Source: a phage
Sequence record: PZ386951.1
Length of the DNA stretch: 64,000 bases
Direction: 5' to 3' (one strand)
Part shown: piece by piece, positions 1-64,000 of the stretch
Layout of the letters: each line of letters opens with the position of its first letter
Numbering within the stretch: position 1 is the first letter of the stretch
Position numbers and translations under genes: made by a program
Notes under the pieces: generated by a model
The model's database searches: none
Told to the model about the DNA's origin: nothing
What the model saw: only the letters and a program-made list of their open reading frames with translations

Positions 1-549
1 AGCATAACTACAATCAAGATATTTCAATTTCATCTTATTTGAGAGTTTAAGCTTTTTCTCATCGGTCCAGTGATTCTTCATTGAATTAGATATTTTGTAT
101 TTTACTTCAGAACTATGTTTGTAACCTTTACGAATACCGACATACTCAGGCGTAATTTCAGATTGCGAAAGCTTTACAATTTTTCCAGTTAAAACATTTT
201 TATATGTTCCATATCCTTTAGCACCAATTAAAGTATTTTCATCTGCGTATGCTTTATTAAAATATTTTATATTACTTTTTGCTTTAACTTTTAATTGAAA
301 AAATCTCTCCAATTTTCTTGGATCTAATATAGTTTCAGCTAAAATTTTGACGGTATATTTAGTGGTTTTAATAAGTTCAAAATATTCATCGCTATAACTC
401 GATGACACGCTTCCAGTATAAATCTTTCCAGCTGAATCAATTATATTTGTTCCATCGAAAATTGCGTTAATTTTTGAACCTATATAATAACACGGAAAAA
501 TATTTTTAGCTTCCCGCTCTGGAAAGCTAATAAGATATACTAAATTCAT
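1..549 (-). CDS. GIY-YIG (Seg-like) homing endonuclease-like protein, N-terminal ~183 codons; 3' end lies beyond the window start
   Basis: Own translation of the minus strand from ATG 549..547: [26 protein letters not shown]... (spacing fits GIY-(10)-YIG), later HWTDEKK. Start overlaps rpbA stop (ATGA). Absent from ORF track because truncated. Confidence 0.5.
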
Positions 550-935
550 TTATTAAACTCGGCCACAATTGTTTCCGCAACAATTTGTGCAGCAACAATC
601 AGACGTTCATCTGCATTACCACAATAATCATCTTCAAGGCGTTCACCGCATGAAGTCATAATAAATTTAGCACCGGCGTTTAGGGATTCTGTAGTATGTT
701 TGCGCATTAGTTCAATCCATTTATTACTTACTTCACGATCGATAGCTTCATAATACGCATGACGAGCAGGTGCAGATTTAATTTTGTTCTGAATAACTTC
801 CATTGCGTTATCAGAAAGAGACAAAACCCATGCTCGACGAATTTTATTTTGGTTTTGTGGATTTGATTCAGAACGCACGTGTTTTGGCTGAATATCTTTT
901 ACGTCAACAGTATAATTCACAGTAATTTTAGTCAT
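546..935 (-). CDS. rpbA: RNA polymerase-binding protein RpbA-like (129 aa)
   Basis: 129 aa ORF directly downstream of gene 46/45.2 in T4 order; size matches T4 RpbA as recalled. Assignment by synteny and length only. Confidence 0.6.
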
Positions 936-944
936 AATACACCT

Positions 945-1133
945 TTAGTCATAATAATCAGTAACAGTCCAAGCTTCATTTCTATTGGACATTATTTTTG
1001 TATATTCTGCTTTAAATGCATTCCTAAGCATAGATTCAGTAACTATATGCTCTTCATTAGAAAAATTATTTCTCAGAATATATCGTTTTATTTCAGGAAT
1101 AGTTAATAGATGCTGTCCAGTTGAATATTCCAT
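945..1133 (-). CDS. hypothetical protein (T4 45.2 position, 62 aa)
   Basis: 62 aa ORF between gene 46 and rpbA; synteny only. Confidence 0.5.
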   Translation of the reverse strand: MEYSTGQHLLTIPEIKRYILRNNFSNEEHIVTESMLRNAFKAEYTKIMSNRNEAWTVTDYYD

Positions 1134-1188
1134 GTTTTTCCTCCATAGAGATTATACTCTAATAAATTAAAGCATAATCTCTTATAAA

Positions 1189-2871
1189 TTAAACCATTAC
1201 AGTAAATCGACCGACTTTCTTCATTTGAAGATGCTGACCATATTCTTGCGGGTCATGGTCTTTATGCGAAATTATAAAAACATTAGTGTTTTTCATTGAA
1301 TTTATAATATTAGCTACACCTTTAATACCTTCGGCATCAAATGACCCATCAAACACTTCATCAAGAATTAATGTACTAATACTAACACCAGATACGATAG
1401 AAGCAATATCACGCCAAGTAAATAAAAGAGCAATATCGATTCGTGCCTTTTCACCTTCACTAAATGAAGCATAACTAAAATCTTCACGACCACGGGATTT
1501 AATTGTCTCATTAAATTCTTCATCTAATGTAAACACATAATCCGCTTCCATTATTTTAAGATAATGGTTAATCTGCTTATTAAATAATGGAATGTACTTT
1601 TTAATAATAGCACCTTTAATACCAGAATCTTTGAGCATATCAGTCAAAATTCCTCGGTGATATTTTTCCATTACTAAATTAGTTTTTGTCTTAACAATTT
1701 TATCAAGTTCTTCTTGAAGCAGTGCTATTTCGTCAGCATGGTCAATAAACTCAGAAGATGCTTTTTCTATAGCTGCTTTAACTTTTTTGGCTTTATCTAC
1801 CGTCGTGATTAGAGATTGCTTTTTATTGCGAATATCATTTGCCAACGACTGCTGGGTTTTAATATTATCTCGGTATTCATCAACAAGAACTTTTAAATTA
1901 TCACGATGTGTTGAAAGCTGTTCAAACGAATGCGTACATTCAGAAACTTTATCTTTAATTTTAGAAACAACTTTATCACCGGAACTCAATTGTGACAAAC
2001 AGGTTGGACATAATCCACCTTCGTGATACATATTAATGACTTTATTATATGAGTCAATTTTTGATTTAATTAAAAATGCTTCTTGACCGATTTTATTAAA
2101 TGCATCAGTCGGGTCTTCATCCAAAACAATATTAACTAATCTTTCATTAGCTTCTTCTATTTCCGATTTTAGCGTTCTAGCTTCTTTTGCCAAATCATCA
2201 TACATATTTTGTAGACGAGTAAGGTTGTCACCCGTTAATTTTTTCTGGCGTTCAACGTTATCATTATATATTTTAATTTGTTGGATAATACTATCTTTTT
2301 TAACATCAAGCACTTGGTTTTGTGAATTTAATTCACGTATTAGTGCTTTATTAAGCTTATCCATTTCAGCTAATGTTCCTACCTCAAGCAGGTCTTCCAC
2401 AAGCTTTCTTCGCGCAGGGGTCGACAAACCCATGAAAGGGGTATACCCTGCTGTACCAAGGACAACAATCTGCTTGAAACTGGCATATGACATTCCGATA
2501 AGCTGTTCAAATTCTGCTTGGAAATCTTTACTGCTGGCAGATTCATTAAGACGTGTACCGTTAACGGTGATTTCGAAAACGTTTGGTTTTTGTCCTCTTT
2601 TGATATAGTACTTTTTCTCATCATATTCCATCCACAGTTCAACTAAAAGTTCTTTCTTATTTGTGCTGTTTATTAATTGACCTTTCTTTACATCACGGAA
2701 TGGCTTGCCAAAAAGCCCAAATGTGATGGCTTCTAACATAGTAGACTTACCACCGCCATTTCGTCCAGTAATAAGAGTTTTTTGAACCTTATCTAATTGA
2801 ATGTCAATCCCATTTTGACCAACTGACATTATATTTTTATATTTTACTCTATTAAGTTTAAAATTCTTCAC
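1189..2871 (-). CDS. 46: recombination endonuclease subunit gp46 (Rad50/SbcC-like ATPase)
   Basis: 560 aa; Walker A GRNGGGKST near N-terminus, long central coiled coil, C-terminal ATPase half; length equals T4 gp46. Confidence 0.9.
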   Translation of the reverse strand: MKNFKLNRVKYKNIMSVGQNGIDIQLDKVQKTLITGRNGGGKSTMLEAITFGLFGKPFRDVKKGQLINSTNKKELLVELWMEYDEKKYYIKRGQKPNVFEITVNGTRLNESASSKDFQAEFEQLIGMSYASFKQIVVLGTAGYTPFMGLSTPARRKLVEDLLEVGTLAEMDKLNKALIRELNSQNQVLDVKKDSIIQQIKIYNDNVERQKKLTGDNLTRLQNMYDDLAKEARTLKSEIEEANERLVNIVLDEDPTDAFNKIGQEAFLIKSKIDSYNKVINMYHEGGLCPTCLSQLSSGDKVVSKIKDKVSECTHSFEQLSTHRDNLKVLVDEYRDNIKTQQSLANDIRNKKQSLITTVDKAKKVKAAIEKASSEFIDHADEIALLQEELDKIVKTKTNLVMEKYHRGILTDMLKDSGIKGAIIKKYIPLFNKQINHYLKIMEADYVFTLDEEFNETIKSRGREDFSYASFSEGEKARIDIALLFTWRDIASIVSGVSISTLILDEVFDGSFDAEGIKGVANIINSMKNTNVFIISHKDHDPQEYGQHLQMKKVGRFTVMV

Positions 2872-3131
2872 AAAAGATTCCTTTTAATGTATCTTTTAGA
2901 CCATTCTATCATATCATCATAATCTAAAAAGTATTCATCAAATTCAGCCATGCAAACAACGCCTTGTGCTGTTTTTGATGTGATATAAATTATTCCAACA
3001 TATCTAGAATCTTCTTCGGTATAATCAATGTTTGCTATGAATTCATCATTAATGTCAAATGTCGAAAACTTCACAGTATGCATCCTTAATACAAGATACA
3101 GCCATATCTCGTAATGATTTAGGTGTGTCAT
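2868..3131 (-). CDS. hypothetical protein (87 aa)
   Basis: ORF between genes 47 and 46; stop overlaps gene 46 start. Confidence 0.5.
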   Translation of the reverse strand: MTHLNHYEIWLYLVLRMHTVKFSTFDINDEFIANIDYTEEDSRYVGIIYITSKTAQGVVCMAEFDEYFLDYDDMIEWSKRYIKRNLL

Positions 3132-3318
3132 TATCTAAAATGTTGAAGTTAAAAGATACAGCCCAGTCAGTGCAGACTGTAACCTTTTTAATACAATTAT
3201 CTTCAACCTCTAACGGTTCAAACCAGTATTCAATAATTTCTTTATGCCCAATATCATCTTTTACTTCGCATTCAAAATGCTGACTCATCATAACATTTTT
3301 AAATTCATCAAAAGTCAT
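3055..3318 (-). CDS. hypothetical protein (87 aa)
   Basis: ORF overlapping neighbours by a few codons; start may be internal. Confidence 0.45.
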   Translation of the reverse strand: MTFDEFKNVMMSQHFECEVKDDIGHKEIIEYWFEPLEVEDNCIKKVTVCTDWAVSFNFNILDNDTPKSLRDMAVSCIKDAYCEVFDI

Positions 3319-4334
3319 TGTGTTGCCTCTACATATAACTGATTTGCATATTGAATAAGTGCTTCACGGTCAGAATCAGTGATGTCTGGAATTGCATTAA
3401 TATACTCTTCCATTAATGTCTGAAGCGATTGAACTTCAACTTCTTCACTGTCATCTGACTCGACAGAGTTATCAATCTTTGACACAACTCGTAATGAATG
3501 CACAACTTTTTCTAGTTCAGATTCGAACTTCGTCAGATTTTTGTCTACCTCAGTTACTATAACACGTACTGATAGATTTGTAAAATCTTTATAGTCAATT
3601 TTTCCTTTAAATGGATAATGAATTCTACGATGCCAGGTAGTGTTGTTTGGAATAAATTCCATTCGTTCTGTTTCTGTATCAAACATCCAGAACCCACGAG
3701 GGTCATTCTCGTCACCTGCAGTTAGTGTCCATGGTGTACCAATATATCTGACGTTAGCAGCCTCAGAGATAGTATGGAAGTGACCAGACCACACTTCTTT
3801 ATAAGTCTTAAGGAAATCAGGTTCAAGACCGTGAGATTTCATTCCTTTATAAAAATAAAATCCATTCAGCTCCCAGTGACCAACACAAAAAGAAGCAGAT
3901 GAAGTTTTGATGTGTTCAAGAATTTCACCAGTATTTTCTTCACACATCCAAGGAATTAAATCAATTAAACATCCGTCAAAATCTACTGTAGTAGGCTTAT
4001 CATATACTTTAACATTAGGATATTTAGCCAAAAGCTCAGTAGAGGCATTTGGATGCATTACATTTTTGTAGTGGAGATCGTGATTTCCTACAATAGTATG
4101 TAATGTGATTCCAGCACCATCAAGCATTTGAACTATTTCACGGGCAAACTCCATAGTTTTATGCGTGATTGCTTTTCGCACATCAAAAATATCACCATAT
4201 TGAATCCATACAGTAATTCCATTTTTCTTAGAATATTCTATCGCTTGCTTAATTCCATCAATTTGAATACCGCGAATCCACTCATCATCAGCTTTAACGC
4301 CTAAATGCCAATCACCTAAATTTAAAATTTTCAT
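3315..4334 (-). CDS. 47: recombination endonuclease subunit gp47 (Mre11/SbcD-like phosphoesterase)
   Basis: 339 aa; calcineurin-like motifs GDWHLG, GDIFD, GNHD, GHWE/GHFH; length equals T4 gp47. Confidence 0.9.
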   Translation of the reverse strand: MKILNLGDWHLGVKADDEWIRGIQIDGIKQAIEYSKKNGITVWIQYGDIFDVRKAITHKTMEFAREIVQMLDGAGITLHTIVGNHDLHYKNVMHPNASTELLAKYPNVKVYDKPTTVDFDGCLIDLIPWMCEENTGEILEHIKTSSASFCVGHWELNGFYFYKGMKSHGLEPDFLKTYKEVWSGHFHTISEAANVRYIGTPWTLTAGDENDPRGFWMFDTETERMEFIPNNTTWHRRIHYPFKGKIDYKDFTNLSVRVIVTEVDKNLTKFESELEKVVHSLRVVSKIDNSVESDDSEEVEVQSLQTLMEEYINAIPDITDSDREALIQYANQLYVEATQ

Positions 4335-4469
4335 ATATCAAGAACCGTCATTGAAATGCAAAATAAAATTATTGAAATAAACCCATCTGGGGTGCTAAAG
4401 AACCCAATCCAACATGCTCTAGTGAATAGATAAAATGCGAGAAAAAGTATCACATATCCAAGAAATATC

Positions 4470-4497
4470 ATTATATCAAACTCCGTATAAAGCTAAA
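4470..4497 (-). promoter_or_regulatory. candidate MotA-type middle promoter upstream of gene 47
   Basis: Minus strand reads tttaGCTTTAtacggagtttgaTATAATga: MotA-box-like AGCTTTA about 12 nt upstream of TATAAT. Confidence 0.3.
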
Positions 4498-4511
4498 GGG
4501 CCGAAGCCCTT
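4496..4511 (-). terminator. stem-loop aagggc-cgaa-gccctt immediately after the a-gt stop (UUCG loop on minus-strand RNA)
   Basis: Perfect 6-bp GC-rich stem with tetraloop; identical 16-mer recurs at 7873..7888. Confidence 0.5.
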
Positions 4512-5713
4512 TATTTTGTAATAATGTCAAACTGCTCTTTAAAGCAGAAGCTTGAATCTTGATGCTGATACAAAAATTCATATGCTTTTTCTCGCTCACG
4601 GTCATAAAGAGCTCGGTCAGATGACAGTTCTTTAATACGCTCGAATGTTGATTCCATGTCATTTTCATCAAACCAAATGATACCGCTATCATGAGAAATT
4701 AATGGAGTGTTATCAACACGGAATTTTAAATTTTCGCCCGTAGATTTCCAAAATACCGGAATTGTTCCACATGCACCAAGCTCGAGATGAGTATATTCTA
4801 AAGAGCGCTGTAGATATTTTTTATCCAACTTACTCAACTGATAACCAAAACCGGATTTACTCATACGTTCAAGCATTTCGCTATTTACATAACGGTCAAG
4901 AATTTGCGTTGGCAAATTAGGAGCAATTTTAATTTGGTCTACTTGATGAAGACGATAATACTCGTATGGAATTCCTTTTTCTTTAATAGGAATGAACGCT
5001 GGAGAACGTTCTAGACCTTCCATAATAGTACTTAGTCCTGCAGGTTTAAGATATTTTTCATGAAAATCAAACATCTGATAAAAACCTTTCCATGTAGTCG
5101 TACGACCAATCCAACGATTGATATTCATGTTAATTTCAGAAACATCTTTCCAGTATGTTGATCGAACCTTTGCAATATCCATCGGAGGCTGAAAGTTATA
5201 TACGGTCGGTGCTTCTTCAATATCATCAAACAGAGAAACAGTTTCTGGATACCACTCTTTCATCAGAACTTTATTAAAATCACCATTATCAGAATGGCTA
5301 AAAATAACATCAGCCCGACGAACAGTTTCTTCTAATCCCAAATTTCGACGCAAAGAAAGAGAAGAATGGTCATGCTGATAAACTACAACACGAACCGAAG
5401 GTTTAATGTTATCAATAATTTTTTTATAGTTATTAATTGTGTCTTCTTCAACTGAAGTAGCAGGAACTGAATTGATAATTAGAATATCACAATCATTTAC
5501 CAGCTTAAGTGTTTTATCGTATTCTTTTGCCAATAAAACAGGAATTGAAAATGATTTATAATCATGTGCACAGTTACGAGTAAATGATTTATCTTTAGCA
5601 TAAACCAAAGTTACTTCATGACCATTTTTAATAAACCAATCACGTTGCTCAAGAGAAAATTTAGTTACACCACAACCTTCAAGACCTCGAGCCATAAAAA
5701 TACATACTTTCAT
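4511..5713 (-). CDS. a-gt: DNA alpha-glucosyltransferase-like (hydroxymethylcytosine glucosylation)
   Basis: 400 aa, same length and position as T4 a-gt between 47 and 55; N-terminus MKVCIFMARGLEGCGVTKF resembles recalled T4 AGT. Confidence 0.75.
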   Translation of the reverse strand: MKVCIFMARGLEGCGVTKFSLEQRDWFIKNGHEVTLVYAKDKSFTRNCAHDYKSFSIPVLLAKEYDKTLKLVNDCDILIINSVPATSVEEDTINNYKKIIDNIKPSVRVVVYQHDHSSLSLRRNLGLEETVRRADVIFSHSDNGDFNKVLMKEWYPETVSLFDDIEEAPTVYNFQPPMDIAKVRSTYWKDVSEINMNINRWIGRTTTWKGFYQMFDFHEKYLKPAGLSTIMEGLERSPAFIPIKEKGIPYEYYRLHQVDQIKIAPNLPTQILDRYVNSEMLERMSKSGFGYQLSKLDKKYLQRSLEYTHLELGACGTIPVFWKSTGENLKFRVDNTPLISHDSGIIWFDENDMESTFERIKELSSDRALYDREREKAYEFLYQHQDSSFCFKEQFDIITK

Positions 5714-5734
5714 TTAATATCCTCTTTGTTTTGG

Positions 5735-5758
5735 TTTATTTTACCAAAAATTTATAAA
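5735..5758 (-). promoter_or_regulatory. candidate MotA-type middle promoter upstream of a-gt
   Basis: Minus strand: TGCTTTA (exact MotA-box core, plus 5752..5758), 11 nt, TAAAAT. Confidence 0.35.
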
Positions 5759-5763
5759 GCAAT

Positions 5764-5783
5764 ATAGGAGCCGAAGCTCCTAT
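5764..5783 (-). terminator. stem-loop ataggagc-cgaa-gctcctat
   Basis: 8-bp stem with tetraloop in the intergenic region upstream of a-gt. Confidence 0.4.
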
Positions 5784-5956
5784 CCACATAATACACCGTA
5801 TAGAGGCTCATTAGAGCTTCTAAATTTTCTGCGCTTATATGTTATAGTTCCTTCTGCTTTAGCTTTATCATGAGACTCTTTAAAGCGTCTCATCATTTCC
5901 TCTTTAGAGGAACGAATTTTATTATAATCTATTTCAGAAGTCTGGGTGTTCATCTT

Positions 5957-6163
5957 TCATAACTGCCACCATTTTTTGACTTGATAAGAATCAACCCACA
6001 CTTTCATATTAGGGTTTGCTCTTACAATAGGAGGATTAACTTCTTTAATTGAACTATCGTGGTATTCTTTTTCAGAAATTTTCACACAAAGATGACCATT
6101 CAAAGATTCAGTAAATCCTGCATTAATTTTAAGACGCTTGAATTTTACGTGTGTAAGCATCAA
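5957..6163 (-). CDS. hypothetical protein (68 aa)
   Basis: ORF in the a-gt/55 interval. Confidence 0.45.
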   Translation of the reverse strand: MMLTHVKFKRLKINAGFTESLNGHLCVKISEKEYHDSSIKEVNPPIVRANPNMKVWVDSYQVKKWWQL

Positions 6164-6446
6164 TCATATCCTCAATCTGCGATCTAGTAGTCTTCCAAAG
6201 AATACTGATGAGTTCATCGTTATATGGCTGTTTTAGAATATCCCGACTTTTCTTGATAGCATATTCGTATTGAGCAAAATTATTATTTTCAGCTGCAATC
6301 TGAGCGTGCTTATAAAGACGATTCAGTTCACGTTTGTTTTTAGACAATAACTTATTTGCTTTTCTTTCTGCTTCAAGACGGTTCTTTTCTTCAATAGAAG
6401 AAATAAGCTTTTCCACTTCATCATTAATTTCGGGTTTATCAGTCAT
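6129..6446 (-). CDS. hypothetical protein (105 aa, charged/helical)
   Basis: ORF in the a-gt/55 interval. Confidence 0.5.
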   Translation of the reverse strand: MTDKPEINDEVEKLISSIEEKNRLEAERKANKLLSKNKRELNRLYKHAQIAAENNNFAQYEYAIKKSRDILKQPYNDELISILWKTTRSQIEDMIDAYTRKIQAS

Positions 6447-6447
6447 A

Positions 6448-6666
6448 TTATTTCTCTAATATAAAATAAAAATCATCATCTGTTAAATGATACCGATAGT
6501 TTAATTCTACACCATTAGATTTAAAAGCGGTATCATACGGATTTTCTGGATCAATATCAATGTCAAGAGCTAAAACTTCCCTGAGATACATTTTAAGTAA
6601 ATAGGGAATAGCTTCAACTTCAGGTATTTCTTCCAAGAATCCGGAGAGGTTAATCGTTAGCCTCAT
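6448..6666 (-). CDS. hypothetical protein (72 aa)
   Basis: ORF directly downstream of gene 55. Confidence 0.45.
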
Positions 6667-7207
6667 ATAAAAAATCCAAACTAGGAGAATCGTCTACAAC
6701 ACTTTTCTTTTCAGCCCCCGGTGTTCTATAAGTTGATTCTTCGTAATGCGTCATTTTATCGTAGATGTCTTGAATAAAAGTTTCATCTACTAACGCAACC
6801 ATATCGTCGTCACGACTGTCATAGACATTGTGAACGAAGTAACTATATTTCTTTGCAACTTCCTTACGTTCTTTTTTAATACGTTGGACGAATGCATTAA
6901 AACAAGCTTGAGTTATATATGCATGTGGGTTTTTATATTTCGTTTCATCAAAATTATGAAGCCCCTTAATAGAAGCTTCTATACCGTCTGCAATCATTTC
7001 TTGTTTCCAAGACTGGGTGTATCCTGAAAAGTTGAAACGTTTAGATAAGCCTTCTGCAATAAGCATAATGGCTAATCCGATAGTATCATTCTGACGAACT
7101 ACTTTATTTGGGTCTTTATTATTTGCTAATTCTGTTTTCCAATCAATAATAGCTTGTAAAAGCTCTTTATTGTTTACGTAATTATATTTAGGCTTAGTTT
7201 CTGACAT
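6650..7207 (-). CDS. 55: late-transcription sigma factor gp55
   Basis: Sequence from [16 protein letters not shown] matches recalled T4 gp55 N-terminus; 185 aa when started at the second Met of the track ORF. Confidence 0.85.
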
Positions 7208-7289
7208 TTTCACCTCTTAGCTCAATTCATAGATCTATTATATCATAATATTTGAAGATCTATCTTAAAGCATAGAGGATGAATCAATT

Positions 7290-7505
7290 TCAAGAATTCA
7301 TCAGCTTAGCCGCTCCAAGAGCTGCATCTAGTGAATCAAATTGGTCAACATATTCAATCAATTCGCCGTAATTAGCGTATAACCACCATTGGCTAAATTC
7401 ATACTCAAGGATGAATCCATTTCCTTCAATTTGAGTTAAACCATTGCCGTTTGTATTTACTTCATATCCGGCAAGACGTAAATCGTTAATAAGAGCTTCG
7501 TTCAT
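7290..7505 (-). CDS. hypothetical protein (71 aa)
   Basis: ORF in the 55/nrdH interval. Confidence 0.45.
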   Translation of the reverse strand: MNEALINDLRLAGYEVNTNGNGLTQIEGNGFILEYEFSQWWLYANYGELIEYVDQFDSLDAALGAAKLMNS

Positions 7506-7507
7506 AA

Positions 7508-7834
7508 TTATACCTTAGTAATTTTCAGGTCTGCAAATTTTTTCTTGCGTTGATTTTTCATGCGACGAATAGTTTTATCGGAAATTTCATGCTTTTGATA
7601 AGCTTTAGATTCTACACCAAAAGCTTTAACATCAAATTCTGACAAGATATATTGAACCAACAATTCACGGACAGTATTGCGTCCAATCTTCTGATCATTC
7701 TGTTTCATCGTCTGATGAAGCTCTTTTTCCCATTTATCCAAAATTTGAGGAGTTACAATATCGCCTTTTTCTAGCAAAGAAACTACTTTATCATATGCGT
7801 AAGAATTGATGGCGTTTTTAATTTGAATAGTCAT
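7508..7834 (-). CDS. hypothetical protein (108 aa)
   Basis: ORF in the 55/nrdH interval. Confidence 0.5.
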   Translation of the reverse strand: MTIQIKNAINSYAYDKVVSLLEKGDIVTPQILDKWEKELHQTMKQNDQKIGRNTVRELLVQYILSEFDVKAFGVESKAYQKHEISDKTIRRMKNQRKKKFADLKITKV

Positions 7835-7872
7835 ACATTATCCTCAATTACGTTAAAATTTTATTATCCAAA

Positions 7873-7888
7873 AAGGGCCGAAGCCCTT
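7873..7888 (-). terminator. stem-loop aagggc-cgaa-gccctt (same 16-mer as 4496..4511)
   Basis: Overlaps the stop of ORF 7887..8087. Confidence 0.45.
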
Positions 7889-8087
7889 AGCTAAACTTTT
7901 TGGCACCCTTCCAGCCTTCATACATCATTGCGGCTGATATTAATATTGCTCCTGAGCAACTTGAATATTTGTGATTCCAAAACCAGTTTAGAAAAACTTC
8001 ATCGTCAATACCTTGGGCTATCATATTTTCAAAGAACTGACGACGAGATTCGGCAATTCGTTGTGATAATTTAGATTCAGGATTCAT
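7887..8087 (-). CDS. hypothetical protein (66 aa)
   Basis: ORF. Confidence 0.45.
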   Translation of the reverse strand: MNPESKLSQRIAESRRQFFENMIAQGIDDEVFLNWFWNHKYSSCSGAILISAAMMYEGWKGAKKFS

Positions 8088-8303
8088 TTAAATTTTCCAG
8101 TTACCGTTTTCATCAATAAATTTAATCCAGTCATTTACTGACCACTTAGTTGTATCACCTTTTGGAGTAACATTTAAAGTGTATAACCCCTGCTTAAAAA
8201 GCATTCGTTTGATATTCATATTTTCCTCAGCTGTAACGATAACACTCGTTTGATTTACGTTTAGCAACTCGTTGAGAAGTATTATAATCAAAATCATCGT
8301 CAA
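8088..8303 (-). CDS. hypothetical small protein; start uncertain (internal Met would give 44 aa)
   Basis: ORF overlaps 8227..8565 by about 25 codons; internal MNIKRM start preceded by GAGGAA. Confidence 0.35.
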   Translation of the reverse strand: MTMILIIILLNELLNVNQTSVIVTAEENMNIKRMLFKQGLYTLNVTPKGDTTKWSVNDWIKFIDENGNWKI

Positions 8304-8520
8304 TGTAAACTGATTTTTTCAACTTTCTTACTTCACCACGTAATTGGCGATTTAGCTCATCTTTAACTTCTGAATCAATGCCTTTCATTCTACGCCATTT
8401 ATCCGAGCGAAAAATGTTTTCAACCATATCTTTATGACTTACCCCATCAGGAGCTTTACGCTTTCCGAAATAGTCATAATCACGCACTTTTAAGTCTTTA
8501 CGACGATACGTTTTACCCAT
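8227..8520 (-). CDS. hypothetical basic protein (~98 aa)
   Basis: Track ORF 8227..8565; likely start at MGKTYRRKD. Confidence 0.45.
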   Translation of the reverse strand: MGKTYRRKDLKVRDYDYFGKRKAPDGVSHKDMVENIFRSDKWRRMKGIDSEVKDELNRQLRGEVRKLKKSVYIDDDFDYNTSQRVAKRKSNECYRYS

Positions 8521-8695
8521 GGAGTTTAATTTCCTTAGCAACTGAACTAAATACAGCACGATCACAAATCATGCGTTTATGTAACTTGAGTATAATATAG
8601 CAAACTTCAAAACTATTTACATGAATAACACGAACAGCATTACCATTAATGAGATAATACTGTCCCTTTTTAATTTCTTTATCAACCACAACCAT
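8513..8695 (-). CDS. hypothetical protein (60 aa)
   Basis: First ORF after the early promoter at 8726..8755. Confidence 0.4.
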   Translation of the reverse strand: MVVVDKEIKKGQYYLINGNAVRVIHVNSFEVCYIILKLHKRMICDRAVFSSVAKEIKLHG

Positions 8696-8725
8696 ATCAA
8701 TTCCTCAAAGGTAATTCATATGTTA

Positions 8726-8755
8726 ATAATACCACGGTTTGAACTTGTTGTAAAC
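8726..8755 (-). promoter_or_regulatory. T4-type early promoter (-35 GTTTAC, extended -10 TGgTATTAT)
   Basis: Minus strand: GTTTACaacaagttcaaaccgTGGTATTAT; upstream ttttcacaaagtt element shared with other copies. Confidence 0.6.
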
Positions 8756-8836
8756 AACTTTGTGAAAAATATTTTAGGGAATGACAAGAAGGGAACGATA
8801 GCTTAGAATGGTAATATACAGAATGCGAGAAAGAAA

Positions 8837-8849
8837 GGCCCAGAGGGCC
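8837..8849 (-). terminator. GC stem-loop ggccc-aga-gggcc after nrdH stop
   Basis: Hairpin followed on minus strand by a T-rich run. Confidence 0.4.
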
Positions 8850-8853
8850 CGTC

Positions 8854-9162
8854 TTAATCTTCTATGATATCTCTATCATATCCAAGTGAAATGAGAGTTT
8901 CTTTGAAGTGTTTAATGTTCTTTTGTCTAGAATCATTAATGAAAATGACCGGATAACGAATGTTAAGAGATGTGAATCCAGCGCGTTTAGCAAGAGATAC
9001 AATCAGCGGACGATCATACTCAATCTTACCATTATTTGTAAGAACTTTATAGAAAGTAAAAGGAGCATTGAGCTCCTTTAGAAGTTTTGTAACTGATTGA
9101 CATCCAGGACAACGACCTACTTCATCTGGAATTCCATAGACTTCAATCTTATTTTGTTTCAC
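8854..9162 (-). CDS. nrdH: NrdH-like glutaredoxin (redoxin for anaerobic/class I RNR)
   Basis: 102 aa, CPGC redox motif (GRCPGCQ), adjacent to nrdG/nrdD. Confidence 0.7.
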   Translation of the reverse strand: MKQNKIEVYGIPDEVGRCPGCQSVTKLLKELNAPFTFYKVLTNNGKIEYDRPLIVSLAKRAGFTSLNIRYPVIFINDSRQKNIKHFKETLISLGYDRDIIED

Positions 9163-9164
9163 AA

Positions 9165-9377
9165 CTATTCCTTACTAAGAGCAGCATTCAGCTTGTTAGT
9201 AATTTTATCCAGACGCTTATTGAACTCACTAGAAGATAAGCCCTTTTCTGGAGAAATTAAACTAATAACGAAAAATACAACAATAAAAGGAATAAGGAAA
9301 ATAGCTCCAACTGCCATAAACAGAAAGAATGTTACAGTTGTAAGAAAATCAGCTAAACCTTTACGAAATTTATACAT
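9165..9377 (-). CDS. small membrane protein (70 aa)
   Basis: Single hydrophobic helix TVTFFLFMAVGAIFLIPFIVVFFVISL. Confidence 0.5.
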   Translation of the reverse strand: MYKFRKGLADFLTTVTFFLFMAVGAIFLIPFIVVFFVISLISPEKGLSSSEFNKRLDKITNKLNAALSKE

Positions 9378-9492
9378 ATTTTACCCTTAATTGATTAACC
9401 AAGCATTGATAAGCACTAAACTATATTGCGAATAAAATTCTGGACCAAAATGAAAAATCATATCATTTATAGTATCCATAATGTAATTCAAT

Positions 9493-9963
9493 TTAATCAT
9501 GTGTCCACACCCCATCGGTATTTGACCAAAGTCGCTGATTATCTGATCCTCGCCACAGCTTTTTAGTCGGAAGATTTTTCTCATACTTCCCATCAATAAT
9601 AACATCAACATATTTAAGCATTTCTAGTTGTTTAATATCTTCAAACTTATATCCTGTCCACAACCAAATGCTTTTATTGGGATAAAGATTTTTAATAGTT
9701 TGAACCACAGAGTGAATCACGTCTCTGTTATCAGGATAAAGAGGGTCACCTCCGGTTATAGTTAATCCTTCTATATAATCATTATTCAAACATTCAATTA
9801 ATTGTTCTAGTGTTTCACCAGTGAATGGAATACCATTTCTAGCATTCCATGTTGATTTATTATAACACCCTTCACATTTATGCAAACAACCTGTAACGAA
9901 AAGAACGACCCTGCAACCAGGGCCATTAACAAAATCGCAAGGATAAAATCTATCATAATTCAT
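9493..9963 (-). CDS. nrdG: anaerobic ribonucleotide reductase activating protein (radical SAM)
   Basis: 156 aa; CLHKCEGC (CX3CX2C) cluster motif; stop overlaps nrdD. Confidence 0.9.
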   Translation of the reverse strand: MNYDRFYPCDFVNGPGCRVVLFVTGCLHKCEGCYNKSTWNARNGIPFTGETLEQLIECLNNDYIEGLTITGGDPLYPDNRDVIHSVVQTIKNLYPNKSIWLWTGYKFEDIKQLEMLKYVDVIIDGKYEKNLPTKKLWRGSDNQRLWSNTDGVWTHD

Positions 9964-11777
9964 TGGTGTTTAACCCTATGCATGATTTCTTTATTTTTGC
10001 CAAGATTAAATCCGCGTTCGTTCGGATTTCCCAAATAACCACATGTTCTTCTTATTGTGTTCATCTTTTTAGGATCAGTTTCTCCACAAATAGAACAAAC
10101 AAATCCGTTTTCAGTAGGAGTCATTTCATGGGTACTTCCGCATGTAAAACATTTATCTACTGGCATATTAACACCAAAATAATCTAAATGTTGTGCGGCA
10201 TAATCCCATACAGCCTCAAGACCTTTTAAGTTATTTTTCATATCAGGAAGTTCAACATAAGAAATGTGACCACCTGTCGCAATGAAATGATATGGCGCTT
10301 CACGAGAAATCTTTTCAAACGGAGTAATATTTTCTTCTACTGAAACATGGAAACTGTTAGTGTACCAGCCTTTATCAGTAACATCCTTTACACTTCCATA
10401 TTTTTCAGTATCAAGTTTACAGAAACGATAACAAAGGTTTTCAGCAGGAGTCGAATATAAACTAAAAGCAAATCCAGTTCTTTCAGTCCACTGTTTAAGA
10501 TGAGCATTCATTTTAGTTAAAATTTCTTGTCCAATATCACGACCGACAAGAATATTCAATTCGTGAATACCAATGTATCCTAGGGACACTGAACTTCTAC
10601 CGTTTTTAAATAACTCAATTATATCATCATCAGGTTTAAGACGAACCCCAAATGCACCTTCTTGGTAAAGAATAGGAGCAACAGTTGCTTTAACTCCTTT
10701 TAAGGAACTAATTCTACACATCAAAGCTTCAAAACATAAATCCATTCGTTCATTGAACAATTCAGTAAATTTCTGTTCATTGAACTGTGTTCCAATATAA
10801 GAATCTAATGCGATACGAGGAAGATTCAGTGTTACAACACCAAGATTATTACGTCCATCAAGAATTTCATTACCAGTCGAATCTTTCCATACGCTCAAGA
10901 AACTACGGCAACCCATCGGAGAAACAGGAACAGATGAACCAGTGATAGCTTTATTGTTCTTAGCTGAAATAATATCAGGATACATCCTTTTGCTTGCGCA
11001 CTCTAGAGCAAGCTGTTTAATATCATAGTTCGGATCGTCTTTGTAAAGATTAACACCTTCTTCAACGAACATAACAAGCTTAGGGAAAATAGGAGTTATC
11101 CCATCACGACCGAGACCTTTAATACGATTTTTCAGAATTGCTTTCTGAATCATTCGTTCAGTCCAGTCAGTTCCCGTACCAAATGTAATTGTTACAAAAG
11201 GCGTTTGTCCGTTTGAACTAAAGAGAGTATTTACTTCATATTCATAAGCTTGGAATGCATCGTATACGTCTTTTTCTGTTTTAGATTGAGCATAATTCAA
11301 CGCATCGGCGATTTGCCATTTTTCTGCATCCTCAATATGTTTTGCATAGGTGCGTTTAACATAAGGAGAAAGTACTTTATCTACATTCGCAAAAGTCGTT
11401 CCGCCGTATTGATGGGAAGCAACCTGTGCAGTAATTTGTGCCATAATTGCAGTAGCAACACCGATTGATTTAGGAGTTTCAATCTGTGCATTACCAAGCT
11501 TAAATCCGTTCTCAAGCATTCCTTTTAAATCTACTAAACAACAATTAGTAAATGGAAGAGCAGGGGAATAATCAATATCATGGAAATGAATAATTCCGCT
11601 TTCATGTGCTTTCATAATAAAAGACGGGACCATATTTTTGGCAATGTGTTTAGACACAATACCAGCCATAAGGTCCCGTTGAGTTGGAAAAACACGAGAA
11701 TCTTTATTAGCATTCTCGTTCAAAAGGTCTTTATTAGTTTTATGAATCAATCCTTCAATTTCTTTTTCAATTGTCAT
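9960..11777 (-). CDS. nrdD: anaerobic ribonucleoside-triphosphate reductase (class III), uninterrupted
   Basis: 605 aa; C-terminal glycyl-radical motif RTCGYLG and Zn-ribbon cysteines; single continuous ORF. Confidence 0.95.
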   Translation of the reverse strand: MTIEKEIEGLIHKTNKDLLNENANKDSRVFPTQRDLMAGIVSKHIAKNMVPSFIMKAHESGIIHFHDIDYSPALPFTNCCLVDLKGMLENGFKLGNAQIETPKSIGVATAIMAQITAQVASHQYGGTTFANVDKVLSPYVKRTYAKHIEDAEKWQIADALNYAQSKTEKDVYDAFQAYEYEVNTLFSSNGQTPFVTITFGTGTDWTERMIQKAILKNRIKGLGRDGITPIFPKLVMFVEEGVNLYKDDPNYDIKQLALECASKRMYPDIISAKNNKAITGSSVPVSPMGCRSFLSVWKDSTGNEILDGRNNLGVVTLNLPRIALDSYIGTQFNEQKFTELFNERMDLCFEALMCRISSLKGVKATVAPILYQEGAFGVRLKPDDDIIELFKNGRSSVSLGYIGIHELNILVGRDIGQEILTKMNAHLKQWTERTGFAFSLYSTPAENLCYRFCKLDTEKYGSVKDVTDKGWYTNSFHVSVEENITPFEKISREAPYHFIATGGHISYVELPDMKNNLKGLEAVWDYAAQHLDYFGVNMPVDKCFTCGSTHEMTPTENGFVCSICGETDPKKMNTIRRTCGYLGNPNERGFNLGKNKEIMHRVKHQ

Positions 11778-12247
11778 TTTAAACTCTTTCTAAGCTGCTT
11801 CTTAAATGAAGCTATTAATTGTGTTTTGGTGTCAGATTCATTATATTCAAATCCTCTTTGAAGCATCTCGGCCATCATTTCCTCTTTTCCTAAACGAGAA
11901 AATTCCTTTGATTTATCTCCAACAAAGTTAGGGTGAATATTATTTTGGGTGTAATCGGATTTTAAATAAGTAAGTAAATTTTCTAACCATTCAAGATAAT
12001 CAACACCTTGTCCCTTTAAGCCAGAACGATTAAATTTATGCTTCATTTGACCTTCTGCAGCATTGCATAGATTACAAAGCAATCCACGTACCTTTCCTGC
12101 TTTTGGTCCATTTAATTCATGGTCATGGTCGAGGTGATTAGCTTGAACATCAGGATTTAGTTCTCGTTGGCAAATTAAGCATTTACCGTTTTGTGCATCA
12201 TAAAATTTCTGTTTTTCTTCTTTATATAATTTGCCAGTCAATAACAT
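11774..12247 (-). CDS. 49: endonuclease VII (Holliday junction resolvase)
   Basis: 157 aa; zinc-binding CLICQ...CNLCN; length equals T4 gp49. Confidence 0.9.
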   Translation of the reverse strand: MLLTGKLYKEEKQKFYDAQNGKCLICQRELNPDVQANHLDHDHELNGPKAGKVRGLLCNLCNAAEGQMKHKFNRSGLKGQGVDYLEWLENLLTYLKSDYTQNNIHPNFVGDKSKEFSRLGKEEMMAEMLQRGFEYNESDTKTQLIASFKKQLRKSLK

Positions 12248-12289
12248 AATAAAACCCTTACCTTAAATAGATAAGGGTATTTATTATTT

Positions 12290-12775
12290 TCAAGTATTGT
12301 AAAACATTTGATTCAATCGCTTATATTGCCGAATCTTTTGGTCAGAAAAAGAAATTTGAGTTTCAAGCCATTCAATATATTCTGCCGCAGCTTGCATCAA
12401 ATTTCCTTCATAGCCATCGTTATTTTCTTGTGCAGCTAATTTAGCTAATGCATATGAAATACGTTCACCTTGAAAATCGGCTTTAGGCTTCTGAACAACT
12501 TGATTAGTTCGCTCTACAACTTCTTCAATTTCGCCATTTTCGACTGATTCAGTATTCCACAAGCACCAATACGTAATTGGCTTATCGTAGATGTTAATAA
12601 TCTTTCCATCAGAAAGTTCAATTTCAATAATTCCAGTATCAGGCTCTATATCATCTTCGCATTCTTTTGCAAGTTCACGAACTTTAAAGACGGTGCCTGC
12701 ACTAAGTTCCGGCCAGTAATTACACAGCCCTGTATCAGCACGATTAATTCTAAACCACTTATCTACTGTAATCAT
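12290..12775 (-). CDS. pin: protease inhibitor Pin-like (by position and length)
   Basis: Track ORF begins with a TTG codon; first ATG (MITVDKW) gives 161 aa, the T4 Pin length. Synteny 49-pin. Confidence 0.5.
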   Translation of the reverse strand: MITVDKWFRINRADTGLCNYWPELSAGTVFKVRELAKECEDDIEPDTGIIEIELSDGKIINIYDKPITYWCLWNTESVENGEIEEVVERTNQVVQKPKADFQGERISYALAKLAAQENNDGYEGNLMQAAAEYIEWLETQISFSDQKIRQYKRLNQMFYNT

Positions 12776-12898
12776 GTCCCATCTCCATATCAATTAAGTC
12801 ATTTATCGTTGGTTCATTATATACTGTTTCTTCATCAGTGTAAACCGGTTCTTCCGGCTCTGACTCTACAGTTTCCCATCTAGCCGCCCACCAAGGTT

Positions 12899-13219
12899 TT
12901 ATAGCGTAATCCATTCTCGTACTGTCTGAGTTACTACACGTTCACGGGGCTCGACTAGTTCAACAGTCGGAACTGCATAATACCAGTCAGAATGATAAGA
13001 ACCTGACCGAGATTCATTTACCGCTACATGTACATTATGTTTTGGACTAAAGTAAACACACTGACGATATTGGCATTTACCATCTTGCACCCAGTCTTCT
13101 ATTTCAACAGGTTTAAGATAATCGGAAAAATCGAAATCATAGTTTTCCGAAAATGCATCATGGTCTTCAATGATTTCGCTCAGAACTGCATCAACATCTA
13201 ATTTATTTTCAATAGTCAT
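12899..13219 (-). CDS. hypothetical acidic protein (106 aa)
   Basis: ORF. Confidence 0.5.
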   Translation of the reverse strand: MTIENKLDVDAVLSEIIEDHDAFSENYDFDFSDYLKPVEIEDWVQDGKCQYRQCVYFSPKHNVHVAVNESRSGSYHSDWYYAVPTVELVEPRERVVTQTVREWITL

Positions 13220-13232
13220 TTTTCACCAATTA

Positions 13233-13400
13233 ATTTCGCAATTTATTAAGTTCTTCATCATCAATCCAGGATTCTAGTCCTGATGGCAGGGCACATTCAA
13301 TTTCCCAAAGAAGTTCTTCAATTTTATGAAGACGATCTAGTTCTTCAGCAGGAATAGTAACCATTGACGGAGCTCGTGATACATTAATATCGTAAATCAT
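13233..13400 (-). CDS. hypothetical small protein (~56 aa), below track cutoff
   Basis: Own translation: MIYDINVSRAPSMVTIPAEELDRLHKIEELLWEIECALPSGLESWIDDEELNKLRN; fills an otherwise ORF-free 180 bp gap. Confidence 0.3.
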
Positions 13401-13402
13401 AT

Positions 13403-13618
13403 TTACCCCAATTTAACCATACAATCGCCGTATTTCCACTTAGAAATAGACTTTTCACCATTAGAATAATAAACTTCGAGTTTAGCACGATTATTTTTAA
13501 TTTGAATAACCTTTGCTGTCATCAAAGTTCCATACCCATAATAAACTGCAACTTCATCACCTACATATACCGCGCTTCCGCGGTAATCATGAATATAGTC
13601 ATTTCCTTCGAGCATCAT
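13403..13618 (-). CDS. hypothetical protein (71 aa)
   Basis: ORF abutting nrdC stop. Confidence 0.5.
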   Translation of the reverse strand: MMLEGNDYIHDYRGSAVYVGDEVAVYYGYGTLMTAKVIQIKNNRAKLEVYYSNGEKSISKWKYGDCMVKLG

Positions 13619-13878
13619 TTAAAATATTCTCGCAGTTGGTCAAATCCACCAATATGACTTCCATCAGGAGCAAATACTTGAGGCATCGTCAAGCCGATTT
13701 GAGTATCACGACCTAGTTTAGTCAGAAGCTCAGCAATTTTCTCATCATCAAAAACACCTTTTTCCGGCATAATGTTGATAAATTCAAACGGCTGTTTCTT
13801 CACGGTCAAAAGACGTTTTGCATTATCACAATACACACATTTGTGGATGTTGCTATCATAACCATATACTTTAAACAT
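13615..13878 (-). CDS. nrdC: thioredoxin/glutaredoxin NrdC
   Basis: 87 aa; CVYC active site; matches recalled T4 NrdC length and N-terminus. Confidence 0.9.
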   Translation of the reverse strand: MFKVYGYDSNIHKCVYCDNAKRLLTVKKQPFEFINIMPEKGVFDDEKIAELLTKLGRDTQIGLTMPQVFAPDGSHIGGFDQLREYFK

Positions 13879-13879
13879 A

Positions 13880-14122
13880 TTATTCCTTAATTCCTAGTAC
13901 TTGTTTAAAAGTCTCGTCGTAATCAAGACTTTGGCCCGTTTGTTCTTTATGTTTGTATATAATATCACTTACTTCTGATAGCATATTTTTATATGAACGA
14001 GTTAAAGCAGATTTAAGCACGCTGTATCTATCAGGAAATTTACCATGTTCATTATAATAAGCTATTACTAATTCACGGACTGCCTTTTCAGCAGTCTCCA
14101 TATATTCTTTACGCTTGGTCAT
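13880..14122 (-). CDS. hypothetical protein (~81 aa; start chosen at internal Met)
   Basis: Track ORF 13880..14281 overlaps the Zn-ribbon ORF in another frame; N-terminal part is likely not translated. Confidence 0.4.
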
Positions 14123-14405
14123 TTTCTTCTCGGTCAAATCGGTGTTTACAATGGCGACATTTATAACGAAGATTATTAGTCTGCCAATGGACCAATTGCA
14201 CCTGTTCAGTTCCACATTCAGGGCAATTAGGAACGTTTTTAGAAGCCCTTTCGCGACGCTTAACCATAGCCATAATGGCATCCCATGCTGGAGGTTTAAA
14301 ATCTAAATCGTCAGTAACTAGCAGTCCTTTATCAAACCCAGCGCATGGAGTCCATTCAGGAAAATCTGAAGCTTCGGCAATATCTTCTAATAAACGCTTT
14401 TTCAT
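14109..14405 (-). CDS. small zinc-ribbon protein (98 aa)
   Basis: CPECG...(14)...CRHC four-cysteine motif. Confidence 0.55.
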
Positions 14406-15328
14406 TTCAGTATCTCAATAGCATCACGTAAACCATTTGCTTTGGCGGTTAAAGCCTTAAGAACTTTAGTATGCTCTTCAATCTGTTTTTCAACTTCAAT
14501 CAAACGAGCATTGAGATATTCGCGTTCTTCTTTCATAGTATCATTCCCATGATTGGATTTTGGTGTAGGTTTAAATTCACTAGGGTCCTTTAATTTAATA
14601 ACAAATTTAGTTTCAAACAGTGAAAGACCATAATTCGTATTATCATCAAAGGATTTGACTACATCCATATCAGATAATAACACGCGTAAATTATAAGCCA
14701 AAGAACTAATAGTTTCATTGTGTTTATTAGCTTCGCGTGGTTTCATATACGGAAGATTTTTATATATCTCGTGCGGAGCACAAACAATAATTGACAATTC
14801 AAATTGCCCATTCTGGGACGATGGAGTGAATTTAGCCGTAACCCAGTCTTTTACATTCACATTAATAGTACGGTTATCACCATGACAAAACAGTCTACGA
14901 GAATGCTTAAAAAGCATATTCACGTTATTATTGAATTCGTGTGAAAATTCACTAGCAAATTTTTCTTTACTATCTTTAGAAAACCATTCTTCTAAATAAG
15001 TTCTTTTCACGTCGTTAATAATATTAAATGTAACAACACTAGCATTTGATACATTAGTCTCAATGTAGCTTGGATACATAAATTTTTTAACATTATTAAC
15101 AGCTATCACAGAAGATAGTAATCGGGAACGTTTGAACCACTCTAGCAAAGAACCAAGAGAATGTGAATATGCATTTTGTGTATCTTTACAAATATGGTTT
15201 TCCCATCCAATATAGTCTAAAAAATCACGAAGAATATTATTGATTACTGCTCTGTGTCCAATCTGATAATTACGGTGTTTAGTAATAAGACTGTCAAAAT
15301 AATCAATATAATGTTTACGAGTTTTCAT
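14402..15328 (-). CDS. hypothetical protein, paralog family member A (308 aa, C-terminal coiled coil)
   Basis: N-terminus MKTRKHYIDYFDSLI resembles B (TRNEYIKSFNSVI) and C (MKTRSQIED); C-terminal ~45 aa heptad-rich helix. Confidence 0.65.
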   Translation of the reverse strand: MKTRKHYIDYFDSLITKHRNYQIGHRAVINNILRDFLDYIGWENHICKDTQNAYSHSLGSLLEWFKRSRLLSSVIAVNNVKKFMYPSYIETNVSNASVVTFNIINDVKRTYLEEWFSKDSKEKFASEFSHEFNNNVNMLFKHSRRLFCHGDNRTINVNVKDWVTAKFTPSSQNGQFELSIIVCAPHEIYKNLPYMKPREANKHNETISSLAYNLRVLLSDMDVVKSFDDNTNYGLSLFETKFVIKLKDPSEFKPTPKSNHGNDTMKEEREYLNARLIEVEKQIEEHTKVLKALTAKANGLRDAIEILK

Positions 15329-15380
15329 GTTCTTCTCACTTGGTTAATGATTTATACTCCGAGCCATCCTTGGCTTTAAA

Positions 15381-16383
15381 TTACTTAATTAACTGTAAAG
15401 CTTGTTCAAGACGATCAAGACGATTAACGGATTCTTCCCAAATCTTTTTAGCCTGCTCATATTCTTTCTGCGCTTTATTAGAAATTTCTAGAGCTTCTTT
15501 ATAAGCTTTTTCTAGTGCAATAACTTCTGGACGAATTTCTATCGGTTCAGGTGAATCGTCAAGACATTCCATTAGTTCCTCAAGGGTAGTTTCTTCTTTA
15601 GGAGTATTCACAATTTCATCACATTTTTGTTGATAAATTTCTTTATCAGTAGGTGAGTACGCGCACTTTACTTCACGAAGACTAATTACAATTTTATATC
15701 CTTCCCAACCGCATATATTCTTAAAAGGATAAGTATGAATATTTTCTACTGTTTCCATACAAAGTAATGCGGTCTCTAATTGACGAGTTATAGTGCTAGC
15801 AATTGAGAAAAATTTATTAATATTCTTTTGGTTAGTTTCTGGTGTAAAAAATCCATAATTCACAAAAATAGATACTTTATTTTTATCAAGTTCATATTCT
15901 TTTATGATAATCATATCAGAAGCCAAAGGATGAATTTGACGATAATCGCCATAACATAATTTAGAAGCTGATTTTAGAATCTGTCCTTTGAAAAGTCTGA
16001 AATTACTAATCCAACGACGAGTAAAAATATTCTCAGGGTCTTCTTTATTATTAAGATGATAAGAATTAACATCACCGAACCAATTATATCCTACTACATC
16101 TTTGGTTCGTTTAATTTCTTTCCCAAAATTACCAAGAATATCCCGATTAACCAAATATGAAAGAAGACGAGACTCTTTAAAGGTTTTCTTGATAAGATCT
16201 TTATCTACACGGCTAGAAATTTTACGAATTTCATGAATAAATTTAGTAGAAGAAACAATACTTGCATCAACACTATTGAGCCATTGATTGATAATAGAAA
16301 GAACGATATTTTGACCAAACATCGGTATAGCTTTATCATCAATAACGCTATTGAATGATTTGATATATTCGTTACGAGTCATA
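15381..16383 (-). CDS. hypothetical protein, paralog family member B (~333 aa, C-terminal coiled coil)
   Basis: Start placed at MTRNEYIK (RBS GAGGAG); the longer track start would overlap the promoter. Confidence 0.65.
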
Positions 16384-16411
16384 TTAATCTCCTCAGTAGA
16401 AAGTAAGAACA

Positions 16412-16441
16412 TTATACCACATCCTTGTGGCAAAGTAAACT
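16412..16441 (-). promoter_or_regulatory. T4-type early promoter (GTTTAC ... TGgTATAAT)
   Basis: Minus strand: GTTTACtttgccacaaggatgTGGTATAAT, immediately upstream of paralog B. Confidence 0.6.
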
Positions 16442-17468
16442 AGTTCAGTGCATTTAGTGCATTGTTCAGTTTAGAACGTTGCTTTGTCAGATTTTGAACC
16501 CTTGACTGAGCTTGTTCTAACACCTTTTCAGCTTCTAGCACTTCATTAGTTGCTTTAACGAGTTCATCATCTACTGCCTTAAGAGACTTCTCAATCGCGT
16601 CAGCGTGCCATTTTTCTACAGGTTTAAAATTTGAATTTTCAGTAGGAAGAAAACTCACTTTATTAAGTTTACATGCATCTATATTGCTTGAGCTATACAT
16701 CCAAAATTTAGGATCGTTTGATAAGTAATTGGATAAATTTAAATTTAAGTTATCTTGTACTTCCTGCTTTTTCTCTTGCGGGACTTCGTCCTTTCTCAAA
16801 AAATCGTATTTAAATGAAACGATCATATCAAGTTCATATGATGTTGTATCTAATTTAAATCGTTCAAAACGAGGTAAAATCTTAGATTGAACAGCAGCAA
16901 CAACATCCATATACTTAAATGCTTCTGTCAACTGTGATTTAAGGCATTCACAAATTGAAAGAGAATTTTTTGTATTAGGTTTAAAACTAATTCGCGCAGT
17001 TCTATTATTTTCTTTTAACGGTCTTACTTCCATCTGAAGAGTATAACCATCAAATTTCAGATTCTTTAAGTTAATATCAGAGCCTTTTAATCGACTAGAA
17101 GTAGACAAAATTTGCTTTAATTGTTTACGGAATAGAGCAATAAATCTCCATTCAATACGATAATGATTTGGATTGAAAAATCCAGATGATAAATCGACCT
17201 TACTCTGACCAACACCTTGAACAAATAGAGGATTTTTATAATCAATAGTTTTACAGAAATCGGTGAGCTGCTCACGAGCAGTCATTTGCGTAATATACCC
17301 TGCTTTACTAAAATTACGCACCCATTCACTGCTATTCGTATACTTAAAGTGATGAATAACACGATTAACTTTATCAGGGTCTAAATTATTTTCACACAAA
17401 AATGTCATAACATCACGAGTATAACTGGCATTACGAACCATATCTTCAATTTGAGAACGAGTTTTCAT
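16440..17468 (-). CDS. hypothetical protein, paralog family member C (342 aa, C-terminal coiled coil)
   Basis: RBS AAGGAA 5 nt before ATG. Confidence 0.65.
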   Translation of the reverse strand: MKTRSQIEDMVRNASYTRDVMTFLCENNLDPDKVNRVIHHFKYTNSSEWVRNFSKAGYITQMTAREQLTDFCKTIDYKNPLFVQGVGQSKVDLSSGFFNPNHYRIEWRFIALFRKQLKQILSTSSRLKGSDINLKNLKFDGYTLQMEVRPLKENNRTARISFKPNTKNSLSICECLKSQLTEAFKYMDVVAAVQSKILPRFERFKLDTTSYELDMIVSFKYDFLRKDEVPQEKKQEVQDNLNLNLSNYLSNDPKFWMYSSSNIDACKLNKVSFLPTENSNFKPVEKWHADAIEKSLKAVDDELVKATNEVLEAEKVLEQAQSRVQNLTKQRSKLNNALNALN

Positions 17469-17476
17469 AGTGTTCC

Positions 17477-18385
17477 TTAAGATTTAAGTAAATCAACAAT
17501 TTTAATTAACTTTTCACGCTCAGATTTAGCTTTACTACTCAATCCAGATAGTCTGAAAATTTCATCGTCATACTGTTGAATAGAAATATTCAGCTCTTCA
17601 ATTTGCTTATTAAAATAATCAATTTGTTCAGAATGTTTTTCGTTACTACGAACTGGTACATGTTTTGTAGGTAATTTAGATGAACTGGATTCATCCGGGC
17701 GATAAATTAAAATACAACTTGAACCAATCGGGCATTTTGCACCAGACGAATATTCTAATGTTCCGGCTTCTTTTAAAACTTCAAAAGCTAAACAGAGATG
17801 ATGTCCCATATTAACATAATCTGTAGAGCGAGCTCTGATATAATAATCATCGCCGCGAATACTAAATTTAAAGCATTTAAGGTCTTCTGTATTATTGGTC
17901 TTAAAAATCATTTGTTTATCTAGACCTTTAGCTAATCGAGCGCCTAATGCTAATAATCGTCGTTGATTTTCCCACAAATCTGCGATCATTTGGTCAAATG
18001 ATAATTTCGGCATTAGTCGACCGTAAAGATCATAGCCTTTATTATAATTGCGAAGGATTTCACTCGCATTAATACGAGACAACGCTCCAATTTTATTAAG
18101 GGCTTTCATAATGCGATTAGATAAACCCATTCCAGACCCGTTTGTTCGTTGTAAATGTTTATCTAATCCAAACCCAATATCAACTTTAAATTTATCTAAA
18201 ATTTCAGCATGAACATCTCTGTCAATAACATTCAAATCCAAAGTTGGGTTAAATCTATGAAAAAATTTATCTGGCTCTCCACGACGAAGTACAGTCCATT
18301 CATTCAATTTTTTATTAACTAAAGATTTAATTACTGCATTGACATTATTAATTACGACTGACATATTTTCCTCACTCAATTTCAA
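17477..18385 (-). CDS. hypothetical protein, paralog family member D (302 aa, C-terminal coiled coil)
   Basis: Same architecture (globular N-terminal region plus helical tail); start may be the internal MSVVINN. Confidence 0.6.
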   Translation of the reverse strand: MKLSEENMSVVINNVNAVIKSLVNKKLNEWTVLRRGEPDKFFHRFNPTLDLNVIDRDVHAEILDKFKVDIGFGLDKHLQRTNGSGMGLSNRIMKALNKIGALSRINASEILRNYNKGYDLYGRLMPKLSFDQMIADLWENQRRLLALGARLAKGLDKQMIFKTNNTEDLKCFKFSIRGDDYYIRARSTDYVNMGHHLCLAFEVLKEAGTLEYSSGAKCPIGSSCILIYRPDESSSSKLPTKHVPVRSNEKHSEQIDYFNKQIEELNISIQQYDDEIFRLSGLSSKAKSEREKLIKIVDLLKS

Positions 18386-18779
18386 TTTTACTAAATATAC
18401 AGAATAAGATGGAACAGACTATATAAGCACCACACACAGATTGAACTAATACCATTCCAAAGAACCAAATAATATTATCAAACAATGTCTGTTTTACGTC
18501 GAAAGGACGTAAACTTACAGTAATATTATCACCTTTTTCTATTGAAGAATACATCTCTGGGGAAATATATTCACTAAATCTATAACCGTCTTTGAGTTCA
18601 TATACAGCAATAAATGATAAACTAGACCCCTTTCCTTGAGTTCCTGTAATGGTATTAACTACAGTAACATCATAATCTTTATAATGCATATAATCATTAA
18701 TTGCGTAATAACCATATGCAATTACTATACATAAACAACATATCAATAAATTCAATCTTTTAATTATCAACCGTTTCAT
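18372..18779 (-). CDS. membrane protein (135 aa, two predicted TM helices)
   Basis: Hydrophobic segments LICCLCIVIAYGYYAI and IIWFFGMVLVQSVCGAYIVCSILFCIF. Confidence 0.55.
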   Translation of the reverse strand: MKRLIIKRLNLLICCLCIVIAYGYYAINDYMHYKDYDVTVVNTITGTQGKGSSLSFIAVYELKDGYRFSEYISPEMYSSIEKGDNITVSLRPFDVKQTLFDNIIWFFGMVLVQSVCGAYIVCSILFCIFSKIEIE

Positions 18780-18808
18780 AATAATCTCAATTAAAAGGGC
18801 TTAGAACC

Positions 18809-18817
18809 ATTATACCA
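18809..18817 (-). promoter_or_regulatory. extended -10 element TGgTATAAT within a short inverted repeat (candidate early promoter)
   Basis: Minus strand TGGTATAAT flanked by ttatacc/ggtataa inverted repeat; no clear GTTTAC. Confidence 0.3.
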
Positions 18818-18834
18818 TCCTTGGTATAAAGCGG

Positions 18835-19362
18835 TTATGCGAGTACCGTCTTTAACCGTTCTTCAAACTTCCGAAGAGTATTTTGGCGTTCAGCTCTTTG
18901 CTTTTTGTAAGTTTCAATACGCTCTGAAATGAGAGTGTATCGTTCATTTACTGATTCTTTCATAAAATCAGGAATTTCACGAGAAGTTTTAATCTCGTCA
19001 AATTTATCAATAACAGCTTGCTCTTCAGCAATTAAGTTATCATACATCAAAATATCTTTCTTGATGAACTCAATATCTTCTTGAGTTACACGAGATAATT
19101 TAGATGCTTTATCCTTTTTGTACTGTTCGTTAGTATCACGAGACCAGTGTAATGTACGATTTTTATTCGTATTCTTGTAAATTTCTACAATACCAATCTC
19201 ATCGATAATAACGATCCAATTCCAACGGGATTTGTAAATTTGTCCTCCATCAACAGTGATTTCACCTCCGATTGAGATGTCATTAAAGAACTTGCTTTGT
19301 GCTTCTGATTTAAATTTACCATCGTTGTAATTTACCAGGTTGAAAATATCTTTAGCGTTCAT
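18835..19362 (-). CDS. hypothetical protein (175 aa)
   Basis: RBS GGAGG 8 nt upstream of ATG. Confidence 0.6.
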   Translation of the reverse strand: MNAKDIFNLVNYNDGKFKSEAQSKFFNDISIGGEITVDGGQIYKSRWNWIVIIDEIGIVEIYKNTNKNRTLHWSRDTNEQYKKDKASKLSRVTQEDIEFIKKDILMYDNLIAEEQAVIDKFDEIKTSREIPDFMKESVNERYTLISERIETYKKQRAERQNTLRKFEERLKTVLA

Positions 19363-19390
19363 TTTGTGTTCCTCCGTAGTTGATAGTTGT

Positions 19391-19420
19391 ATAGTACCAC
19401 AGAGGAACAGTCTTGTAAAC
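19391..19420 (-). promoter_or_regulatory. T4-type early promoter cassette
   Basis: Minus strand GTTTACaagactgttcctctgTGGTACTAT; leader caactatcaactac shared with copies at 20835 and 36211. Confidence 0.55.
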
Positions 19421-19422
19421 CA

Positions 19423-19737
19423 CTAAAAGAAACTTCTTTCACAATTTTTTCCACTGAACCATGCGCTCACTGCTTTCTTAGTCTCAGGAGCGGTGTTATC
19501 CATAAACCATTCAAAGGCAGCCTTTTTATGATTCTGGAGGGCTTCTCGGGCTTTAATCTGCTCACGGTCTATTAACACTAACATATGAGCCTTTCTTGTC
19601 ACCAAGGGCTTCTTATGATTTTTTGAATACTCCCAATCATTTGTCCATCGCATCGTTGTTGCGAATTGAAATACAGCTTCTTTAATTTTAGTTTCGTAAA
19701 TTTCACGAGCCTTTGAGTATAACATCACTACCTCCAT
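19423..19737 (-). CDS. hypothetical protein (~100-104 aa)
   Basis: ORF; start may be the second Met. Confidence 0.5.
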   Translation of the reverse strand: MEVVMLYSKAREIYETKIKEAVFQFATTMRWTNDWEYSKNHKKPLVTRKAHMLVLIDREQIKAREALQNHKKAAFEWFMDNTAPETKKAVSAWFSGKNCERSFF

Positions 19738-19827
19738 TTACCAGTTTAATTCTAATCATCTTTTTGATGGCAGTCCATATAATCTATTTCTGAACTGCCT
19801 TTTTGTCATAGAAGTCCTCTTATGAAT

Positions 19828-20796
19828 TTATTTCAGAAGAGTAACCTCAGCAATTTCTTCCCAACCGTTTTTGTCGGTCATAATAAAGTCAGCAAGATAA
19901 AGTGCAGTACGCAGTGAAACATTGCGTAAACGATTAACATTGACTTTCATCCATGATAATGCTTTATAAGTTTCTTCATCAGAAAGACCGCGCTTTTGCA
20001 TCATGTCAGTTGAAAGAATAACATCTTCAACCCTGACCATAATTTCTTCATTAGTGTGAACACCCAAATCCAAATAAACTGAGCGGGACACTAATGCTTG
20101 TAAATGTGGAGCAAGTTTAGTACCACGGTCTAATTCGCGGTCAATGTCAACGTTTGTGATAAAAACAATCGTTCCTTTAAATTCAAACTCACGCTCAATG
20201 CCTTTTTCTTCTAAGTAAGAAGATGCAGTGCTCCAGCAGACTTTACGGGTCTCTCCGGTGTCCAGAGCAGCTTTCAGAAGATTAAGAATGTCCATATCAG
20301 AGAAAACATCCACATCATCAATCAAAAGGACAGAATTCTCTTCACGATTATTCCAGAGCTGTTCATAAAGACCGATACCAGAGATTTTACCGTTAATGCT
20401 TTTATACTCAATGTATCCAATATCATTTGCTTTATTTAAAGCTTTATCTAAAGAATACGTTTTACCAATACCCGCCGCACCAGAGATAATTAATGAACGA
20501 ATGTTTCCGTTAATAATACCATTCGTCATCATTCCCATAACATTAAATCTTTTATTAATGCGGGTTTTCATATCTTCATATGATTCTTTAACTTCTTCAA
20601 CTTTTACACCATCATATGAAATGTCTGATTTGTAAACCCAAACACCACGACGTTTACCGTCAATTTCAACAAAAACTTTACCATCTCCTTGTGCATCTAC
20701 CGGAGCATTATCTGGGAACCATTCGCCTAAGAGCTCAAAAGTTCCAGAGATTTCTTTACCGAAGTAGATACCCTTATTGATAGTTACAGTTTTCAT
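19828..20796 (-). CDS. AAA+ family ATPase (~322 aa)
   Basis: Walker A GAAGIGKT, Walker B VLLIDDVD, sensor-like TIVFITN; start at MKTVTINKG (RBS GGAG), since the longer track start runs into the promoter. Confidence 0.7.
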   Translation of the reverse strand: MKTVTINKGIYFGKEISGTFELLGEWFPDNAPVDAQGDGKVFVEIDGKRRGVWVYKSDISYDGVKVEEVKESYEDMKTRINKRFNVMGMMTNGIINGNIRSLIISGAAGIGKTYSLDKALNKANDIGYIEYKSINGKISGIGLYEQLWNNREENSVLLIDDVDVFSDMDILNLLKAALDTGETRKVCWSTASSYLEEKGIEREFEFKGTIVFITNVDIDRELDRGTKLAPHLQALVSRSVYLDLGVHTNEEIMVRVEDVILSTDMMQKRGLSDEETYKALSWMKVNVNRLRNVSLRTALYLADFIMTDKNGWEEIAEVTLLK

Positions 20797-20834
20797 TTTT
20801 ATTCTCCAAATCTGTATCAGTAGTTGATAGTTGT

Positions 20835-20864
20835 ATAGTACCATAAAGCTTTATGCTTGTAAAC
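20835..20864 (-). promoter_or_regulatory. T4-type early promoter cassette
   Basis: Minus strand GTTTACaagcataaagctttatgGTACTATAC with conserved upstream ttttcacaaagtt. Confidence 0.55.
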
Positions 20865-20913
20865 AACTTTGTGAAAAATTTTTGAAATAAAAATGGAGCC
20901 CGAAGGCTCCCTA

Positions 20914-21927
20914 TCATTTATAATAACTTCGGTGGTTTTCAAGATAGACCTTCTCAAGGAAGTCATCCCAGAAACTCATGTCTACTTTTTGCTGCATACC
21001 GTTCTTAGAAGCTTCAGTAGATGCTGCTTCTACTTGATCGACCACATCTTCCAAAAACTCTTGAACCGTTTTAAATGGATGTTTACCCAACTTCACGTCG
21101 AGAATAAATGGAGCATCTTGGAGTGGATAAACTAAGTCGCCAGTTTTGTAAATTTCCAATAGTTGGAGTCCACCACGGCAAGCATGACTCAGAGCTTTCC
21201 AGTCAATACCTTCATTGGCTTCGGCCTTACGAGCACGTTCACCATATTCAGCATCTAATTTGTTCAGTGACTGCTTAAGCTCAATAAGAGAAAGCGTTGT
21301 CTGATATTTACGACCCAACACAGTGTAGAACGTTTGTGGGCCTGTTTTCTCATGATTATGGAACACCCATTCACAGAATTCGTTTTCTGGAAGACGATGC
21401 TTAATATCTTCAACTTTAGTGCGACGCTGCTTAATGGAACCGTCTTCTTGGTAATCAACCCATTGCTCGGGGATTTGATTAACTACTTTCAATACATCAC
21501 GTAATGCAGCCAAACGAGAACCCTTGACACCGTATTTAGAAGCTTGCTTGCGGACATATCCTAAATAGGATTTCATGTTAGTCGTATAAAAACGAGAACG
21601 GTTGTCTTGAATAAACTTCCACACGTCAGGCAAATCAGATTTAACAACTAGTTCAGGTGGAGTGTGGAGCATATCCAATGCTACAGTTTCACCATCTGCT
21701 GCTAATTTAAAGAAATACTTAAGACTATACAATTCGTGGTCAATATCATCTTTAGTGTTTTTAGATGATGTGTTGTTGGTATTTTTACTCATATGCTCTT
21801 TAACATTTCCGATAAGAATATCGCGAGCAGGAGGAATAAAGATTTCTTTAAAATCTACATCAGATTCTGGAGTAGAAGTTCCATAAAGATGACTACCAAA
21901 ATAGCTTTTCATTACTGTTTTCATCAT
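20914..21927 (-). CDS. predicted nucleotidyltransferase (pol-beta fold minimal NTase signature)
   Basis: 337 aa; N-terminal GSHLYGTSTPESDVDF fits the GS-x(9-13)-DxD nucleotidyltransferase signature. Confidence 0.6.
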   Translation of the reverse strand: MMKTVMKSYFGSHLYGTSTPESDVDFKEIFIPPARDILIGNVKEHMSKNTNNTSSKNTKDDIDHELYSLKYFFKLAADGETVALDMLHTPPELVVKSDLPDVWKFIQDNRSRFYTTNMKSYLGYVRKQASKYGVKGSRLAALRDVLKVVNQIPEQWVDYQEDGSIKQRRTKVEDIKHRLPENEFCEWVFHNHEKTGPQTFYTVLGRKYQTTLSLIELKQSLNKLDAEYGERARKAEANEGIDWKALSHACRGGLQLLEIYKTGDLVYPLQDAPFILDVKLGKHPFKTVQEFLEDVVDQVEAASTEASKNGMQQKVDMSFWDDFLEKVYLENHRSYYK

Positions 21928-22385
21928 TCAGCCTTATATTCAATAACAGGACATACTTTAGCTTTACGCGCTTTTAAAAATTCGACGATAACCGATTTCT
22001 TGGGTTGAATAGGAGGTAAACCCTTATACGCCCTATCAATATTTTCTACATGTAAAGCATAATCCTTTTTCCATTTATAATCTTTATATTTTTCATGCAG
22101 TTGTGCAGGAATAACAAATGAACCAATAATAAGTAAAACAAGCAAAATGGCAAGTATAAATGCTGATGGAATAAGAGTCCATAAACTACCAAAAATAAGC
22201 CATTTCTGTATGATTTCTGCGCAGATAATAGTTAGACCTGCGAGTATAGTACATCCGAAAAAAGAAACGAAAAATGTAGGAATAACAATAGACCAAAAGT
22301 ATGCACACAGTGTCTTAGGTCGTTTCCATTCGTCGTTAAACATTTTGAATAATTTATAATGCCAAGAGCTTTCATTAATAATCAT
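21924..22385 (-). CDS. membrane protein (153 aa, 3 predicted TM helices)
   Basis: Hydrophobic segments in own reading. Confidence 0.55.
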   Translation of the reverse strand: MIINESSWHYKLFKMFNDEWKRPKTLCAYFWSIVIPTFFVSFFGCTILAGLTIICAEIIQKWLIFGSLWTLIPSAFILAILLVLLIIGSFVIPAQLHEKYKDYKWKKDYALHVENIDRAYKGLPPIQPKKSVIVEFLKARKAKVCPVIEYKAE

Positions 22386-22387
22386 AA

Positions 22388-22909
22388 TTATCCTTTCATT
22401 GAAGGTGTAACAGTTGTTAAATACTTAATCATAGCTTCAGCTTCTGATTTTGACAATGAAATTTCTCCATTGTTTTGACGAATAGAAATAAAATCCGGAT
22501 GACGGTCACCACCAGCTTTTAAAACACACATATAAGTATCAGTTTCATCTTCAATATCTGAAATGATTGAAGCAGTTCCGCATGAATGTGGTTTTTGATA
22601 AATCAATGCAGCTTTTCTTCCACCGTTTGACTGTTCATAAACTTTTAACACATCAAACAAATCACTTCTTTTATCAATAGCTAAGATGTTGTTTTCATCT
22701 TCAATGTTAAATCCTTCGGATACTTCATAAAGTGTCACCCATAAATCGCCAATATCAATGACAGCATTCACCTTTCCATGATTTTCAAGAGCATTACAAA
22801 TTTTCTTAATTTCATCATAACTCATTTTAATAATATCATCTCCTTGAATAAAGAAGATGTCATTTTTAAATTCAACGCGAATTAAACCACTTTCACTTGA
22901 AATAAACAT
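22388..22909 (-). CDS. hypothetical protein (173 aa), paralog of 22916..23473
   Basis: C-terminus SKSEAEAMIKYLTTVTPSM aligns with TKDEAIALKTYLDSVIPTM of the neighbour. Confidence 0.55.
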   Translation of the reverse strand: MFISSESGLIRVEFKNDIFFIQGDDIIKMSYDEIKKICNALENHGKVNAVIDIGDLWVTLYEVSEGFNIEDENNILAIDKRSDLFDVLKVYEQSNGGRKAALIYQKPHSCGTASIISDIEDETDTYMCVLKAGGDRHPDFISIRQNNGEISLSKSEAEAMIKYLTTVTPSMKG

Positions 22910-22915
22910 ATTTCC

Positions 22916-23473
22916 TCACTTTGAAATCATAGTTGGAATGACAGAATCAAGATAAGTCTTTAGCGCAATAGCTTCGTCTTTGGTAAATGTGACAATATGC
23001 GATCGAAAATCGTCAATTTGACGAATAGTTAAGACATCTCCCTCTTCATAACATTTTGATACATTTAAAAGAGTTTCATCATTCTGATTGCAAGCGTTAG
23101 TAATAATAGCATTGCAATTTTTGAGCCATTTTAAACTATGTTTTCTTTCATTAGAATAATAAAAATATTTAATCTTAGCTATAAAACTATCCCAATGGAT
23201 AACTGATAAACACATTGACTCACTTTTAATATTAAATCCTGGGCATGAAGAATAAAAATGAATTTTGTGCTCATCATTGATGCTTACTATTTTATCAGTA
23301 TAAGGATATTCAATTTGGGTTAAATGAATAATTTCACTAGGTGTAAAATACATCATATCGTCTTCTTGCGTCAAACGATACATATTATTTACTTTTTCTA
23401 TAGCCAATTCACCAAAAAGTGGACTAACTTCTAATACTAATCGTTTCATATTGATTCTCTTCGACTCGCTCAC
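22916..23473 (-). CDS. hypothetical protein (185 aa), paralog of 22388..22909
   Basis: Shared C-terminal motif EAxAxKxYLxxVxPxM. Confidence 0.55.
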   Translation of the reverse strand: MSESKRINMKRLVLEVSPLFGELAIEKVNNMYRLTQEDDMMYFTPSEIIHLTQIEYPYTDKIVSINDEHKIHFYSSCPGFNIKSESMCLSVIHWDSFIAKIKYFYYSNERKHSLKWLKNCNAIITNACNQNDETLLNVSKCYEEGDVLTIRQIDDFRSHIVTFTKDEAIALKTYLDSVIPTMISK

Positions 23474-23608
23474 AATTACATACTCCTTTGAATCATATCA
23501 ATAATATTGTTCACCAAATTATAAGTAAACATTGGGTAATTATATTGAATCATCACATACACAACAAACAAAATTTTCATTCTCTTCTCCTTGACAGTTG
23601 GCAAGATT

Positions 23609-23638
23609 ACTATACCATAACCTTGCCAACTTGTAAAC
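23609..23638 (-). promoter_or_regulatory. early promoter embedded in a 9-bp inverted repeat (promoter/stem-loop cassette)
   Basis: gttggcaag-attactatacca-taa-ccttgccaac; minus strand GTTTAC ... TGGTATAGT. Confidence 0.5.
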
Positions 23639-23640
23639 CA

Positions 23641-23813
23641 TTAAATGACGTTTTCAATAAAATTCTGAAGCTTTGTATGAGCATCAACCATGATTTTCAT
23701 TTCTTCCTTTGCGAAAGCTGTACCTCTTTCCCGAGCAGAATACTCATAGTCAGAAACTGCATTAGCATATTCTTCAATTAGTTTCATTAAAAACATCTGC
23801 TTTTCAGTTTTCA
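23641..23813 (-). CDS. hypothetical small protein (~57 aa), below track cutoff
   Basis: Own translation MKTEKQMFLMKLIEEYANAVSDYEYSAREGT...; RBS GGTGG 5 nt upstream. Confidence 0.35.
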
Positions 23814-23998
23814 TTATTCCACCTAATCATTTCAAGGTATTGAACTAACTTAGCTTTGGATTTATCCAAATCCTTTTTAGCTGCTTCTATACCGTCGTAT
23901 GAATATCCTTCACAATGCTCAACTGCTAATTGATATGAATCTATTTCAATATCACGTGCTAATTTAATGATTTTTTCAAACTGTTCGCGTGTTAGCAT
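23804..23998 (-). CDS. hypothetical protein (64 aa)
   Basis: ORF. Confidence 0.45.
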   Translation of the reverse strand: MLTREQFEKIIKLARDIEIDSYQLAVEHCEGYSYDGIEAAKKDLDKSKAKLVQYLEMIRWNNEN

Positions 23999-24000
23999 AC

Positions 24001-24204
24001 TTAAACTCTCGTATTATGATCGATAATTTCATCAAGAAACATATCTAACGCTTCTAAAGCATTATCAACTTTAGCTTCAAGTTCATCAATACCTTTATTT
24101 GCAATGCCTGACGAAAACCAAGCAAAGTCACTAAGTTCCTCATCTGCTTTACGAATTGAAGCCACTAATTCCTTGATTTTATCTGCTTGCTCTATACTAA
24201 TCAT
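24001..24204 (-). CDS. hypothetical protein (~67 aa)
   Basis: Start at internal Met giving a TAATG stop/start overlap with the upstream ORF. Confidence 0.45.
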   Translation of the reverse strand: MISIEQADKIKELVASIRKADEELSDFAWFSSGIANKGIDELEAKVDNALEALDMFLDEIIDHNTRV

Positions 24205-24392
24205 TATTCCACCACATATGAAAGAGAGAATATTGCACACGCCATGTGAGTTGCAACTTCATCACACATATTATAACGTTTCTTAAGAAGTTCTACAAGT
24301 TCTTCACTAGTGACTTCATCCATGTCGACGAAAAAATCGCCATTAATGATGACATAGATATTTCCTTCTTGATTAAGTGCTTCAATTTTCAT
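24204..24392 (-). CDS. hypothetical acidic protein (62 aa)
   Basis: RBS GAGGAG upstream of ATG. Confidence 0.5.
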
Positions 24393-24420
24393 GATGTTCT
24401 CCTCTTTATCCGATGGTTGT

Positions 24421-24450
24421 ATAGTACCGCGGCTCAGACGGAAAGTAAAC
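24421..24450 (-). promoter_or_regulatory. T4-type early promoter
   Basis: Minus strand GTTTACtttccgtctgagccgcGGTACTAT. Confidence 0.45.
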
Positions 24451-24465
24451 CGGTAAAATGAAAAA

Positions 24466-24483
24466 AGTCTCCCGAAGGAGACT
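24466..24483 (-). terminator. stem-loop agtctcc-cgaa-ggagact followed by a T run on the minus strand
   Basis: 7-bp stem, tetraloop, 6 T downstream; sits 4 nt after the stop of ORF 24488..24874. Confidence 0.55.
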
Positions 24484-24487
24484 AATG

Positions 24488-24874
24488 TTATTCGAGGGAA
24501 AGAAGATACTTACTCTGGTAAAACATTCCAGTAATATCATCTATCGTGCTTTGGATGGCTGGAGGCATTTCTTTATAAATGCTGTTAGATTGGTCTAGTA
24601 TGCGATCAATCATTTTAATTGTGTCGGTAGGAAGTTTACTGGCATCTGGAATTGAAGGCGTGTATTTTCTACCAGAATACCCCAAATATTGCTCACCAAA
24701 TTTATCAATCAAATCTGGCAACTCGGAGAAAATAAAATCGTATGCTTTGTGTCTAGCATAACTTTTAGTTTCAAAATGTGCAGAATGAAAATAAGCTTGT
24801 GCAGCCATTAATAAACCTAAGTATTCATCTGCCTTTGAAGGTTTTCCACTTTGTGAAAAGTCGCTGAATTTCAT
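24488..24874 (-). CDS. hypothetical protein (128 aa; rI.1 position)
   Basis: Stop overlaps rI start region; synteny only. Confidence 0.5.
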
Positions 24875-25164
24875 TCAGTCTCCAATTTAATGTTCATAAT
24901 TCTAGCGTATGATTGTGCCATCTCCGCGCCTCGTTCTATACATTCAAAATCAGAAGAGCACGGGTCATTTTTATAGGTCGTTCTCATAAAACTATAGAAT
25001 TGTTCAGACGATTCTACGCTTTTATTTTCAAAAAGCATATAAACGTGCCTAATACCAGATTCCATAAATTTATCAAAATGAGGATCGACATTCGCTTCAA
25101 TCGATGGAGATAAAACAAATGACAATCCTAGCATGGCAAATAGTGCCGTTGCTTTTAAGGCCAT
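24871..25164 (-). CDS. rI: lysis inhibition regulator rI-like (signal-anchor periplasmic protein)
   Basis: 97 aa (T4 RI length) with N-terminal hydrophobic signal ALKATALFAMLGLSFVLSPSIEA; position upstream of tk. Confidence 0.7.
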   Translation of the reverse strand: MALKATALFAMLGLSFVLSPSIEANVDPHFDKFMESGIRHVYMLFENKSVESSEQFYSFMRTTYKNDPCSSDFECIERGAEMAQSYARIMNIKLETE

Positions 25165-25176
25165 AAAGGCCTCCTA

Positions 25177-25389
25177 TCATTTTTGCCCTGTATTTACTTT
25201 ATGCCGATGCACGGCCTTAACTTTATCAAGGTATTTTTCAAAATTTCGCAATCTAGTATAGTCTGCCGGAGATTGGTTGAGTGATACTTCTCGACGCAAA
25301 GCTGAAATGATATTTCCAACTTCCCTACGAATTTCATCTAATTGAAGAACAGTAAGATTGCGAAGTTGCTTTTCAGTTAATTGTAGCAT
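25177..25389 (-). CDS. hypothetical protein (70 aa)
   Basis: ORF between tk and rI. Confidence 0.5.
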
Positions 25390-25431
25390 ATATACCCCTT
25401 TAGTTAGATAAACTTATTTATAACTTTTGCA

Positions 25432-26013
25432 CTAACCGAGCTTTTTAGTTAATTCATTCCAATGTTTTCTACACAAAGAAACATAAATTTCATCACCAAT
25501 ACAGATTTGATTACCTTCTTTAACGGGTGTTCCATCTTCCATTAATCGAGCTGTCATAATCGCTTTTTTTCCGCAATGACAAACTGCCTTCAGTTCAATA
25601 AGTTTATCTGCAATCGCTAAAAGTTCTTTAGAACCTTCAAATAATTTTCCGGCGAAATCAGTCCTTAATCCATAAGCCATAACAGGAACATTATATGTAT
25701 CAACAATTCGGCTCAATTGATGCACTTGTTCAGTTTTTAAAAACTGAGCTTCATCTACAAATACGCAATGAATATCTTTTTGTGCTTCAGCCCATTTATA
25801 GAACTCGAAAATATCCATATCATCTGTAATAATATTCGCTTCCTGTTTAATTCCAATGCGAGAAACAACTTCACAGACAGAATCGCGAGTATCAATAGCA
25901 GGCTTAAGAACTAATACACTCATTCCACGCTCTTTATAATTATGAGCAGCAGTCAAAAGAGAAGCAGATTTTCCAGCATTCATTGCTGCATAAGTAAAAA
26001 TTAAACTCGCCAT
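25432..26013 (-). CDS. tk: thymidine kinase
   Basis: 193 aa; P-loop AMNAGKSASLL; C-terminal zinc cysteines (CHCG...C...C). Confidence 0.9.
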   Translation of the reverse strand: MASLIFTYAAMNAGKSASLLTAAHNYKERGMSVLVLKPAIDTRDSVCEVVSRIGIKQEANIITDDMDIFEFYKWAEAQKDIHCVFVDEAQFLKTEQVHQLSRIVDTYNVPVMAYGLRTDFAGKLFEGSKELLAIADKLIELKAVCHCGKKAIMTARLMEDGTPVKEGNQICIGDEIYVSLCRKHWNELTKKLG

Positions 26014-26022
26014 ATCACCTTC

Positions 26023-26229
26023 TTAAAGCGTATTCACATAAGCTATTAATTCATTTTCTTTCTTATCAAACCGATCAGCAAATTCTTCCTGCTGTTCGGG
26101 AGATAGCGGGCCGTATTCATCATAAAAGGTGTTTGCTTCTGTATGCTCATCTAGAAGTTCATGGATAAGCTCAAACAATTTATCTTTTTGTTCTTTACTC
26201 AGACTCATAACCATGTCACCTTTAAGCAA
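26023..26229 (-). CDS. hypothetical acidic protein (68 aa)
   Basis: ORF. Confidence 0.45.
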   Translation of the reverse strand: MLKGDMVMSLSKEQKDKLFELIHELLDEHTEANTFYDEYGPLSPEQQEEFADRFDKKENELIAYVNTL

Positions 26230-26417
26230 TATTCTTCTACATGTTGTTTACGACCTTTCTTATCAATAAAGGTATATTCAACGAATGTTCCAATGTAGTC
26301 TTTATCTACATCATGTGGACTATTAATTGGACATTTAGTACGGCAAATGCGTTCCCATTGACGAATAATTACTGCTTTGTTTTTAGGATCAAACGGATGT
26401 GGGTAATGTACTTTCAT
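26205..26417 (-). CDS. hypothetical protein (70 aa)
   Basis: ORF. Confidence 0.45.
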   Translation of the reverse strand: MKVHYPHPFDPKNKAVIIRQWERICRTKCPINSPHDVDKDYIGTFVEYTFIDKKGRKQHVEEYCLKVTWL

Positions 26418-26868
26418 AATCCACCACTATTAAATCAATATCAGGAGTAAACATGTCGATTAATTTAGAAACCTTATCCCAATCACCGCCAGCAATACCA
26501 CAACCTATGCGTGGAATGTAAATTACCGGTTTAAACAAAAGGGTTTCTGCCTGTAGATTTAATTCTATCATGCAGTTTACTAAAGCACCATAATCAAGAT
26601 TAGGACCTGGTTCGTATTGCGTATACAAGTTATAACATATGCCAAAACCATTAGGTTTATGTTTAAAAACAATAGACATATCGCCTAATTTATCACGAGA
26701 ACCGTACTCAGTAGTGGTTTTATCTATTTCTAAAATTTTGGGATAGGCTCTTGCTAATTGACCCGCTACACCTGAACCCATAGTATGAAAACAATTGCAC
26801 CCGTGCGCAATAATATTACCTTCAAGAAAGAGGGCGACAATATCGCCCTTGATATATTTTACAATCAT
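26389..26868 (-). CDS. macro-domain-like protein (putative ADP-ribose binding/hydrolysis)
   Basis: 159 aa; KGDIVAL...IAHGCNC...MGSGVAGQLARAYP and later PRIGCGIAGG resemble the macro-domain diphosphate-binding loops. Confidence 0.5.
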   Translation of the reverse strand: MIVKYIKGDIVALFLEGNIIAHGCNCFHTMGSGVAGQLARAYPKILEIDKTTTEYGSRDKLGDMSIVFKHKPNGFGICYNLYTQYEPGPNLDYGALVNCMIELNLQAETLLFKPVIYIPRIGCGIAGGDWDKVSKLIDMFTPDIDLIVVDYESTLPTSV

Positions 26869-27212
26869 CTAGTACTCAATCCTCGATTATAAGAATCTAC
26901 CAAACGGTCAACCATTGAATGACAAGCGGCTTTATCTTTCTCCTCCGCAACTGAACATTCTAAAGTATTCCACTTTTTAGCATATCGTTTTAATAATGTA
27001 TCGTTTTTGTATCTGCTTGATTTATCTCTTTCTCCGTCTTTATATGCATATATTAATTTCTGTGCAAATTCAGCTTGGCATGCTTTATTTTTCCCACAAT
27101 AATCTGCCGCAGTGCGGTTTACATATTCTCTAATTTCAGTATATGATGTATCTGCTGACGCAGAAGCAGAAAATGAAATTAATCCTATACATAAAACCAA
27201 AATTTTAGTCAT
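26865..27212 (-). CDS. secreted small protein with Sec signal peptide (115 aa)
   Basis: N-terminus MTKILVLCIGLISFSASASA then mature domain with 4 Cys. Confidence 0.55.
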   Translation of the reverse strand: MTKILVLCIGLISFSASASADTSYTEIREYVNRTAADYCGKNKACQAEFAQKLIYAYKDGERDKSSRYKNDTLLKRYAKKWNTLECSVAEEKDKAACHSMVDRLVDSYNRGLSTR

Positions 27213-27750
27213 TTACTATTTCCAAAAGTTTATTATTTTTAAGGTAATTAGCCTTTTCTAGGACTTCAGAAGCATATTTAGAACCAGCTTTAACATTCCA
27301 TCCCGAATTATAAGAGGATATTGCTTTTCTTATATCGCCCTTATGTATATTTAACCAATAAGAAAGTTCAATGTACGCCCAGGAAGCTGAATTGGATCGT
27401 TTATTCAACATTCTTTTTATTTCAGCATCGGTCATATTATAACCAAGTTCCTTAACTCTTGCTCGCATAGTAGGCAAATAATTTTGGAACATTCCATAAG
27501 CGTGATGCTTTGGTTTAGATTTTAAATTAACTCCGCCAGAGCTTTCTTGCCATAAAATAGCAGCCATTATATGACCTAATCCGCTCTTGTGGATATTTTT
27601 ATGTGTTTTATATTTTCCATCCTTAGAAAACTGTTCCCCGAATTGATACGCGTAACGCATGTTATCGAGTTGGACATTACTGAAAGTATGCTCGGAGCTA
27701 TGTGCCATCATTGAAATGGCCAATAGACCAGCGAGTAGTGCTTTTCTCAT
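27205..27750 (-). CDS. secreted lytic-transglycosylase-like (SLT-domain) protein
   Basis: 181 aa; signal peptide; SLT-like motifs WQESSGG, AYGMFQ, SSYNSG. Confidence 0.55.
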   Translation of the reverse strand: MRKALLAGLLAISMMAHSSEHTFSNVQLDNMRYAYQFGEQFSKDGKYKTHKNIHKSGLGHIMAAILWQESSGGVNLKSKPKHHAYGMFQNYLPTMRARVKELGYNMTDAEIKRMLNKRSNSASWAYIELSYWLNIHKGDIRKAISSYNSGWNVKAGSKYASEVLEKANYLKNNKLLEIVND

Positions 27751-27757
27751 GCTTACC

Positions 27758-28219
27758 TCATTGAGTTTTAATTACTGCTTTAGAAGCCTTTCCTGGTAAA
27801 CGACGACTGTTGATAATTGCCATCCTACATTGAAGTGACGGGTTTTTGAACTTCTCATTAGGTTTACAAACCGTAAATCCAAGCCAAAGATTTCCATCTG
27901 TGATTTCTAAACGTCCAGGACGATATTCAACCCCATCAATAAAATCCTCGTCAATGTCAGGACGTGGAGGCATACTCAGGAATTCATTAACTTCTAAAAC
28001 ATGGTCTTTTATTTTATGGAATAATTCAAAAACATATGTCTCATCAATCTCCCGTTGAATTGCACGATCAAGAAGATGCTGAGAATATTTTAGATGAAAC
28101 GATGAGACCCCTGCTGCTTTTGATGCCTCACGAATCTCATTGTTAATTTGACGAAACTCCGACTCAAAGTGACGACGGAGCTTATTTCGACGGATAAAAA
28201 CTTCTGTGTTGATAGTCAT
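27758..28219 (-). CDS. regB: endoribonuclease RegB
   Basis: 153 aa beginning MTINTEVFIRRNKLRRHFESEF, matching recalled T4 RegB. Confidence 0.85.
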   Translation of the reverse strand: MTINTEVFIRRNKLRRHFESEFRQINNEIREASKAAGVSSFHLKYSQHLLDRAIQREIDETYVFELFHKIKDHVLEVNEFLSMPPRPDIDEDFIDGVEYRPGRLEITDGNLWLGFTVCKPNEKFKNPSLQCRMAIINSRRLPGKASKAVIKTQ

Positions 28220-28246
28220 GTTATTCTCCTCTTAACTGATAGAAAA

Positions 28247-28276
28247 ATTATACCACAGTCAAGAGGAAAAGTAAAC
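28247..28276 (-). promoter_or_regulatory. T4-type early promoter upstream of regB
   Basis: Minus strand GTTTACttttcctcttgactgTGGTATAAT. Confidence 0.6.
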
Positions 28277-28278
28277 AG

Positions 28279-28557
28279 TTATTCTTTAAATCTGATTAAT
28301 TTATTCATAGACTTTGAAACTTCTGCACGAACCTCATGTAGATTTTTGAGCTGTTCAAGACGCTGCGCATAGTAAGCAATTTCATCTTCTTCGAGACAGT
28401 CCTGTGAATCTTCTTTAAGATAACGTGCATAGTCCTGAAAAGCGTTACGAACTACTTCCTGGAAATCATCAAGACTTTGAATTTTCTTAGGAGTAACAGA
28501 TATGCGGCGGTCTGCTGTAAAATAATGAGTCCCAAAACCTGATAAAATTTGAGCCAT
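28279..28557 (-). CDS. hypothetical protein (~92 aa)
   Basis: Start at MAQILSG overlapping the upstream stop. Confidence 0.45.
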
Positions 28558-28823
28558 TAGTATTTTTCCTCTGGTTGAAACACTGCACGACAAGCCCACA
28601 TACTTGCTTCTTTGAGTTTCGTTTTAGCAATAGTTAACTGATCGAGGCTTTCAGCATAATTCTTCGCGAATTCACAGTCTTCACAATTATCTAGTGCTTC
28701 CCAGAATTCATCATACAAAGCATCAAAGATAAGTCCTAAACGAACTTCAGCGTCTTTGATAGCATTCACTTTACCGATTTTCTCTTTAGTATGTGGTTTA
28801 TAACCCTTAATATCTTCAATCAT
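28557..28823 (-). CDS. hypothetical protein (~88 aa)
   Basis: Start at MIEDIKGYK. Confidence 0.45.
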
Positions 28824-29037
28824 ATTTGACTTCCTCACCAGTACATAAATCATATTCAACTAAACGAATAGGTTCATGAATGCCATATCCCTGAACAGAA
28901 ATTTCTGTCGTAGGATAAATTCCACTAATATCACCCATGTTCCATGCTTCATTAAATTGCTGTTCGCCTGAATTACTAAACCATTCGGCGAAAGCATTTA
29001 GCACATCTTCAGAACCTTCAATAATTATCTTTGCCAT
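28816..29037 (-). CDS. hypothetical acidic protein (73 aa)
   Basis: ORF. Confidence 0.45.
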   Translation of the reverse strand: MAKIIIEGSEDVLNAFAEWFSNSGEQQFNEAWNMGDISGIYPTTEISVQGYGIHEPIRLVEYDLCTGEEVKYD

Positions 29038-29399
29038 TACAAACTCTCGGTAAAGGTACGAGCGATAACGTCGCGCTGCTGTTCCGGAGTCAGAGAGTTA
29101 AAGCGAACTGCATAACCGGATACACGGATGGTCAGTTGCGGATATTTTTCCGGATGCTTAACTGCATCTTCCAGAGTTTCACGACGCAGAACGTTAACGT
29201 TCAGGTGTTGACCACCTTCAATTTTAACTGTAGGCTGTTGCTCAATTTCAATTTCACGGGCATGCAAACCATAGAAAATTTCTGGGTCTACAAAAGAGTC
29301 CTCTTTAAAGGTTTTAGAGACAATAATTCGTGCTTGAATACCATCTTCAAAATAAATAGTACCTTTATGTGTGCCTTCAAGAATTTGATATGCTTTCAT
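29037..29399 (-). CDS. autonomous glycyl-radical cofactor (GrcA/YfiD-like; T4 Y06I-type)
   Basis: 120 aa; C-terminal half ...[60 protein letters not shown] carries the RVSGY glycyl-radical motif and matches E. coli GrcA as recalled. Confidence 0.85.
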
Positions 29400-29406
29400 A
29401 TAAACC

Positions 29407-29736
29407 TCAATTAGAAAATAAATTTATCCAAGATTGTTCTTTAATTAAAAATGGCTCAGAATCATATGCCATTAAACTTTGCGTAATTAGTCCTTTTAAA
29501 GGACCATCAATAAATTCCATGGTAAAATATGGAATTTTATTCATTAGCCGTGCATTAGGAGCAGTACACAAAACTCTGCATCCTTTGAATACGCCTTTTT
29601 GTAATTTGTATTGCTTAGGATAAAATTCGCTCAAAATGTTGTTATTTGCCAAAATTTCAAAATGATTCACCAATTTATTTTTAATAGTTTTTGGCGAAAA
29701 ATAAAGATATTCGAAAAGCTGAGTGTCTGTCATCAT
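29407..29736 (-). CDS. hypothetical protein (~110 aa)
   Basis: Start at the second in-frame Met cluster (MMTDTQ). Confidence 0.45.
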
Positions 29737-30320
29737 TGCATTCCGATTACGAAAAACTGTGGACGAGTAATACCACCAATACAACATTTACTATTACAGC
29801 AGTACTGCACAGTGTCAATATGGGCACTATAAATCTTATCCATATCAGGAGATTTGACAGGCTCATCAATTATATACAAAATTCGCGAAAGCGATAAACC
29901 TCTGAACTTGCTTCCTTTATTACCGATAAAACTGCGCACAGAATCAGTAAATAAGCGGAATCGAATATCATCATTAGAATAACGCGAAAATTCCTTTTTA
30001 ATGTTATTTGCAGAAATTTTAGCGTAAGCTGAAGTATTAGAAAGAACAATAACTGTTCCGCCGTCATACAACCAATTAGCGGCAAAATTAGTTACTGCAG
30101 TTGATTTACCGGATTGACGTCCACCATCTAGTCGAAGTGTGCAATACTGCTTAAGTAAGTCTTCAAATGGTGGGATATAATCGTTTTTACAAATTTCTTC
30201 TACTCTAGCATCAGAATGGTGTGTAAAAGCATTCATCAGGGATAGATAAGGACCAGTTAAAAATGTTCTCATTTTATTCTCTCTAAATTTGGGCCATTCC
30301 GTGGCGCATGAATTGTCCAT
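29733..30320 (-). CDS. small P-loop NTPase (195 aa or shorter)
   Basis: Walker A GGRQSGKST and Walker B-like ILYIIDEP; start uncertain (no clear RBS at the first ATG). Confidence 0.55.
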   Translation of the reverse strand: MDNSCATEWPKFRENKMRTFLTGPYLSLMNAFTHHSDARVEEICKNDYIPPFEDLLKQYCTLRLDGGRQSGKSTAVTNFAANWLYDGGTVIVLSNTSAYAKISANNIKKEFSRYSNDDIRFRLFTDSVRSFIGNKGSKFRGLSLSRILYIIDEPVKSPDMDKIYSAHIDTVQYCCNSKCCIGGITRPQFFVIGMQ

Positions 30321-30425
30321 TTCTGTATTTACCCATTACCGCACTTGGGCTCGACCTTATTACAGGTTGGCGGGAATCCCTCATAGAATCATGAGGTCCA
30401 GGTTGTTCCCATATTTCTTATTTGC

Positions 30426-30899
30426 TTATTTGAACGATTTAACGTACTGAATAGAACCTTTACTATTCACGAAAGCGATTTTACCATTTTTATTATACAT
30501 GGTAGCAGTACGCTGATAACCATAAGTTTGCTTACCAGATTGATAACCAACTAATGCAAAATTATCTTCACCCATTTTATTCTGTTTAGCACGAATGCGT
30601 TCATGACCATGTGCCATAAGAACCTTAGCATCACCAGTTGCAATGGATCGACGAGTTTTTTCATCTTCAACTGTATTAACAAAATCGTCAAATGAATCAA
30701 ATTTAGCGTGAGATTTATTATACAGTTTTCCATCTACTGCATAATTATATCCCTGTACATCCATCTCAACTTCTGTACCATCATCCAGTACAGCAGTGAT
30801 TTTTTGACCTTTTTTAAATTTCAAAAGATCAGTAAAAGATTCAGCAATAATTTGAGATTTAATAGCTGCTTCAGTGATAAATTCTTGATATGTTTTCAT
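30426..30899 (-). CDS. internal-protein-like gene with capsid-targeting signal (157 aa), not one of ipI/ipII/ipIII
   Basis: N-terminus MKTYQEFITEA is the CTS/gp21-protease cleavage leader shared with ipII and ipIII; same conserved 5' UTR. Confidence 0.6.
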   Translation of the reverse strand: MKTYQEFITEAAIKSQIIAESFTDLLKFKKGQKITAVLDDGTEVEMDVQGYNYAVDGKLYNKSHAKFDSFDDFVNTVEDEKTRRSIATGDAKVLMAHGHERIRAKQNKMGEDNFALVGYQSGKQTYGYQRTATMYNKNGKIAFVNSKGSIQYVKSFK

Positions 30900-30924
30900 A
30901 TGTTTCCTTTAAATGTAAATATTT
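30876..30924 (-). repeat. ~48 bp direct repeat (CTS codons plus 5' UTR), copy 1 of 3
   Basis: gataaattcttgatatgttttcatatgtttcctttaaatgtaaata also at 31662..31707 and 32282..32330. Confidence 0.8.
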
Positions 30925-31325
30925 TTGCCGTAATACTTATACCAGTGCGGCTTCATTAAAATTTTTTCATCGAGTCGTTGTTGACTCAACCTAATAGCTG
31001 ATTTGCATGGATTATAATCATTTTTCCATTCTACTGGAATATCACTGATGTCAGGAACTTCAGTATCTTTTATACTAAACCTGCGTTTTAAGCATTCCGT
31101 TATAATGTCTGATTGACGCTTTCGCAAAAATTCTAACTTATCGTAAAAGAACGTAACATGACCAGAACCTAAAATAAACTCGGAAGATATTTTAAAATCT
31201 TTAACCCGTTTACCATTTGCCACGTGTTTACGAATTATACCAAAAACACGTGGCAATTCACGGTATTCCGCGATTAAATGTTGATCAGCAAGTTCAGATA
31301 CTAAAGTCAAATTAATACGAGTCAT
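30909..31325 (-). CDS. denV: endonuclease V (pyrimidine-dimer DNA glycosylase)
   Basis: 138 aa beginning [17 protein letters not shown], matching recalled T4 endoV. Confidence 0.9.
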
Positions 31326-31350
31326 TTTACCCCTCCAAGTAATTATGAAT

Positions 31351-31380
31351 ATACTATCACAATTCTAGGAGAAAGTAAAC
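31351..31380 (-). promoter_or_regulatory. early promoter in a stem-loop cassette upstream of denV
   Basis: ~40 bp near-identical to 32355..32394; 8-bp inverted repeat around the -10 (TGaTAGTAT), GTTTAC -35. Confidence 0.5.
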
Positions 31381-31382
31381 TG

Positions 31383-31685
31383 TTATTTACCTTTAATTAC
31401 TTTAGCTGCTTCGATAGCCGCTTGCTGAAGGTCATCCATAGACATACCGAATTTAGAAGCAAAGTTATCAATTTTCTTTTCGACAGCATTCAAAGGCTTG
31501 GCCTGTTTACCTTCATTAGCGCCAGGAAGAGCGAGAATACGCTCTTTGTCAATATAAAGGCTTACAAGTTTCTTACGGTCTTTATCGGACAAATCATGAA
31601 ATGAATGGGCCTTTTTATTTATAGCGGCTTCTAATTTACCTGCACTCACTCGCGCTTCAGTAATAAATTCTTGATATGTTTTCAT
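31383..31685 (-). CDS. ipII: internal protein II
   Basis: 100 aa, N-terminal CTS MKTYQEFITEA; position denV-ipII-ipIII-e as in T4. Confidence 0.8.
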   Translation of the reverse strand: MKTYQEFITEARVSAGKLEAAINKKAHSFHDLSDKDRKKLVSLYIDKERILALPGANEGKQAKPLNAVEKKIDNFASKFGMSMDDLQQAAIEAAKVIKGK

Positions 31686-31707
31686 ATGTTTCCTTTAAAT
31701 GTAAATA
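31662..31707 (-). repeat. direct repeat (CTS plus 5' UTR), copy 2 of 3
   Basis: See 30876..30924. Confidence 0.8.
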
Positions 31708-31726
31708 GGTCTGAGTATTAGCTTTA

Positions 31727-32305
31727 TTAGGAATTACGGGCTGCATTAGCAACGGCATACGCGTACTGAACATTAGCGTCTTTAAACGTACCTTTAGAGG
31801 TATCTATTTCTGCCTTAAAGCCGCCTTTAGTCATAACATCGGCAAATTCTTTACGGAAAGCCATTGCATCAAGACCTTTCCATGATGATTTATGCTTGGC
31901 GAATTCAAGACCAGCGTAGTTGACAGCCTTAGCTAATTTATTATCAATAACCCATTTACCAGCTTTAGGCACAAACTTCGGGCCTTTCTGTTTAGAGAAC
32001 AGTTTTAAATTCCAGCGGCGAAGGTCACTGTCGGCTTTAACAAAAGCTGCGTCTAAGTTACTAGCAACAACATCTTCAATATGAGCAAATTTAAGTCCGT
32101 CAACTTCAATATTTAGATCGGTACGCCAGCGAAGTCCTTCCCAAGCGAAGGCTTTAAAGTCGGAAGCCTTTGTAGCTAAGTACCGTTCAATAGGAGCTGT
32201 TTTAGGGTCAAAGCCGTTTCCTGATCGGTAGGTCCACTCATCTTTGTTAATGCCTTTGGCCTTTACTACAGAAACTTCGGCAATAAATTCTTGATATGTT
32301 TTCAT
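31727..32305 (-). CDS. ipIII: internal protein III
   Basis: 192 aa, CTS MKTYQEFIAEV; basic Lys/Ala-rich; position before e. Confidence 0.8.
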   Translation of the reverse strand: MKTYQEFIAEVSVVKAKGINKDEWTYRSGNGFDPKTAPIERYLATKASDFKAFAWEGLRWRTDLNIEVDGLKFAHIEDVVASNLDAAFVKADSDLRRWNLKLFSKQKGPKFVPKAGKWVIDNKLAKAVNYAGLEFAKHKSSWKGLDAMAFRKEFADVMTKGGFKAEIDTSKGTFKDANVQYAYAVANAARNS

Positions 32306-32330
32306 ATGTTTCCTTTAAATGTAAATATTT
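32282..32330 (-). repeat. direct repeat (CTS plus 5' UTR), copy 3 of 3
   Basis: See 30876..30924. Confidence 0.8.
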
Positions 32331-32364
32331 TAATTAGTAATTGTCTATTCAAGTAATTGTGAAT

Positions 32365-32394
32365 ATACTATCACAATTCCAAGAGAAAGTAAAC
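32365..32394 (-). promoter_or_regulatory. early promoter in a stem-loop cassette upstream of ipIII
   Basis: Near-identical copy of the 31341..31380 cassette. Confidence 0.5.
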
Positions 32395-32398
32395 AACT

Positions 32399-33367
<969 letters not shown>

Positions 33368-33386
<19 letters not shown>

Positions 33387-33856
33387 TCAGTGATAAAGTT
33401 ATTTAAATTTTGAGTATATTTCTTTTCATCAAAAATCTTTTGTTGTCTGCGTAAACGCCATGGCATTTCAATGAACACGCACCATATCCCAGATAATATT
33501 GCTGCTGTAAAAATATTAACAAGTATGGTTAAAAGAATCCAATCTCCTATTCTGTCCATTGGATTTTTTATAAAAAAGTAAAATACGAATGATGTCACAG
33601 GAAGACTAATAATATACCACAGAATCATAATTTTATCTGTGAACCAATCAGCGTTCGTTAACTTAGCGCGACCATTATGAATACACACGAATTTATCATC
33701 TGTTATAATAGATGGCTTAGCTGCTTGATATCCCATTCTAAACTCCCTAATCAACAAATTTTTCATATCTTCGGAACAACCATTCCAGTCAACTCTATCA
33801 ACTGGAATGCCATCATCCCCATCATCTAAATCGTACCAGCGAGTTTTTAAAATCAT
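33368..33856 (-). CDS. membrane protein (162 aa; soluble N-domain, 2 TM, basic C-tail)
   Basis: C-terminus ...FITECRKLK shared with the next two ORFs. Confidence 0.55.
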
Positions 33857-34215
33857 TTAATTTTCCTACAATCACTCACAAACTCTTCCATTGATTCTTT
33901 TTCAATATAAGACATGTAGCTATTATATTCTTTTAATTGTATTTTGTAATCTTTTTTTCTTTGCCAATTTATTTTAAAATTATCATAATGAAAATATAAC
34001 ATGGTACCAAAGAATGAAAATAATGAAATAATTTTAGTATAGTGAAGTTCACTCCAAACTTCTATTATATTTACTGTGCCGTCAATGTTTAAAATAAGAC
34101 AGTCAATTAACAATCCAAAAAGACTACCCGCAAGAGCTGCAGCCAACGCCACAGCAAAAATTAAAAATGACTCAGGAAGCGAATATTTGACTTTATTTAG
34201 TTTTGGCTTTTGCAT
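33853..34215 (-). CDS. small membrane protein (120 aa)
   Basis: 2 TM helices then ...EEFVSDCRKIK. Confidence 0.55.
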   Translation of the reverse strand: MQKPKLNKVKYSLPESFLIFAVALAAALAGSLFGLLIDCLILNIDGTVNIIEVWSELHYTKIISLFSFFGTMLYFHYDNFKINWQRKKDYKIQLKEYNSYMSYIEKESMEEFVSDCRKIK

Positions 34216-34589
34216 CGTGATTCCTTAACAAATTTCATAATTTCATCAAATTCATACGCAGCAAGTTTAAGCTGGTGTTCCTTTTTAATCTTTTCACACT
34301 GTGCTTTCCAATCACGTACGCGTTTACGATAATGTCTTCCTTGATACCAGTATCCTACCCAATTTACAGGTACTAACAAAAGTGGAACTATTAATGGAAG
34401 AATTAGCATTAATACCAGTATTTCGCCAGAATCAATATCAGTCATAACATCTAAAACACCTCCAATAATCAATAGAATTACAAATGATATGAGTATAACA
34501 GGACCTATTAATACATCAGTAGAAATTATCTGACGCTTTAATTCATACTTTAAGGGTTTACTTGGAAGATACATTGATGGCTTTGACAT
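34197..34589 (-). CDS. small membrane protein (~130 aa; start uncertain)
   Basis: 2 TM helices then ...MKFVKESRCKSQN. Confidence 0.5.
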   Translation of the reverse strand: MSKPSMYLPSKPLKYELKRQIISTDVLIGPVILISFVILLIIGGVLDVMTDIDSGEILVLMLILPLIVPLLLVPVNWVGYWYQGRHYRKRVRDWKAQCEKIKKEHQLKLAAYEFDEIMKFVKESRCKSQN

Positions 34590-35166
34590 ATTCTCTACAT
34601 TCCTTAACAAATTTTTCTAGTAATAAATCACTTTCAAAATTAGGATTTTCCACTAATTTATCAAAAAGATCATCAACAATATTCAAGATATTTCTTTTAC
34701 TAAGAATACGTTTATTTTCATGCTTCGTTTCAGAATCAACTATAAGAGTAAAGAAATATTTCTTTCCCTGAAATTTTACTGTAGTATCAATATAGAATAA
34801 ATTTGACTTTTGTAAGTTACGTTTAAACCATGCGTCACTTAAACTATAAACACCGAGATAATCAAAATCGTCGTTTAAATAACATACTGTCCATTCAGGA
34901 GAAATGAAATCAGTAAATTCAACATCAAAATCACACGTCAATGAATGAATTGATTCAATGCTGTTAATAAGTATTCCAGGACGTATTAAAGACTTTTTAC
35001 CTCTAGAAAATCTTCCAGAAAGACTTTCATCAGTTTCATATGAAGAACCCCAATAATAATTACGTCCTTCTGCCATACGTTTAAGAGCATTTAATAATTG
35101 GTCTGGAACATCAACATGTCTTTGGAACTCTTCAAACATTGAATTGAAATCACTTTGCATTTTCAC
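34558..35166 (-). CDS. hypothetical protein (202 aa)
   Basis: ORF. Confidence 0.55.
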   Translation of the reverse strand: MKMQSDFNSMFEEFQRHVDVPDQLLNALKRMAEGRNYYWGSSYETDESLSGRFSRGKKSLIRPGILINSIESIHSLTCDFDVEFTDFISPEWTVCYLNDDFDYLGVYSLSDAWFKRNLQKSNLFYIDTTVKFQGKKYFFTLIVDSETKHENKRILSKRNILNIVDDLFDKLVENPNFESDLLLEKFVKECREYVKAINVSSK

Positions 35167-35207
35167 TCCTATTTACTCCAAGTAATAGGGGCCGAAGCCC
35201 CTTATCA

Positions 35208-35801
35208 TTATTTCAGAGAATTAATATATTCCTGAACATCGGCAGAGGTAGTTTCAACCCCAGAAATATTACCATTAAAGGTTTCAACTCGAGCAAGTGT
35301 GTCTTCAATATCAACCTTAGTCAGTGCTGCAATTTCAACTACATCATCAGCAGTACTAATTCCAAGGGCATTTGCTGCACGAGTTTCACGGATATATTCC
35401 AATTTAACTGCAAGTTCTTGGCGAGCATCATCTAACTCAACTACTTTCTTGGCGATTTCAATTCGCATTTCAGCATAACCATCAGCTTTAGTAGTCAGCT
35501 GTTCAGCTGTTCGACGATATAGCAAACCGAGTTTAGCATGCATTGTTACATCTTGACCTTCGGAAAGAAGCTTGCGAATTTCACGCTCTTTTGATTCGGC
35601 CTGTCGATTCTTTTCGGCAATAAGTTCACGAATACGTTTTTCTTCATTAATAGATTTAACAGAAGCAGTTTTTAGATCTTTAATTTTATCAAGTAGCTTT
35701 GCTGCTGCAGCAGTATACTGTTCTTCAACAGATAGATTTTTAGCCATAGCAGAACCAAGTTTAGTGCGAATAAACTCAACAATTTTCTTCAGTGTGTTCA
35801 T
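35208..35801 (-). CDS. PspA/IM30-like coiled-coil protein (tentative)
   Basis: 197 aa, almost entirely helical; segment DTLARVETF resembles the PspA DEAMARFESF region. Low-complexity similarity only. Confidence 0.4.
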
Positions 35802-35865
35802 AGTATTTCCTTAGGTTGATTAAGATTTAAAATCTGTAAAAATTATTATATTCTATCATCAAATT

Positions 35866-35897
35866 ATAGGCTCATAATATCTCAATCATGAGCCTAT
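35866..35897 (-). terminator. 10-bp stem-loop ataggctcat ... atgagcctat downstream of ORF 35904..36179
   Basis: Strong hairpin; downstream tail is A/T-rich but not a clean U run. Confidence 0.35.
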
Positions 35898-35903
35898 GCA
35901 AAC

Positions 35904-36179
35904 TTATTTCATATTATTGAAATATTCTTCTGCGATTTCGTCGTTATCATGGTAAACTTTAGAAGACAGTTTAACATAACCTTCAGCAGTGAACATGTTA
36001 ATCACAACCTTTACAGTATACCACTGACCATCTTCATTACCCATTACTGCGTAAGTTTCAAACATTGGATGATCAGGACCGATAACTTTAATATCATTCA
36101 CTGTACGACCGAAATCTTCTGAAACGCATTTCATAAAGAAGTTGAACAGTTCGCCGTAATTATCCATTTCATTCTCCAA
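35904..36179 (-). CDS. hypothetical acidic protein (91 aa)
   Basis: First gene downstream of the early promoter at 36211..36240. Confidence 0.5.
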   Translation of the reverse strand: MENEMDNYGELFNFFMKCVSEDFGRTVNDIKVIGPDHPMFETYAVMGNEDGQWYTVKVVINMFTAEGYVKLSSKVYHDNDEIAEEYFNNMK

Positions 36180-36210
36180 GTTGTTTTCTGTATCAGTAGT
36201 TGATAGTTGT

Positions 36211-36240
36211 ATAGTACCATGGAAGAACAGAGATGTAAAC
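36211..36240 (-). promoter_or_regulatory. T4-type early promoter cassette
   Basis: Minus strand GTTTACatctctgttcttccaTGGTACTAT; ~65 bp near-identical to the 19375 and 20820 copies. Confidence 0.55.
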
Positions 36241-36374
36241 CGTTTTGTGAAAAAATTTTAAAAATTTTTAGGGAATTCTAGGGTCAGGAGGGGCAATTAA
36301 AAGGTAGGATAATATATTATAAAGGGTATAAACTAAATGATGCCTAGAGAGGCCAAGAAAGGCCTAGATACAAA

Positions 36375-36401
36375 AAATCCCTATCATTTAGATAGGGATT
36401 T
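36375..36401 (-). terminator. intrinsic terminator (11-bp stem aaatccctatc/gatagggattt, then T run on minus strand)
   Basis: Directly after the stop of CDS 36406..36969. Confidence 0.6.
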
Positions 36402-36405
36402 AAAA

Positions 36406-36969
36406 TTATTTACCCAGTTTAGTTATTATAGCTTCGGCAGCAGCTTTTAGCTTAGATGCAGTGTTAATACGATTTTTAATTTCAGTATACGCATCGCCAA
36501 GAACATCAAGGCTATCTGAATAAACACTTACACTATTGCGTTCACTATTTGAAATAGAACCTTTAGTTTTACGATCAAAATCGGTGTACACGTCTTGAAG
36601 ATCGCGGGCTGCCTTCTTTGCATCATCCAATGCATCAAGAGCTTTATTTAAAGCATTAACATATTTTTTAGTGTCAAACATATTCTTAGAAATTTTGACG
36701 GGTGCGCGTTCAGGAGTAGCTAAGGCAGATTTAGGAACCTGAGCGCCTGATGCCAGTTTCTTAGAAATTTTGAAAAATGCTTTATTGAATTTATTTTCTT
36801 GACTCATCGTAAAAGAACTATTATCGATGTTATACATTTCAATAGCTTTAGCTTTCCACTTAAGAAAATCGCCCCGGTCTTTTGGGTCCAAGTGGAAGAA
36901 TACTTTAGTAAGATCTGCTTCAGATGGTAATTTTGCTGCTTCGGTTAAAAATTCGGCATAGGTTTTCAT
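36406..36969 (-). CDS. internal-protein-like gene with capsid-targeting signal (187 aa)
   Basis: N-terminus MKTYAEFLTEAAK (CTS-like, predicted gp21 cleavage after LTE); RBS AAGGA. Confidence 0.55.
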   Translation of the reverse strand: MKTYAEFLTEAAKLPSEADLTKVFFHLDPKDRGDFLKWKAKAIEMYNIDNSSFTMSQENKFNKAFFKISKKLASGAQVPKSALATPERAPVKISKNMFDTKKYVNALNKALDALDDAKKAARDLQDVYTDFDRKTKGSISNSERNSVSVYSDSLDVLGDAYTEIKNRINTASKLKAAAEAIITKLGK

Positions 36970-37062
36970 TTAAAATCCTTGAAATAATTTATCGGTTGGT
37001 TATTAATTATTTATTACTTTGTTATTATCCGTAACAGCATTCTCTATGCGATTCAAACTAAA

Positions 37063-37088
37063 AAGCCCCAACCTTTCGGTCGGGGCTA
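37063..37088 (-). terminator. intrinsic terminator closing the tRNA/stable-RNA transcription unit
   Basis: Minus strand agccccgacc-GAAA-ggttggggct followed by TTTTT. Confidence 0.6.
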
Positions 37089-37089
37089 A

Positions 37090-37400
37090 GCCTTGCGGCA
37101 ACCTTGTCGGGGTTCCACCTGCTAAGGCAAGTGTTTGTACGAAACGCCGGGATTCGAACCCGGTTATTAAGTAGTTGACGCTACTCAATATTTTTAAAAG
37201 GCCATATCTCGACCATATCCGAACGTTCCGTCAAAAACGCTACTCGGCTTACGGCAAAGATATTTCCTCGAATCGATAATTCGGTGCGCCGTTTCTGCTG
37301 TGATGTAAGGGGGCATTAACCGATCGTAAAGATTTGTTAATGCCAGTCCTTACCCAGGGAACATCAGTCCGACGACTTACCGGTAGCGACCCGGTTTCTT
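37090..37400 (-). ncRNA. structured non-coding region with an orphan tRNA-like T-arm (possibly equivalent to T4 stable RNA species C/D)
   Basis: No ORF; canonical T-arm CCGGGTTCGAATCCCGG (plus 37149..37165) but no complete cloverleaf could be folded; 9-bp hairpin attgagtag/ctacttaat nearby. Confidence 0.3.
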
Positions 37401-37403
37401 GTT

Positions 37404-37479
37404 TGGTCGAGGCAGTAGGGATCGAACCTACGACCTAGGACTTAGAAGGTCCTTGCTCTTCCTTCTGAGCTATGCCTCG
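37404..37479 (-). tRNA. tRNA-Arg: tRNA-Arg (anticodon UCU), CCA encoded
   Basis: Manual cloverleaf: acceptor CGAGGCA/TGCCTCG, D-stem GCTC/GAGC, anticodon loop CUUCUAA, T-arm GTAGG-TTCGATC-CCTAC. Confidence 0.85.
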
Positions 37480-37483
37480 GATT

Positions 37484-37558
37484 TGGCGGACGTGATAGGA
37501 TTCGAACCTATAACCAATCGCTTAACAGGCGATCGCTCTGCCATTGAGCTACACATCC
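37484..37558 (-). tRNA. tRNA-Asn: tRNA-Asn (anticodon GUU), CCA encoded
   Basis: Manual cloverleaf: acceptor GGATGTG/CACGTCC, anticodon stem ATCGC/GCGAT, loop CUGUUAA, T-loop TTCGAAT. Confidence 0.8.
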
Positions 37559-37562
37559 AAAT

Positions 37563-37649
37563 TGGTGGGGAGTGATGGAGTCGAACCACCCGAGTCGCAA
37601 TGACAATGGATTTACAGTCCACACCGCTACCTCTACGGGATAACTCCCC
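37563..37649 (-). tRNA. tRNA-Tyr: tRNA-Tyr (anticodon GUA), type II long variable arm, CCA encoded
   Basis: Acceptor GGGGAGT/ACTCCCC; anticodon arm GTGGA-CUGUAAA-TCCAT; variable arm resembles E. coli tRNA-Tyr. Confidence 0.8.
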
Positions 37650-37661
37650 TAATTCATAATT

Positions 37662-37736
37662 TGGTGGCCCTGGGTGGAATTGAACCACCATCTGGCGATT
37701 ATGAGTCGCTTGCTTGAACCTTCCAGCTACAGGGCC
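37662..37736 (-). tRNA. tRNA-Ile: tRNA with CAU anticodon (Ile2/lysidine-type or Met)
   Basis: Acceptor GGCCCTG/CAGGGCC; anticodon arm GCGACUCAUAAUCGC as in E. coli tRNA-Ile2. Confidence 0.75.
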
Positions 37737-37745
37737 AAATTTTTC

Positions 37746-38231
37746 TTATTTTATGTAATATTTATTTAAAAACTTTCTAGCTTGAGTGTGGCTAACATTT
37801 ATAGCATTTGCATAATTTTTAATAAAACCTCGTTCATCCATATTAAAATTTTCTAATATTTTTAATCGTCTAGTTATCTCATCTTGACTTAAAGTACTTG
37901 CATTATTTTTAGAAATTTTTTCTAAGGACTGAACTGAGTGTTTTCGACCACTAAAATTAAAATTTTTAGATTTTGGAGGAAATCTATCATTTAGTCTGGC
38001 ATCTTTTGTATTTTGATTATTGGTTGCGCAATATATGTTATTTAATGAATACGGTCCTTTATCACCAAAACGACACATGCAGTATTCATGACCCTTTCTT
38101 CCACGCTTATCATAATTTCCCGTTGATTTCCACCAATGCAACCACTCATCAAAAGTTAAATTCCATTCAATGTTTCTACGTATAGCAGAATTCCGCTGAG
38201 AAATATATTTTGCATAATCTTCTTTCATCAC
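37746..38231 (-). CDS. HNH-family endonuclease-like protein (161 aa) between the two tRNA sub-clusters
   Basis: Central CRFGDKGPYSLNNIYCATNNQN resembles the HNH_3 core (first His not obvious); C-terminal helix-turn-helix-like tail. Confidence 0.45.
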   Translation of the reverse strand: MMKEDYAKYISQRNSAIRRNIEWNLTFDEWLHWWKSTGNYDKRGRKGHEYCMCRFGDKGPYSLNNIYCATNNQNTKDARLNDRFPPKSKNFNFSGRKHSVQSLEKISKNNASTLSQDEITRRLKILENFNMDERGFIKNYANAINVSHTQARKFLNKYYIK

Positions 38232-38275
38232 AAATTTCTCTACTTATTACATACACTAAGCTAAATCAGCAAAAC

Positions 38276-38365
38276 TGGCGGAGGCGATAGGATTTGAACC
38301 TATGAGTCGCCGGAGCGACTGCCGGTTTTCAAGACCGGTGCATTAAACCACTCTGCCACGCCTCC
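38276..38365 (-). tRNA. tRNA-Ser: tRNA-Ser (anticodon UGA), type II
   Basis: Acceptor GGAGGCG/CGCCTCC; anticodon arm CCGGU-CUUGAAA-ACCGG; long variable arm; T-loop TTCAAAT. Confidence 0.85.
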
Positions 38366-38367
38366 AG

Positions 38368-38441
38368 TCTCCACGGCAGGATTTGAACCTGCGACATTCT
38401 GCTCCCAAAGCAGACGCTCTACCAAACTGAGCTACACGGAG
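38368..38441 (-). tRNA. tRNA-Pro: tRNA-Pro (anticodon UGG), no encoded CCA, 2 nt from tRNA-Ser
   Basis: Acceptor CTCCGTG/CGTGGAG (two G-U pairs); D-arm GCTCAGTTTGGTAGAGC; anticodon loop UUUGGGA. Confidence 0.85.
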
Positions 38442-38451
38442 TAAATTAAAT

Positions 38452-38525
<74 letters not shown>

Positions 38526-38530
38526 AAATT

Positions 38531-38617
38531 TGGTGCGAGAAGTGGGACTCGAACCCACAAGGAAATCATTCCGCAGCATTTTAAGTGCTGTGCCTTTACC
38601 AATTTGACCATTCTCGC
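38531..38617 (-). tRNA. tRNA-Leu: tRNA-Leu (anticodon UAA), type II, CCA encoded
   Basis: Acceptor GCGAGAA/TTCTCGC; anticodon arm CAGCA-CUUAAAA-TGCTG; T-arm GTGGG-TTCGAGT-CCCAC. Confidence 0.85.
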
Positions 38618-38618
38618 G

Positions 38619-38691
38619 CTGGGAATAAAGGACTCGAACCTTTGCATCTAGCAGTCAAAGTGCTATGCCTTACCAACTTGGCTAATTCCCA
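38619..38691 (-). tRNA. tRNA-Gln: tRNA-Gln (anticodon UUG), no encoded CCA, 1 nt from tRNA-Leu
   Basis: Acceptor TGGGAAT/ATTCCCA; anticodon arm TAGCA-CUUUGAC-TGCTA; T-arm AAAGG-TTCGAGT-CCTTT. Confidence 0.8.
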
Positions 38692-38788
38692 ATTATTAAC
38701 AAAGGCTCTTAAGCAAGAACCCTTGATGATAGAGGGTATTAATCAGTGCGATATGAGTTAATAATAACAAATAATTCTTAAAGCATAT

Positions 38789-39076
38789 TTACCATTTATG
38801 ATAATACATATTTACGATGCATTCAAGACCCAAAGGATTCTTGAAAATATCATATTCAAGAGGACCTTTTTCCGTTTCAATAAAGAAATCAAAGTTAACT
38901 GTATTAAATTTACGGTCTTCCTTCACTAATTTAACTTGAGAAGATGAACGGTCAATGTAAACCTTTTCAACTTCAAAACATGTTAAAACGCCATAATCAT
39001 CAATCAAGGCTTTAGCCGCGTCTTGATCATATTTATATCCATTTTCAATGGACGATACTTTAGCATAAAGAATCAT
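38789..39076 (-). CDS. hypothetical protein (95 aa)
   Basis: ORF upstream of the tRNA cluster. Confidence 0.5.
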   Translation of the reverse strand: MILYAKVSSIENGYKYDQDAAKALIDDYGVLTCFEVEKVYIDRSSSQVKLVKEDRKFNTVNFDFFIETEKGPLEYDIFKNPLGLECIVNMYYHKW

Positions 39077-39079
39077 TAT

Positions 39080-39460
39080 TTACCCTTCATCAACAATAGT
39101 ATGAGTGTGGGCATTTACAATTTGCCACCAATCAAAGCGATTAGAACCATACATTGGTTTGTTCTCATTTTCTTTGATAATGTCACGGAGTTCATCTTCG
39201 GTAGCGGCTTTCGCGATTAAATCAGCATATCCACCGCGAGGATAATAATTATCACCTGCAAAAAGTAAAAAGTTCGGTTTAATATTATTGAACTCTTCAA
39301 GAGTAATAACTTTTCCTGTCGGTTGAACAATCTCTACATATTTATATCCTAATTTTTGAGCAGCATCTACTGCTTCAAGCAAAGTATCATGAGCCCATCC
39401 AATTTGACAACCTGGCTTTTCAGATGGATTAGCCTGATAATCCGCGTACACTTTATACAT
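39080..39460 (-). CDS. hypothetical protein (~126 aa)
   Basis: Start at MYKVYADY, abutting the upstream stop. Confidence 0.5.
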   Translation of the reverse strand: MYKVYADYQANPSEKPGCQIGWAHDTLLEAVDAAQKLGYKYVEIVQPTGKVITLEEFNNIKPNFLLFAGDNYYPRGGYADLIAKAATEDELRDIIKENENKPMYGSNRFDWWQIVNAHTHTIVDEG

Positions 39461-39461
39461 T

Positions 39462-39647
39462 CTATTCACCTTTAGAAATTTTATCCATAACGATAGCAAT
39501 TAAACCAATTAAAAATGCTACTACAAGTGAAAAAACATTTTCTGCTGTAGTCAATAATCCGCATATAAATCCAACAAACATTGAAAAACTAAAAGCAGAA
39601 GCAGAAATTGCAATAGCAACATTTCGAATTAATTCACAACGTTTCAT
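39462..39647 (-). CDS. small membrane protein (61 aa)
   Basis: Two short hydrophobic helices. Confidence 0.4.
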   Translation of the reverse strand: MKRCELIRNVAIAISASAFSFSMFVGFICGLLTTAENVFSLVVAFLIGLIAIVMDKISKGE

Positions 39648-39675
39648 TTTATTCTCCTCAGTAGTTGATAGGGTA

Positions 39676-39705
39676 ATAGTATCACTACCCTATCTAAAAG
39701 TAAAC
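39676..39705 (-). promoter_or_regulatory. early promoter in a stem-loop cassette (downstream flank of the ipI-locus gene)
   Basis: Inverted repeat gataggg/ccctatc around -10 TGaTACTAT; GTTTAC -35; contains the 16-bp direct repeat taatagtatcactacc. Confidence 0.5.
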
Positions 39706-39939
39706 TCATTTTTTACGAAAAATTGATTTATTTTCTGCTGCCCATTTTTCAATAACTGCAGCCGGACCAGTAACAACAATTTTATCACCGTAATCTTCTG
39801 CGGCGAGTTGACCGAAATTATCTAATGCATCACGAAGAACTCCATGAGGCATTTCACCCATTTTATCTTTCTTGCCAGTGTAAATAAACTCAACTTTTAC
39901 ATCAGAAGATTCAGCGATAAATTCTTTAAACGTTTTCAT
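39706..39939 (-). CDS. internal protein at the ipI locus (77 aa precursor with CTS)
   Basis: N-terminus MKTFKEFIAES (CTS); position between 57B and the tRNA region as for T4 ipI; body does not obviously match recalled IPI. Confidence 0.6.
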   Translation of the reverse strand: MKTFKEFIAESSDVKVEFIYTGKKDKMGEMPHGVLRDALDNFGQLAAEDYGDKIVVTGPAAVIEKWAAENKSIFRKK

Positions 39940-39969
39940 TTTATTTTCCTAATTAATTTTGATGAGATA

Positions 39970-39999
39970 ATAGTATCACTACCTCATCAGCATGTAAAC
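39970..39999 (-). promoter_or_regulatory. early promoter in a stem-loop cassette (upstream flank of the ipI-locus gene)
   Basis: Inverted repeat gatgag/ctcatc around TGaTACTAT; GTTTAC -35; second copy of taatagtatcactacc. Confidence 0.5.
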
Positions 40000-40011
40000 A
40001 ACTTTGTGAAA

Positions 40012-40708
<697 letters not shown>

Positions 40709-40709
<1 letters not shown>

Positions 40710-41434
40710 TATAGTACCTTTAGTGTATTTTTAATTTTAGAAAAAAGTTCTTCAAGAGAACCATCGTTTGTAATTACTAAATCGCCATCACGAATTGGCA
40801 ATCCAGCTTCTGTAATATGTTTATCATTGGATTTTTGACCAGGACGAACTACATGAATTACTGTAGCACCCATCGCCCTAGCCGCATCCATTTCATGATC
40901 TTGACGAGTATCAGGAACGATATAATAATCATAACCTGAGTTAAATTTATCAAGATAATCTAAAGCAAATAATTTTACCCAGTACATGCGATCGAAGTTA
41001 TTAACAATCAAATCCGTACCTAGGGCTTGCATCAGACGACGGACTGACCATTGATCTTCAATATTATTTATAACGTCAGTAATCTTGTTAAATGCTACGA
41101 AATTAACTGATTCTTTTCCTTCGTCATTAAAAACAAACACACCTTTAATTGGGCTTTTACCATTAAGATAGCAAAATGCTTGTTCCATAATCGTGATTAC
41201 TTCTAATTTAGTCAGATTTAAATTAGTCTCACGATCATAGTCAATTCCTTCAAACTCTTTACGAGTTAAGCAAGGATAGTCAGTGTTTGCTGCAAATACT
41301 CCCCATGCATAAGCCAATGCATCCTTAATAGGACCAGCAAGTTGGTATTTAACTGCAGAATAATTGCTCATGATAAAATCAGCAGTAGTATCTTTTCCAC
41401 TACGCTTTACACCGCTTAAAAAGATTAGTTTCAT
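40709..41434 (-). CDS. 1: deoxynucleoside monophosphate kinase
   Basis: 241 aa from MKLIFLSGVKRSGKDTT (P-loop); the track ORF extends 13 codons further upstream. Confidence 0.9.
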
Positions 41435-41483
41435 GTGTTTCTCCTCAAATTTAATTAAGATTATAACACACAAAACTGAAGCA

Positions 41484-42014
41484 TTAAACTTCCGCTATAA
41501 TTTTTCCGTCTTTTTCTACTTGAAAATAGGTGTAAGGAATCGTTGCAGTACATACTAAAGCCGGGTCTGAATCTTCTGTGTAGCTAAATTCTACTTCAGA
41601 TAGGTCAGAAACCCAAGGCTTATAAAAATTTATTGACATCACGATTTCAGTTTTACTATTATCTAAAATGTAAAGCGTAATGTACTCAGGACCTGTTTTT
41701 TGGGCAGTATTTTCACCTGTAAGATAGTTGCTAGTTCCTAGCATCCATTCATACATTCCTATCCACGACTTAAGTTCTTCATCAACTATAAATCTCACGA
41801 TGAGTGGATCATACTCAAATGTAACACCTGGACGTTGCGCTCGGCCCAGTCCAAACGGCCCAGTCACGGTATCAGTAACAGGTATTCTAATTCCTGGAAT
41901 AGGAACTGACTGAGCATTTAAAGTAAAAGCAGATGTAGTATTACTATGTGGTATTGATACTACAAAGTTAGTTGTATTTGCTTGGTTAAAAATTTGTTGC
42001 AGAGCTTGCGACAT
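41484..42014 (-). CDS. 3: tail completion / sheath stabiliser protein gp3
   Basis: 176 aa from MSQALQQIFNQ; synteny 1-3-2-4. Confidence 0.75.
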   Translation of the reverse strand: MSQALQQIFNQANTTNFVVSIPHSNTTSAFTLNAQSVPIPGIRIPVTDTVTGPFGLGRAQRPGVTFEYDPLIVRFIVDEELKSWIGMYEWMLGTSNYLTGENTAQKTGPEYITLYILDNSKTEIVMSINFYKPWVSDLSEVEFSYTEDSDPALVCTATIPYTYFQVEKDGKIIAEV

Positions 42015-42120
42015 ATATTCCTCATAATGCTTTATAACTGTTGGTGGTATAATGGGTCTAAGTCCCTTCCATTCAATTCCATTTAGAACAAACAACAGAA
42101 AAGAATGGAAGATAATAGAA

Positions 42121-42945
42121 TTAGATATTTGACCAGACTTTGTTTGCAGAGAAACGTTTTCCTTTTGAAACGAACTGCTGAAGTGGCATCAACACAACGT
42201 TCGCCCAGTCTTTCGGGGCGATTTCAACAAGGCTACCCATAATATTACCAGGTATATATGCCTTAATCATTTGGTCTGCACCCCTAAATCCTTTCACTTG
42301 ACTCCAATCAATTTTTAATTTCGTTTTATTAGTAATAGTAGGTGTATTTGAATATTGCTTTAAAAGCTCTTCTAGAAATTGCTGACGAGCTTTAGGTGGA
42401 ATATAGTGCAAGTTTAATCCGTACATTAAATTATGCTTACCTAAACCAAGGTAAATTATCAAAGGAAATTTATCCCAGTAAGGAAGAGTTTCCTTGTGTT
42501 TAGCATCATAAGCAAAAGCATATATTCGTCCCGGCTGCGGGCGAACAACTTTGTGTCCTTTTACTTGCTTAATAGTTTCAGCAAACCATTTTCTGGTTTT
42601 ATTATTAATTGCTGCGCCTTCATTACGAATTTTATCACGCAATGTTTGTCTGAATGAATTTATCATAAGCAGTTGTCTTTCTTGCTTATTGAGCTTATTC
42701 ATTGGTTTTGATTCAAGCTTTTGAATCTTTTCAGCTGTTTTAATTCCTGAAGCATATTTTGACATTGCTGAAGTAAACGTAGAGTATTTGATTCCTCTTT
42801 CTTCAGCAAATTGCTTTCCTGTCATTCCTTTTGCTTTGGCCTTTTTATATTCAAGACCTATCTGAATCCATTTCTTTTCGTTTAATGATTGCTTAACCTT
42901 TGGAACTTGGGGAGTGCTTTCATTAATTATTTGAAAAATAGCCAT
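42121..42945 (-). CDS. 2: DNA end protector protein gp2
   Basis: 274 aa basic protein, T4 gp2 length; synteny. Confidence 0.75.
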
Positions 42946-43397
42946 TATGCCCCCTTAAAGCCAAGAGCTCGTAATCCATCTTCTGTTAGAATTCTAAATT
43001 TTATTCCACGCTTTTCAGCTAAAGATTGTGCTGCTTTCCATTTGTCAGTGTTCACAGACCAGGTATAAATTTCATTCATAAATCTTTTCTTCGCTGCGGT
43101 TGTTAGATGTGCCGGTTTAACTGGTGGTTGTGTTTCTTTTTTAGGTTTTATTTCAATAAAAAATTCTTGTCCAGAAGAATCTTTCATCCAAATATCCATG
43201 AAGTATCTACGTTTTTTCCCTTCTGCATTGCAAAAATACGGAATTACTGCTGTTTCACTACCCCATGCAATAATTTCTGGATTTTTATCTAACCATTCAA
43301 AAAAGAATTTTTCCCAATTTGATCTATACGTAATTTTTTTAGGGTCACCTCTATACTTTGATATATTTTTAGGAACCCATTTTCCAGAATATGCCAT
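42945..43397 (-). CDS. 4: head completion protein gp4
   Basis: 150 aa; synteny; RBS AAGGAG. Confidence 0.75.
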
Positions 43398-43408
43398 TGG
43401 ATTCTCCT

Positions 43409-43416
43409 TATAAATA
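43409..43416 (+). promoter_or_regulatory. late promoter TATAAATA for gene 53
   Basis: Exact TATAAATA 29 nt upstream of the gene 53 ATG. Confidence 0.6.
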
Positions 43417-43423
43417 GATAATA

Positions 43424-43431
43424 TATTTATA
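43424..43431 (-). promoter_or_regulatory. late promoter TATAAATA (minus strand) for gene 4, divergent from the gene 53 promoter
   Basis: Plus-strand tatttata; RBS AAGGAG between it and the gene 4 ATG. Confidence 0.55.
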
Positions 43432-43444
43432 AACAGGAGGGCCC

Positions 43445-44035
43445 ATGCTCTTTACATTTTTTGATCCGATTGAATATGCGGCCAAAACGGTGAATAAAAA
43501 CGCGCCGACTATTCCTATGACAGATATTTTTAGAAACTATAAAGACTATTTTAAACGCGCTCTTGCGGGATACCGCTTACGTACTTATTATATTAAAGGT
43601 TCACCCCGCCCAGAAGAATTAGCAAATGCTATATATGGAAATCCGCAGTTGTATTGGGTTTTATTGATGTGTAATGATAATTACGATCCGTATTATGGAT
43701 GGATTACTTCACAGGAAGCTGCTTATCAAGCATCTATACAAAAATACAAAAATGTAGGTGGAGACCAAATAGTATATCATGTAAATGAAAACGGTGAAAA
43801 ATTTTATAATTTAATATCATACGATGATGATCCATATGTTTGGTATGATAAAGGCGATAAAGCTAGAAAATATCCTCAATATGAAGGAGCACTTGCTGCG
43901 GTCGATACGTATGAAGCGGCTGTTCTTGAAAATGAAAAACTTCGTCAAATAAAAATAATAGCAAAATCAGACATCAATTCATTTATGAACGACCTTATAC
44001 GTATAATGGAGAAATCTTATGGAAATGATAAGTAA
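43445..44035 (+). CDS. 53: baseplate wedge protein gp53
   Basis: 196 aa; synteny. Confidence 0.8.
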   Translation: MLFTFFDPIEYAAKTVNKNAPTIPMTDIFRNYKDYFKRALAGYRLRTYYIKGSPRPEELANAIYGNPQLYWVLLMCNDNYDPYYGWITSQEAAYQASIQKYKNVGGDQIVYHVNENGEKFYNLISYDDDPYVWYDKGDKARKYPQYEGALAAVDTYEAAVLENEKLRQIKIIAKSDINSFMNDLIRIMEKSYGNDK

Positions 44036-45746
44036 TAACCTTAATTGGTTTGTTGGTGTTGTTGAAGATAGAATGGACCCATTAAAATTAGGTCGTGTTC
44101 GCGTTCGTGTGGTTGGTCTGCATCCACCACAAAGAGCACAAGGTGATGTAATGGGTATTCCAACTGAAAAATTACCATGGATGTCAGTTATTCAACCTAT
44201 AACTTCTGCAGCGATGTCAGGAATTGGAGGTTCTGTTACAGGGCCAGTAGAAGGAACTAGAGTTTATGGTCATTTTTTAGACAAATGGAAAACTAACGGA
44301 ATTGTCCTTGGCACGTATGGTGGAATAGTTCGCGAAAAACCGAATAGACTTGAAGGATTTTCTGACCCAACTGGGCAGTATCCTAGACGTTTAGGAAATG
44401 ATACTAACGTACTAAACCAAGGCGGAGAAGTAGGATATGATTCCTCTTCTAACGTTATTCAAGATAGTAACTTAGACACTGCAATAAATCCCGATGATAG
44501 ACCGCTATCAGAGATTCCAACCGATGATAATCCAAATATGTCAATGGCTGAAATGCTTCGCCGTGATGAAGGATTAAGACTAAAAGTTTATTGGGATACC
44601 GAAGGATATCCGACAATTGGTATTGGTCATCTTATCATGAAGCAGCCAGTTCGTGATATGGCTCAAATTAATAAAGTTTTATCGAAACAAGTTGGTCGTG
44701 AAATTACTGGAAACCCAGGTTCTATTACAATGGAAGAAGCGACGACTTTATTTGAACGTGATTTGGCTGATATGCAACGCGACATTAAATCACATTCTAA
44801 AGTAGGACCAGTCTGGCAAGCTGTCAACCGTTCTCGCCAAATGGCATTAGAAAATATGGCATTTCAGATGGGTGTTGGCGGTGTAGCTAAATTTAACACA
44901 ATGTTAACTGCTATGTTAGCAGGAGATTGGGAAAAAGCATATAAAGCCGGTCGTGATTCATTGTGGTATCAACAAACAAAAGGCCGTGCATCCCGTGTTA
45001 CTATGATTATTCTTACGGGAAATTTAGAATCATATGGTGTTGAAGTAAAAACCCCAGCTAGGTCTCTATCAGCAATGGCTGCTACTGTAGCTAAATCTTC
45101 TGACCCTGCTGACCCTCCTATTCCAAATGACTCGAGAATTTTATTCAAAGAACCAGTTTCTTCATATAAAGGTGAATATCCTTATGTGCATACAATGGAA
45201 ACTGAAAGCGGACATATTCAGGAATTTGATGATACCCCTGGGCAAGAACGATACAGATTAGTTCATCCAACTGGAACTTATGAAGAAGTATCACCGTCAG
45301 GAAGAAGAACAAGAAAAACTGTTGATAATTTGTATGATATAACCAACGCTGATGGTAATTTTTTGGTAGCCGGCGATAAAAAGACTAACGTCGGTGGATC
45401 AGAAATTTATTACAACATGGATAATCGTCTTCACCAAATAGATGGAAGCAATACAATATTTGTACGTGGCGATGAAACTAAGACGGTTGAAGGTAATGGA
45501 ACTATCCTAGTTAAAGGTAATGTTACTATTGTAGTTGAAGGTAATGCTGACATTACAGTTAAAGGAGATGCTACCACTTTAGTTGAAGGAAATCAAACTA
45601 ATACAGTAAATGGAAATCTTTCTTGGAAAGTTGCTGGGACAGTTGATTGGGACGTTGGTGGTGATTGGACAGAAAAAATGGCATCTATGAGTTCTATTTC
45701 ATCTGGTCAATACACAATTGATGGATCGAGGATTGACATTGGCTAA
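44019..45746 (+). CDS. 5: baseplate hub / cell-puncturing protein gp5 with lysozyme domain
   Basis: 575 aa; lysozyme domain MLRRDEGLRLKVYWDTEGYPTIGIGHL (e-like); C-terminal VxGxVxV beta-helix repeats. Confidence 0.95.
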   Translation: MEMISNNLNWFVGVVEDRMDPLKLGRVRVRVVGLHPPQRAQGDVMGIPTEKLPWMSVIQPITSAAMSGIGGSVTGPVEGTRVYGHFLDKWKTNGIVLGTYGGIVREKPNRLEGFSDPTGQYPRRLGNDTNVLNQGGEVGYDSSSNVIQDSNLDTAINPDDRPLSEIPTDDNPNMSMAEMLRRDEGLRLKVYWDTEGYPTIGIGHLIMKQPVRDMAQINKVLSKQVGREITGNPGSITMEEATTLFERDLADMQRDIKSHSKVGPVWQAVNRSRQMALENMAFQMGVGGVAKFNTMLTAMLAGDWEKAYKAGRDSLWYQQTKGRASRVTMIILTGNLESYGVEVKTPARSLSAMAATVAKSSDPADPPIPNDSRILFKEPVSSYKGEYPYVHTMETESGHIQEFDDTPGQERYRLVHPTGTYEEVSPSGRRTRKTVDNLYDITNADGNFLVAGDKKTNVGGSEIYYNMDNRLHQIDGSNTIFVRGDETKTVEGNGTILVKGNVTIVVEGNADITVKGDATTLVEGNQTNTVNGNLSWKVAGTVDWDVGGDWTEKMASMSSISSGQYTIDGSRIDIG

Positions 45747-45780
45747 TATACTTCCAATGAGCGCTGATTTAGGAGAATCC

Positions 45781-46275
45781 ATGGAAGGTTCTTCTATCGA
45801 CGTCACCTTTACCGCTCAATTAGAAACAGGTGAAACGTTAGTATCTATAAATATAACTAGTTACGAAGAAACTCCTGGAGTTTTAGTAGAAGAAAATCGC
45901 TTATATGGAACATATGAATCTGTATTTGGTTTCGGAAATGACGCATTGAAATATCGTTTAGGCGATGAATTTAAAACTGCTGCTTCATGGGAAGAACTTC
46001 CTACTGATTCTGATACTCAGTTGTATTTGTGGAAAGCTCCTCAAAATCTCCAGAAGACATTCACTTACGAAGTAACATTAATATATGACTACCAAGAACA
46101 AAGTGAATCTGGAGGTTCTGGCAGTAATTCTAGGTCATCTTCTGATACTACTGAACCGACGGTTCCTCCTGCTCCAATAAGAAAAACTCTCGTTAAAAAT
46201 TATACTAAAACTATAGTTGGAAATTGGAGTCGTTGGGCTAATAAATTGAGAAGCTACGTGTATGAGAGGCCATAA
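45781..46275 (+). CDS. hypothetical protein (gp5.1 position, ~164 aa)
   Basis: Start at MEGSS with AGGAG RBS; the track ORF starts earlier inside gene 5. Confidence 0.55.
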
Positions 46276-46569
46276 ATGTCAGGATTAAGTTATGATAAGT
46301 GTGTTACTGCTGGCCATGAAGCGTGGCCTCCAACAGTTGTGAATGCTACACAAAGTAAAGTATTCACTGGAGGAATTGCTGTTCTTGTAGCAGGCGATCC
46401 AATTACAGAACATACAGAAATCAAAAAGCCATATGAAACACATGGCGGAGTGACACAACCTAGAACATCTAAGGTATATGTCACTGGAAAGAAAGCTGTT
46501 CAAATGGCTGATCCAATATCATGCGGTGATACTGTGGCTCAGGCATCATCTAAAGTATTCATTAAATAG
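46276..46569 (+). CDS. 5.4: baseplate spike-tip protein gp5.4 (PAAR-like)
   Basis: 97 aa; position between gene 5 and gene 6. Confidence 0.7.
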
Positions 46570-46577
46570 GATTTAAA

Positions 46578-48560
46578 ATGGCAAATACCCCTGTAAATTA
46601 TCAATTAACAAGAACAGCAAATGCTATTCCCGAGATATTCGTCGGGGGTACGTTTGCTGAAATAAAACAAAACCTCATTGAATGGCTTAATGGCCAAAAT
46701 GAATTTTTGGATTATGATTTTGAAGGCTCAAGATTAAACGTTCTTTGTGACCTTTTGGCTTATAATACGCTGTACATTCAGCAGTTTGGTAATGCTGCTG
46801 TGTATGAAAGCTTTATGCGTACTGCTAACTTACGAAGTTCAGTTGTTCAAGCTGCACAAGATAACGGATATTTACCTACTTCAAAATCCGCTGCGCAGAC
46901 CGAAATTATGTTAACATGCACCGACGCATTGAATAGGAATTACATTACTATTCCTCGCGGAACTCGCTTTTTAGCATATGCAAAAGATACTTCTGTTAAT
47001 CCATATAACTTCGTTTCTACCGAAGACGTTATTGCTATTCGTGATAAAAATAACCAATATTTTCCACGTTTAAAATTAGCTCAGGGACGTATAGTAAGAA
47101 CTGAAATCATTTATGATAAATTAACACCTATTATCATTTATGATAAAAATATTGATAGAAACCAGGTTAAATTATATGTTGATGGAGCGGAATGGATTAA
47201 CTGGACGAGAAAGTCAATGGTTCATGCTGGTTCAACATCAACGATTTACTATATGCGTGAAACTATTGATGGAAACACTGAATTCTATTTTGGCGAAGGT
47301 GAAATTTCTGTTAATGCTTCTGAAGGAGCTTTGACCGCTAATTACATCGGAGGTCTTAAACCTACCCAGAACTCTACTATTGTTATTGAGTACATCAGTA
47401 CTAACGGTGCAGATGCGAATGGCGCAGTTGGATTTTCATATGCAGATACATTAACAAATATAACTGTCATCAATATTAATGAAAATCCAAACGACGACCC
47501 AGATTTTGTCGGAGCAGATGGCGGTGGTGATCCAGAAGATATTGAACGTATTCGCGAATTGGGTACTATTAAGCGTGAAACTCAGCAGCGATGTGTAACT
47601 GCGACAGATTATGATACATTTGTCTCAGAAAGATTTGGTTCTATTATTCAAGCCGTTCAGACTTTCACTGATTCTACTAAACCTGGTTATGCATTTATTG
47701 CTGCTAAACCTAAATCAGGATTGTATTTAACTACTGTGCAGCGTGAAGATATTAAAAATTATCTCAAAGATTATAATTTAGCACCTATTACACCATCAAT
47801 TATTTCTCCTAATTATCTTTTCATTAAGACTAATTTAAAAGTCACATATGCTTTAAATAAGCTGCAAGAATCTGAACAGTGGCTTGAAGGTCAAATAATT
47901 GATAAAATTGACCGCTATTATACTGAAGATGTAGAAATTTTTAACTCATCTTTCGCTAAGTCTAAGATGTTAACTTATGTAGATGATGCAGATCATTCTA
48001 TCATTGGTTCATCAGCGACTATTCAAATGGTTCGTGAAGTACAAAACTTCTATAAAACGCCTGAAGCTGGTATTAAATACAATAATCAAATAAAAGACCG
48101 TTCTATGGAATCTAATACGTTTTCATTTAATTCTGGACGAAAAGTTGTAAATCCTGATACTGGTTTAGAAGAAGATGTATTATATGACGTTCGTATAGTA
48201 TCAACAGACCGAGATTCTAAAGGAATTGGTAAAGTTATTATTGGTCCATTTGCTTCTGGCGATGTTACAGAAAATGAAAACATTCAGCCGTATACAGGCA
48301 ACGATTTTAACAAATTAGCAAATTCTGATGGACGCGACAAATACTATGTTATCGGTGAAATAAATTATCCAGCTGACATGATTTATTGGAATATCGCTAA
48401 AATTAATTTAACATCTGAAAAATTTGAAGTTCAGACTATTGAATTATATTCTGACCCAACCGATGATGTTATCTTTACTCGCGATGGTTCACTGATTGTA
48501 TTTGAAAATGACTTACGTCCACAATACTTAACTATCGATTTGGAGCCTATATCACAATGA
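46578..48560 (+). CDS. 6: baseplate wedge protein gp6
   Basis: 660 aa; synteny and length. Confidence 0.85.
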   Translation: MANTPVNYQLTRTANAIPEIFVGGTFAEIKQNLIEWLNGQNEFLDYDFEGSRLNVLCDLLAYNTLYIQQFGNAAVYESFMRTANLRSSVVQAAQDNGYLPTSKSAAQTEIMLTCTDALNRNYITIPRGTRFLAYAKDTSVNPYNFVSTEDVIAIRDKNNQYFPRLKLAQGRIVRTEIIYDKLTPIIIYDKNIDRNQVKLYVDGAEWINWTRKSMVHAGSTSTIYYMRETIDGNTEFYFGEGEISVNASEGALTANYIGGLKPTQNSTIVIEYISTNGADANGAVGFSYADTLTNITVININENPNDDPDFVGADGGGDPEDIERIRELGTIKRETQQRCVTATDYDTFVSERFGSIIQAVQTFTDSTKPGYAFIAAKPKSGLYLTTVQREDIKNYLKDYNLAPITPSIISPNYLFIKTNLKVTYALNKLQESEQWLEGQIIDKIDRYYTEDVEIFNSSFAKSKMLTYVDDADHSIIGSSATIQMVREVQNFYKTPEAGIKYNNQIKDRSMESNTFSFNSGRKVVNPDTGLEEDVLYDVRIVSTDRDSKGIGKVIIGPFASGDVTENENIQPYTGNDFNKLANSDGRDKYYVIGEINYPADMIYWNIAKINLTSEKFEVQTIELYSDPTDDVIFTRDGSLIVFENDLRPQYLTIDLEPISQ

Positions 48561-51500
48561 CAGTAAAAGCACCTTCAGTCACTAGTCTCAGAATTTCCAA
48601 GTTATCCGCAAATCAGGTGCAAGTACGCTGGGATGACGTTGGTGCTAATTTCTACTATTTTGTAGAAATCGCTGAGACAAAAACAGACTCGGGGGAAAAT
48701 CTCCCGAGTGATCAATATCGTTGGATTAATTTAGGATATACAGCAAATAATAGTTTCTTTTTTGATGATGCTGATCCATTGACATCATATGTTATTAGAG
48801 TAGCTACGGCGGCTCAAGATTTTGAGCAGTCTGACTGGATTTATACCGAAGAGTTTGAAACTTTTGCTACGAATGCTTACACATTTCAAAATATGATTGA
48901 AATGCAATTAGCTAATAAATTCATTCAGGAAAAGTTCACTCTTAATAATTCTGATTATGTTAATTTTAATAATGATACTATAATGGCTGCATTGATGAAT
49001 GAATCGTTTCAATTCAGCCCATCATATGTTGATGTTTCATCAATCAGTAATTTTATTATTGGTGAAAATGAGTATCATGAAATACAAGGTTCTATTCAGC
49101 AAGTATGTAAGGATATTAACCGAGTTTATTTGATGGAATCAGAAGGGATTCTATATCTTTTTGAGCGCTATCAACCCGTAGTTAAAGTATCCAATGATAA
49201 AGGACAAACTTGGAAAGCTGTAAAGCTCTTCAATGACCGCGTAGGATATCCTTTATCTAAGACTGTATATTACCAATCTGCGAACACTACATACGTTCTA
49301 GGATACGACAAGATTTTCTATGGCCGTAAATCTACTGATGTTAGATGGTCAGCCGATGATGTCAGATTCAGTTCACAGGATATAACATTCGCTAAACTTG
49401 GCGACCAATTACATCTAGGATTTGATGTAGAAATTTTTGCCACTTACGCAACTTTACCAGCGAATGTATACCGTATAGCTGAGGCTATTACTTGCACGGA
49501 TGATTATATCTATGTTGTTGCCAGAGATAAAGTTAGATACATAAAAACGAGTAATGCACCTATAGATTCTGATCCATTATCTCCAACATATTCGGAAAGA
49601 CTTTTTGAACCTGATACCATGACTATAACCGGAAATCCTAAAGCAGTATGCTATAAAATGGATTCTATCGGTGGCAAAGTTTTTGCTCTTATTATTGGTG
49701 AAGTTGAAACATTAAATGCTAATCCTAGAACATCAAAAATAATTGATTCTGCTGATAAAGGAATATATGTTTTAAATCATGACACAAAAACATGGAAAAG
49801 AGTTTTTGGCAACACTGAAGAAGAAAGAAGACGTATTCAACCGGGGTACGCTAATATGTCAACTGATGGTAAATTAGTTTCTCTGTCTTCGAGTAATTTT
49901 AAATTTTTAAGTGATAATGTTGTTAATGACCCTGAAACTGCAGCAAAATATCAGTTAATTGGTGCTGTTAAATATGAATTTCCTCGCGAATGGTTAGCTG
50001 ATAAACATTATCATATGATGGCGTTTATAGCGGATGAAAAATCTGACTGGGAGACTTTTACTCCTCAACCGATGAAATACTACGCAGAACCGTTCTTTAA
50101 CTGGTCTAAAAAATCTAACACACGTTGTTGGATAAACAACTCCGATAGGGTTGTAGTAGTTTATGCTGATTTAAAATATACTAAAGTTATTGAAAATTTT
50201 CCGGAAACATCACCAGATAGATTAGTTCATGAATACTGGGATGACGGCGATTGCACTATAGTAATGCCAAATGTTAAATTCACTGGATTTAAAAAATACG
50301 CATCTGGGATGCTTTTCTATAAAGCCTCCGGTGAAATAATTTCTTACTATGATTTTAACTATCGTGTTAGAGATACAGTAGAAATTATTTGGAAGCCAAC
50401 TGAAGTATTTTTAAAAGCATTTTTACAAAACCAAGAACATGAAACCCCTTGGTCACCCGAAGAAGAGCGTGGATTAGCTGACCCTGATTTAAGACCACTG
50501 ATTGGCACAATGATGCCTGATTCTTATTTGCTACAGGATTCGAATTTTGAGGCATTTTGCGAAGCATATATTCAGTATCTTTCTGATGGATATGGAACTC
50601 AGTATAACAATTTACGAAATTTAATTCGTAACAAATATCCACGAGAAGAGCATGCGTGGGAATATTTGTGGTCAGAGATATATAAAAGAAACATTTATTT
50701 AAACGCTGACAAACGTGATGCTGTTGCAAGATTTTTCGAATCACGTAGCTATGATTTTTATTCTACTAAAGGAATTGAAGCATCATACAAATTTCTTTTT
50801 AAAGTTCTTTATAATGAAGAGGTTGAAATTGAAATTGAATCTGGGGCTGGTACTGAATATGATATAATCGTTCAATCTGATTCTTTGACTGAAGACTTAG
50901 TAGGACAAACGATTTATACAGCTACAGGAAGATGTAATGTTACTTATATAGAAAGAAGCTATTCTAACGGTAAATTGCAATGGACCGTAACTATTCATAA
51001 TCTTTTGGGACGATTAATTGCTGGTCAAGAAGTTAAAGCAGAAAGACTTCCTAGTTTTGAAGGCGAAATTATTCGTGGGGTTAAAGGAAAGGATTTGCTT
51101 CAAAATAATATAGACTATATTAATAGAAGTCGATCATATTATGTAATGAAAATTAAATCCAATTTACCTTCTTCTCGTTGGAAATCTGACGTTATTCGTT
51201 TTGTTCATCCAGTAGGATTTGGATTTATAGCAATTACCCTTTTAACGATGTTTATTAATGTTGGTTTAACTCTTAAACATACAGAGACTATAATTAATAA
51301 ATACAAAAACTATAAATGGGATTCTGGATTACCTACTGAATATGCTGATAGAGTAGCTAAATTGACTCCGACTGGTGAAATCGAGCATGATTCAGTAACA
51401 GGCGAAGCAATTTATGAACCCGGTCCAAAGGCTGGTGTAAAATATCCTCTTCCTGATGACTATAATGCTGAAAATAACAATTCAATATTTCAAGGTCAAT

Positions 51501-51655
51501 TGCCGTCTGAACGACGTAAATTACTGAGTCCTCTATTTGACGCATCTGGAACAACATTTGCACAATTTAGGGATTTAGTTAATAAACGTCTAAAAGACAA
51601 TATAGGAAATCCAAGAGACCCTGAAAATCCAACACAGGTTAAAATAGATGAATGA
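48557..51655 (+). CDS. 7: baseplate wedge protein gp7
   Basis: 1032 aa; synteny and length. Confidence 0.85.
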   Translation: MTVKAPSVTSLRISKLSANQVQVRWDDVGANFYYFVEIAETKTDSGENLPSDQYRWINLGYTANNSFFFDDADPLTSYVIRVATAAQDFEQSDWIYTEEFETFATNAYTFQNMIEMQLANKFIQEKFTLNNSDYVNFNNDTIMAALMNESFQFSPSYVDVSSISNFIIGENEYHEIQGSIQQVCKDINRVYLMESEGILYLFERYQPVVKVSNDKGQTWKAVKLFNDRVGYPLSKTVYYQSANTTYVLGYDKIFYGRKSTDVRWSADDVRFSSQDITFAKLGDQLHLGFDVEIFATYATLPANVYRIAEAITCTDDYIYVVARDKVRYIKTSNAPIDSDPLSPTYSERLFEPDTMTITGNPKAVCYKMDSIGGKVFALIIGEVETLNANPRTSKIIDSADKGIYVLNHDTKTWKRVFGNTEEERRRIQPGYANMSTDGKLVSLSSSNFKFLSDNVVNDPETAAKYQLIGAVKYEFPREWLADKHYHMMAFIADEKSDWETFTPQPMKYYAEPFFNWSKKSNTRCWINNSDRVVVVYADLKYTKVIENFPETSPDRLVHEYWDDGDCTIVMPNVKFTGFKKYASGMLFYKASGEIISYYDFNYRVRDTVEIIWKPTEVFLKAFLQNQEHETPWSPEEERGLADPDLRPLIGTMMPDSYLLQDSNFEAFCEAYIQYLSDGYGTQYNNLRNLIRNKYPREEHAWEYLWSEIYKRNIYLNADKRDAVARFFESRSYDFYSTKGIEASYKFLFKVLYNEEVEIEIESGAGTEYDIIVQSDSLTEDLVGQTIYTATGRCNVTYIERSYSNGKLQWTVTIHNLLGRLIAGQEVKAERLPSFEGEIIRGVKGKDLLQNNIDYINRSRSYYVMKIKSNLPSSRWKSDVIRFVHPVGFGFIAITLLTMFINVGLTLKHTETIINKYKNYKWDSGLPTEYADRVAKLTPTGEIEHDSVTGEAIYEPGPKAGVKYPLPDDYNAENNNSIFQGQLPSERRKLLSPLFDASGTTFAQFRDLVNKRLKDNIGNPRDPENPTQVKIDE

Positions 51656-52652
51656 TTCAAGTGTTATCTATCGTGCGATAGTTACTTCAAAATTTAGAAC
51701 AGAAAAAATGTTGAATTTTTATAATTCAATTGGAAGTGGTCCGGATAAAAACACTATCTTTATCACATTTGGAAGATCAGAACCGTGGTCATCAAATGAA
51801 AATGAGGTGGGCTTTGCCCCACCTTATCCTACCGATTCTGTATTAGGTGTAACTGACATGTGGACTCATATGATGGGAACAGTAAAGGTTCTTCCATCAA
51901 TGCTTGATGCTGTTATTCCTCGCAGAGATTGGGGAGATACTAGATATCCGGATCCATACACATTTAGAATTAATGATATTGTAGTGTGTAACTCAGCTCC
52001 TTACAACGCTACTGAATCAGGCGCAGGCTGGTTAGTATATCGTTGTTTAGATGTTCCTGATACCGGAATGTGTTCAATCGCATCTTTAACTGATAAGGAT
52101 GAATGCCTTAAGTTAGGTGGAAAATGGACTCCTTCTGCTAGGTCAATGACTCCTCCTGAAGGTCGAGGAGATGCTGAAGGAACAATTGAGCCCGGAGACG
52201 GGTATGTGTGGGAATATCTATTTGAGATTCCGCCTGATGTATCTATAAATAGATGCACGAATGAATATATCGTGGTTCCTTGGCCTGAGGAATTAAAAGA
52301 AGACCCGACTAGATGGGGATATGAAGATAATCTCACTTGGCAACAAGATGATTTTGGATTAATTTACCGTGTTAAGGCAAATACTATCCGTTTTAAAGCA
52401 TATTTAGATTCAGTTTATTTTCCTGAAGCTGCATTGCCAGGAAATAAAGGATTTAGACAAATATCAATAATCACGAATCCTCTTGAAGCTAAAGCTCATC
52501 CAAATGACCCAAATGTTAAAGCTGAAAAGGATTATTATGATCCGGAAGATTTAATGAGGCATTCGGGCGAAATGATTTATATGGAAAATAGGCCACCTAT
52601 TATTATGGCAATGGATCAGACAGAAGAAATCAATATTCTGTTTACATTTTAA
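51648..52652 (+). CDS. 8: baseplate wedge protein gp8
   Basis: 334 aa; synteny and length. Confidence 0.85.
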   Translation: MNDSSVIYRAIVTSKFRTEKMLNFYNSIGSGPDKNTIFITFGRSEPWSSNENEVGFAPPYPTDSVLGVTDMWTHMMGTVKVLPSMLDAVIPRRDWGDTRYPDPYTFRINDIVVCNSAPYNATESGAGWLVYRCLDVPDTGMCSIASLTDKDECLKLGGKWTPSARSMTPPEGRGDAEGTIEPGDGYVWEYLFEIPPDVSINRCTNEYIVVPWPEELKEDPTRWGYEDNLTWQQDDFGLIYRVKANTIRFKAYLDSVYFPEAALPGNKGFRQISIITNPLEAKAHPNDPNVKAEKDYYDPEDLMRHSGEMIYMENRPPIIMAMDQTEEINILFTF

Positions 52653-52655
52653 ATT

Positions 52656-52680
52656 AAGGGAGCCCATGGGCTCCCTTTTT
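52656..52680 (+). terminator. intrinsic terminator after gene 8
   Basis: gggagccc-atg-gggctccc followed by TTTTT. Confidence 0.6.
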
Positions 52681-52683
52681 CTT

Positions 52684-52691
52684 TATAAATA
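52684..52691 (+). promoter_or_regulatory. late promoter TATAAATA for gene 9
   Basis: Exact TATAAATA 25 nt upstream of the gene 9 ATG. Confidence 0.6.
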
Positions 52692-52715
52692 CTATAAACT
52701 CATAAGGAAACCGCT

Positions 52716-53582
52716 ATGTTCATTCAAGAACCAAAGAAATTGATTGATACCGGCGAAATTGGTAACGCTTCTACTGGTGATATCTTATTCGACGGTGGTA
52801 ATAAAATTAATAGTGATTTTAACGCAATTTATAATGCGTTTGGCGATCAACGTAAAATGGCAGTAGCAAATGGCACCGGAGCAGATGGTCAAATTATCCA
52901 TGCTACTGGATATTATCAAAAACACTCTATTGCAGAGTATGCAACTCCAGTGAAAGTTGGCACTAGACATGATATTGATACATCTACTGTAGGTGTTAAA
53001 GTTATCATTGAAAGAGGCGAACTTGGTGACTGCGTTGAATTTATTAACTCTAATGGTTCAATATCAGTTACTAATCCTCTAACAATTCAAGCTATTGATT
53101 CAATTAAAGGTGTTTCAGGTAATTTAGTAGTAACTAGCCCATATAGTAAAGTTACTTTACGCTGTATTTCATCTGATAATTCTACATCGGTTTGGAATTA
53201 TTCTATTGAAAGCATGTTTGGACAAAAGGAATCACCAGCTGAAGGTACATGGAATATTTCTACATCTGGATCAGTTGATATTTCACTATTTCATCGTACT
53301 GAATACAATATGGCTAAATTGCTAGTTACGTGCCAATCGGTAGATGGAAGAAAAATTAAAACAGCAGAAATAAATATTCTTGTGGATACTGTTAATTCAG
53401 AGGTAATTTCTTCTGAATATGCTGTCATGCGAGTTGGGAATGAAACCGAAGAAGACGAAATCGCTAATATTGCATTTAGTATTAAAGAAAATTACGTAAC
53501 GGCGACTATAAGTTCTTCAACTGTCGGTATGAGAGCAGCAGTTAAAGTTATCGCTACGCAGAAAATCGGGGTGGCTCAATAA
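52716..53582 (+). CDS. 9: baseplate protein gp9 (long tail fibre socket)
   Basis: 288 aa; synteny and length. Confidence 0.85.
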   Translation: MFIQEPKKLIDTGEIGNASTGDILFDGGNKINSDFNAIYNAFGDQRKMAVANGTGADGQIIHATGYYQKHSIAEYATPVKVGTRHDIDTSTVGVKVIIERGELGDCVEFINSNGSISVTNPLTIQAIDSIKGVSGNLVVTSPYSKVTLRCISSDNSTSVWNYSIESMFGQKESPAEGTWNISTSGSVDISLFHRTEYNMAKLLVTCQSVDGRKIKTAEINILVDTVNSEVISSEYAVMRVGNETEEDEIANIAFSIKENYVTATISSSTVGMRAAVKVIATQKIGVAQ

Positions 53583-55390
53583 TGAAACAAAATATTAATA
53601 TCGGTAATGTTGTAGATGATGGTACCGGTGACTACCTGCGTAAAGGTGGTATAAAAATAAATGAAAACTTTGATGAGCTTTATTACGAGCTCGGTGATGG
53701 AGACGTTCCATATTCAGCCGGTGCCTGGAAAACTTATGATGCTTCATCTGGGCAAACATTAAAAGCTGAATGGGGAAAATCATACGCTATTAATACATCT
53801 TCTGGAAGAGTGACTATAAATCTTCCAAAGGGCACAGTTAATGATTACAACAAGGTAATTAGAGCCAGAGACGTATTTGCTACATGGAACGTTAATCCAG
53901 TTACACTGGTAGCTGCTTCTGGTGATACGATTAAAGGGTCTGCAGTACCAGTTGAAATTAATGTTCAATTCAGCGATTTAGAATTAGTGTATTGTGCCCC
54001 AGGACGTTGGGAATATGTCAAAAATAAACAAATTGACAAAATTACTAGTTCAGACATTAGTAATGTAGCTCGTAAAGAATTTTTAGTCGAAGTCCAAGGA
54101 CAAACAGACTTTTTAGATGTTTTCCGTGGAACCAGTTATAATGTAAATAACATCAGAGTAAAACATCGTGGTAACGAATTGTATTACGGTGATGTGTTTA
54201 GCGAAAACAGTGATTTTGGCTCTCCGGGCGAAAATGAAGGAGAACTAGTTCCTCTTGATGGATTTAATATTCGATTAAGACAGCCTTGTAATATTGGTGA
54301 CACTGTTCAAATTGAAACATTTATGGATGGTGTATCGCAGTGGAGAAGTTCATATACAAGACGTCAAATTAGATTGTTAGATTCAAAATTAACGTCAAAA
54401 ACTTCTTTAGAAGGAAGTATTTACGTTACTGATTTATCAACAATGAAATCAATTCCGTTTTCTGCTTTTGGATTAATTCCAGGAGAACCTATTAATCCTA
54501 ACTCTCTTGAGGTTCGTTTTAACGGGATTTTACAGGAATTGGCTGGCACAGTTGGAATGCCATTATTTCATTGTGTTGGTGCAGATTCAGACGATGAAGT
54601 AGAATGCTCTGTTTTAGGTGGAACTTGGGAACAATCACATACTGATTATTCAGTTGAAACTAATGAAAACGGCATACCAGAAACTTTACATTTTGATAGA
54701 GTATTTGAGCATGGTGACATTATCAATATCACCTGGTTTAATAATGATTTGGGTACATTATTAACGAAAGATGAGATTATTGATGAAACTGATAATCTCT
54801 ATGTATCGCAAGGACCGGGAGTAGATATTTCTGGTGATGTAAATTTAACAGACTTTGATAAAATTGGTTGGCCAAATGTAGAAGCAGTTCAATCTTATCA
54901 ACGCGAATTTACTGCTGTTTCAAATATCTTTGATACGATTTATCCTATTGGAACTATATATGAAAACGCTGTTAATCCAAATAACCCTGTTACATATATG
55001 GGATTCGGCTCATGGAAATTATTTGGGCAAGGAAAAGTTTTAGTTGGGTGGAATGAAGATATTTCGGATCCGAATTTTGCTCTAAATAACAACGATTTAG
55101 ATTCTGGTGGAAATCCTTCGCATACTGCAGGCGGAACAGGTGGTTCTACTTCTGTTACATTGGAAAATGCTAATCTTCCTGCAACCGAGACAGATGAAGA
55201 AGTTCTAATAGTTGATGAAAATGGATCAGTCATTGTTGGTGGATGTCAATACGATCCAGATGAATCCGGTCCAATTTATACTAAATACCGTGAAGCTAAA
55301 GCATCTACTAACTCTACTCACACTCCGCCAACATCAATAACTAACATTCAACCATATATTACAGTTTATCGTTGGATAAGGATTGCATAA
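53582..55390 (+). CDS. 10: baseplate wedge protein gp10
   Basis: 602 aa; synteny and length. Confidence 0.85.
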
Positions 55391-56045
55391 TGAGTTTACT
55401 TAATAATAAAGCGGGAGTTATTTCCCGCTTAGCCGATTTTCTTGGTTTTAGACCTAAAGCTGGTAATATAGATGTAATGAATCATCAATCAGTTGGGTCA
55501 GTGACAATTTCTCAATTAGCGAAAGGATTTTATGAACCAAACGTAGAATCAGCTATTAATGACGTTCATAATTTTTCTATAAAAGACGTTGGTACAATTA
55601 TTACTAATAAAACTGGTGTTTCTCCTGAGGGTGTTTCTCAAACTGATTATTGGGCATTTTCTGGAACTGTAACAGACGATTCTCTTCCTCCGGGTTCTCC
55701 TGTTACGGTATTAGTATTTGGTCTTCCAGTTTCAGCAACAACTGGAATGACGGCAATTGAGTTTGTTGCAAAAGTTCGTGTTGCCCTTCAAGAAGCTATT
55801 GCGTCATTTACTGCTATCAACTCATATAAAGACCATCCAACAGATGGTAGTAAATTAGAAGTTACTTATTTAGATAATCAAAAACATGTATTAAGCACAT
55901 ATTCTACATATGGAATAACTATTTCGCAGGAAATTATTTCTGAGTCTAAACCCGGCTATGGTACATGGAATTTATTAGGCGCACAAACTGTAACTTTGGA
56001 TAATCAGCAGACTCCTACAGTATTTTATCATTTTGAGAGAACAGC

Positions 56046-56049
<4 letters not shown>
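55390..56049 (+). CDS. 11: baseplate wedge protein gp11 (short tail fibre attachment)
   Basis: 219 aa from [10 protein letters not shown]; the track ORF starts 6 codons upstream. Confidence 0.8.
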
Positions 56050-59089
<3,040 letters not shown>

Positions 59090-59092
59090 CAT

Positions 59093-59108
59093 GGGGCCGC
59101 AAGGCCCC
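59093..59108 (+). terminator. stem-loop ggggcc-gcaa-ggcccc after wac
   Basis: 6-bp GC stem with GNRA loop; weak U tail. Confidence 0.4.
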
Positions 59109-59120
59109 AAAGGATTTTAA

Positions 59121-60822
<1,702 letters not shown>

Positions 60823-60863
60823 TAAATATTATAAACTAATTAAAGCCCAGATTAGGAGAAATC

Positions 60864-64000
<3,137 letters not shown>

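Follow-up and report, generated by a model that had tools for sequence, protein, structure and literature searches.

Why do several small proteins encoded next to each other in a phage genome end in nearly the same short peptide? The question is raised by three genes on the minus strand of a 64,000-nt stretch of phage DNA (record PZ386951.1), the whole of which is referred to here as the window. A first-pass annotation, made from the sequence alone, had described them as consecutive small membrane proteins with a common basic tail, probably a tandemly duplicated family.

Gene identity and membrane topology

The three ORFs are real and adjacent, with lengths of 162, 120 and 130 aa (the last counted from ATG), and the C-terminal ends quoted for them earlier are exact (e.3 ...EEFVSDCRKIK and e.4 ...MKFVKESRCKSQN among them). 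Full-length PHROG profile matches and synteny identify them as T4 e.2, e.3 and e.4. The members of these orthologous groups, and of that of e.5, show no gene-level difference from those of T4, and the gene order is the same as in T4 and hundreds of Tequatroviruses. Synteny and gene names match in phages Ac3, ASO78A and RB69 and in the T4 record L13089, and the position between e.5 and nudE is conserved. The genes concerned are as follows.

32931-33371, minus strand: nudE (Nudix hydrolase), by Pfam NUDIX (E=2.6e-13) and annotation; last cistron of the overlapping e.5-e.4-e.3-e.2-nudE series
33368-33856, minus strand: e.2, 162 aa, phrog_2203 (E=8e-79); an acidic, soluble N-terminal domain (1-77) precedes the TM hairpin, which leads into a basic cytoplasmic helix and the tail
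33853-34215, minus strand: e.3, 120 aa, phrog_2330 (E=2e-60); the N-terminus is short and basic, and a TM hairpin and a long cytoplasmic helix lead to the tail
34197-34589, minus strand: e.4, 130 aa, ATG at 34589, phrog_2604 (E=2e-70); basic at the N-terminus, then two strong TM helices and a long basic helix before the tail
34558-35160, minus strand: e.5, 200 aa from ATG, phrog_2607; soluble, without TM segment; overlaps e.4 by 32 nt
35187-35202, minus strand: UUCG hairpin, rich in G+C, in the e.6-e.5 interval; the annotation of a related phage calls it a terminator
35208-35801, minus strand: e.6, 197 aa, helical; in most of the genera examined, this conserved gene directly precedes the genes with the box

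The start assigned to e.4 agrees with its homologues, all of which begin with MSKP. The run from e.5 to nudE sits in the variable region between the lysozyme gene e and the tRNA genes. About half of the genes of T4 are still without a function, with the e-tRNA region among the least understood parts of the genome. PHROGs 2203, 2330, 2604 and 2607 and the precomputed Pfam labels (PF26896 for e.2, PF26873 for e.4) stand as separate families of unknown function, which the C-terminal peptide had not linked. No above-threshold domain was found in e.2 to e.6 or in the RB69 protein ORF133c (see below) in local Pfam, NCBIfam and PADLOC, and the literature searched reports neither a function nor the tail peptides of e.2 to e.5.

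Hydropathy was calculated on the Kyte-Doolittle (KD) scale in 19-residue windows. The two hydrophobic segments proposed for each protein are present in e.2 and e.4; e.3 has one strong segment and a weak second one, yet its AlphaFold2 (AF2) model is a hairpin.

33569-33625, minus strand: e.2 TM1, aa 78-96, KD 1.99; AF2 helix 69-96 (low confidence)
33470-33526, minus strand: e.2 TM2, aa 111-129, KD 2.31; AF2 helix 99-161 (low confidence)
34105-34161, minus strand: e.3 TM1, aa 19-37, KD 2.47; AF2 helix 13-42
33985-34047, minus strand: e.3 probable TM2, weakly hydrophobic, aa 57-77, KD 1.07 (57-75) or 1.5 (62-76, 15-residue window); start of AF2 helix 58-119
34443-34499, minus strand: e.4 TM1, aa 31-49, KD 2.85; hypervariable between phages
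34365-34421, minus strand: e.4 TM2, aa 57-75, KD 3.04

The e.3 model consists of helix 13-42 and one continuous helix 58-119 (pLDDT 75.9), and a Foldseek search of BFVD with it matched solely unannotated small proteins from T4-like phages. The e.2 model (pLDDT 51) was too poor for a fold search with the N-terminal domain.

Between the helices, the loops contain 0-2 K/R and 2-3 D/E; e.3 and e.4 have 4-5 K/R in their N-terminal flanks, the longer 77-residue N-terminal domain of e.2 contains 11 K/R against 14 D/E, and the C-terminal segments of all three proteins contain 9-14 K/R. By the positive-inside rule, this distribution therefore places both termini inside, and the description of the tails as basic and cytoplasmic is borne out. 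The three proteins are thus predicted N-in/C-in helical-hairpin inner-membrane proteins. By hydropathy and charge, and by AF2 for e.3 and at low confidence for e.2, they have a common layout of hairpin, W plus basic juxtamembrane stretch, helix and terminal peptide. Compared with shuffled sequences, the tails show no significant hydrophobic moment (p = 0.08-0.6).

The C-terminal box and its carriers

The terminal peptide, or box, has the consensus Φ-x-x-F-[IV]-x-[ED]-C-R-[KR], followed by 0-15 residues to the C-terminus.

33380-33397, minus strand: e.2 box F-I-T-E-C-R (TTT ATC ACT GAA TGC AGG); no variation among 23 Tequatrovirus sequences or between four genera
33865-33882, minus strand: e.3 box F-V-S-D-C-R (TTT GTG AGT GAT TGT AGG); F and C invariant across genera
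34215-34232, minus strand: e.4 box F-V-K-E-S-R; Ser in place of Cys here, Ile in RB69 and VR7
34594-34611, minus strand: e.5 box F-V-K-E-C-R, 11 residues before the C-terminus

The soluble e.5, upstream of the three hairpin genes, is a fourth carrier that the first-pass annotation had missed, as it had the box on unrelated-looking small proteins, the Shine-Dalgarno (SD) sequence and start codon in the tail DNA and the joint of the e.2 deletion, described below.

Short tails rich in K, E and R could resemble one another by chance. However, the pattern F[IV]x[DE][CS]R occurs four times against 0.054 expected in the window ORFs (about 19,300 residues), and all four matches are C-terminal and in the consecutive genes e.5, e.4, e.3 and e.2. 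Among 5,460 pairs of 20-residue C-termini, the pair e.2/e.3 ranks first, e.3/e.5 joint second and e.2/e.5 fourth. Within 15 residues of a C-terminus, the same pattern is found in the complete T4 genome only in e.5, e.4, e.3 and e.2, and the three T4 matches to [FW][IV]xxCR (0.34 expected) all fall in this cluster. With the box also conserved in eight genera, chance resemblance is refuted, and the similarity of the tails noted earlier stands as significant.

The box is present in Tequatro-, Mosig-, Gapriver-, Dhaka-, Jiaoda-, Moon-, Karam- and Biquartavirus, that is, in at least eight genera. It recurs there at the ends of e.2-, e.3-, e.4- and e.5-like proteins and of other small proteins encoded in this region. 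RB69 ORF133c is a fourth hairpin protein with the box, and further soluble and hairpin carriers are encoded in the same region of T4-like phages of Klebsiella, Citrobacter, Enterobacter and Aeromonas. The soluble, hairpin-less carriers are e.5-like proteins of 196-263 aa and proteins of 102 aa in Mineola, 95 aa in Moon and 131 aa in myPSH1140. In 28 tails from eight genera, position -3 is hydrophobic in 26, and the box positions have F (26) or W (2), I (21) or V (7), E (16), D (3) or Y (3), C (22), and R (25) or K (3); because a regular expression was used to gather the set, F, [IV] and [RK] were preset. The Ser or Ile in e.4 indicates that Cys is not essential in every carrier.

A phmmer search with e.3 against 1.84 billion representatives returned only four true relatives, all T4-like. 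A degenerate DNA pattern for F-I-K-E-C-R-K gave 49 matches in IMG/VR, four of which are C-terminal in real ORFs, all of them T4-like e.2 or e.3; the others, internal or outside ORFs, were set aside as chance. The box thus joins at least five separately classified protein families in eight genera, and turns anonymous ORFs into one testable system.

Selection on the box and the second uses of its DNA

The DNA of the tails also contains the translation start signals of the following cistron, its SD and its start codon: AAGGAA or AGGAAA stands 5-10 nt before each downstream ATG.

33377-33382, minus strand: SD AGGAAA for nudE, in e.2 codons R159-K160; ATGA stop/start overlap at 33368-33371; RBS annotated there in Ac3
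33862-33867, minus strand: SD AGGAAA for e.2, in e.3 codons R117-K118; ATGA stop/start overlap at 33853-33856
34221-34226, minus strand: SD AAGGAA for e.3, in e.4 codons K122-E123; the e.3 ATG (34213-34215) lies within e.4 codons R125-C126
34600-34605, minus strand: AAGGAA upstream of the e.4 ATG, in the e.5 box

The motif might accordingly be a by-product of translational coupling, imposed by the SD, spacer and start codon that the next, overlapping gene requires. The position of the SDs, the ATGA overlaps at two junctions and a lowered synonymous diversity in the tails agree with this. As a full explanation, however, it is largely refuted and must be considered very improbable. The SD occupies K-E (AAGGAA) in some tails and R-K (AGGAAA) in others and is therefore out of register with the box, and no SD accounts for F, [IV] or C. 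Some box Arg codons (CGT, CGA) contain no SD, and K-E in RB69 ORF133c is encoded by AAA GAA, with the SD shifted downstream. The box is kept in the 102-aa protein of Mineola and the 263-aa protein of Aeromonas phage L9-6, which have no overlapping downstream RBS (gaps of 28 and 67 nt to the next gene), whereas 32 other tight same-strand junctions in the window have an SD in the upstream tail and no box. Nor are the 80-nt folds at the four junctions more stable than shuffled sequences (z = 0.64, 0.10, -0.85 and 0.66). Coupling through ATGA with the SD in the upstream gene, the same layout as at e.3/e.2 and e.2/nudE, is common in phages generally (36 cases on this strand in the window); elsewhere in the series the overlaps are 32 nt (e.5/e.4) and 19 nt (e.4/e.3). 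It accounts for K-E or R-K, but not for the box. A possible resemblance of AAAUUUGUUAAGGAA to the RegA operator was set aside, the equivalent position being without AUG.

The codons used in the box point to the peptide. Arg of the e.2 box is AGG in Tequatrovirus and RB69 and CGT in VR7, IME08 and fDHCT2; in three e.4 orthologues it is CGA, AGA and CGT. For Cys both TGT and TGC occur, and for Phe both TTT and TTC. The box residues form invariant columns while overall identity is 22-33%. Four Arg codons, together with the retention of the box where no RBS overlaps it, argue that the box is selected as protein, and the conservative replacements (I/V, D/E, S/T) argue for selection on the peptide. 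Judged from these codon comparisons, protein-level selection maintains the box. The e.4 of phage Ac3 (OK040907.1), a candidate proof of synonymous turnover, was excluded because its whole ORF has a G+C content of 50% and is recoded E. coli style, which was read as a synthetic or assembly artefact.

The rest of the protein behaves differently. Mean pairwise amino acid identity in e.4 is 59% in TM1, 41% in the loop and 70% in TM2, as against 95% in the juxtamembrane stretch and 90% in the tail. Diversity at codon positions 1+2 and at position 3 is 0.122 vs 0.144 in the hairpin, and 0.014 vs 0.105 in the juxtamembrane stretch. Therefore, the TM hairpins vary freely between phages and the box-bearing module is conserved; an invariant cytoplasmic tail with a near-neutral hairpin is the pattern expected for modular effectors in a host-phage arms race. 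Third-position diversity in the tails is 0.028-0.075 compared with 0.10-0.14 elsewhere. With such constrained synonymous sites, and with the box near the next start codon in most carriers, the nucleotide and protein roles are entangled.

A further use of the tail DNA is seen in the loss of e.2. In nature this gene has been deleted precisely and in frame, with the joint in the near-repeat that the e.3 and e.2 tails have in common: in three e.2-less phages, the e.3 tail (GAT followed by TGCAGGAAATTAAAATGA) is fused to the nudE start, and the joint lies within TGCAGGAAA. The microhomology is the stretch TG(T/C)AGGAAA at 33862-33870 (minus strand), in which the Cys codon (33868-33870) is TGT here and TGC in T4; the TGC allele gives the T4 e.3 tail 9 nt of identity with the e.2 tail at the deletion joint. 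About 448 Tequatrovirus records have e.2, as compared with about 499 for e.3 and 504 for e.4; roughly 10% of Tequatroviruses have lost e.2 precisely at this microhomology. As e.2 is deleted or frameshifted in many phages, T4 assemblies included, at least this gene is dispensable. One 20-nt stretch is in this way used three times, as peptide signal, as ribosome-binding site of the next cistron and as deletion microhomology, a compact example of stacked functions.

The deletion raises the possibility that the tail is a recombination linker, a DNA junction that spreads with gene cassettes, and that unrelated proteins carry it only because the junction falls inside coding sequence. Promoter-early stem-loop (PeSL) cassettes provide such modular shuffling in T4-type hyperplastic regions (PMC2839356, PMC4122927). 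The tails share with them short repeats at gene boundaries of variable T4-like regions and precise gene loss or gain (PMC2839356, PMC4122927). The hybrid e.3/e.2 tail left by the precise loss of e.2, the gene content between e.3 and e.2 that differs by 3-4 kb between genera, the box on unrelated proteins, and the occurrence in a type of region known to be shuffled through short repeats (PMC2839356, PMC4122927) are all consistent with a linker. In contrast to PeSLs, which are intergenic and comprise an early promoter and a stem-loop terminator, the tail repeat lies in coding sequence and is conserved as a peptide; the tail junctions have no promoter and no significant structure (z from -0.85 to +0.66). 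Moreover, the nucleotide identity that tails share covers just 9-16 nt and fades from genus to genus while the residues are kept, the box uses four Arg and two Cys codons and shows the conservative replacements given above, and for some pairs homology extends 40-63 residues upstream of the box. A linker is therefore an improbable origin of the box.

Homology between the carriers was assessed with hhalign, using Tequatrovirus-only alignments and then alignments widened to four genera. The former gave, among e.2, e.3 and e.4, only a 13-residue tail match of e.2 with e.3 (P=0.004) and an 18-residue N-terminal match of e.3 with e.4 (P=0.02). The latter gave 40 columns for e.3 and e.4 (P=5e-6) and 16 columns for e.2 and e.3 (P=1.2e-5), while e.2 and e.4 were not significant (P=0.04). 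ORF133c matched e.2 over 63 columns including TM2 (P=2e-6) and e.3 over 17 columns (P=2.5e-6), and e.5 matched e.3 and e.2 with P about 1e-3. The hhalign probabilities are just 81-89%, for short Lys/Glu-rich helical segments in shallow alignments. These comparisons support a homology of e.2, e.3 and e.4 that seems confined to the C-terminal cytoplasmic module (16-63 residues).

The proposal of a tandemly duplicated family hence stands in part: topology and a homologous C-terminal module are shared, but most of each protein shows no similarity to the others. In its plain form, duplication would derive e.2, e.3, e.4 and ORF133c from one ancestral hairpin gene, with the tail as the slowest-evolving remnant; e.5 would have its box because the duplicated unit began within the 3' end of e.5, and the copies inherited this upstream junction. 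The genes are adjacent, the order of elements is common to them, e.3 and e.4 share the N-terminus M-x-K-P-x-L, and a natural in-frame fusion e.4(1-31)::e.2(87-162) is known in P0051. The tails of e.5 and e.4 have 16 identical nucleotides, AAATTTGTTAAGGAAT, after which come similar gene starts (ATGTCAAAGCC and ATGCAAAAGCC). On the other hand, hairpins and N-termini are without detectable similarity except for the 18 residues of e.3 and e.4, the box also ends several soluble, hairpin-less proteins, and e.3 and e.2 lie 3-4 kb apart in RB69 and VR7. Duplication by itself also leaves unexplained why the box alone is invariant across genera, and it is considered a possible but rather unlikely account.

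A putative docking peptide and its relation to known systems

The best explanation, to which we assign a probability of about one half, is that the T4 hairpin proteins and e.5 are united by a C-terminal module whose box is a docking or targeting peptide. Such a function is suggested purely by the pattern of conservation, namely a terminal peptide preserved, with synonymous codon turnover, on otherwise unrelated hairpin and soluble carriers in eight genera. In the hairpin proteins, TM2 continues into a long basic helix with the box at its end. The box would link fast-evolving early accessory proteins, some embedded in the membrane and some soluble, to a single partner or fate in the cytoplasm. 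This could be a hub protein, a protease or a chaperone, or the tails may bundle with one another; the variable hairpins or soluble bodies would provide the individual specificities. The literature searched contains no binding partner, localisation, phenotype or function of the box carriers. A single box peptide of 10-20 residues could bait a partner, and one and the same substitution, C to S or R to A, could be tried in several genes at once.

A more specific and rather doubtful version, drawn by analogy, would make the F-I-x-E-C-R-K box the C-terminal equivalent of the T4 capsid-targeting sequence (CTS), a portable tag that would route fast-evolving early effectors, both membrane hairpins whose TM segments are hypervariable and soluble proteins, to one conserved machine or fate. 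Its destination might be a common hub (the always-adjacent e.6 being a candidate) or a host AAA+ protease for which it acts as a timed degron; a modification directed at Arg or Cys is another candidate. On this view, recombination at the box would be enough to plug in new effectors. The product of nudE, a hydrolase of ADP-ribose and NAD derivatives, is encoded by the last cistron of the same overlapping series. A PspA-like role of e.6, as hub of a PspB/PspC-like module, was rejected on sequence searches: no Pfam PspA match was obtained with the single sequence or with six genera, and none in PDB sequences with the e.6 profile.

Imm, Sp, Ac and RI are other small early inner-membrane proteins of T-even phages encoded in non-essential regions. 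We know of none among them with this C-terminal box, and no search run revealed a sequence relationship between them and e.2 to e.4.

The CTS sends late proteins into the head and is removed by the prohead protease. CTS-type N-termini (MKTYQEFI...) are found in the window in the ORFs at 31383-31685, 31727-32305 and 36406-36969. In the T4 internal proteins, the CTS is a short conserved terminal peptide on highly diverse accessory proteins (PMC3012670). The box resembles it as a short terminal peptide on a fast-evolving accessory set in the same part of the genome (PMC3012670). Unlike the N-terminal CTS, the box is C-terminal and is borne by carriers that include integral membrane hairpins, and targeting by it is putative.

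Identity and membrane architecture of e.2, e.3 and e.4

The window belongs to a Tequatrovirus (T4-like phage), and the 2.3 kb around the three small membrane-protein ORFs match 507 phage records at 90–99% identity. The ORFs are the T4 genes e.2, e.3 and e.4, and a sequence check returned the lengths and tail sequences already written down for them in the first-pass annotation:

33368-33856, minus strand, e.2, 162 aa
33853-34215, minus strand, e.3, 120 aa
34197-34589, minus strand, e.4, 130 aa counted from the ATG

They are flanked by e.6 and e.5 upstream and by nudE (Nudix hydrolase) and the lysozyme gene e downstream. Named msp7, msp6 and msp5, respectively, in the old T4 record L13089, they are already known as T4 ORFs without assigned function, and no paper was found in the literature on the tail peptides or on any function of e.2-e.5. 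PHROGs places them in separate families (2203, 2330 and 2604, respectively). Local Pfam, NCBIfam and PADLOC searches gave no match for the three, and precomputed labels exist for e.2 (PF26896) and e.4 (PF26873) and not for e.3. Public names (P0053, P0056, P0110, P0125 and others; hits H179, H184, H188-H190) include 'sulfurtransferase' for e.3 and e.4, 'DNA primase' for one e.3 and 'host specificity protein' for e.6; the family searches gave no backing for any of these. A 489-kb contig recorded as Escherichia coli contains an e.4 homologue (P0134, 86% identity); this points either to a chimeric assembly or to phage DNA included in a bacterial one. Directly 3' of the e.6 stop, a GGGGC-UUCG-GCCCC hairpin (window 35187-35202), without a U-tract on the coding strand, corresponds to an annotated rho-independent terminator in phage ASO78A; no annotated promoter lies between it and e.5.

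Two TM helices had been proposed for each protein. By Kyte-Doolittle hydropathy (19-residue windows), this is clear for e.2 (1.99 and 2.31) and e.4 (2.85 and 3.04), while in e.3 one window is strong (2.47) and the second only weakly hydrophobic (1.07-1.5). The AlphaFold2 model of e.3 (mean pLDDT 75.9) has a helix at 13-42, a short helix at 50-56 and an unbroken helix at 58-119, running from the second membrane segment through to the C-terminus, with confidence peaking in the final 30 residues; the poor model of e.2 (pLDDT 51) has the same helices at 69-96 and 99-161. The inter-helix loops contain 0-2 K/R versus 2-3 D/E, the N-terminal flanks are basic in e.3 and e.4 (the e.2 N-terminal domain is slightly acidic, 11 K/R and 14 D/E), and the C-terminal segments are basic in all three. 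Because of this charge distribution and the positive-inside rule, the topology of these hairpin proteins is taken as N-in/C-in. A PspA-like hub role for e.6, with e.2-e.4 as PspB/C-like partners, found no sequence support.

The C-terminal box

The tail similarity is significant. The window ORFs, approximately 19,300 residues in all, contain the pattern F[IV]x[DE][CS]R four times (0.054 expected), each time at the C-terminus of one of four consecutive genes, the fourth carrier being the soluble upstream protein e.5 (...EKFVKECREYVKAINVSSK). When C-terminal 20-mers are compared in 5,460 pairs, the best is e.2/e.3; e.3/e.5 shares second place and e.2/e.5 comes fourth. In a complete T4 genome (168,921 bp; 1,259 ORFs of 30 aa or more, all frames), e.5, e.4, e.3 and e.2 are the only ORFs with the pattern no more than 15 residues from the C-terminus, and the looser [FW][IV]xxCR, counted anywhere, occurs three times (0.34 expected), always within this cluster. 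Also tied for second among the tail pairs are KSEAEAMIKYLTTVTPSMKG and DEAIALKTYLDSVIPTMISK, the similar C-termini of the ORF at 22388-22909 and the adjoining one from 22916 (minus strand), which suggests another neighbouring pair of paralogues.

When only Tequatrovirus homologues were aligned, e.2 and e.3 matched over a 13-residue tail only (P=0.004), e.3 and e.4 over 18 N-terminal residues (M-x-K-P-x-L, P=0.02), and e.2 and e.4 not at all. With orthologues added from RB69 and JS09 (Mosigvirus), VR7 (Gaprivervirus), IME08 (Dhakavirus) and fDHCT2, e.3 and e.4 matched over 40 columns, beginning where TM2 ends and reaching the box (P=5e-6, probability 86%), and e.2 and e.3 over 16 (P=1.2e-5); e.2 and e.4 remained weak (P=0.04), yet in register. 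RB69 ORF133c (101 aa, tail ...LENFIKECRGK) is a fourth hairpin protein whose elements follow the same order; its alignment with e.2 spans 63 columns, TM2 among them (P=2e-6), and that with e.3 spans 17 (P=2.5e-6). Matches of e.5 are limited to 11-14 residues (P about 1e-3). These profile alignments show a homologous C-terminal module, while the hairpins are alike in topology without detectable sequence similarity. The tandemly duplicated family proposed earlier is thus upheld for the module and the shared topology, but not for the hairpin sequences. A natural in-frame fusion, e.4(1-31)::e.2(87-162), occurs in Escherichia phage vB_EcoM-UFV05 (P0051); it deletes e.3 and both intervening halves, and its joint is the shared P-V at the start of TM1.

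The box residues are invariant columns within each family, at 22-33% overall identity, and their codons vary. The e.2 box Arg is AGG in Tequatrovirus and RB69 and CGT in VR7, IME08 and fDHCT2; that of e.4 is CGA, AGA or CGT across three orthologues; both TGT and TGC are used for Cys, and both TTT and TTC for Phe. Amino acid exchanges are conservative (I/V, D/E, S/T). As judged from these codons and exchanges, the tail is selected as a peptide.

Carriers of the box extend well beyond the three genes first noticed. The e.6 gene is widely conserved (1,101 phage records), and further carriers were found downstream of it.

Further box carriers downstream of e.6 (tail; protein type)
Klebsiella phage Mineola (Jiaodavirus): ...DEFIKYCRKRVQK (e.5-like, soluble); ...FEFIKEVRRK (e.4-like hairpin); ...NTWIRSCRK (hairpin); ...LSWIKEMK; ...LELFIAKCRAK (soluble, 102 aa)
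Citrobacter phage Moon (Moonvirus): ...DDFINLCRDELKVKE; ...MDFVMEMRK; ...LTFIENCKNEK; ...ELFIMQCRMRKTECC
Enterobacter phage myPSH1140 (Karamvirus): ...SDFINYCRGQ...; ...ESFIRMCRKN...; ...ESFIDDCRRARK (hairpin)
Aeromonas phage L9-6 (Biquartavirus): ...ELFVDYCRRTASKK

In a compilation of 28 tails, positions 0 (F26, W2), +1 (I21, V7) and +5 (R25, K3) reflect the F, [IV] and [RK] fixed by the search pattern used for collection. Position -3 is hydrophobic in 26/28, -2 is E or N in 18/28, +3 is E16, D3 or Y3, +4 is C22, and +6 is mostly K or R. The box is conserved as a peptide in eight genera, on membrane and soluble proteins alike.

Small soluble proteins of 65-96 aa make up a second tandem family, located between e.3 and e.2 in RB69 (L015, 5746-6541), VR7 (L014, 6081-7340), Moon (L071, 5066-5835) and myPSH1140 (L072, 4299-4825) and absent from the window. 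Every member ends in G-x-W-V-S-S-S-x-x-C*, with a terminal Cys, and in most cases TAA GGAA N5 ATG comes next. It is a further C-terminal tail that is conserved within this variable region.

Translation signals, recombination and variation

The genes e.5-e.4-e.3-e.2-nudE overlap successively, head to tail, by 32, 19, 4 and 4 nt, and at all four junctions the Shine-Dalgarno sequence (SD) of the next gene is encoded within the upstream tail, so that ribosome-binding site (RBS) and start codon are embedded in tail DNA. The SD is AAGGAA (K-E codons) for e.4 and e.3 and AGGAAA (R-K codons) for e.2 and nudE; the SD and the box are therefore not in register. In RB69 ORF133c, K-E is encoded by AAA GAA and the SD lies further downstream; in two carriers an RBS overlapping the box is absent, because the next gene begins 28 nt and 67 nt past the stop. 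Gaps of at most 2 nt occur at 36 junctions on the window strand that carries these genes; many of them have an SD in the upstream tail, and none outside this cluster has the box. The junction RNAs folded no better than shuffles. Third-position diversity is 0.028-0.075 in the tails versus 0.10-0.14 across the rest of the genes, which shows an added nucleotide-level constraint on the tails.

The e.4 ORF of the Ac3 record (L001, OK040907.1; 3810-4202), homologous to window 34197-34589, alone has 50% G+C, against 27-37% in its neighbours and all other phages. It shares 69.7% nucleotide identity and 112/131 identical amino acids with the window, uses E. coli-preferred codons and is recoded precisely from ATG to stop, which removes the SD and the start codon (ATG to CTG) of e.3 and alters the C-terminus of e.5. 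Of 50,697 phage records only this one has it, and E. coli genomes lack it; it has the look of a synthetic, codon-optimised gene within the assembly.

The tail DNA is also a recombination or deletion joint. In three Tequatroviruses (Pu-Krd-SF5, RPN226 and one IMG/VR contig) e.2 is precisely missing, e.3 overlaps nudE by ATGA, and the hybrid e.3 tail runs from e.3-type TTTGTGAGTGAT into e.2-type TGCAGGAAATTAAAATGA. A TGC allele in T4's own e.3 tail gives 9 nt shared with the e.2 tail, TGCAGGAAA. By tblastn (at least 60% identity), e.2 is found in about 448 records versus about 499 for e.3 and about 504 for e.4, and roughly 10% of Tequatroviruses have lost it by deletion. In T4 assemblies (L009, L068) it is frameshifted or truncated, leaving a 102-aa 'msp7' and, separately, a 63-aa tail ORF; other phages (P0050, P0045-48; split PHROG families 35263 and 35580) show such disruptions too. 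Because it is disrupted or deleted in many phages, e.2 is dispensable. In RB69 and VR7, 3-4 kb of other small genes lie between e.3 and e.2.

Among Tequatroviruses, mean pairwise amino acid identity in e.4 is 59% in TM1, 41% in the loop, 70% in TM2, 95% in the juxtamembrane stretch and 90% in the tail. Across nine loci, hairpin diversity is 0.122 at codon positions 1+2 versus 0.144 at position 3, and hence the hairpins are nearly unconstrained or diversifying; the juxtamembrane values (0.014 versus 0.105) indicate strong purifying selection on the cytoplasmic module. The same trend, weaker, is seen in e.3 and e.2. The e.4 hairpin (window 34365-34499) is the most variable stretch of the e.5-nudE block, with non-synonymous about equal to synonymous diversity and variants that include 4-residue indels in TM1.

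Interpretation and comparison with known systems

The original observation is confirmed and extended, and its interpretation partly supported; what is new is that the proteins share a C-terminal box, how widely it occurs and that its DNA is used in three ways. We infer from the sequence patterns that the box may be a docking or targeting peptide through which the proteins share one cytoplasmic partner or fate, their variable bodies providing the individual specificities. Through the shared box, a block of uncharacterised T4 genes becomes accessible to direct and inexpensive experiments.

ORFs at window 31383-31685, 31727-32305 and 36406-36969 (minus strand) begin with MKTY(Q/A)EF(I/L)(T/A)E, the capsid-targeting-sequence type of N-terminus of T-even internal proteins (IPII, IPIII and another). 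For the recombination aspect of the tail, the closest precedent is the PeSL cassette (PMC2839356, PMC4122927), whose defining intergenic location, promoter and stem-loop are not shared by the tail repeat. The closest precedent for the box in the same phage is the capsid targeting sequence, the sole conserved part of otherwise diverse internal proteins (PMC3012670), which differs from the box in being N-terminal.

Follow-up and report, generated by a model that had tools for sequence, protein, structure and literature searches.

A putative capsid-targeted internal protein gene between the tRNA cluster and e.8 of a T4-like phage, from a widespread family without functional annotation

The internal proteins IPII and IPIII of phage T4 carry an N-terminal capsid-targeting sequence (CTS), are processed by the protease gp21, are basic, and occur at about 300 copies per head. 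Work from the Black laboratory established that the first 10 residues of IPIII are enough for head incorporation, and a 10-residue CTS suffices for the packaging of unrelated proteins in T4 (PMC9026906). Suppressor analysis of the IPIII CTS showed targeting to depend chiefly on residues 4 and 7 and processing on residues 8 and 10; gp21 cleaves after the motif L/I-x-E, with L or I tolerated at P3 (PMC9026906). Three proteins of the core, gp22, gp67, and gp68, are cleaved and for the most part expelled (PMC9026906). T4 Ip1, Ip2, and Ip3 each inhibit a different GmrSD type IV restriction enzyme (PMC12373910).

The window analyzed here is a stretch of 64,000 nucleotides of phage DNA (PZ386951.1). 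Its region 35800-38300 has 95 to 96% DNA identity with many sequenced T4-like phages of E. coli, Shigella, and Yersinia, which places the window as a segment of a Tequatrovirus (T4-like) genome. This genus is known to encode gp21; the window itself appears to end before what we take, from the T4 gene order, to be genes 20 to 23. The original prediction was that a 187-amino-acid (aa) open reading frame (ORF) with a CTS-like start, situated beside the tRNA cluster, outside the ipII/ipIII array and away from the ipI locus, encodes another packaged and injected protein. Such an ORF is indeed present on the minus strand (Table 1), while the array occupies 30426..32305 and the ipI-locus gene, assigned by PHROG as "internal virion protein," lies at 39706..39939. 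A longer reading frame is impossible because a stop codon overlaps the spacer upstream of the ORF. The gene had also been described as bracketed by two terminators; a terminator scan recovered both, and both fold well on the strand of the gene. The upstream hairpin (37087..37064) has a 10-bp stem with 7 GC pairs (-24.9 kcal/mol; z score, -4.7) followed by TTTTT and is, by alignment, the counterpart of the T4 terminator after rnaC, and the downstream hairpin (36401..36375) has an 11-bp stem (-15.2 kcal/mol; z score, -3.2) followed by TTTTTT.

Table 1. Features of the 187-aa gene, its predicted product, and the adjoining region, in window coordinates
Feature	Position	Strand	Basis or remark
Cassette without T4 counterpart, approximate extent	36398..37056	minus	BLAST alignment ends
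Intrinsic terminator of the 187-aa gene (two-way hairpin), downstream cassette boundary	36375..36401	minus	scan and fold
Coding sequence, 187 codons plus stop, ATG start	36406..36969	minus	begins MKTYAEFLTEAAK
C-terminal three-helix hairpin/bundle, residues 101-186	36412..36669	minus	AlphaFold2, confident
Disordered linker, residues 74-100	36670..36750	minus	alignment and AlphaFold2; pLDDT < 50 at residues 77-89
N-terminal helical domain, residues 17-73, three or four helices	36751..36921	minus	alignment and AlphaFold2
Leader MKTYAEFLTE, codons 1-10, ending in the gp21 motif L-T-E	36940..36969	minus	sequence and IPIII comparison
Shine-Dalgarno sequence AAGGA, 6 nt before ATG	36976..36980	minus	read from sequence
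T4 late-promoter-like box AATAAATA, 7/8 of TATAAATA, 46 to 39 nt upstream of ATG	37008..37015	minus	motif
Intrinsic terminator closing the tRNA/rnaD/rnaC unit, upstream cassette boundary	37064..37087	minus	terminator scan and fold
rnaC	~37138..37276	minus	alignment to T4, 91% identity
rnaD	~37283..37401	minus	alignment to T4, 91% identity

Alignment of the window to T4 stops at 36397 and restarts at 37057, the two T4 segments overlapping by 28 nucleotides. The T4-matching flanks consist of e.8 and its promoter region on one side and the rnaC terminator, rnaC, rnaD, and tRNA-Arg on the other. No gene is annotated in T4 between e.8 and rnaC, and about 660 bp of the window has no T4 counterpart; relative to T4, the alignment thus shows a cassette inserted after the rnaC terminator and before the promoter region of e.8. 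The cassette is a self-contained unit comprising the terminator of the tRNA unit, the AATAAATA box, the Shine-Dalgarno sequence, the ORF, and a terminator belonging to the gene. Downstream of the 187-aa gene, a 91-aa ORF (35904..36179) is e.8, which has its own sigma-70/early-type promoter match. In the adjoining tRNA unit, the region of the stable RNAs rnaC and rnaD matched no Rfam family, and the small ORFs listed in that stretch are spurious. The tRNA cluster is itself interrupted, between tRNA-Met and tRNA-Ser, by a 161-aa ORF (37746..38231, minus strand) that takes the place of T4 segB and is shorter than it; its counterpart in phage WL-3 is annotated as a putative site-specific homing endonuclease.

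The 187-aa ORF is a real gene under strong purifying selection. Compared with WL-3 and ime09, it shows 23 to 24 nucleotide differences, 20 to 22 of them synonymous, with pN/pS of 0.02 to 0.04 and pS of 0.17 to 0.19. That the ORF is nonfunctional, a chance ORF or a decaying remnant, is therefore extremely improbable: its uniform labeling as "hypothetical," its omission from the WL-3 annotation, its frameshift in RB69, and its interruption in some phages could be read in that way, but the substitution pattern effectively refutes it, and the distribution over 165 records, the homologs in eight genera, the possession of its own Shine-Dalgarno sequence, promoter box, and terminator, and the confident structural model described below all argue to the contrary.

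The leader carries Y4, F7, L8, and E10, which correspond to all four experimentally important residues of the IPIII CTS, Y4 and F7 being identical to those of IPIII. The triplet L8-T9-E10, followed by A11, is the single [LI]xE in the 187-aa protein and qualifies by sequence as a gp21 site. The leader departs from the T4 CTS MKTYQEFIAE at positions 5, 8, and 9 only. Position 5 is variable among internal proteins (Q, K, or N elsewhere); the I8L change is found also in WKM80649 (MKTYQEFLNE), an internal protein with 66 spectra in purified virions; and the A9T change is found also in the ipII-like gene of the window. The pattern MKT[YF]xEF[IL]xE occurs at the start of five ORFs in the window, namely, three in the ipII/ipIII array, one at the ipI locus, and the 187-aa gene, and its chance frequency is about 3e-8 per ORF start, a rough estimate from rough amino acid frequencies. 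The resemblance is not due to chance, since the other four ORFs of the window with the pattern are ip-type genes and leader-type sequences recur in all of more than 30 distant family members; chance similarity without a cleavage site, one of the outcomes named as fatal to the original prediction, is thus not what the sequence presents.

Conservation within the family (PHROG 2280, described below) is highest at this end of the protein. In comparison with nine distant representatives, identity is 51% in the leader, 20% in the N-terminal domain, and 15% in the C-terminal domain, which makes the leader the best-conserved segment of the aligned family sequences. An [LI]xE motif ending at residue 9 or 10 was present in 31 of the 31 members scanned, and members have Y or F at residue 4 and F or I at residue 7. 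In many members another [LI]xE follows a few residues on, directly before a conserved AGERMTK, an arrangement reminiscent of the redundant propeptide sites of phiKZ-like phages (PMC9026906). The leader of the Marfa homolog, MLKFKDILTE, stands against MKTYKEFI[AT]E in the four canonical internal proteins of Marfa; in most genera the family has its own leader dialect, and targeting efficiency could differ. An argument from covariation of the leader with the canonical internal proteins of the same phage was abandoned when no such covariation was seen in Marfa. Depletion of gp21 sites in the mature body was not significant, a comparison that has no power because chance alone would supply about one site per protein.

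The gene also appears to be expressed late. A late-type box was found 33 to 46 nucleotides before the start codon in 11 of 11 loci, in most of them right after a terminator hairpin. It is a perfect TATAAATA in JS98, JS09, KMB19, KP185, and ValerieMcCarty04, AATAAATA in the window gene and RB69, CATAAATA in Marfa, and GATAAATA in Kosakonia 305, EcS1, and the P0013 contig, the last three forms each agreeing with TATAAATA at 7 of 8 positions. The window, with its 128,000 strand-nucleotides, contains ATAAATA 20 times, which gives an expectation of 0.005 per 30 nucleotides. Judged from the motif alone, the 187-aa gene would be transcribed late, as a prohead component would need to be. Upstream of the ipI-locus gene (39940..40020) and of the ipIII-like gene (32306..32400), both on the minus strand, are T4 early-type promoters (GTTTAC, a gap of about 17 nucleotides, and a TAnnAT-like element) with no TATAAATA nearby; the 187-aa gene, unlike these two, carries a late-type box only.

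The other noncanonical CTS-bearing gene of the window (30426..30899, minus strand; 157 aa, beginning MKTYQEFITEAAIKS) is, by eye, homologous to WKM80649, an "internal virion protein," and its product is, on this similarity, very likely a genuine packaged protein. An identical 23-nucleotide cassette, ATATTTACATTTAAAGGAAACAT, stands directly before the ATG of three array ip genes (30900..30922, 31686..31708, and 32306..32328, minus strand) and precedes neither the 187-aa gene nor the ipI-locus gene; it has the look of a cassette shared for translation initiation or recombination.

Homology searching gave a full-length match of the 187-aa protein to PHROG 2280 (E value, 1.4e-53; protein residues 1-181 against positions 1-178 of the 178-position profile). 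This family includes RB69 ORF149c and ORF148c, JS98 orf135, Shfl2p135, and EcS1 ORF149. It has no functional annotation in the records examined, its function being unassigned in PHROG; no papers were found on RB69ORF149c, Shfl2p135, or JS98 gp135; and nothing in Pfam or NCBIfam reached threshold, the sole sub-threshold match being to cytochrome b562. By tblastn, copies are present in 165 phage records, in 164 at no less than 95% identity and in the Shigella phage CT01 at 86%. Among the 60 records listed, all annotated copies are termed "hypothetical," and the WL-3 annotation misses the gene altogether. An exhaustive HMMER search with the single protein yielded one distant relative, P0013 (31% identity), which as a tblastn query matched 351 phage records, and a profile search added 20 further proteins. 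Homologs were found in eight genera, i.e., Tequatrovirus and the seven further genera examined: Mosigvirus (RB69 and JS09), Dhakavirus (JS98), Karamvirus (KMB19), Marfavirus, Kanagawavirus (Kosakonia 305), Kagamiyamavirus (EcS1), and Jiaodavirus (KP185 and ValerieMcCarty04). Examination of the phiR1-RT region found no sequence homolog. In most loci of the seven further genera, the gene again has the tRNA cluster on one side and the e.8/e.6 genes on the other. The e.x-region comparison suggested with the original prediction thus found T4 to lack the gene at this place and other T4-like genera to carry homologs, and in sequence and gene order the gene is part of a widespread syntenic family, not a one-off. 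On the metagenomic contig of P0013, the next gene downstream (2092..2526) has ART-PolyVal/DUF3990 (ADP-ribosyltransferase-like) Pfam matches, a neighbor that recalls Alt, the packaged ADP-ribosyltransferase of T4.

Individual alleles point to exchange and loss. RB69 ORF149c and ORF148c (2501..3063) are the halves of a frameshifted Tequatrovirus-type allele, near-identical up to the frameshift, and the Mosigvirus JS09 carries a JS98-type allele about 22% identical to the window protein; these relationships indicate that the cassette has been exchanged laterally between genera, with subsequent decay or a sequencing error in RB69. In phages F26 (H81) and OE5505 (H84) the gene matches in two pieces, and in F26 these span 911 bp for a 564-bp gene, which suggests an insertion inside the gene. 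The RB69 frameshift and the interruptions in F26 and OE5505 show no more than that the gene is dispensable. The family was probably overlooked because, of the two best-studied genomes, T4 has no copy and RB69 a broken one.

The predicted mature product (residues 11-187) has 177 aa, a mass of 19.6 kDa, a pI of 9.54, and 14.7% Lys, very close to the ipII-like (pI 9.66; 16.7% Lys) and ipIII-like (pI 9.65; 13.2% Lys) proteins of the window. A single-sequence AlphaFold model was poor (pLDDT, 62) and was replaced by an AlphaFold2 model built on a 27-sequence alignment (pLDDT, 80), which is all-helical. In this model, residues 1-11 (pLDDT, <50) do not pack against the folded body. The helices of the N-terminal domain are placed at residues 17-26, 35-46, and 55-73, with pLDDT of about 72 to 87 in most 10-residue blocks, and this domain is the only part that aligns in all subfamilies, the Jiaodavirus type included. 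The linker that follows is short in the window protein, ranges from 0 to about 50 residues across the family, and consists of Pro/Ala/Lys-rich repeats in other genera; CT01 (1501..1989) has an in-frame deletion of exactly the predicted linker, KKLASGAQVPKSALATPERAPVKIS, with both helical domains intact. The Jiaodavirus subfamily keeps the N-terminal domain and has a different C-terminal domain. The architecture of the family is therefore modular. A profile search of PDB sequences gave nothing below an E value of 0.01, and structure searches returned the family itself, an uncharacterized Yersinia phage protein, and generic helical hairpins, none of them a match informative about activity.

A purified-virion LC-MS/MS table for the Klebsiella phage ValerieMcCarty04, ordered by protein accession and representing one experiment, contains zero spectra for the homolog VMC04_131 (WKM80661), and none of the six WKM80661 tryptic peptides sought is present in it. 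The same table holds 26 rows for WKM80648 and 66 rows for WKM80649, both CTS-bearing internal proteins, and it lists the neighbors of the homolog (WKM80657, 80658, 80662, and 80663), nonstructural proteins among them. WKM80661 belongs to the most divergent subfamily, sharing only the N-terminal domain, with a different C-terminal domain and a leader one residue shorter; the absence is genuine negative evidence that, owing to this divergence, transfers weakly to the window allele. As to other virion studies, fD1, which has a virion proteome, lacks the gene, as does ValerieMcCarty03; the study of UFV13 virions identified four gel bands only; and no virion proteome was found for a phage with a window-type allele. 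What would be expected in the sequence of a packaged, gp21-processed internal protein is all present (CTS residues, gp21 site, leader conservation, late box, and basic, Lys-rich mature part), and the sole virion proteome found for a family member did not detect the homolog.

Zero spectra in ValerieMcCarty04, together with a CTS-like leader and a late promoter, could be accounted for if the protein were an accessory of the prohead core, such as a scaffold, a size-determination helper, or a DNA-entry chaperone, that leaves or stays in few copies after gp21 cleavage and is not an injected effector. Scaffolding proteins typically have long helical hairpins and coiled coils, the cleaved and expelled core proteins gp22, gp67, and gp68 provide a precedent, and high conservation with fixed synteny suits a structural role better than one in an arms race. 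However, T4 and many Tequatroviruses build normal heads without the gene, ValerieMcCarty03 likewise lacking it; the single [LI]xE, located at the leader, would allow no gp22-like fragmentation; and in its basic, Lys-rich mature part the protein is like IPII and IPIII, which are retained. We consider such a role decidedly unlikely.

The negative virion result could also reflect a protein made late that acts in the cytoplasm and is never directed to the head, its leader being an inherited or gene-converted amphipathic helix that serves another role or none, for example, a basic nucleic-acid-binding protein tied to the tRNA/rnaC unit. The difference between the family leader of Marfa and the canonical CTS of that phage, the place beside the tRNA cluster, conserved in eight genera, and the Pro/Ala/Lys-rich linkers of other genera, which look like generic nucleic-acid-binding tails, would fit a cytoplasmic role. 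Against this stands the leader itself, the most conserved segment, in which every member keeps the positions of CTS function (aromatic-4, hydrophobic-7, L/I-8, and E-10). The second [LI]xE sites in the propeptide would serve no evident purpose in the cytoplasm, and because a 10-residue CTS packages unrelated proteins (PMC9026906), a late protein bearing this leader would be hard to exclude from proheads. A cytoplasmic product is, on balance, unlikely.

We favor, as the probable explanation, that the 187-aa protein is a late-made, CTS-targeted, gp21-trimmed internal head protein and a previously unannotated member of the T4 Ip class; its packaging, cleavage, and injection are inferred from sequence features. 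Late in infection, the single-gene cassette would be transcribed from its own TATAAATA-type late promoter, and the 187-aa precursor would enter the prohead scaffolding core through its N-terminal MKTYAEFLTE. The prohead protease gp21 would then cut after Glu10, between L-T-E and A-A-K, to leave the 177-aa, 19.6-kDa, basic, Lys-rich, all-helical protein, which would remain with the DNA inside the head and pass into the next host on ejection. There it may neutralize a host defense, by analogy with Ip1, Ip2, and Ip3 against GmrSD. Taken by itself, this antidefense role is possible but short of probable.

Like T4 IPII and IPIII, the 187-aa protein has a 10-residue leader that agrees with theirs in the critical residues and contains an L/I-x-E motif, has a small, basic, Lys-rich predicted mature part, and is specified by a nonessential, variably present gene in the e/tRNA/57 region of a T4-like genome. 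The similarity is mainly in the leader, hhalign covering residues 1-12 and BLASTP extending weakly to residue 32; an apparent 28% match of the mature part to IPII vanished in profile comparison. In contrast to the ipII/ipIII array, the gene occupies a separate locus with its own late-promoter/terminator cassette and without the shared ATATTTACATTTAAAGGAAACAT upstream cassette. Since its upstream DNA and synonymous positions differ from those of the ipII/ipIII genes, it is not a recently transplanted ip cassette. Its two-domain helical architecture with a variable linker also sets it apart from IPII and IPIII, and its family is conserved and syntenic across genera and is not hypervariable.

In relation to Ip1, Ip2, and Ip3, a CTS, packaging, and injection ahead of gene expression are presumed to be alike for the 187-aa protein, and it too is found in phages that have modified cytosine DNA and face type IV restriction. 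The mature part has no sequence or fold similarity to Ip1, Ip2, or Ip3: IPI* is a compact alpha/beta protein, whereas the 187-aa protein is modeled as all-helical with two domains. Its sequence also shows much stronger conservation than an arms-race inhibitor would be expected to have, and in this the gene contrasts with the hypervariable ipI locus. It is apparently not among the named ip4-10 tested by Silas et al. A broader proposal, which we regard as doubtful, is that PHROG 2280 is a Tevenvirinae-wide family of capsid-delivered effectors, missed because T4 lacks the gene, that would combine a cleavable propeptide of one or two sites with a conserved helical adaptor domain at the N terminus and a C-terminal module open to exchange, and would act on a host target other than the GmrSD enzymes hit by Ip1 to Ip3.

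The Ip class is well known, and PHROG 2280 is not annotated to it in any record or library examined. If the protein is not packaged, a CTS-like leader alone is no predictor of packaging, which matters for leader-based ip annotation. Injected internal proteins act before any phage gene expression, and the three of T4 are inhibitors of type IV restriction; should the proposed assignment be true, an unannotated CTS-bearing family would enlarge the set of candidate first-strike antidefense proteins. It would also provide a second natural CTS dialect, ML[KN]F[KN][ED][FI][LI]xE, useful for T4-based protein delivery, and would help to explain host-range differences between therapeutic T4-like phages with and without the cassette.

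Follow-up and report, generated by a model that had tools for sequence, protein, structure and literature searches.

The stretch analysed here, 64,000 nucleotides of sequence record PZ386951.1 that we refer to as the window, is part of a Tequatrovirus (T4-like) genome: a 1.8-kb query at the locus matched 850 phage records, with a best identity of 97.9%. On the minus strand, the genes follow the T4 order of gp2, gp3, dNMP kinase (gene 1), 57A, 57B, and an ORF of 77 aa, after which homologs of trna.4, trna.3, and trna.2 precede the tRNA cluster. The 57B homolog (40012-40467, minus strand; 151 aa) was assigned from its match to phrog_755 (E = 5e-68) and the T4 annotation, and the trna.4 homolog (39462-39647, minus strand), a predicted membrane protein of 61 aa, from phrog_1692 (E = 6e-35) and the T4 annotation. 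These conserved genes are the borders of a variable slot, 57B on the left and trna.4 on the right, the latter lying downstream of the last promoter cassette in nearly all loci. Because the 77-aa ORF is situated between 57B and trna.4, it occupies the slot of T4 ipI. This region represents the first internal-protein (IP) locus of a Tequatrovirus, in which ip6 replaces the ipI of T4.

The gene in the slot, ip6 (39706-39939, minus strand), was identified as an ORF for an internal (injected) head protein of 77 aa through its match to phrog_8111, 'internal virion protein' (E = 3e-51). In GiZh, JK38, fFiEco06, and VR26, this gene carries the annotation ip6 or ipVI, and homologs at 73-95% identity bear the names Ip6 or internal head protein. 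The family is narrow: a database of 5.8 billion proteins held 11 homolog clusters, all from T4-like phages. The N terminus of Ip6 is the capsid-targeting sequence MKTFKEFIAE, which fits the pattern MK(T/S)(F/Y)xEF...E, and cleavage by the prohead protease after Glu10 would yield a mature protein of 67 aa. Judged from this leader, Ip6 is probably packaged into the capsid and injected.

The relationship between Ip6 and T4 IPI was evaluated at the levels of sequence and structure. The BLASTP alignment of the two proteins was restricted to residues 1-14. Searches with Ip6 of Pfam and, using phmmer, of the PDB returned no match; the same PDB search with IPI recovered 2jub. The AF2 model of Ip6, based on an alignment of eight sequences, had a pLDDT of 81 and a beta-alpha-beta-beta-alpha-beta fold. 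The top match of this model in BFVD was Ip6 of phage VR7 (E = 8.5e-12). Using Foldseek against the PDB, the best E value was 0.047, the matches being generic small alpha/beta folds and none of them significant, and 2JUB was absent from the top 50 PDB structure matches. The possibility that Ip6 is a diverged IPI was ruled out by the absence of BLASTP similarity past residue 14 and of a fold match. The 77-aa protein is the named alternative internal protein Ip6, not IPI.

Promoter cassettes flank ip6 on both sides. The upstream cassette, A, extends from the 57B stop to ip6 (39959-40010, minus strand) and was delineated from the sequence, repeat and promoter scans, and DNA folding. It comprises an AT-rich segment, TTTCACAAAGTT, a -35 element, TTTACA (39998-39993), a spacer of 17 nt, and a TG-extended -10 element, TACTAT (39975-39970). 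The downstream cassette, C, lies between the ip6 stop and trna.4 (39665-39705, minus strand), with a -35 element, TTTACT, at 39704-39699 and a -10 element, TACTAT, at 39681-39676. Both predicted promoters read GTTTAC[A/T]-N17-TACTAT with TG at -15/-14, the upstream copy having A and the downstream copy T, and both match the T-even early consensus published for PST/T4, TTTACW-N17-TAYWAT. This agreement suggests that both cassettes are active as promoters. A generic sigma-70 scan scored the upstream promoter at 9/12 and the downstream promoter at 8/12 and reported only the former; a T4-specific pattern was therefore required to find the latter.

Each cassette is joined to a leader. The 'a'-type leader of ip6, AAAATTAATTAGGAAAATAAA, contains the ribosome-binding site and occupies 39940-39958 (minus strand), and the 'c'-type leader, AACTACTGAGGAGAATAAA, together with the start of trna.4 (ATG at 39647-39645), occupies 39642-39664 (minus strand). 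These units recur in other phages. Cassette A is also found ahead of ipI (T4 and JK38) and of ip5 (GiZh), and cassette C also follows ip6 in GiZh, JK38, FL08, 101117BS1, JLBYU24, and BCH953P4. An identical 'a' leader stands ahead of ipI, ip5, and an Ip of 102 aa in other phages.

The two cassettes share a 16-mer, TAATAGTATCACTACC, of which the window contains two exact copies, at 39674-39689 and 39968-39983. At up to 3 mismatches, the 64-kb window held three further matches, all at unrelated sites, with 0.61 expected from shuffles. A 41-nt direct repeat (39665-39705 versus 39959-39999; 78% identity) has the 16-mer as its core and adjoins a 25-nt repeat, D2 (39642-39666 versus 39934-39958; 84% identity), that spans the Shine-Dalgarno sequence and start codon and includes the two leaders. 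Together, the 41-nt and 25-nt repeats constitute a unit of approximately 65 nt, the copies of which are 292-294 nt apart and flank the 77-aa gene.

In each cassette, an inverted repeat encloses the -10 element. The upstream arms are located at 39960-39969 and 39980-39989 (10 positions with one G-T mismatch) and the downstream arms at 39667-39675 and 39686-39694 (9 bp). The upstream hairpin is TGATGAGGTA-GTGATACTAT-TATCTCATCA and the downstream hairpin is GATAGGGTA-GTGATACTAT-TACCCTATC, the 10-nt loop, GTGATACTAT, being common to both. Folded as DNA, the upstream hairpin had an energy of -5.4 kcal/mol (z = -2.2 versus shuffles) and the downstream hairpin an energy of -6.9 kcal/mol (z = -3.6); the corresponding RNA values were -14.8 and -16.4 kcal/mol. 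The initial annotation had described a 77-aa protein with a capsid-targeting sequence, with no obvious match to IPI in its body, between two early-promoter cassettes that each contain an exact 16-mer and an inverted repeat around the -10 element. Every part of this description was borne out: T4-type -35 and -10 elements stand on each side of the gene, the 16-mer copies and hairpin arms lie at the coordinates given above, the DNA folds support the inverted repeats, and the resemblance to T4 IPI does not extend past residue 14.

We next considered the hairpin across IP loci. For 48 unique cassettes, the mean fold z-score versus shuffles was -3.2, and most formed a stem across the -10 element; most of the remaining early promoters in the window had z-scores near 0. 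The stems of these cassettes include unrelated sequences, such as TGATGAGGTA/TACCTCATCA, GGTAGGACTA/TAGTCCTACC, AGGTCTATAG/CTATAGACCT, and GTGTAGGGATA/TATCCCTACAC. Two hairpin registers predominated, centred at -10 position 1/2 and 3 nt upstream, which ruled out one fixed register for every cassette; pairs were accordingly counted by a custom script rather than from one consensus structure. The frequency of Watson-Crick pairing was 0.46 and 0.41 in register versus 0.19-0.32 when the 3' partner was slid by 1-4 nt. Similarly, at least 8 of 11 pairs were formed by 51% of cassettes using their own arms versus 19% of those cross-paired between cassettes, both tests being calculated regardless of the phylogenetic relatedness of the cassettes. 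The excess of in-register and own-arm pairing indicates, uncorrected for that relatedness, that the hairpin structure is maintained by compensatory change. The hairpin is therefore probably functional in its own right. Several hybrid cassettes persist despite imperfect hairpins.

To sample the slot, we used 36 Tevenvirinae loci from IMG/VR, anchored on 57B, and 7 GenBank phages (43 loci in total). The anchoring replaced an uninformative IMG/VR scan for the exact 16-mer, which had returned 108 stretches, mostly chance occurrences in unrelated contigs, with approximately 6 on T4-like contigs. Between 57B and trna.4, the number of leader-bearing genes ranged from none, in a locus with a single cassette (L009), to five (L019), and the same Ip families occurred in differing orders and combinations across loci. 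In GenBank phages, the ip6, ipI, and ip5 gene bodies were present in 222, 164, and 252, respectively, of the 850 records matching the locus.

Comparison of individual loci revealed where the exchanges lie. JK38 has the arrangement 57B-[A]-ipI-[B]-ip6-[C]-trna.4. In T4, the arrangement is 57B-[A]-ipI-[B/C hybrid]-trna.4, without ip6, and the switch from B to C occurs within the shared core, GTGATACTATTACCCTATCAA. FL08, BCH953P4, and the window share the arrangement 57B-[A]-ip6-[C]-trna.4. In the window, the A cassette and leader are intact and run through the codons ACG TTT AAA GAA TTT into the ip6 body. Of these codons, TTT AAA encode the ipI-like residues F-K, at which ip6 of JK38 has Y-Q. 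Thus, with ipI-type codons preceding the ip6 body, the crossover in the window lies in the leader codons, outside the 16-mer.

Further hybrid cassettes were found in two of the IMG/VR loci. In L027, the cassette at position 469 combines a B 5' arm with an a-type 3' arm and leader, and the one at position 802 a C 5' arm with an a-type 3' arm. The latter combination also occurs in L020 at position 1174, where the core GATACTATTACCTCATCAA is duplicated, and the L020 cassette at position 843 has a D 5' arm with an a-type 3' arm. In all four, the break is at the -10 core. This pattern is as would be expected if the cassettes and leader codons were the usual crossover sites. The initial annotation had also called the ipI locus hypervariable and raised modular shuffling at the cassettes. 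Hypervariability was confirmed by the range of zero to five leader-bearing genes over 43 loci. The alignment with T4 and relatives proposed in that annotation revealed gain, loss, and replacement bounded by cassettes, as in the series of JK38, T4, and the window; deletion and hybrid junctions at the -10 core, with that of the window in the leader codons, lend support to the shuffling. Rather than identity with T4 ipI and an absence of polymorphism, the counter-case named in the annotation, we found an ip6 body and variable content.

The window contains a second IP locus with the same architecture as the ip6 locus. In it, a 45-nt promoter/hairpin repeat of 93% identity, with copies at 32350-32394 and 31336-31380 and the stem AATTGTGA/TCACAATT, stands on either side of the pair formed by ipIII (32305-31727) and ipII (31685-31383). 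A 57-nt repeat comprising the leader and targeting sequence occurs in three copies (32275-32331, 31655-31711, and 30869-30925). The capsid-targeting motif recurs in four other ORFs of the window, ipIII and ipII among them.

Based on these data, we consider it likely, with a probability of roughly 85%, that the ip6 slot uses its promoter/hairpin cassettes as portable homology for deleting, adding, and swapping ip genes. As envisaged, ip6 would be a self-contained module with its own T4-type early promoter, ribosome-binding site, start codon, and approximately 10 targeting codons. The cassettes of about 65 nt and the conserved leader codons would act as portable patches of homology, in which homologous recombination of the phage could cross over during mixed infection or replication. 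Such a crossover would delete, insert, or exchange whole ip genes and would always rebuild a working promoter and leader. T4 can recombine at microhomologies of only 6-10 bp, and the identical core of 16-21 bp, set in about 65 nt of similar sequence, more than suffices for general recombination. Because nearly any short homology supports recombination in T4-like phages, the cassettes may be merely permissive of shuffling rather than evolved for it.

As for the protein, Ip6 most likely enters the prohead core via its leader, is trimmed after Glu10, and is injected with the DNA. Ip1, Ip2, and Ip3 each inhibit one distinct GmrSD type IV restriction enzyme (PMC12373910), and by analogy the probable task of injected Ip6 is to inactivate a host nuclease directed against glucosyl-hydroxymethylcytosine DNA. 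Since neither its sequence nor its fold detectably resembles that of IPI*, an anti-GmrSD role for Ip6 is proposed by analogy only. A literature search on Ip6 function found no paper and none assigning it a target.

The hairpin itself most likely serves as a 3'-end structure in RNA that reads through from the upstream gene. Initiation at the cassettes' own promoters would occur within the 3' arm, near 39963 and 39669, and the resulting transcripts would therefore be without the full hairpin. Only read-through RNA from the upstream gene would contain both arms, which fits a 3'-end or stability element. A stricter version of this idea, in which the inverted repeats are terminators or RNA-processing signals and nothing else, so that this function explains their conservation and the direct repeat is a by-product, is possible, although we regard it as doubtful. 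The hairpins lie 15-30 nt past the stop codon of the upstream gene, their RNA folds have the energies given above, and the analogous elements known as PeSLs have been called composite promoter-terminator motifs (Comeau 2014, PMC4122927), all of which would suit such signals. However, the stems are AT-rich and are followed by AAAATTAATT and AACTACTGAGG with no T-run, and a terminator scan of 38700-41000 found no terminator-like site, which rules out an intrinsic (Rho-independent) terminator and leaves a classical terminator role unsupported. A search of Rfam with 39400-40200, at E values up to 1, matched no RNA family. Moreover, an RNA signal leaves the exact identity of the loop and core and the hybrid cassettes unexplained, and it is compatible with the use of the cassettes as recombination patches rather than exclusive of it.

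A less favoured alternative is that the cassettes are two ordinary early promoters, whose likeness stems from the consensus and a tandem ip duplication, so that recombination would be incidental and the repeats would contribute nothing to shuffling. Some dozen early promoters of the window do share TTTCACAAAGTTGTTTACA upstream and ACTATCAACTACTGA downstream at sites that are not variable, and T4 can delete or amplify DNA at microhomologies of 6-10 bp anywhere. Yet none of the roughly 10 other early promoters of the window came within 3 mismatches of the 16-mer, and the flanking copies therefore exceed the likeness demanded by the promoter consensus. The breaks of at least five independent hybrid cassettes at the -10 core and the recurrence of the architecture at the second IP locus likewise argue against ordinary promoters. 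Finally, no sequence relationship exists between the Ip bodies, so that no trace of a duplication with later divergence can be seen. We consider this alternative unlikely.

Two readings in which the hairpin takes part in the exchange directly are less likely still. That the hairpin is an active element, extruded as a cruciform or single-strand hairpin and cut or bound by a dedicated phage or host factor as part of a site-directed, integron-like exchanger for injected anti-defence proteins, with Ip6 acting against a defence other than the GmrSD enzymes that Ip1-3 block, seems to us highly improbable. Least probable of all is an integron-like site-specific system, in which a dedicated phage or host nuclease or recombinase recognises the -10 hairpin or cruciform and moves ip cassettes as mini-circles. 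It could account for a hairpin kept by compensatory changes despite very different stems and for breakpoints clustered at the loop and core, and there is a precedent in distantly related RB49/phi1, where experiments revealed mini-circles of PeSLs and the authors speculated on a specific binding protein (Arbiol 2010, PMC2839356). Against it, the locus has no known or evident recombinase, certain junctions fall outside the hairpin, in leader codons or elsewhere, ordinary T4 recombination suffices at such lengths of homology, and the unconserved stem sequences make sequence-specific recognition unlikely.

Of all phage molecules, internal proteins are the earliest to encounter the defences of the host. 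If cassettes serve as portable homology, a locus that swaps ip genes would explain the quick retuning of host range in T4-like phages, and such swapping would be relevant to the choice or engineering of therapeutic phages. With ip6 in place of ipI, the window phage would be expected to be sensitive to CT596-type GmrS/GmrD, the target of IPI, and to withstand whatever Ip6 counters. The practical consequence for the window is modest, and the mechanism and architecture are established knowledge.

The locus may be compared with several known systems. Integron cassettes resemble it in being small, promoter-adjacent genes bounded by imperfect inverted repeats and shuffled in a dedicated locus (Arbiol 2010, PMC2839356). 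Unlike integrons, the IP locus has no integrase and no attC/attI sites, its cassettes each bring a promoter, and general homologous recombination is the simplest explanation of exchange. T4 IPI and Ip6 share the genomic slot, the upstream cassette and leader, the start MKTFKEF, and a similar small size. Eight of their first 14 residues are identical, whereas nothing is similar beyond residue 14. In addition, IPI is cleaved after residue 19 and Ip6, with its shorter leader, presumably after residue 10. Finally, IPI* (PDB 2JUB) is an injected inhibitor of the type IV enzyme GmrS/GmrD; the Ip6 model has no significant match in the PDB.

The PeSLs described for RB49/phi1, PST/T4, and nt-1/KVP40 are also comparable to the cassettes. 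Like them, they are composites of an AT-rich segment, promoter, stem-loop, Shine-Dalgarno sequence, and ATG that flank small non-essential genes in variable regions and leave chimeric cassettes at junctions, and recombination between copies has been proposed to delete, insert, and swap genes (PMC2839356; PMC4122927). The PeSLs of RB49/phi1 differ from the cassettes in two respects. Their promoter is a near-perfect sigma-70 sequence, TTGACA-N17-TATAAT, in contrast to TTTACA or TTTACT with TACTAT here (9/12 and 8/12). Their stem-loop is G/C-rich (G-run...C-run) and upstream of the promoter, in contrast to the AT-rich stem that straddles the -10 element here. They also form extrachromosomal mini-circles by recombination between flanking copies; the exchange products seen here are natural deletions and hybrids.

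The closest counterpart is the T-even element itself. Repoila, Tetart, Bouet and Krisch reportedly described, in 1994, a sequence of about 70 bp made up of an early promoter and an overlapping inverted repeat. It is said to flank most ip ORFs on both sides, 10 ORFs having been covered, and recombinational shuffling is said to have been proposed on this basis. In Arbiol 2010, the PeSL-like sequences at both of the highly variable IP loci are credited to Repoila et al. 1994, and the elements are characterized as T4 early promoters with weaker, AT-rich stem-loops (PMC2839356). The same authors regard them as analogs, not homologs, of the RB49/phi1 PeSLs, suggest that they may cause the plasticity of the loci and may confine ip shuffling to them, and cite more than 30 Ip variants (PMC2839356). 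In the window, the leader-bearing ORF has on either side an early-promoter sequence overlapped by an inverted repeat, and, in association with these elements, related phages differ in how many ip genes they carry, which ones, and in what order. As far as the 1994 elements are described in the sources cited here, all of their defining features are thus present in the window, with no essential difference. The arrangement has been known since 1994 and is a textbook feature of T-even phages rather than a discovery.

The second internal-protein (IP) locus of the window comprises ipIII (32305-31727) and ipII (31685-31383), both on the minus strand. The pair is flanked on both sides by a 45-nt promoter/hairpin direct repeat (93% identity; minus strand), the copies of which occupy 32350-32394 and 31336-31380. 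The downstream copy is the predicted denV promoter. The design of this locus (31336-32394) is the same as that of the first IP locus. A second, 57-nt repeat occurs three times in the window (30869-30925, 31655-31711, and 32275-32331), with 93-95% identity among copies. It spans the leader, the ribosome-binding site, and ~10 codons at the start of the capsid-targeting sequence. Two of the copies stand before ipIII and ipII, and the remaining one before another leader-bearing gene.

Two further leader-bearing proteins are encoded on the minus strand of the window. The first, a 157-aa protein (MKTYQEFITEAA...; 30426-30899), lies downstream of denV and matched Pfam DUF7412 (E 1e-95). It is an additional internal protein; those reported for T4 are Ip1-3 only (PMC12373910). 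The second, of 187 aa (MKTYAEFLTEAA...; 36406-36969), lies directly beyond the tRNA/small-RNA cluster. At this gene the early-promoter cassette is absent, and a clear hairpin with a T-run follows it at about 36370-36395. The site may be a third internal-protein site that is regulated differently.

The promoter/hairpin design is not confined to ip genes, since an early promoter that belongs to neither IP locus (23590-23637, minus strand) carries a 15-bp stem across its -10 element. The stem, AGTTGGCAAGGTTAT...GTAATCTTGCCAACT, contains one G-T wobble, and the RNA fold of the hairpin was scored at -21.7 kcal/mol (z -5.4, relative to shuffled sequences). Two other early promoters on the minus strand, at about 28200-28275 and about 19345-19419, each have a spacer that complements the Shine-Dalgarno region of the gene downstream, with long-fold z values of -4.6 and -4.4, respectively. 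Such pairing would mask the ribosome-binding site on read-through transcripts but would leave it accessible on those initiated at the local promoter.

Related phages present variant states of the first IP locus, the interval between 57B and trna.4. Phage vB_EcoM-101117BS1 (MZ234018) carries a copy of ipI (2120-2410) upstream of ip6. This copy, which a 3-nt insertion and an in-frame stop interrupt, has been annotated as a pair of short CDS and looks like a pseudogene remaining between intact cassettes. In IMGVR_UViG_2706796299_000001, the -10/3'-arm segment of a cassette about 1174 from the 57B start is tandemly duplicated (GATACTATTACCTCATCAA twice), which looks like a trace left when the core underwent unequal crossing-over or slippage. 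Finally, the interval in IMGVR_UViG_3300030021_000002 contains zero ip genes and retains one cassette with a 10-bp stem (GGTAGGACTA/TAGTCCTACC). This is the 'empty site' state of the locus.

Within the tRNA cluster of the window, a 161-aa ORF (37746-38231, minus strand) matched phrog_16521 (E 1e-54), a family of unknown function, and a Pfam search of the ORF returned no match. Its position approximates that of the homing endonuclease gene segB in T4.
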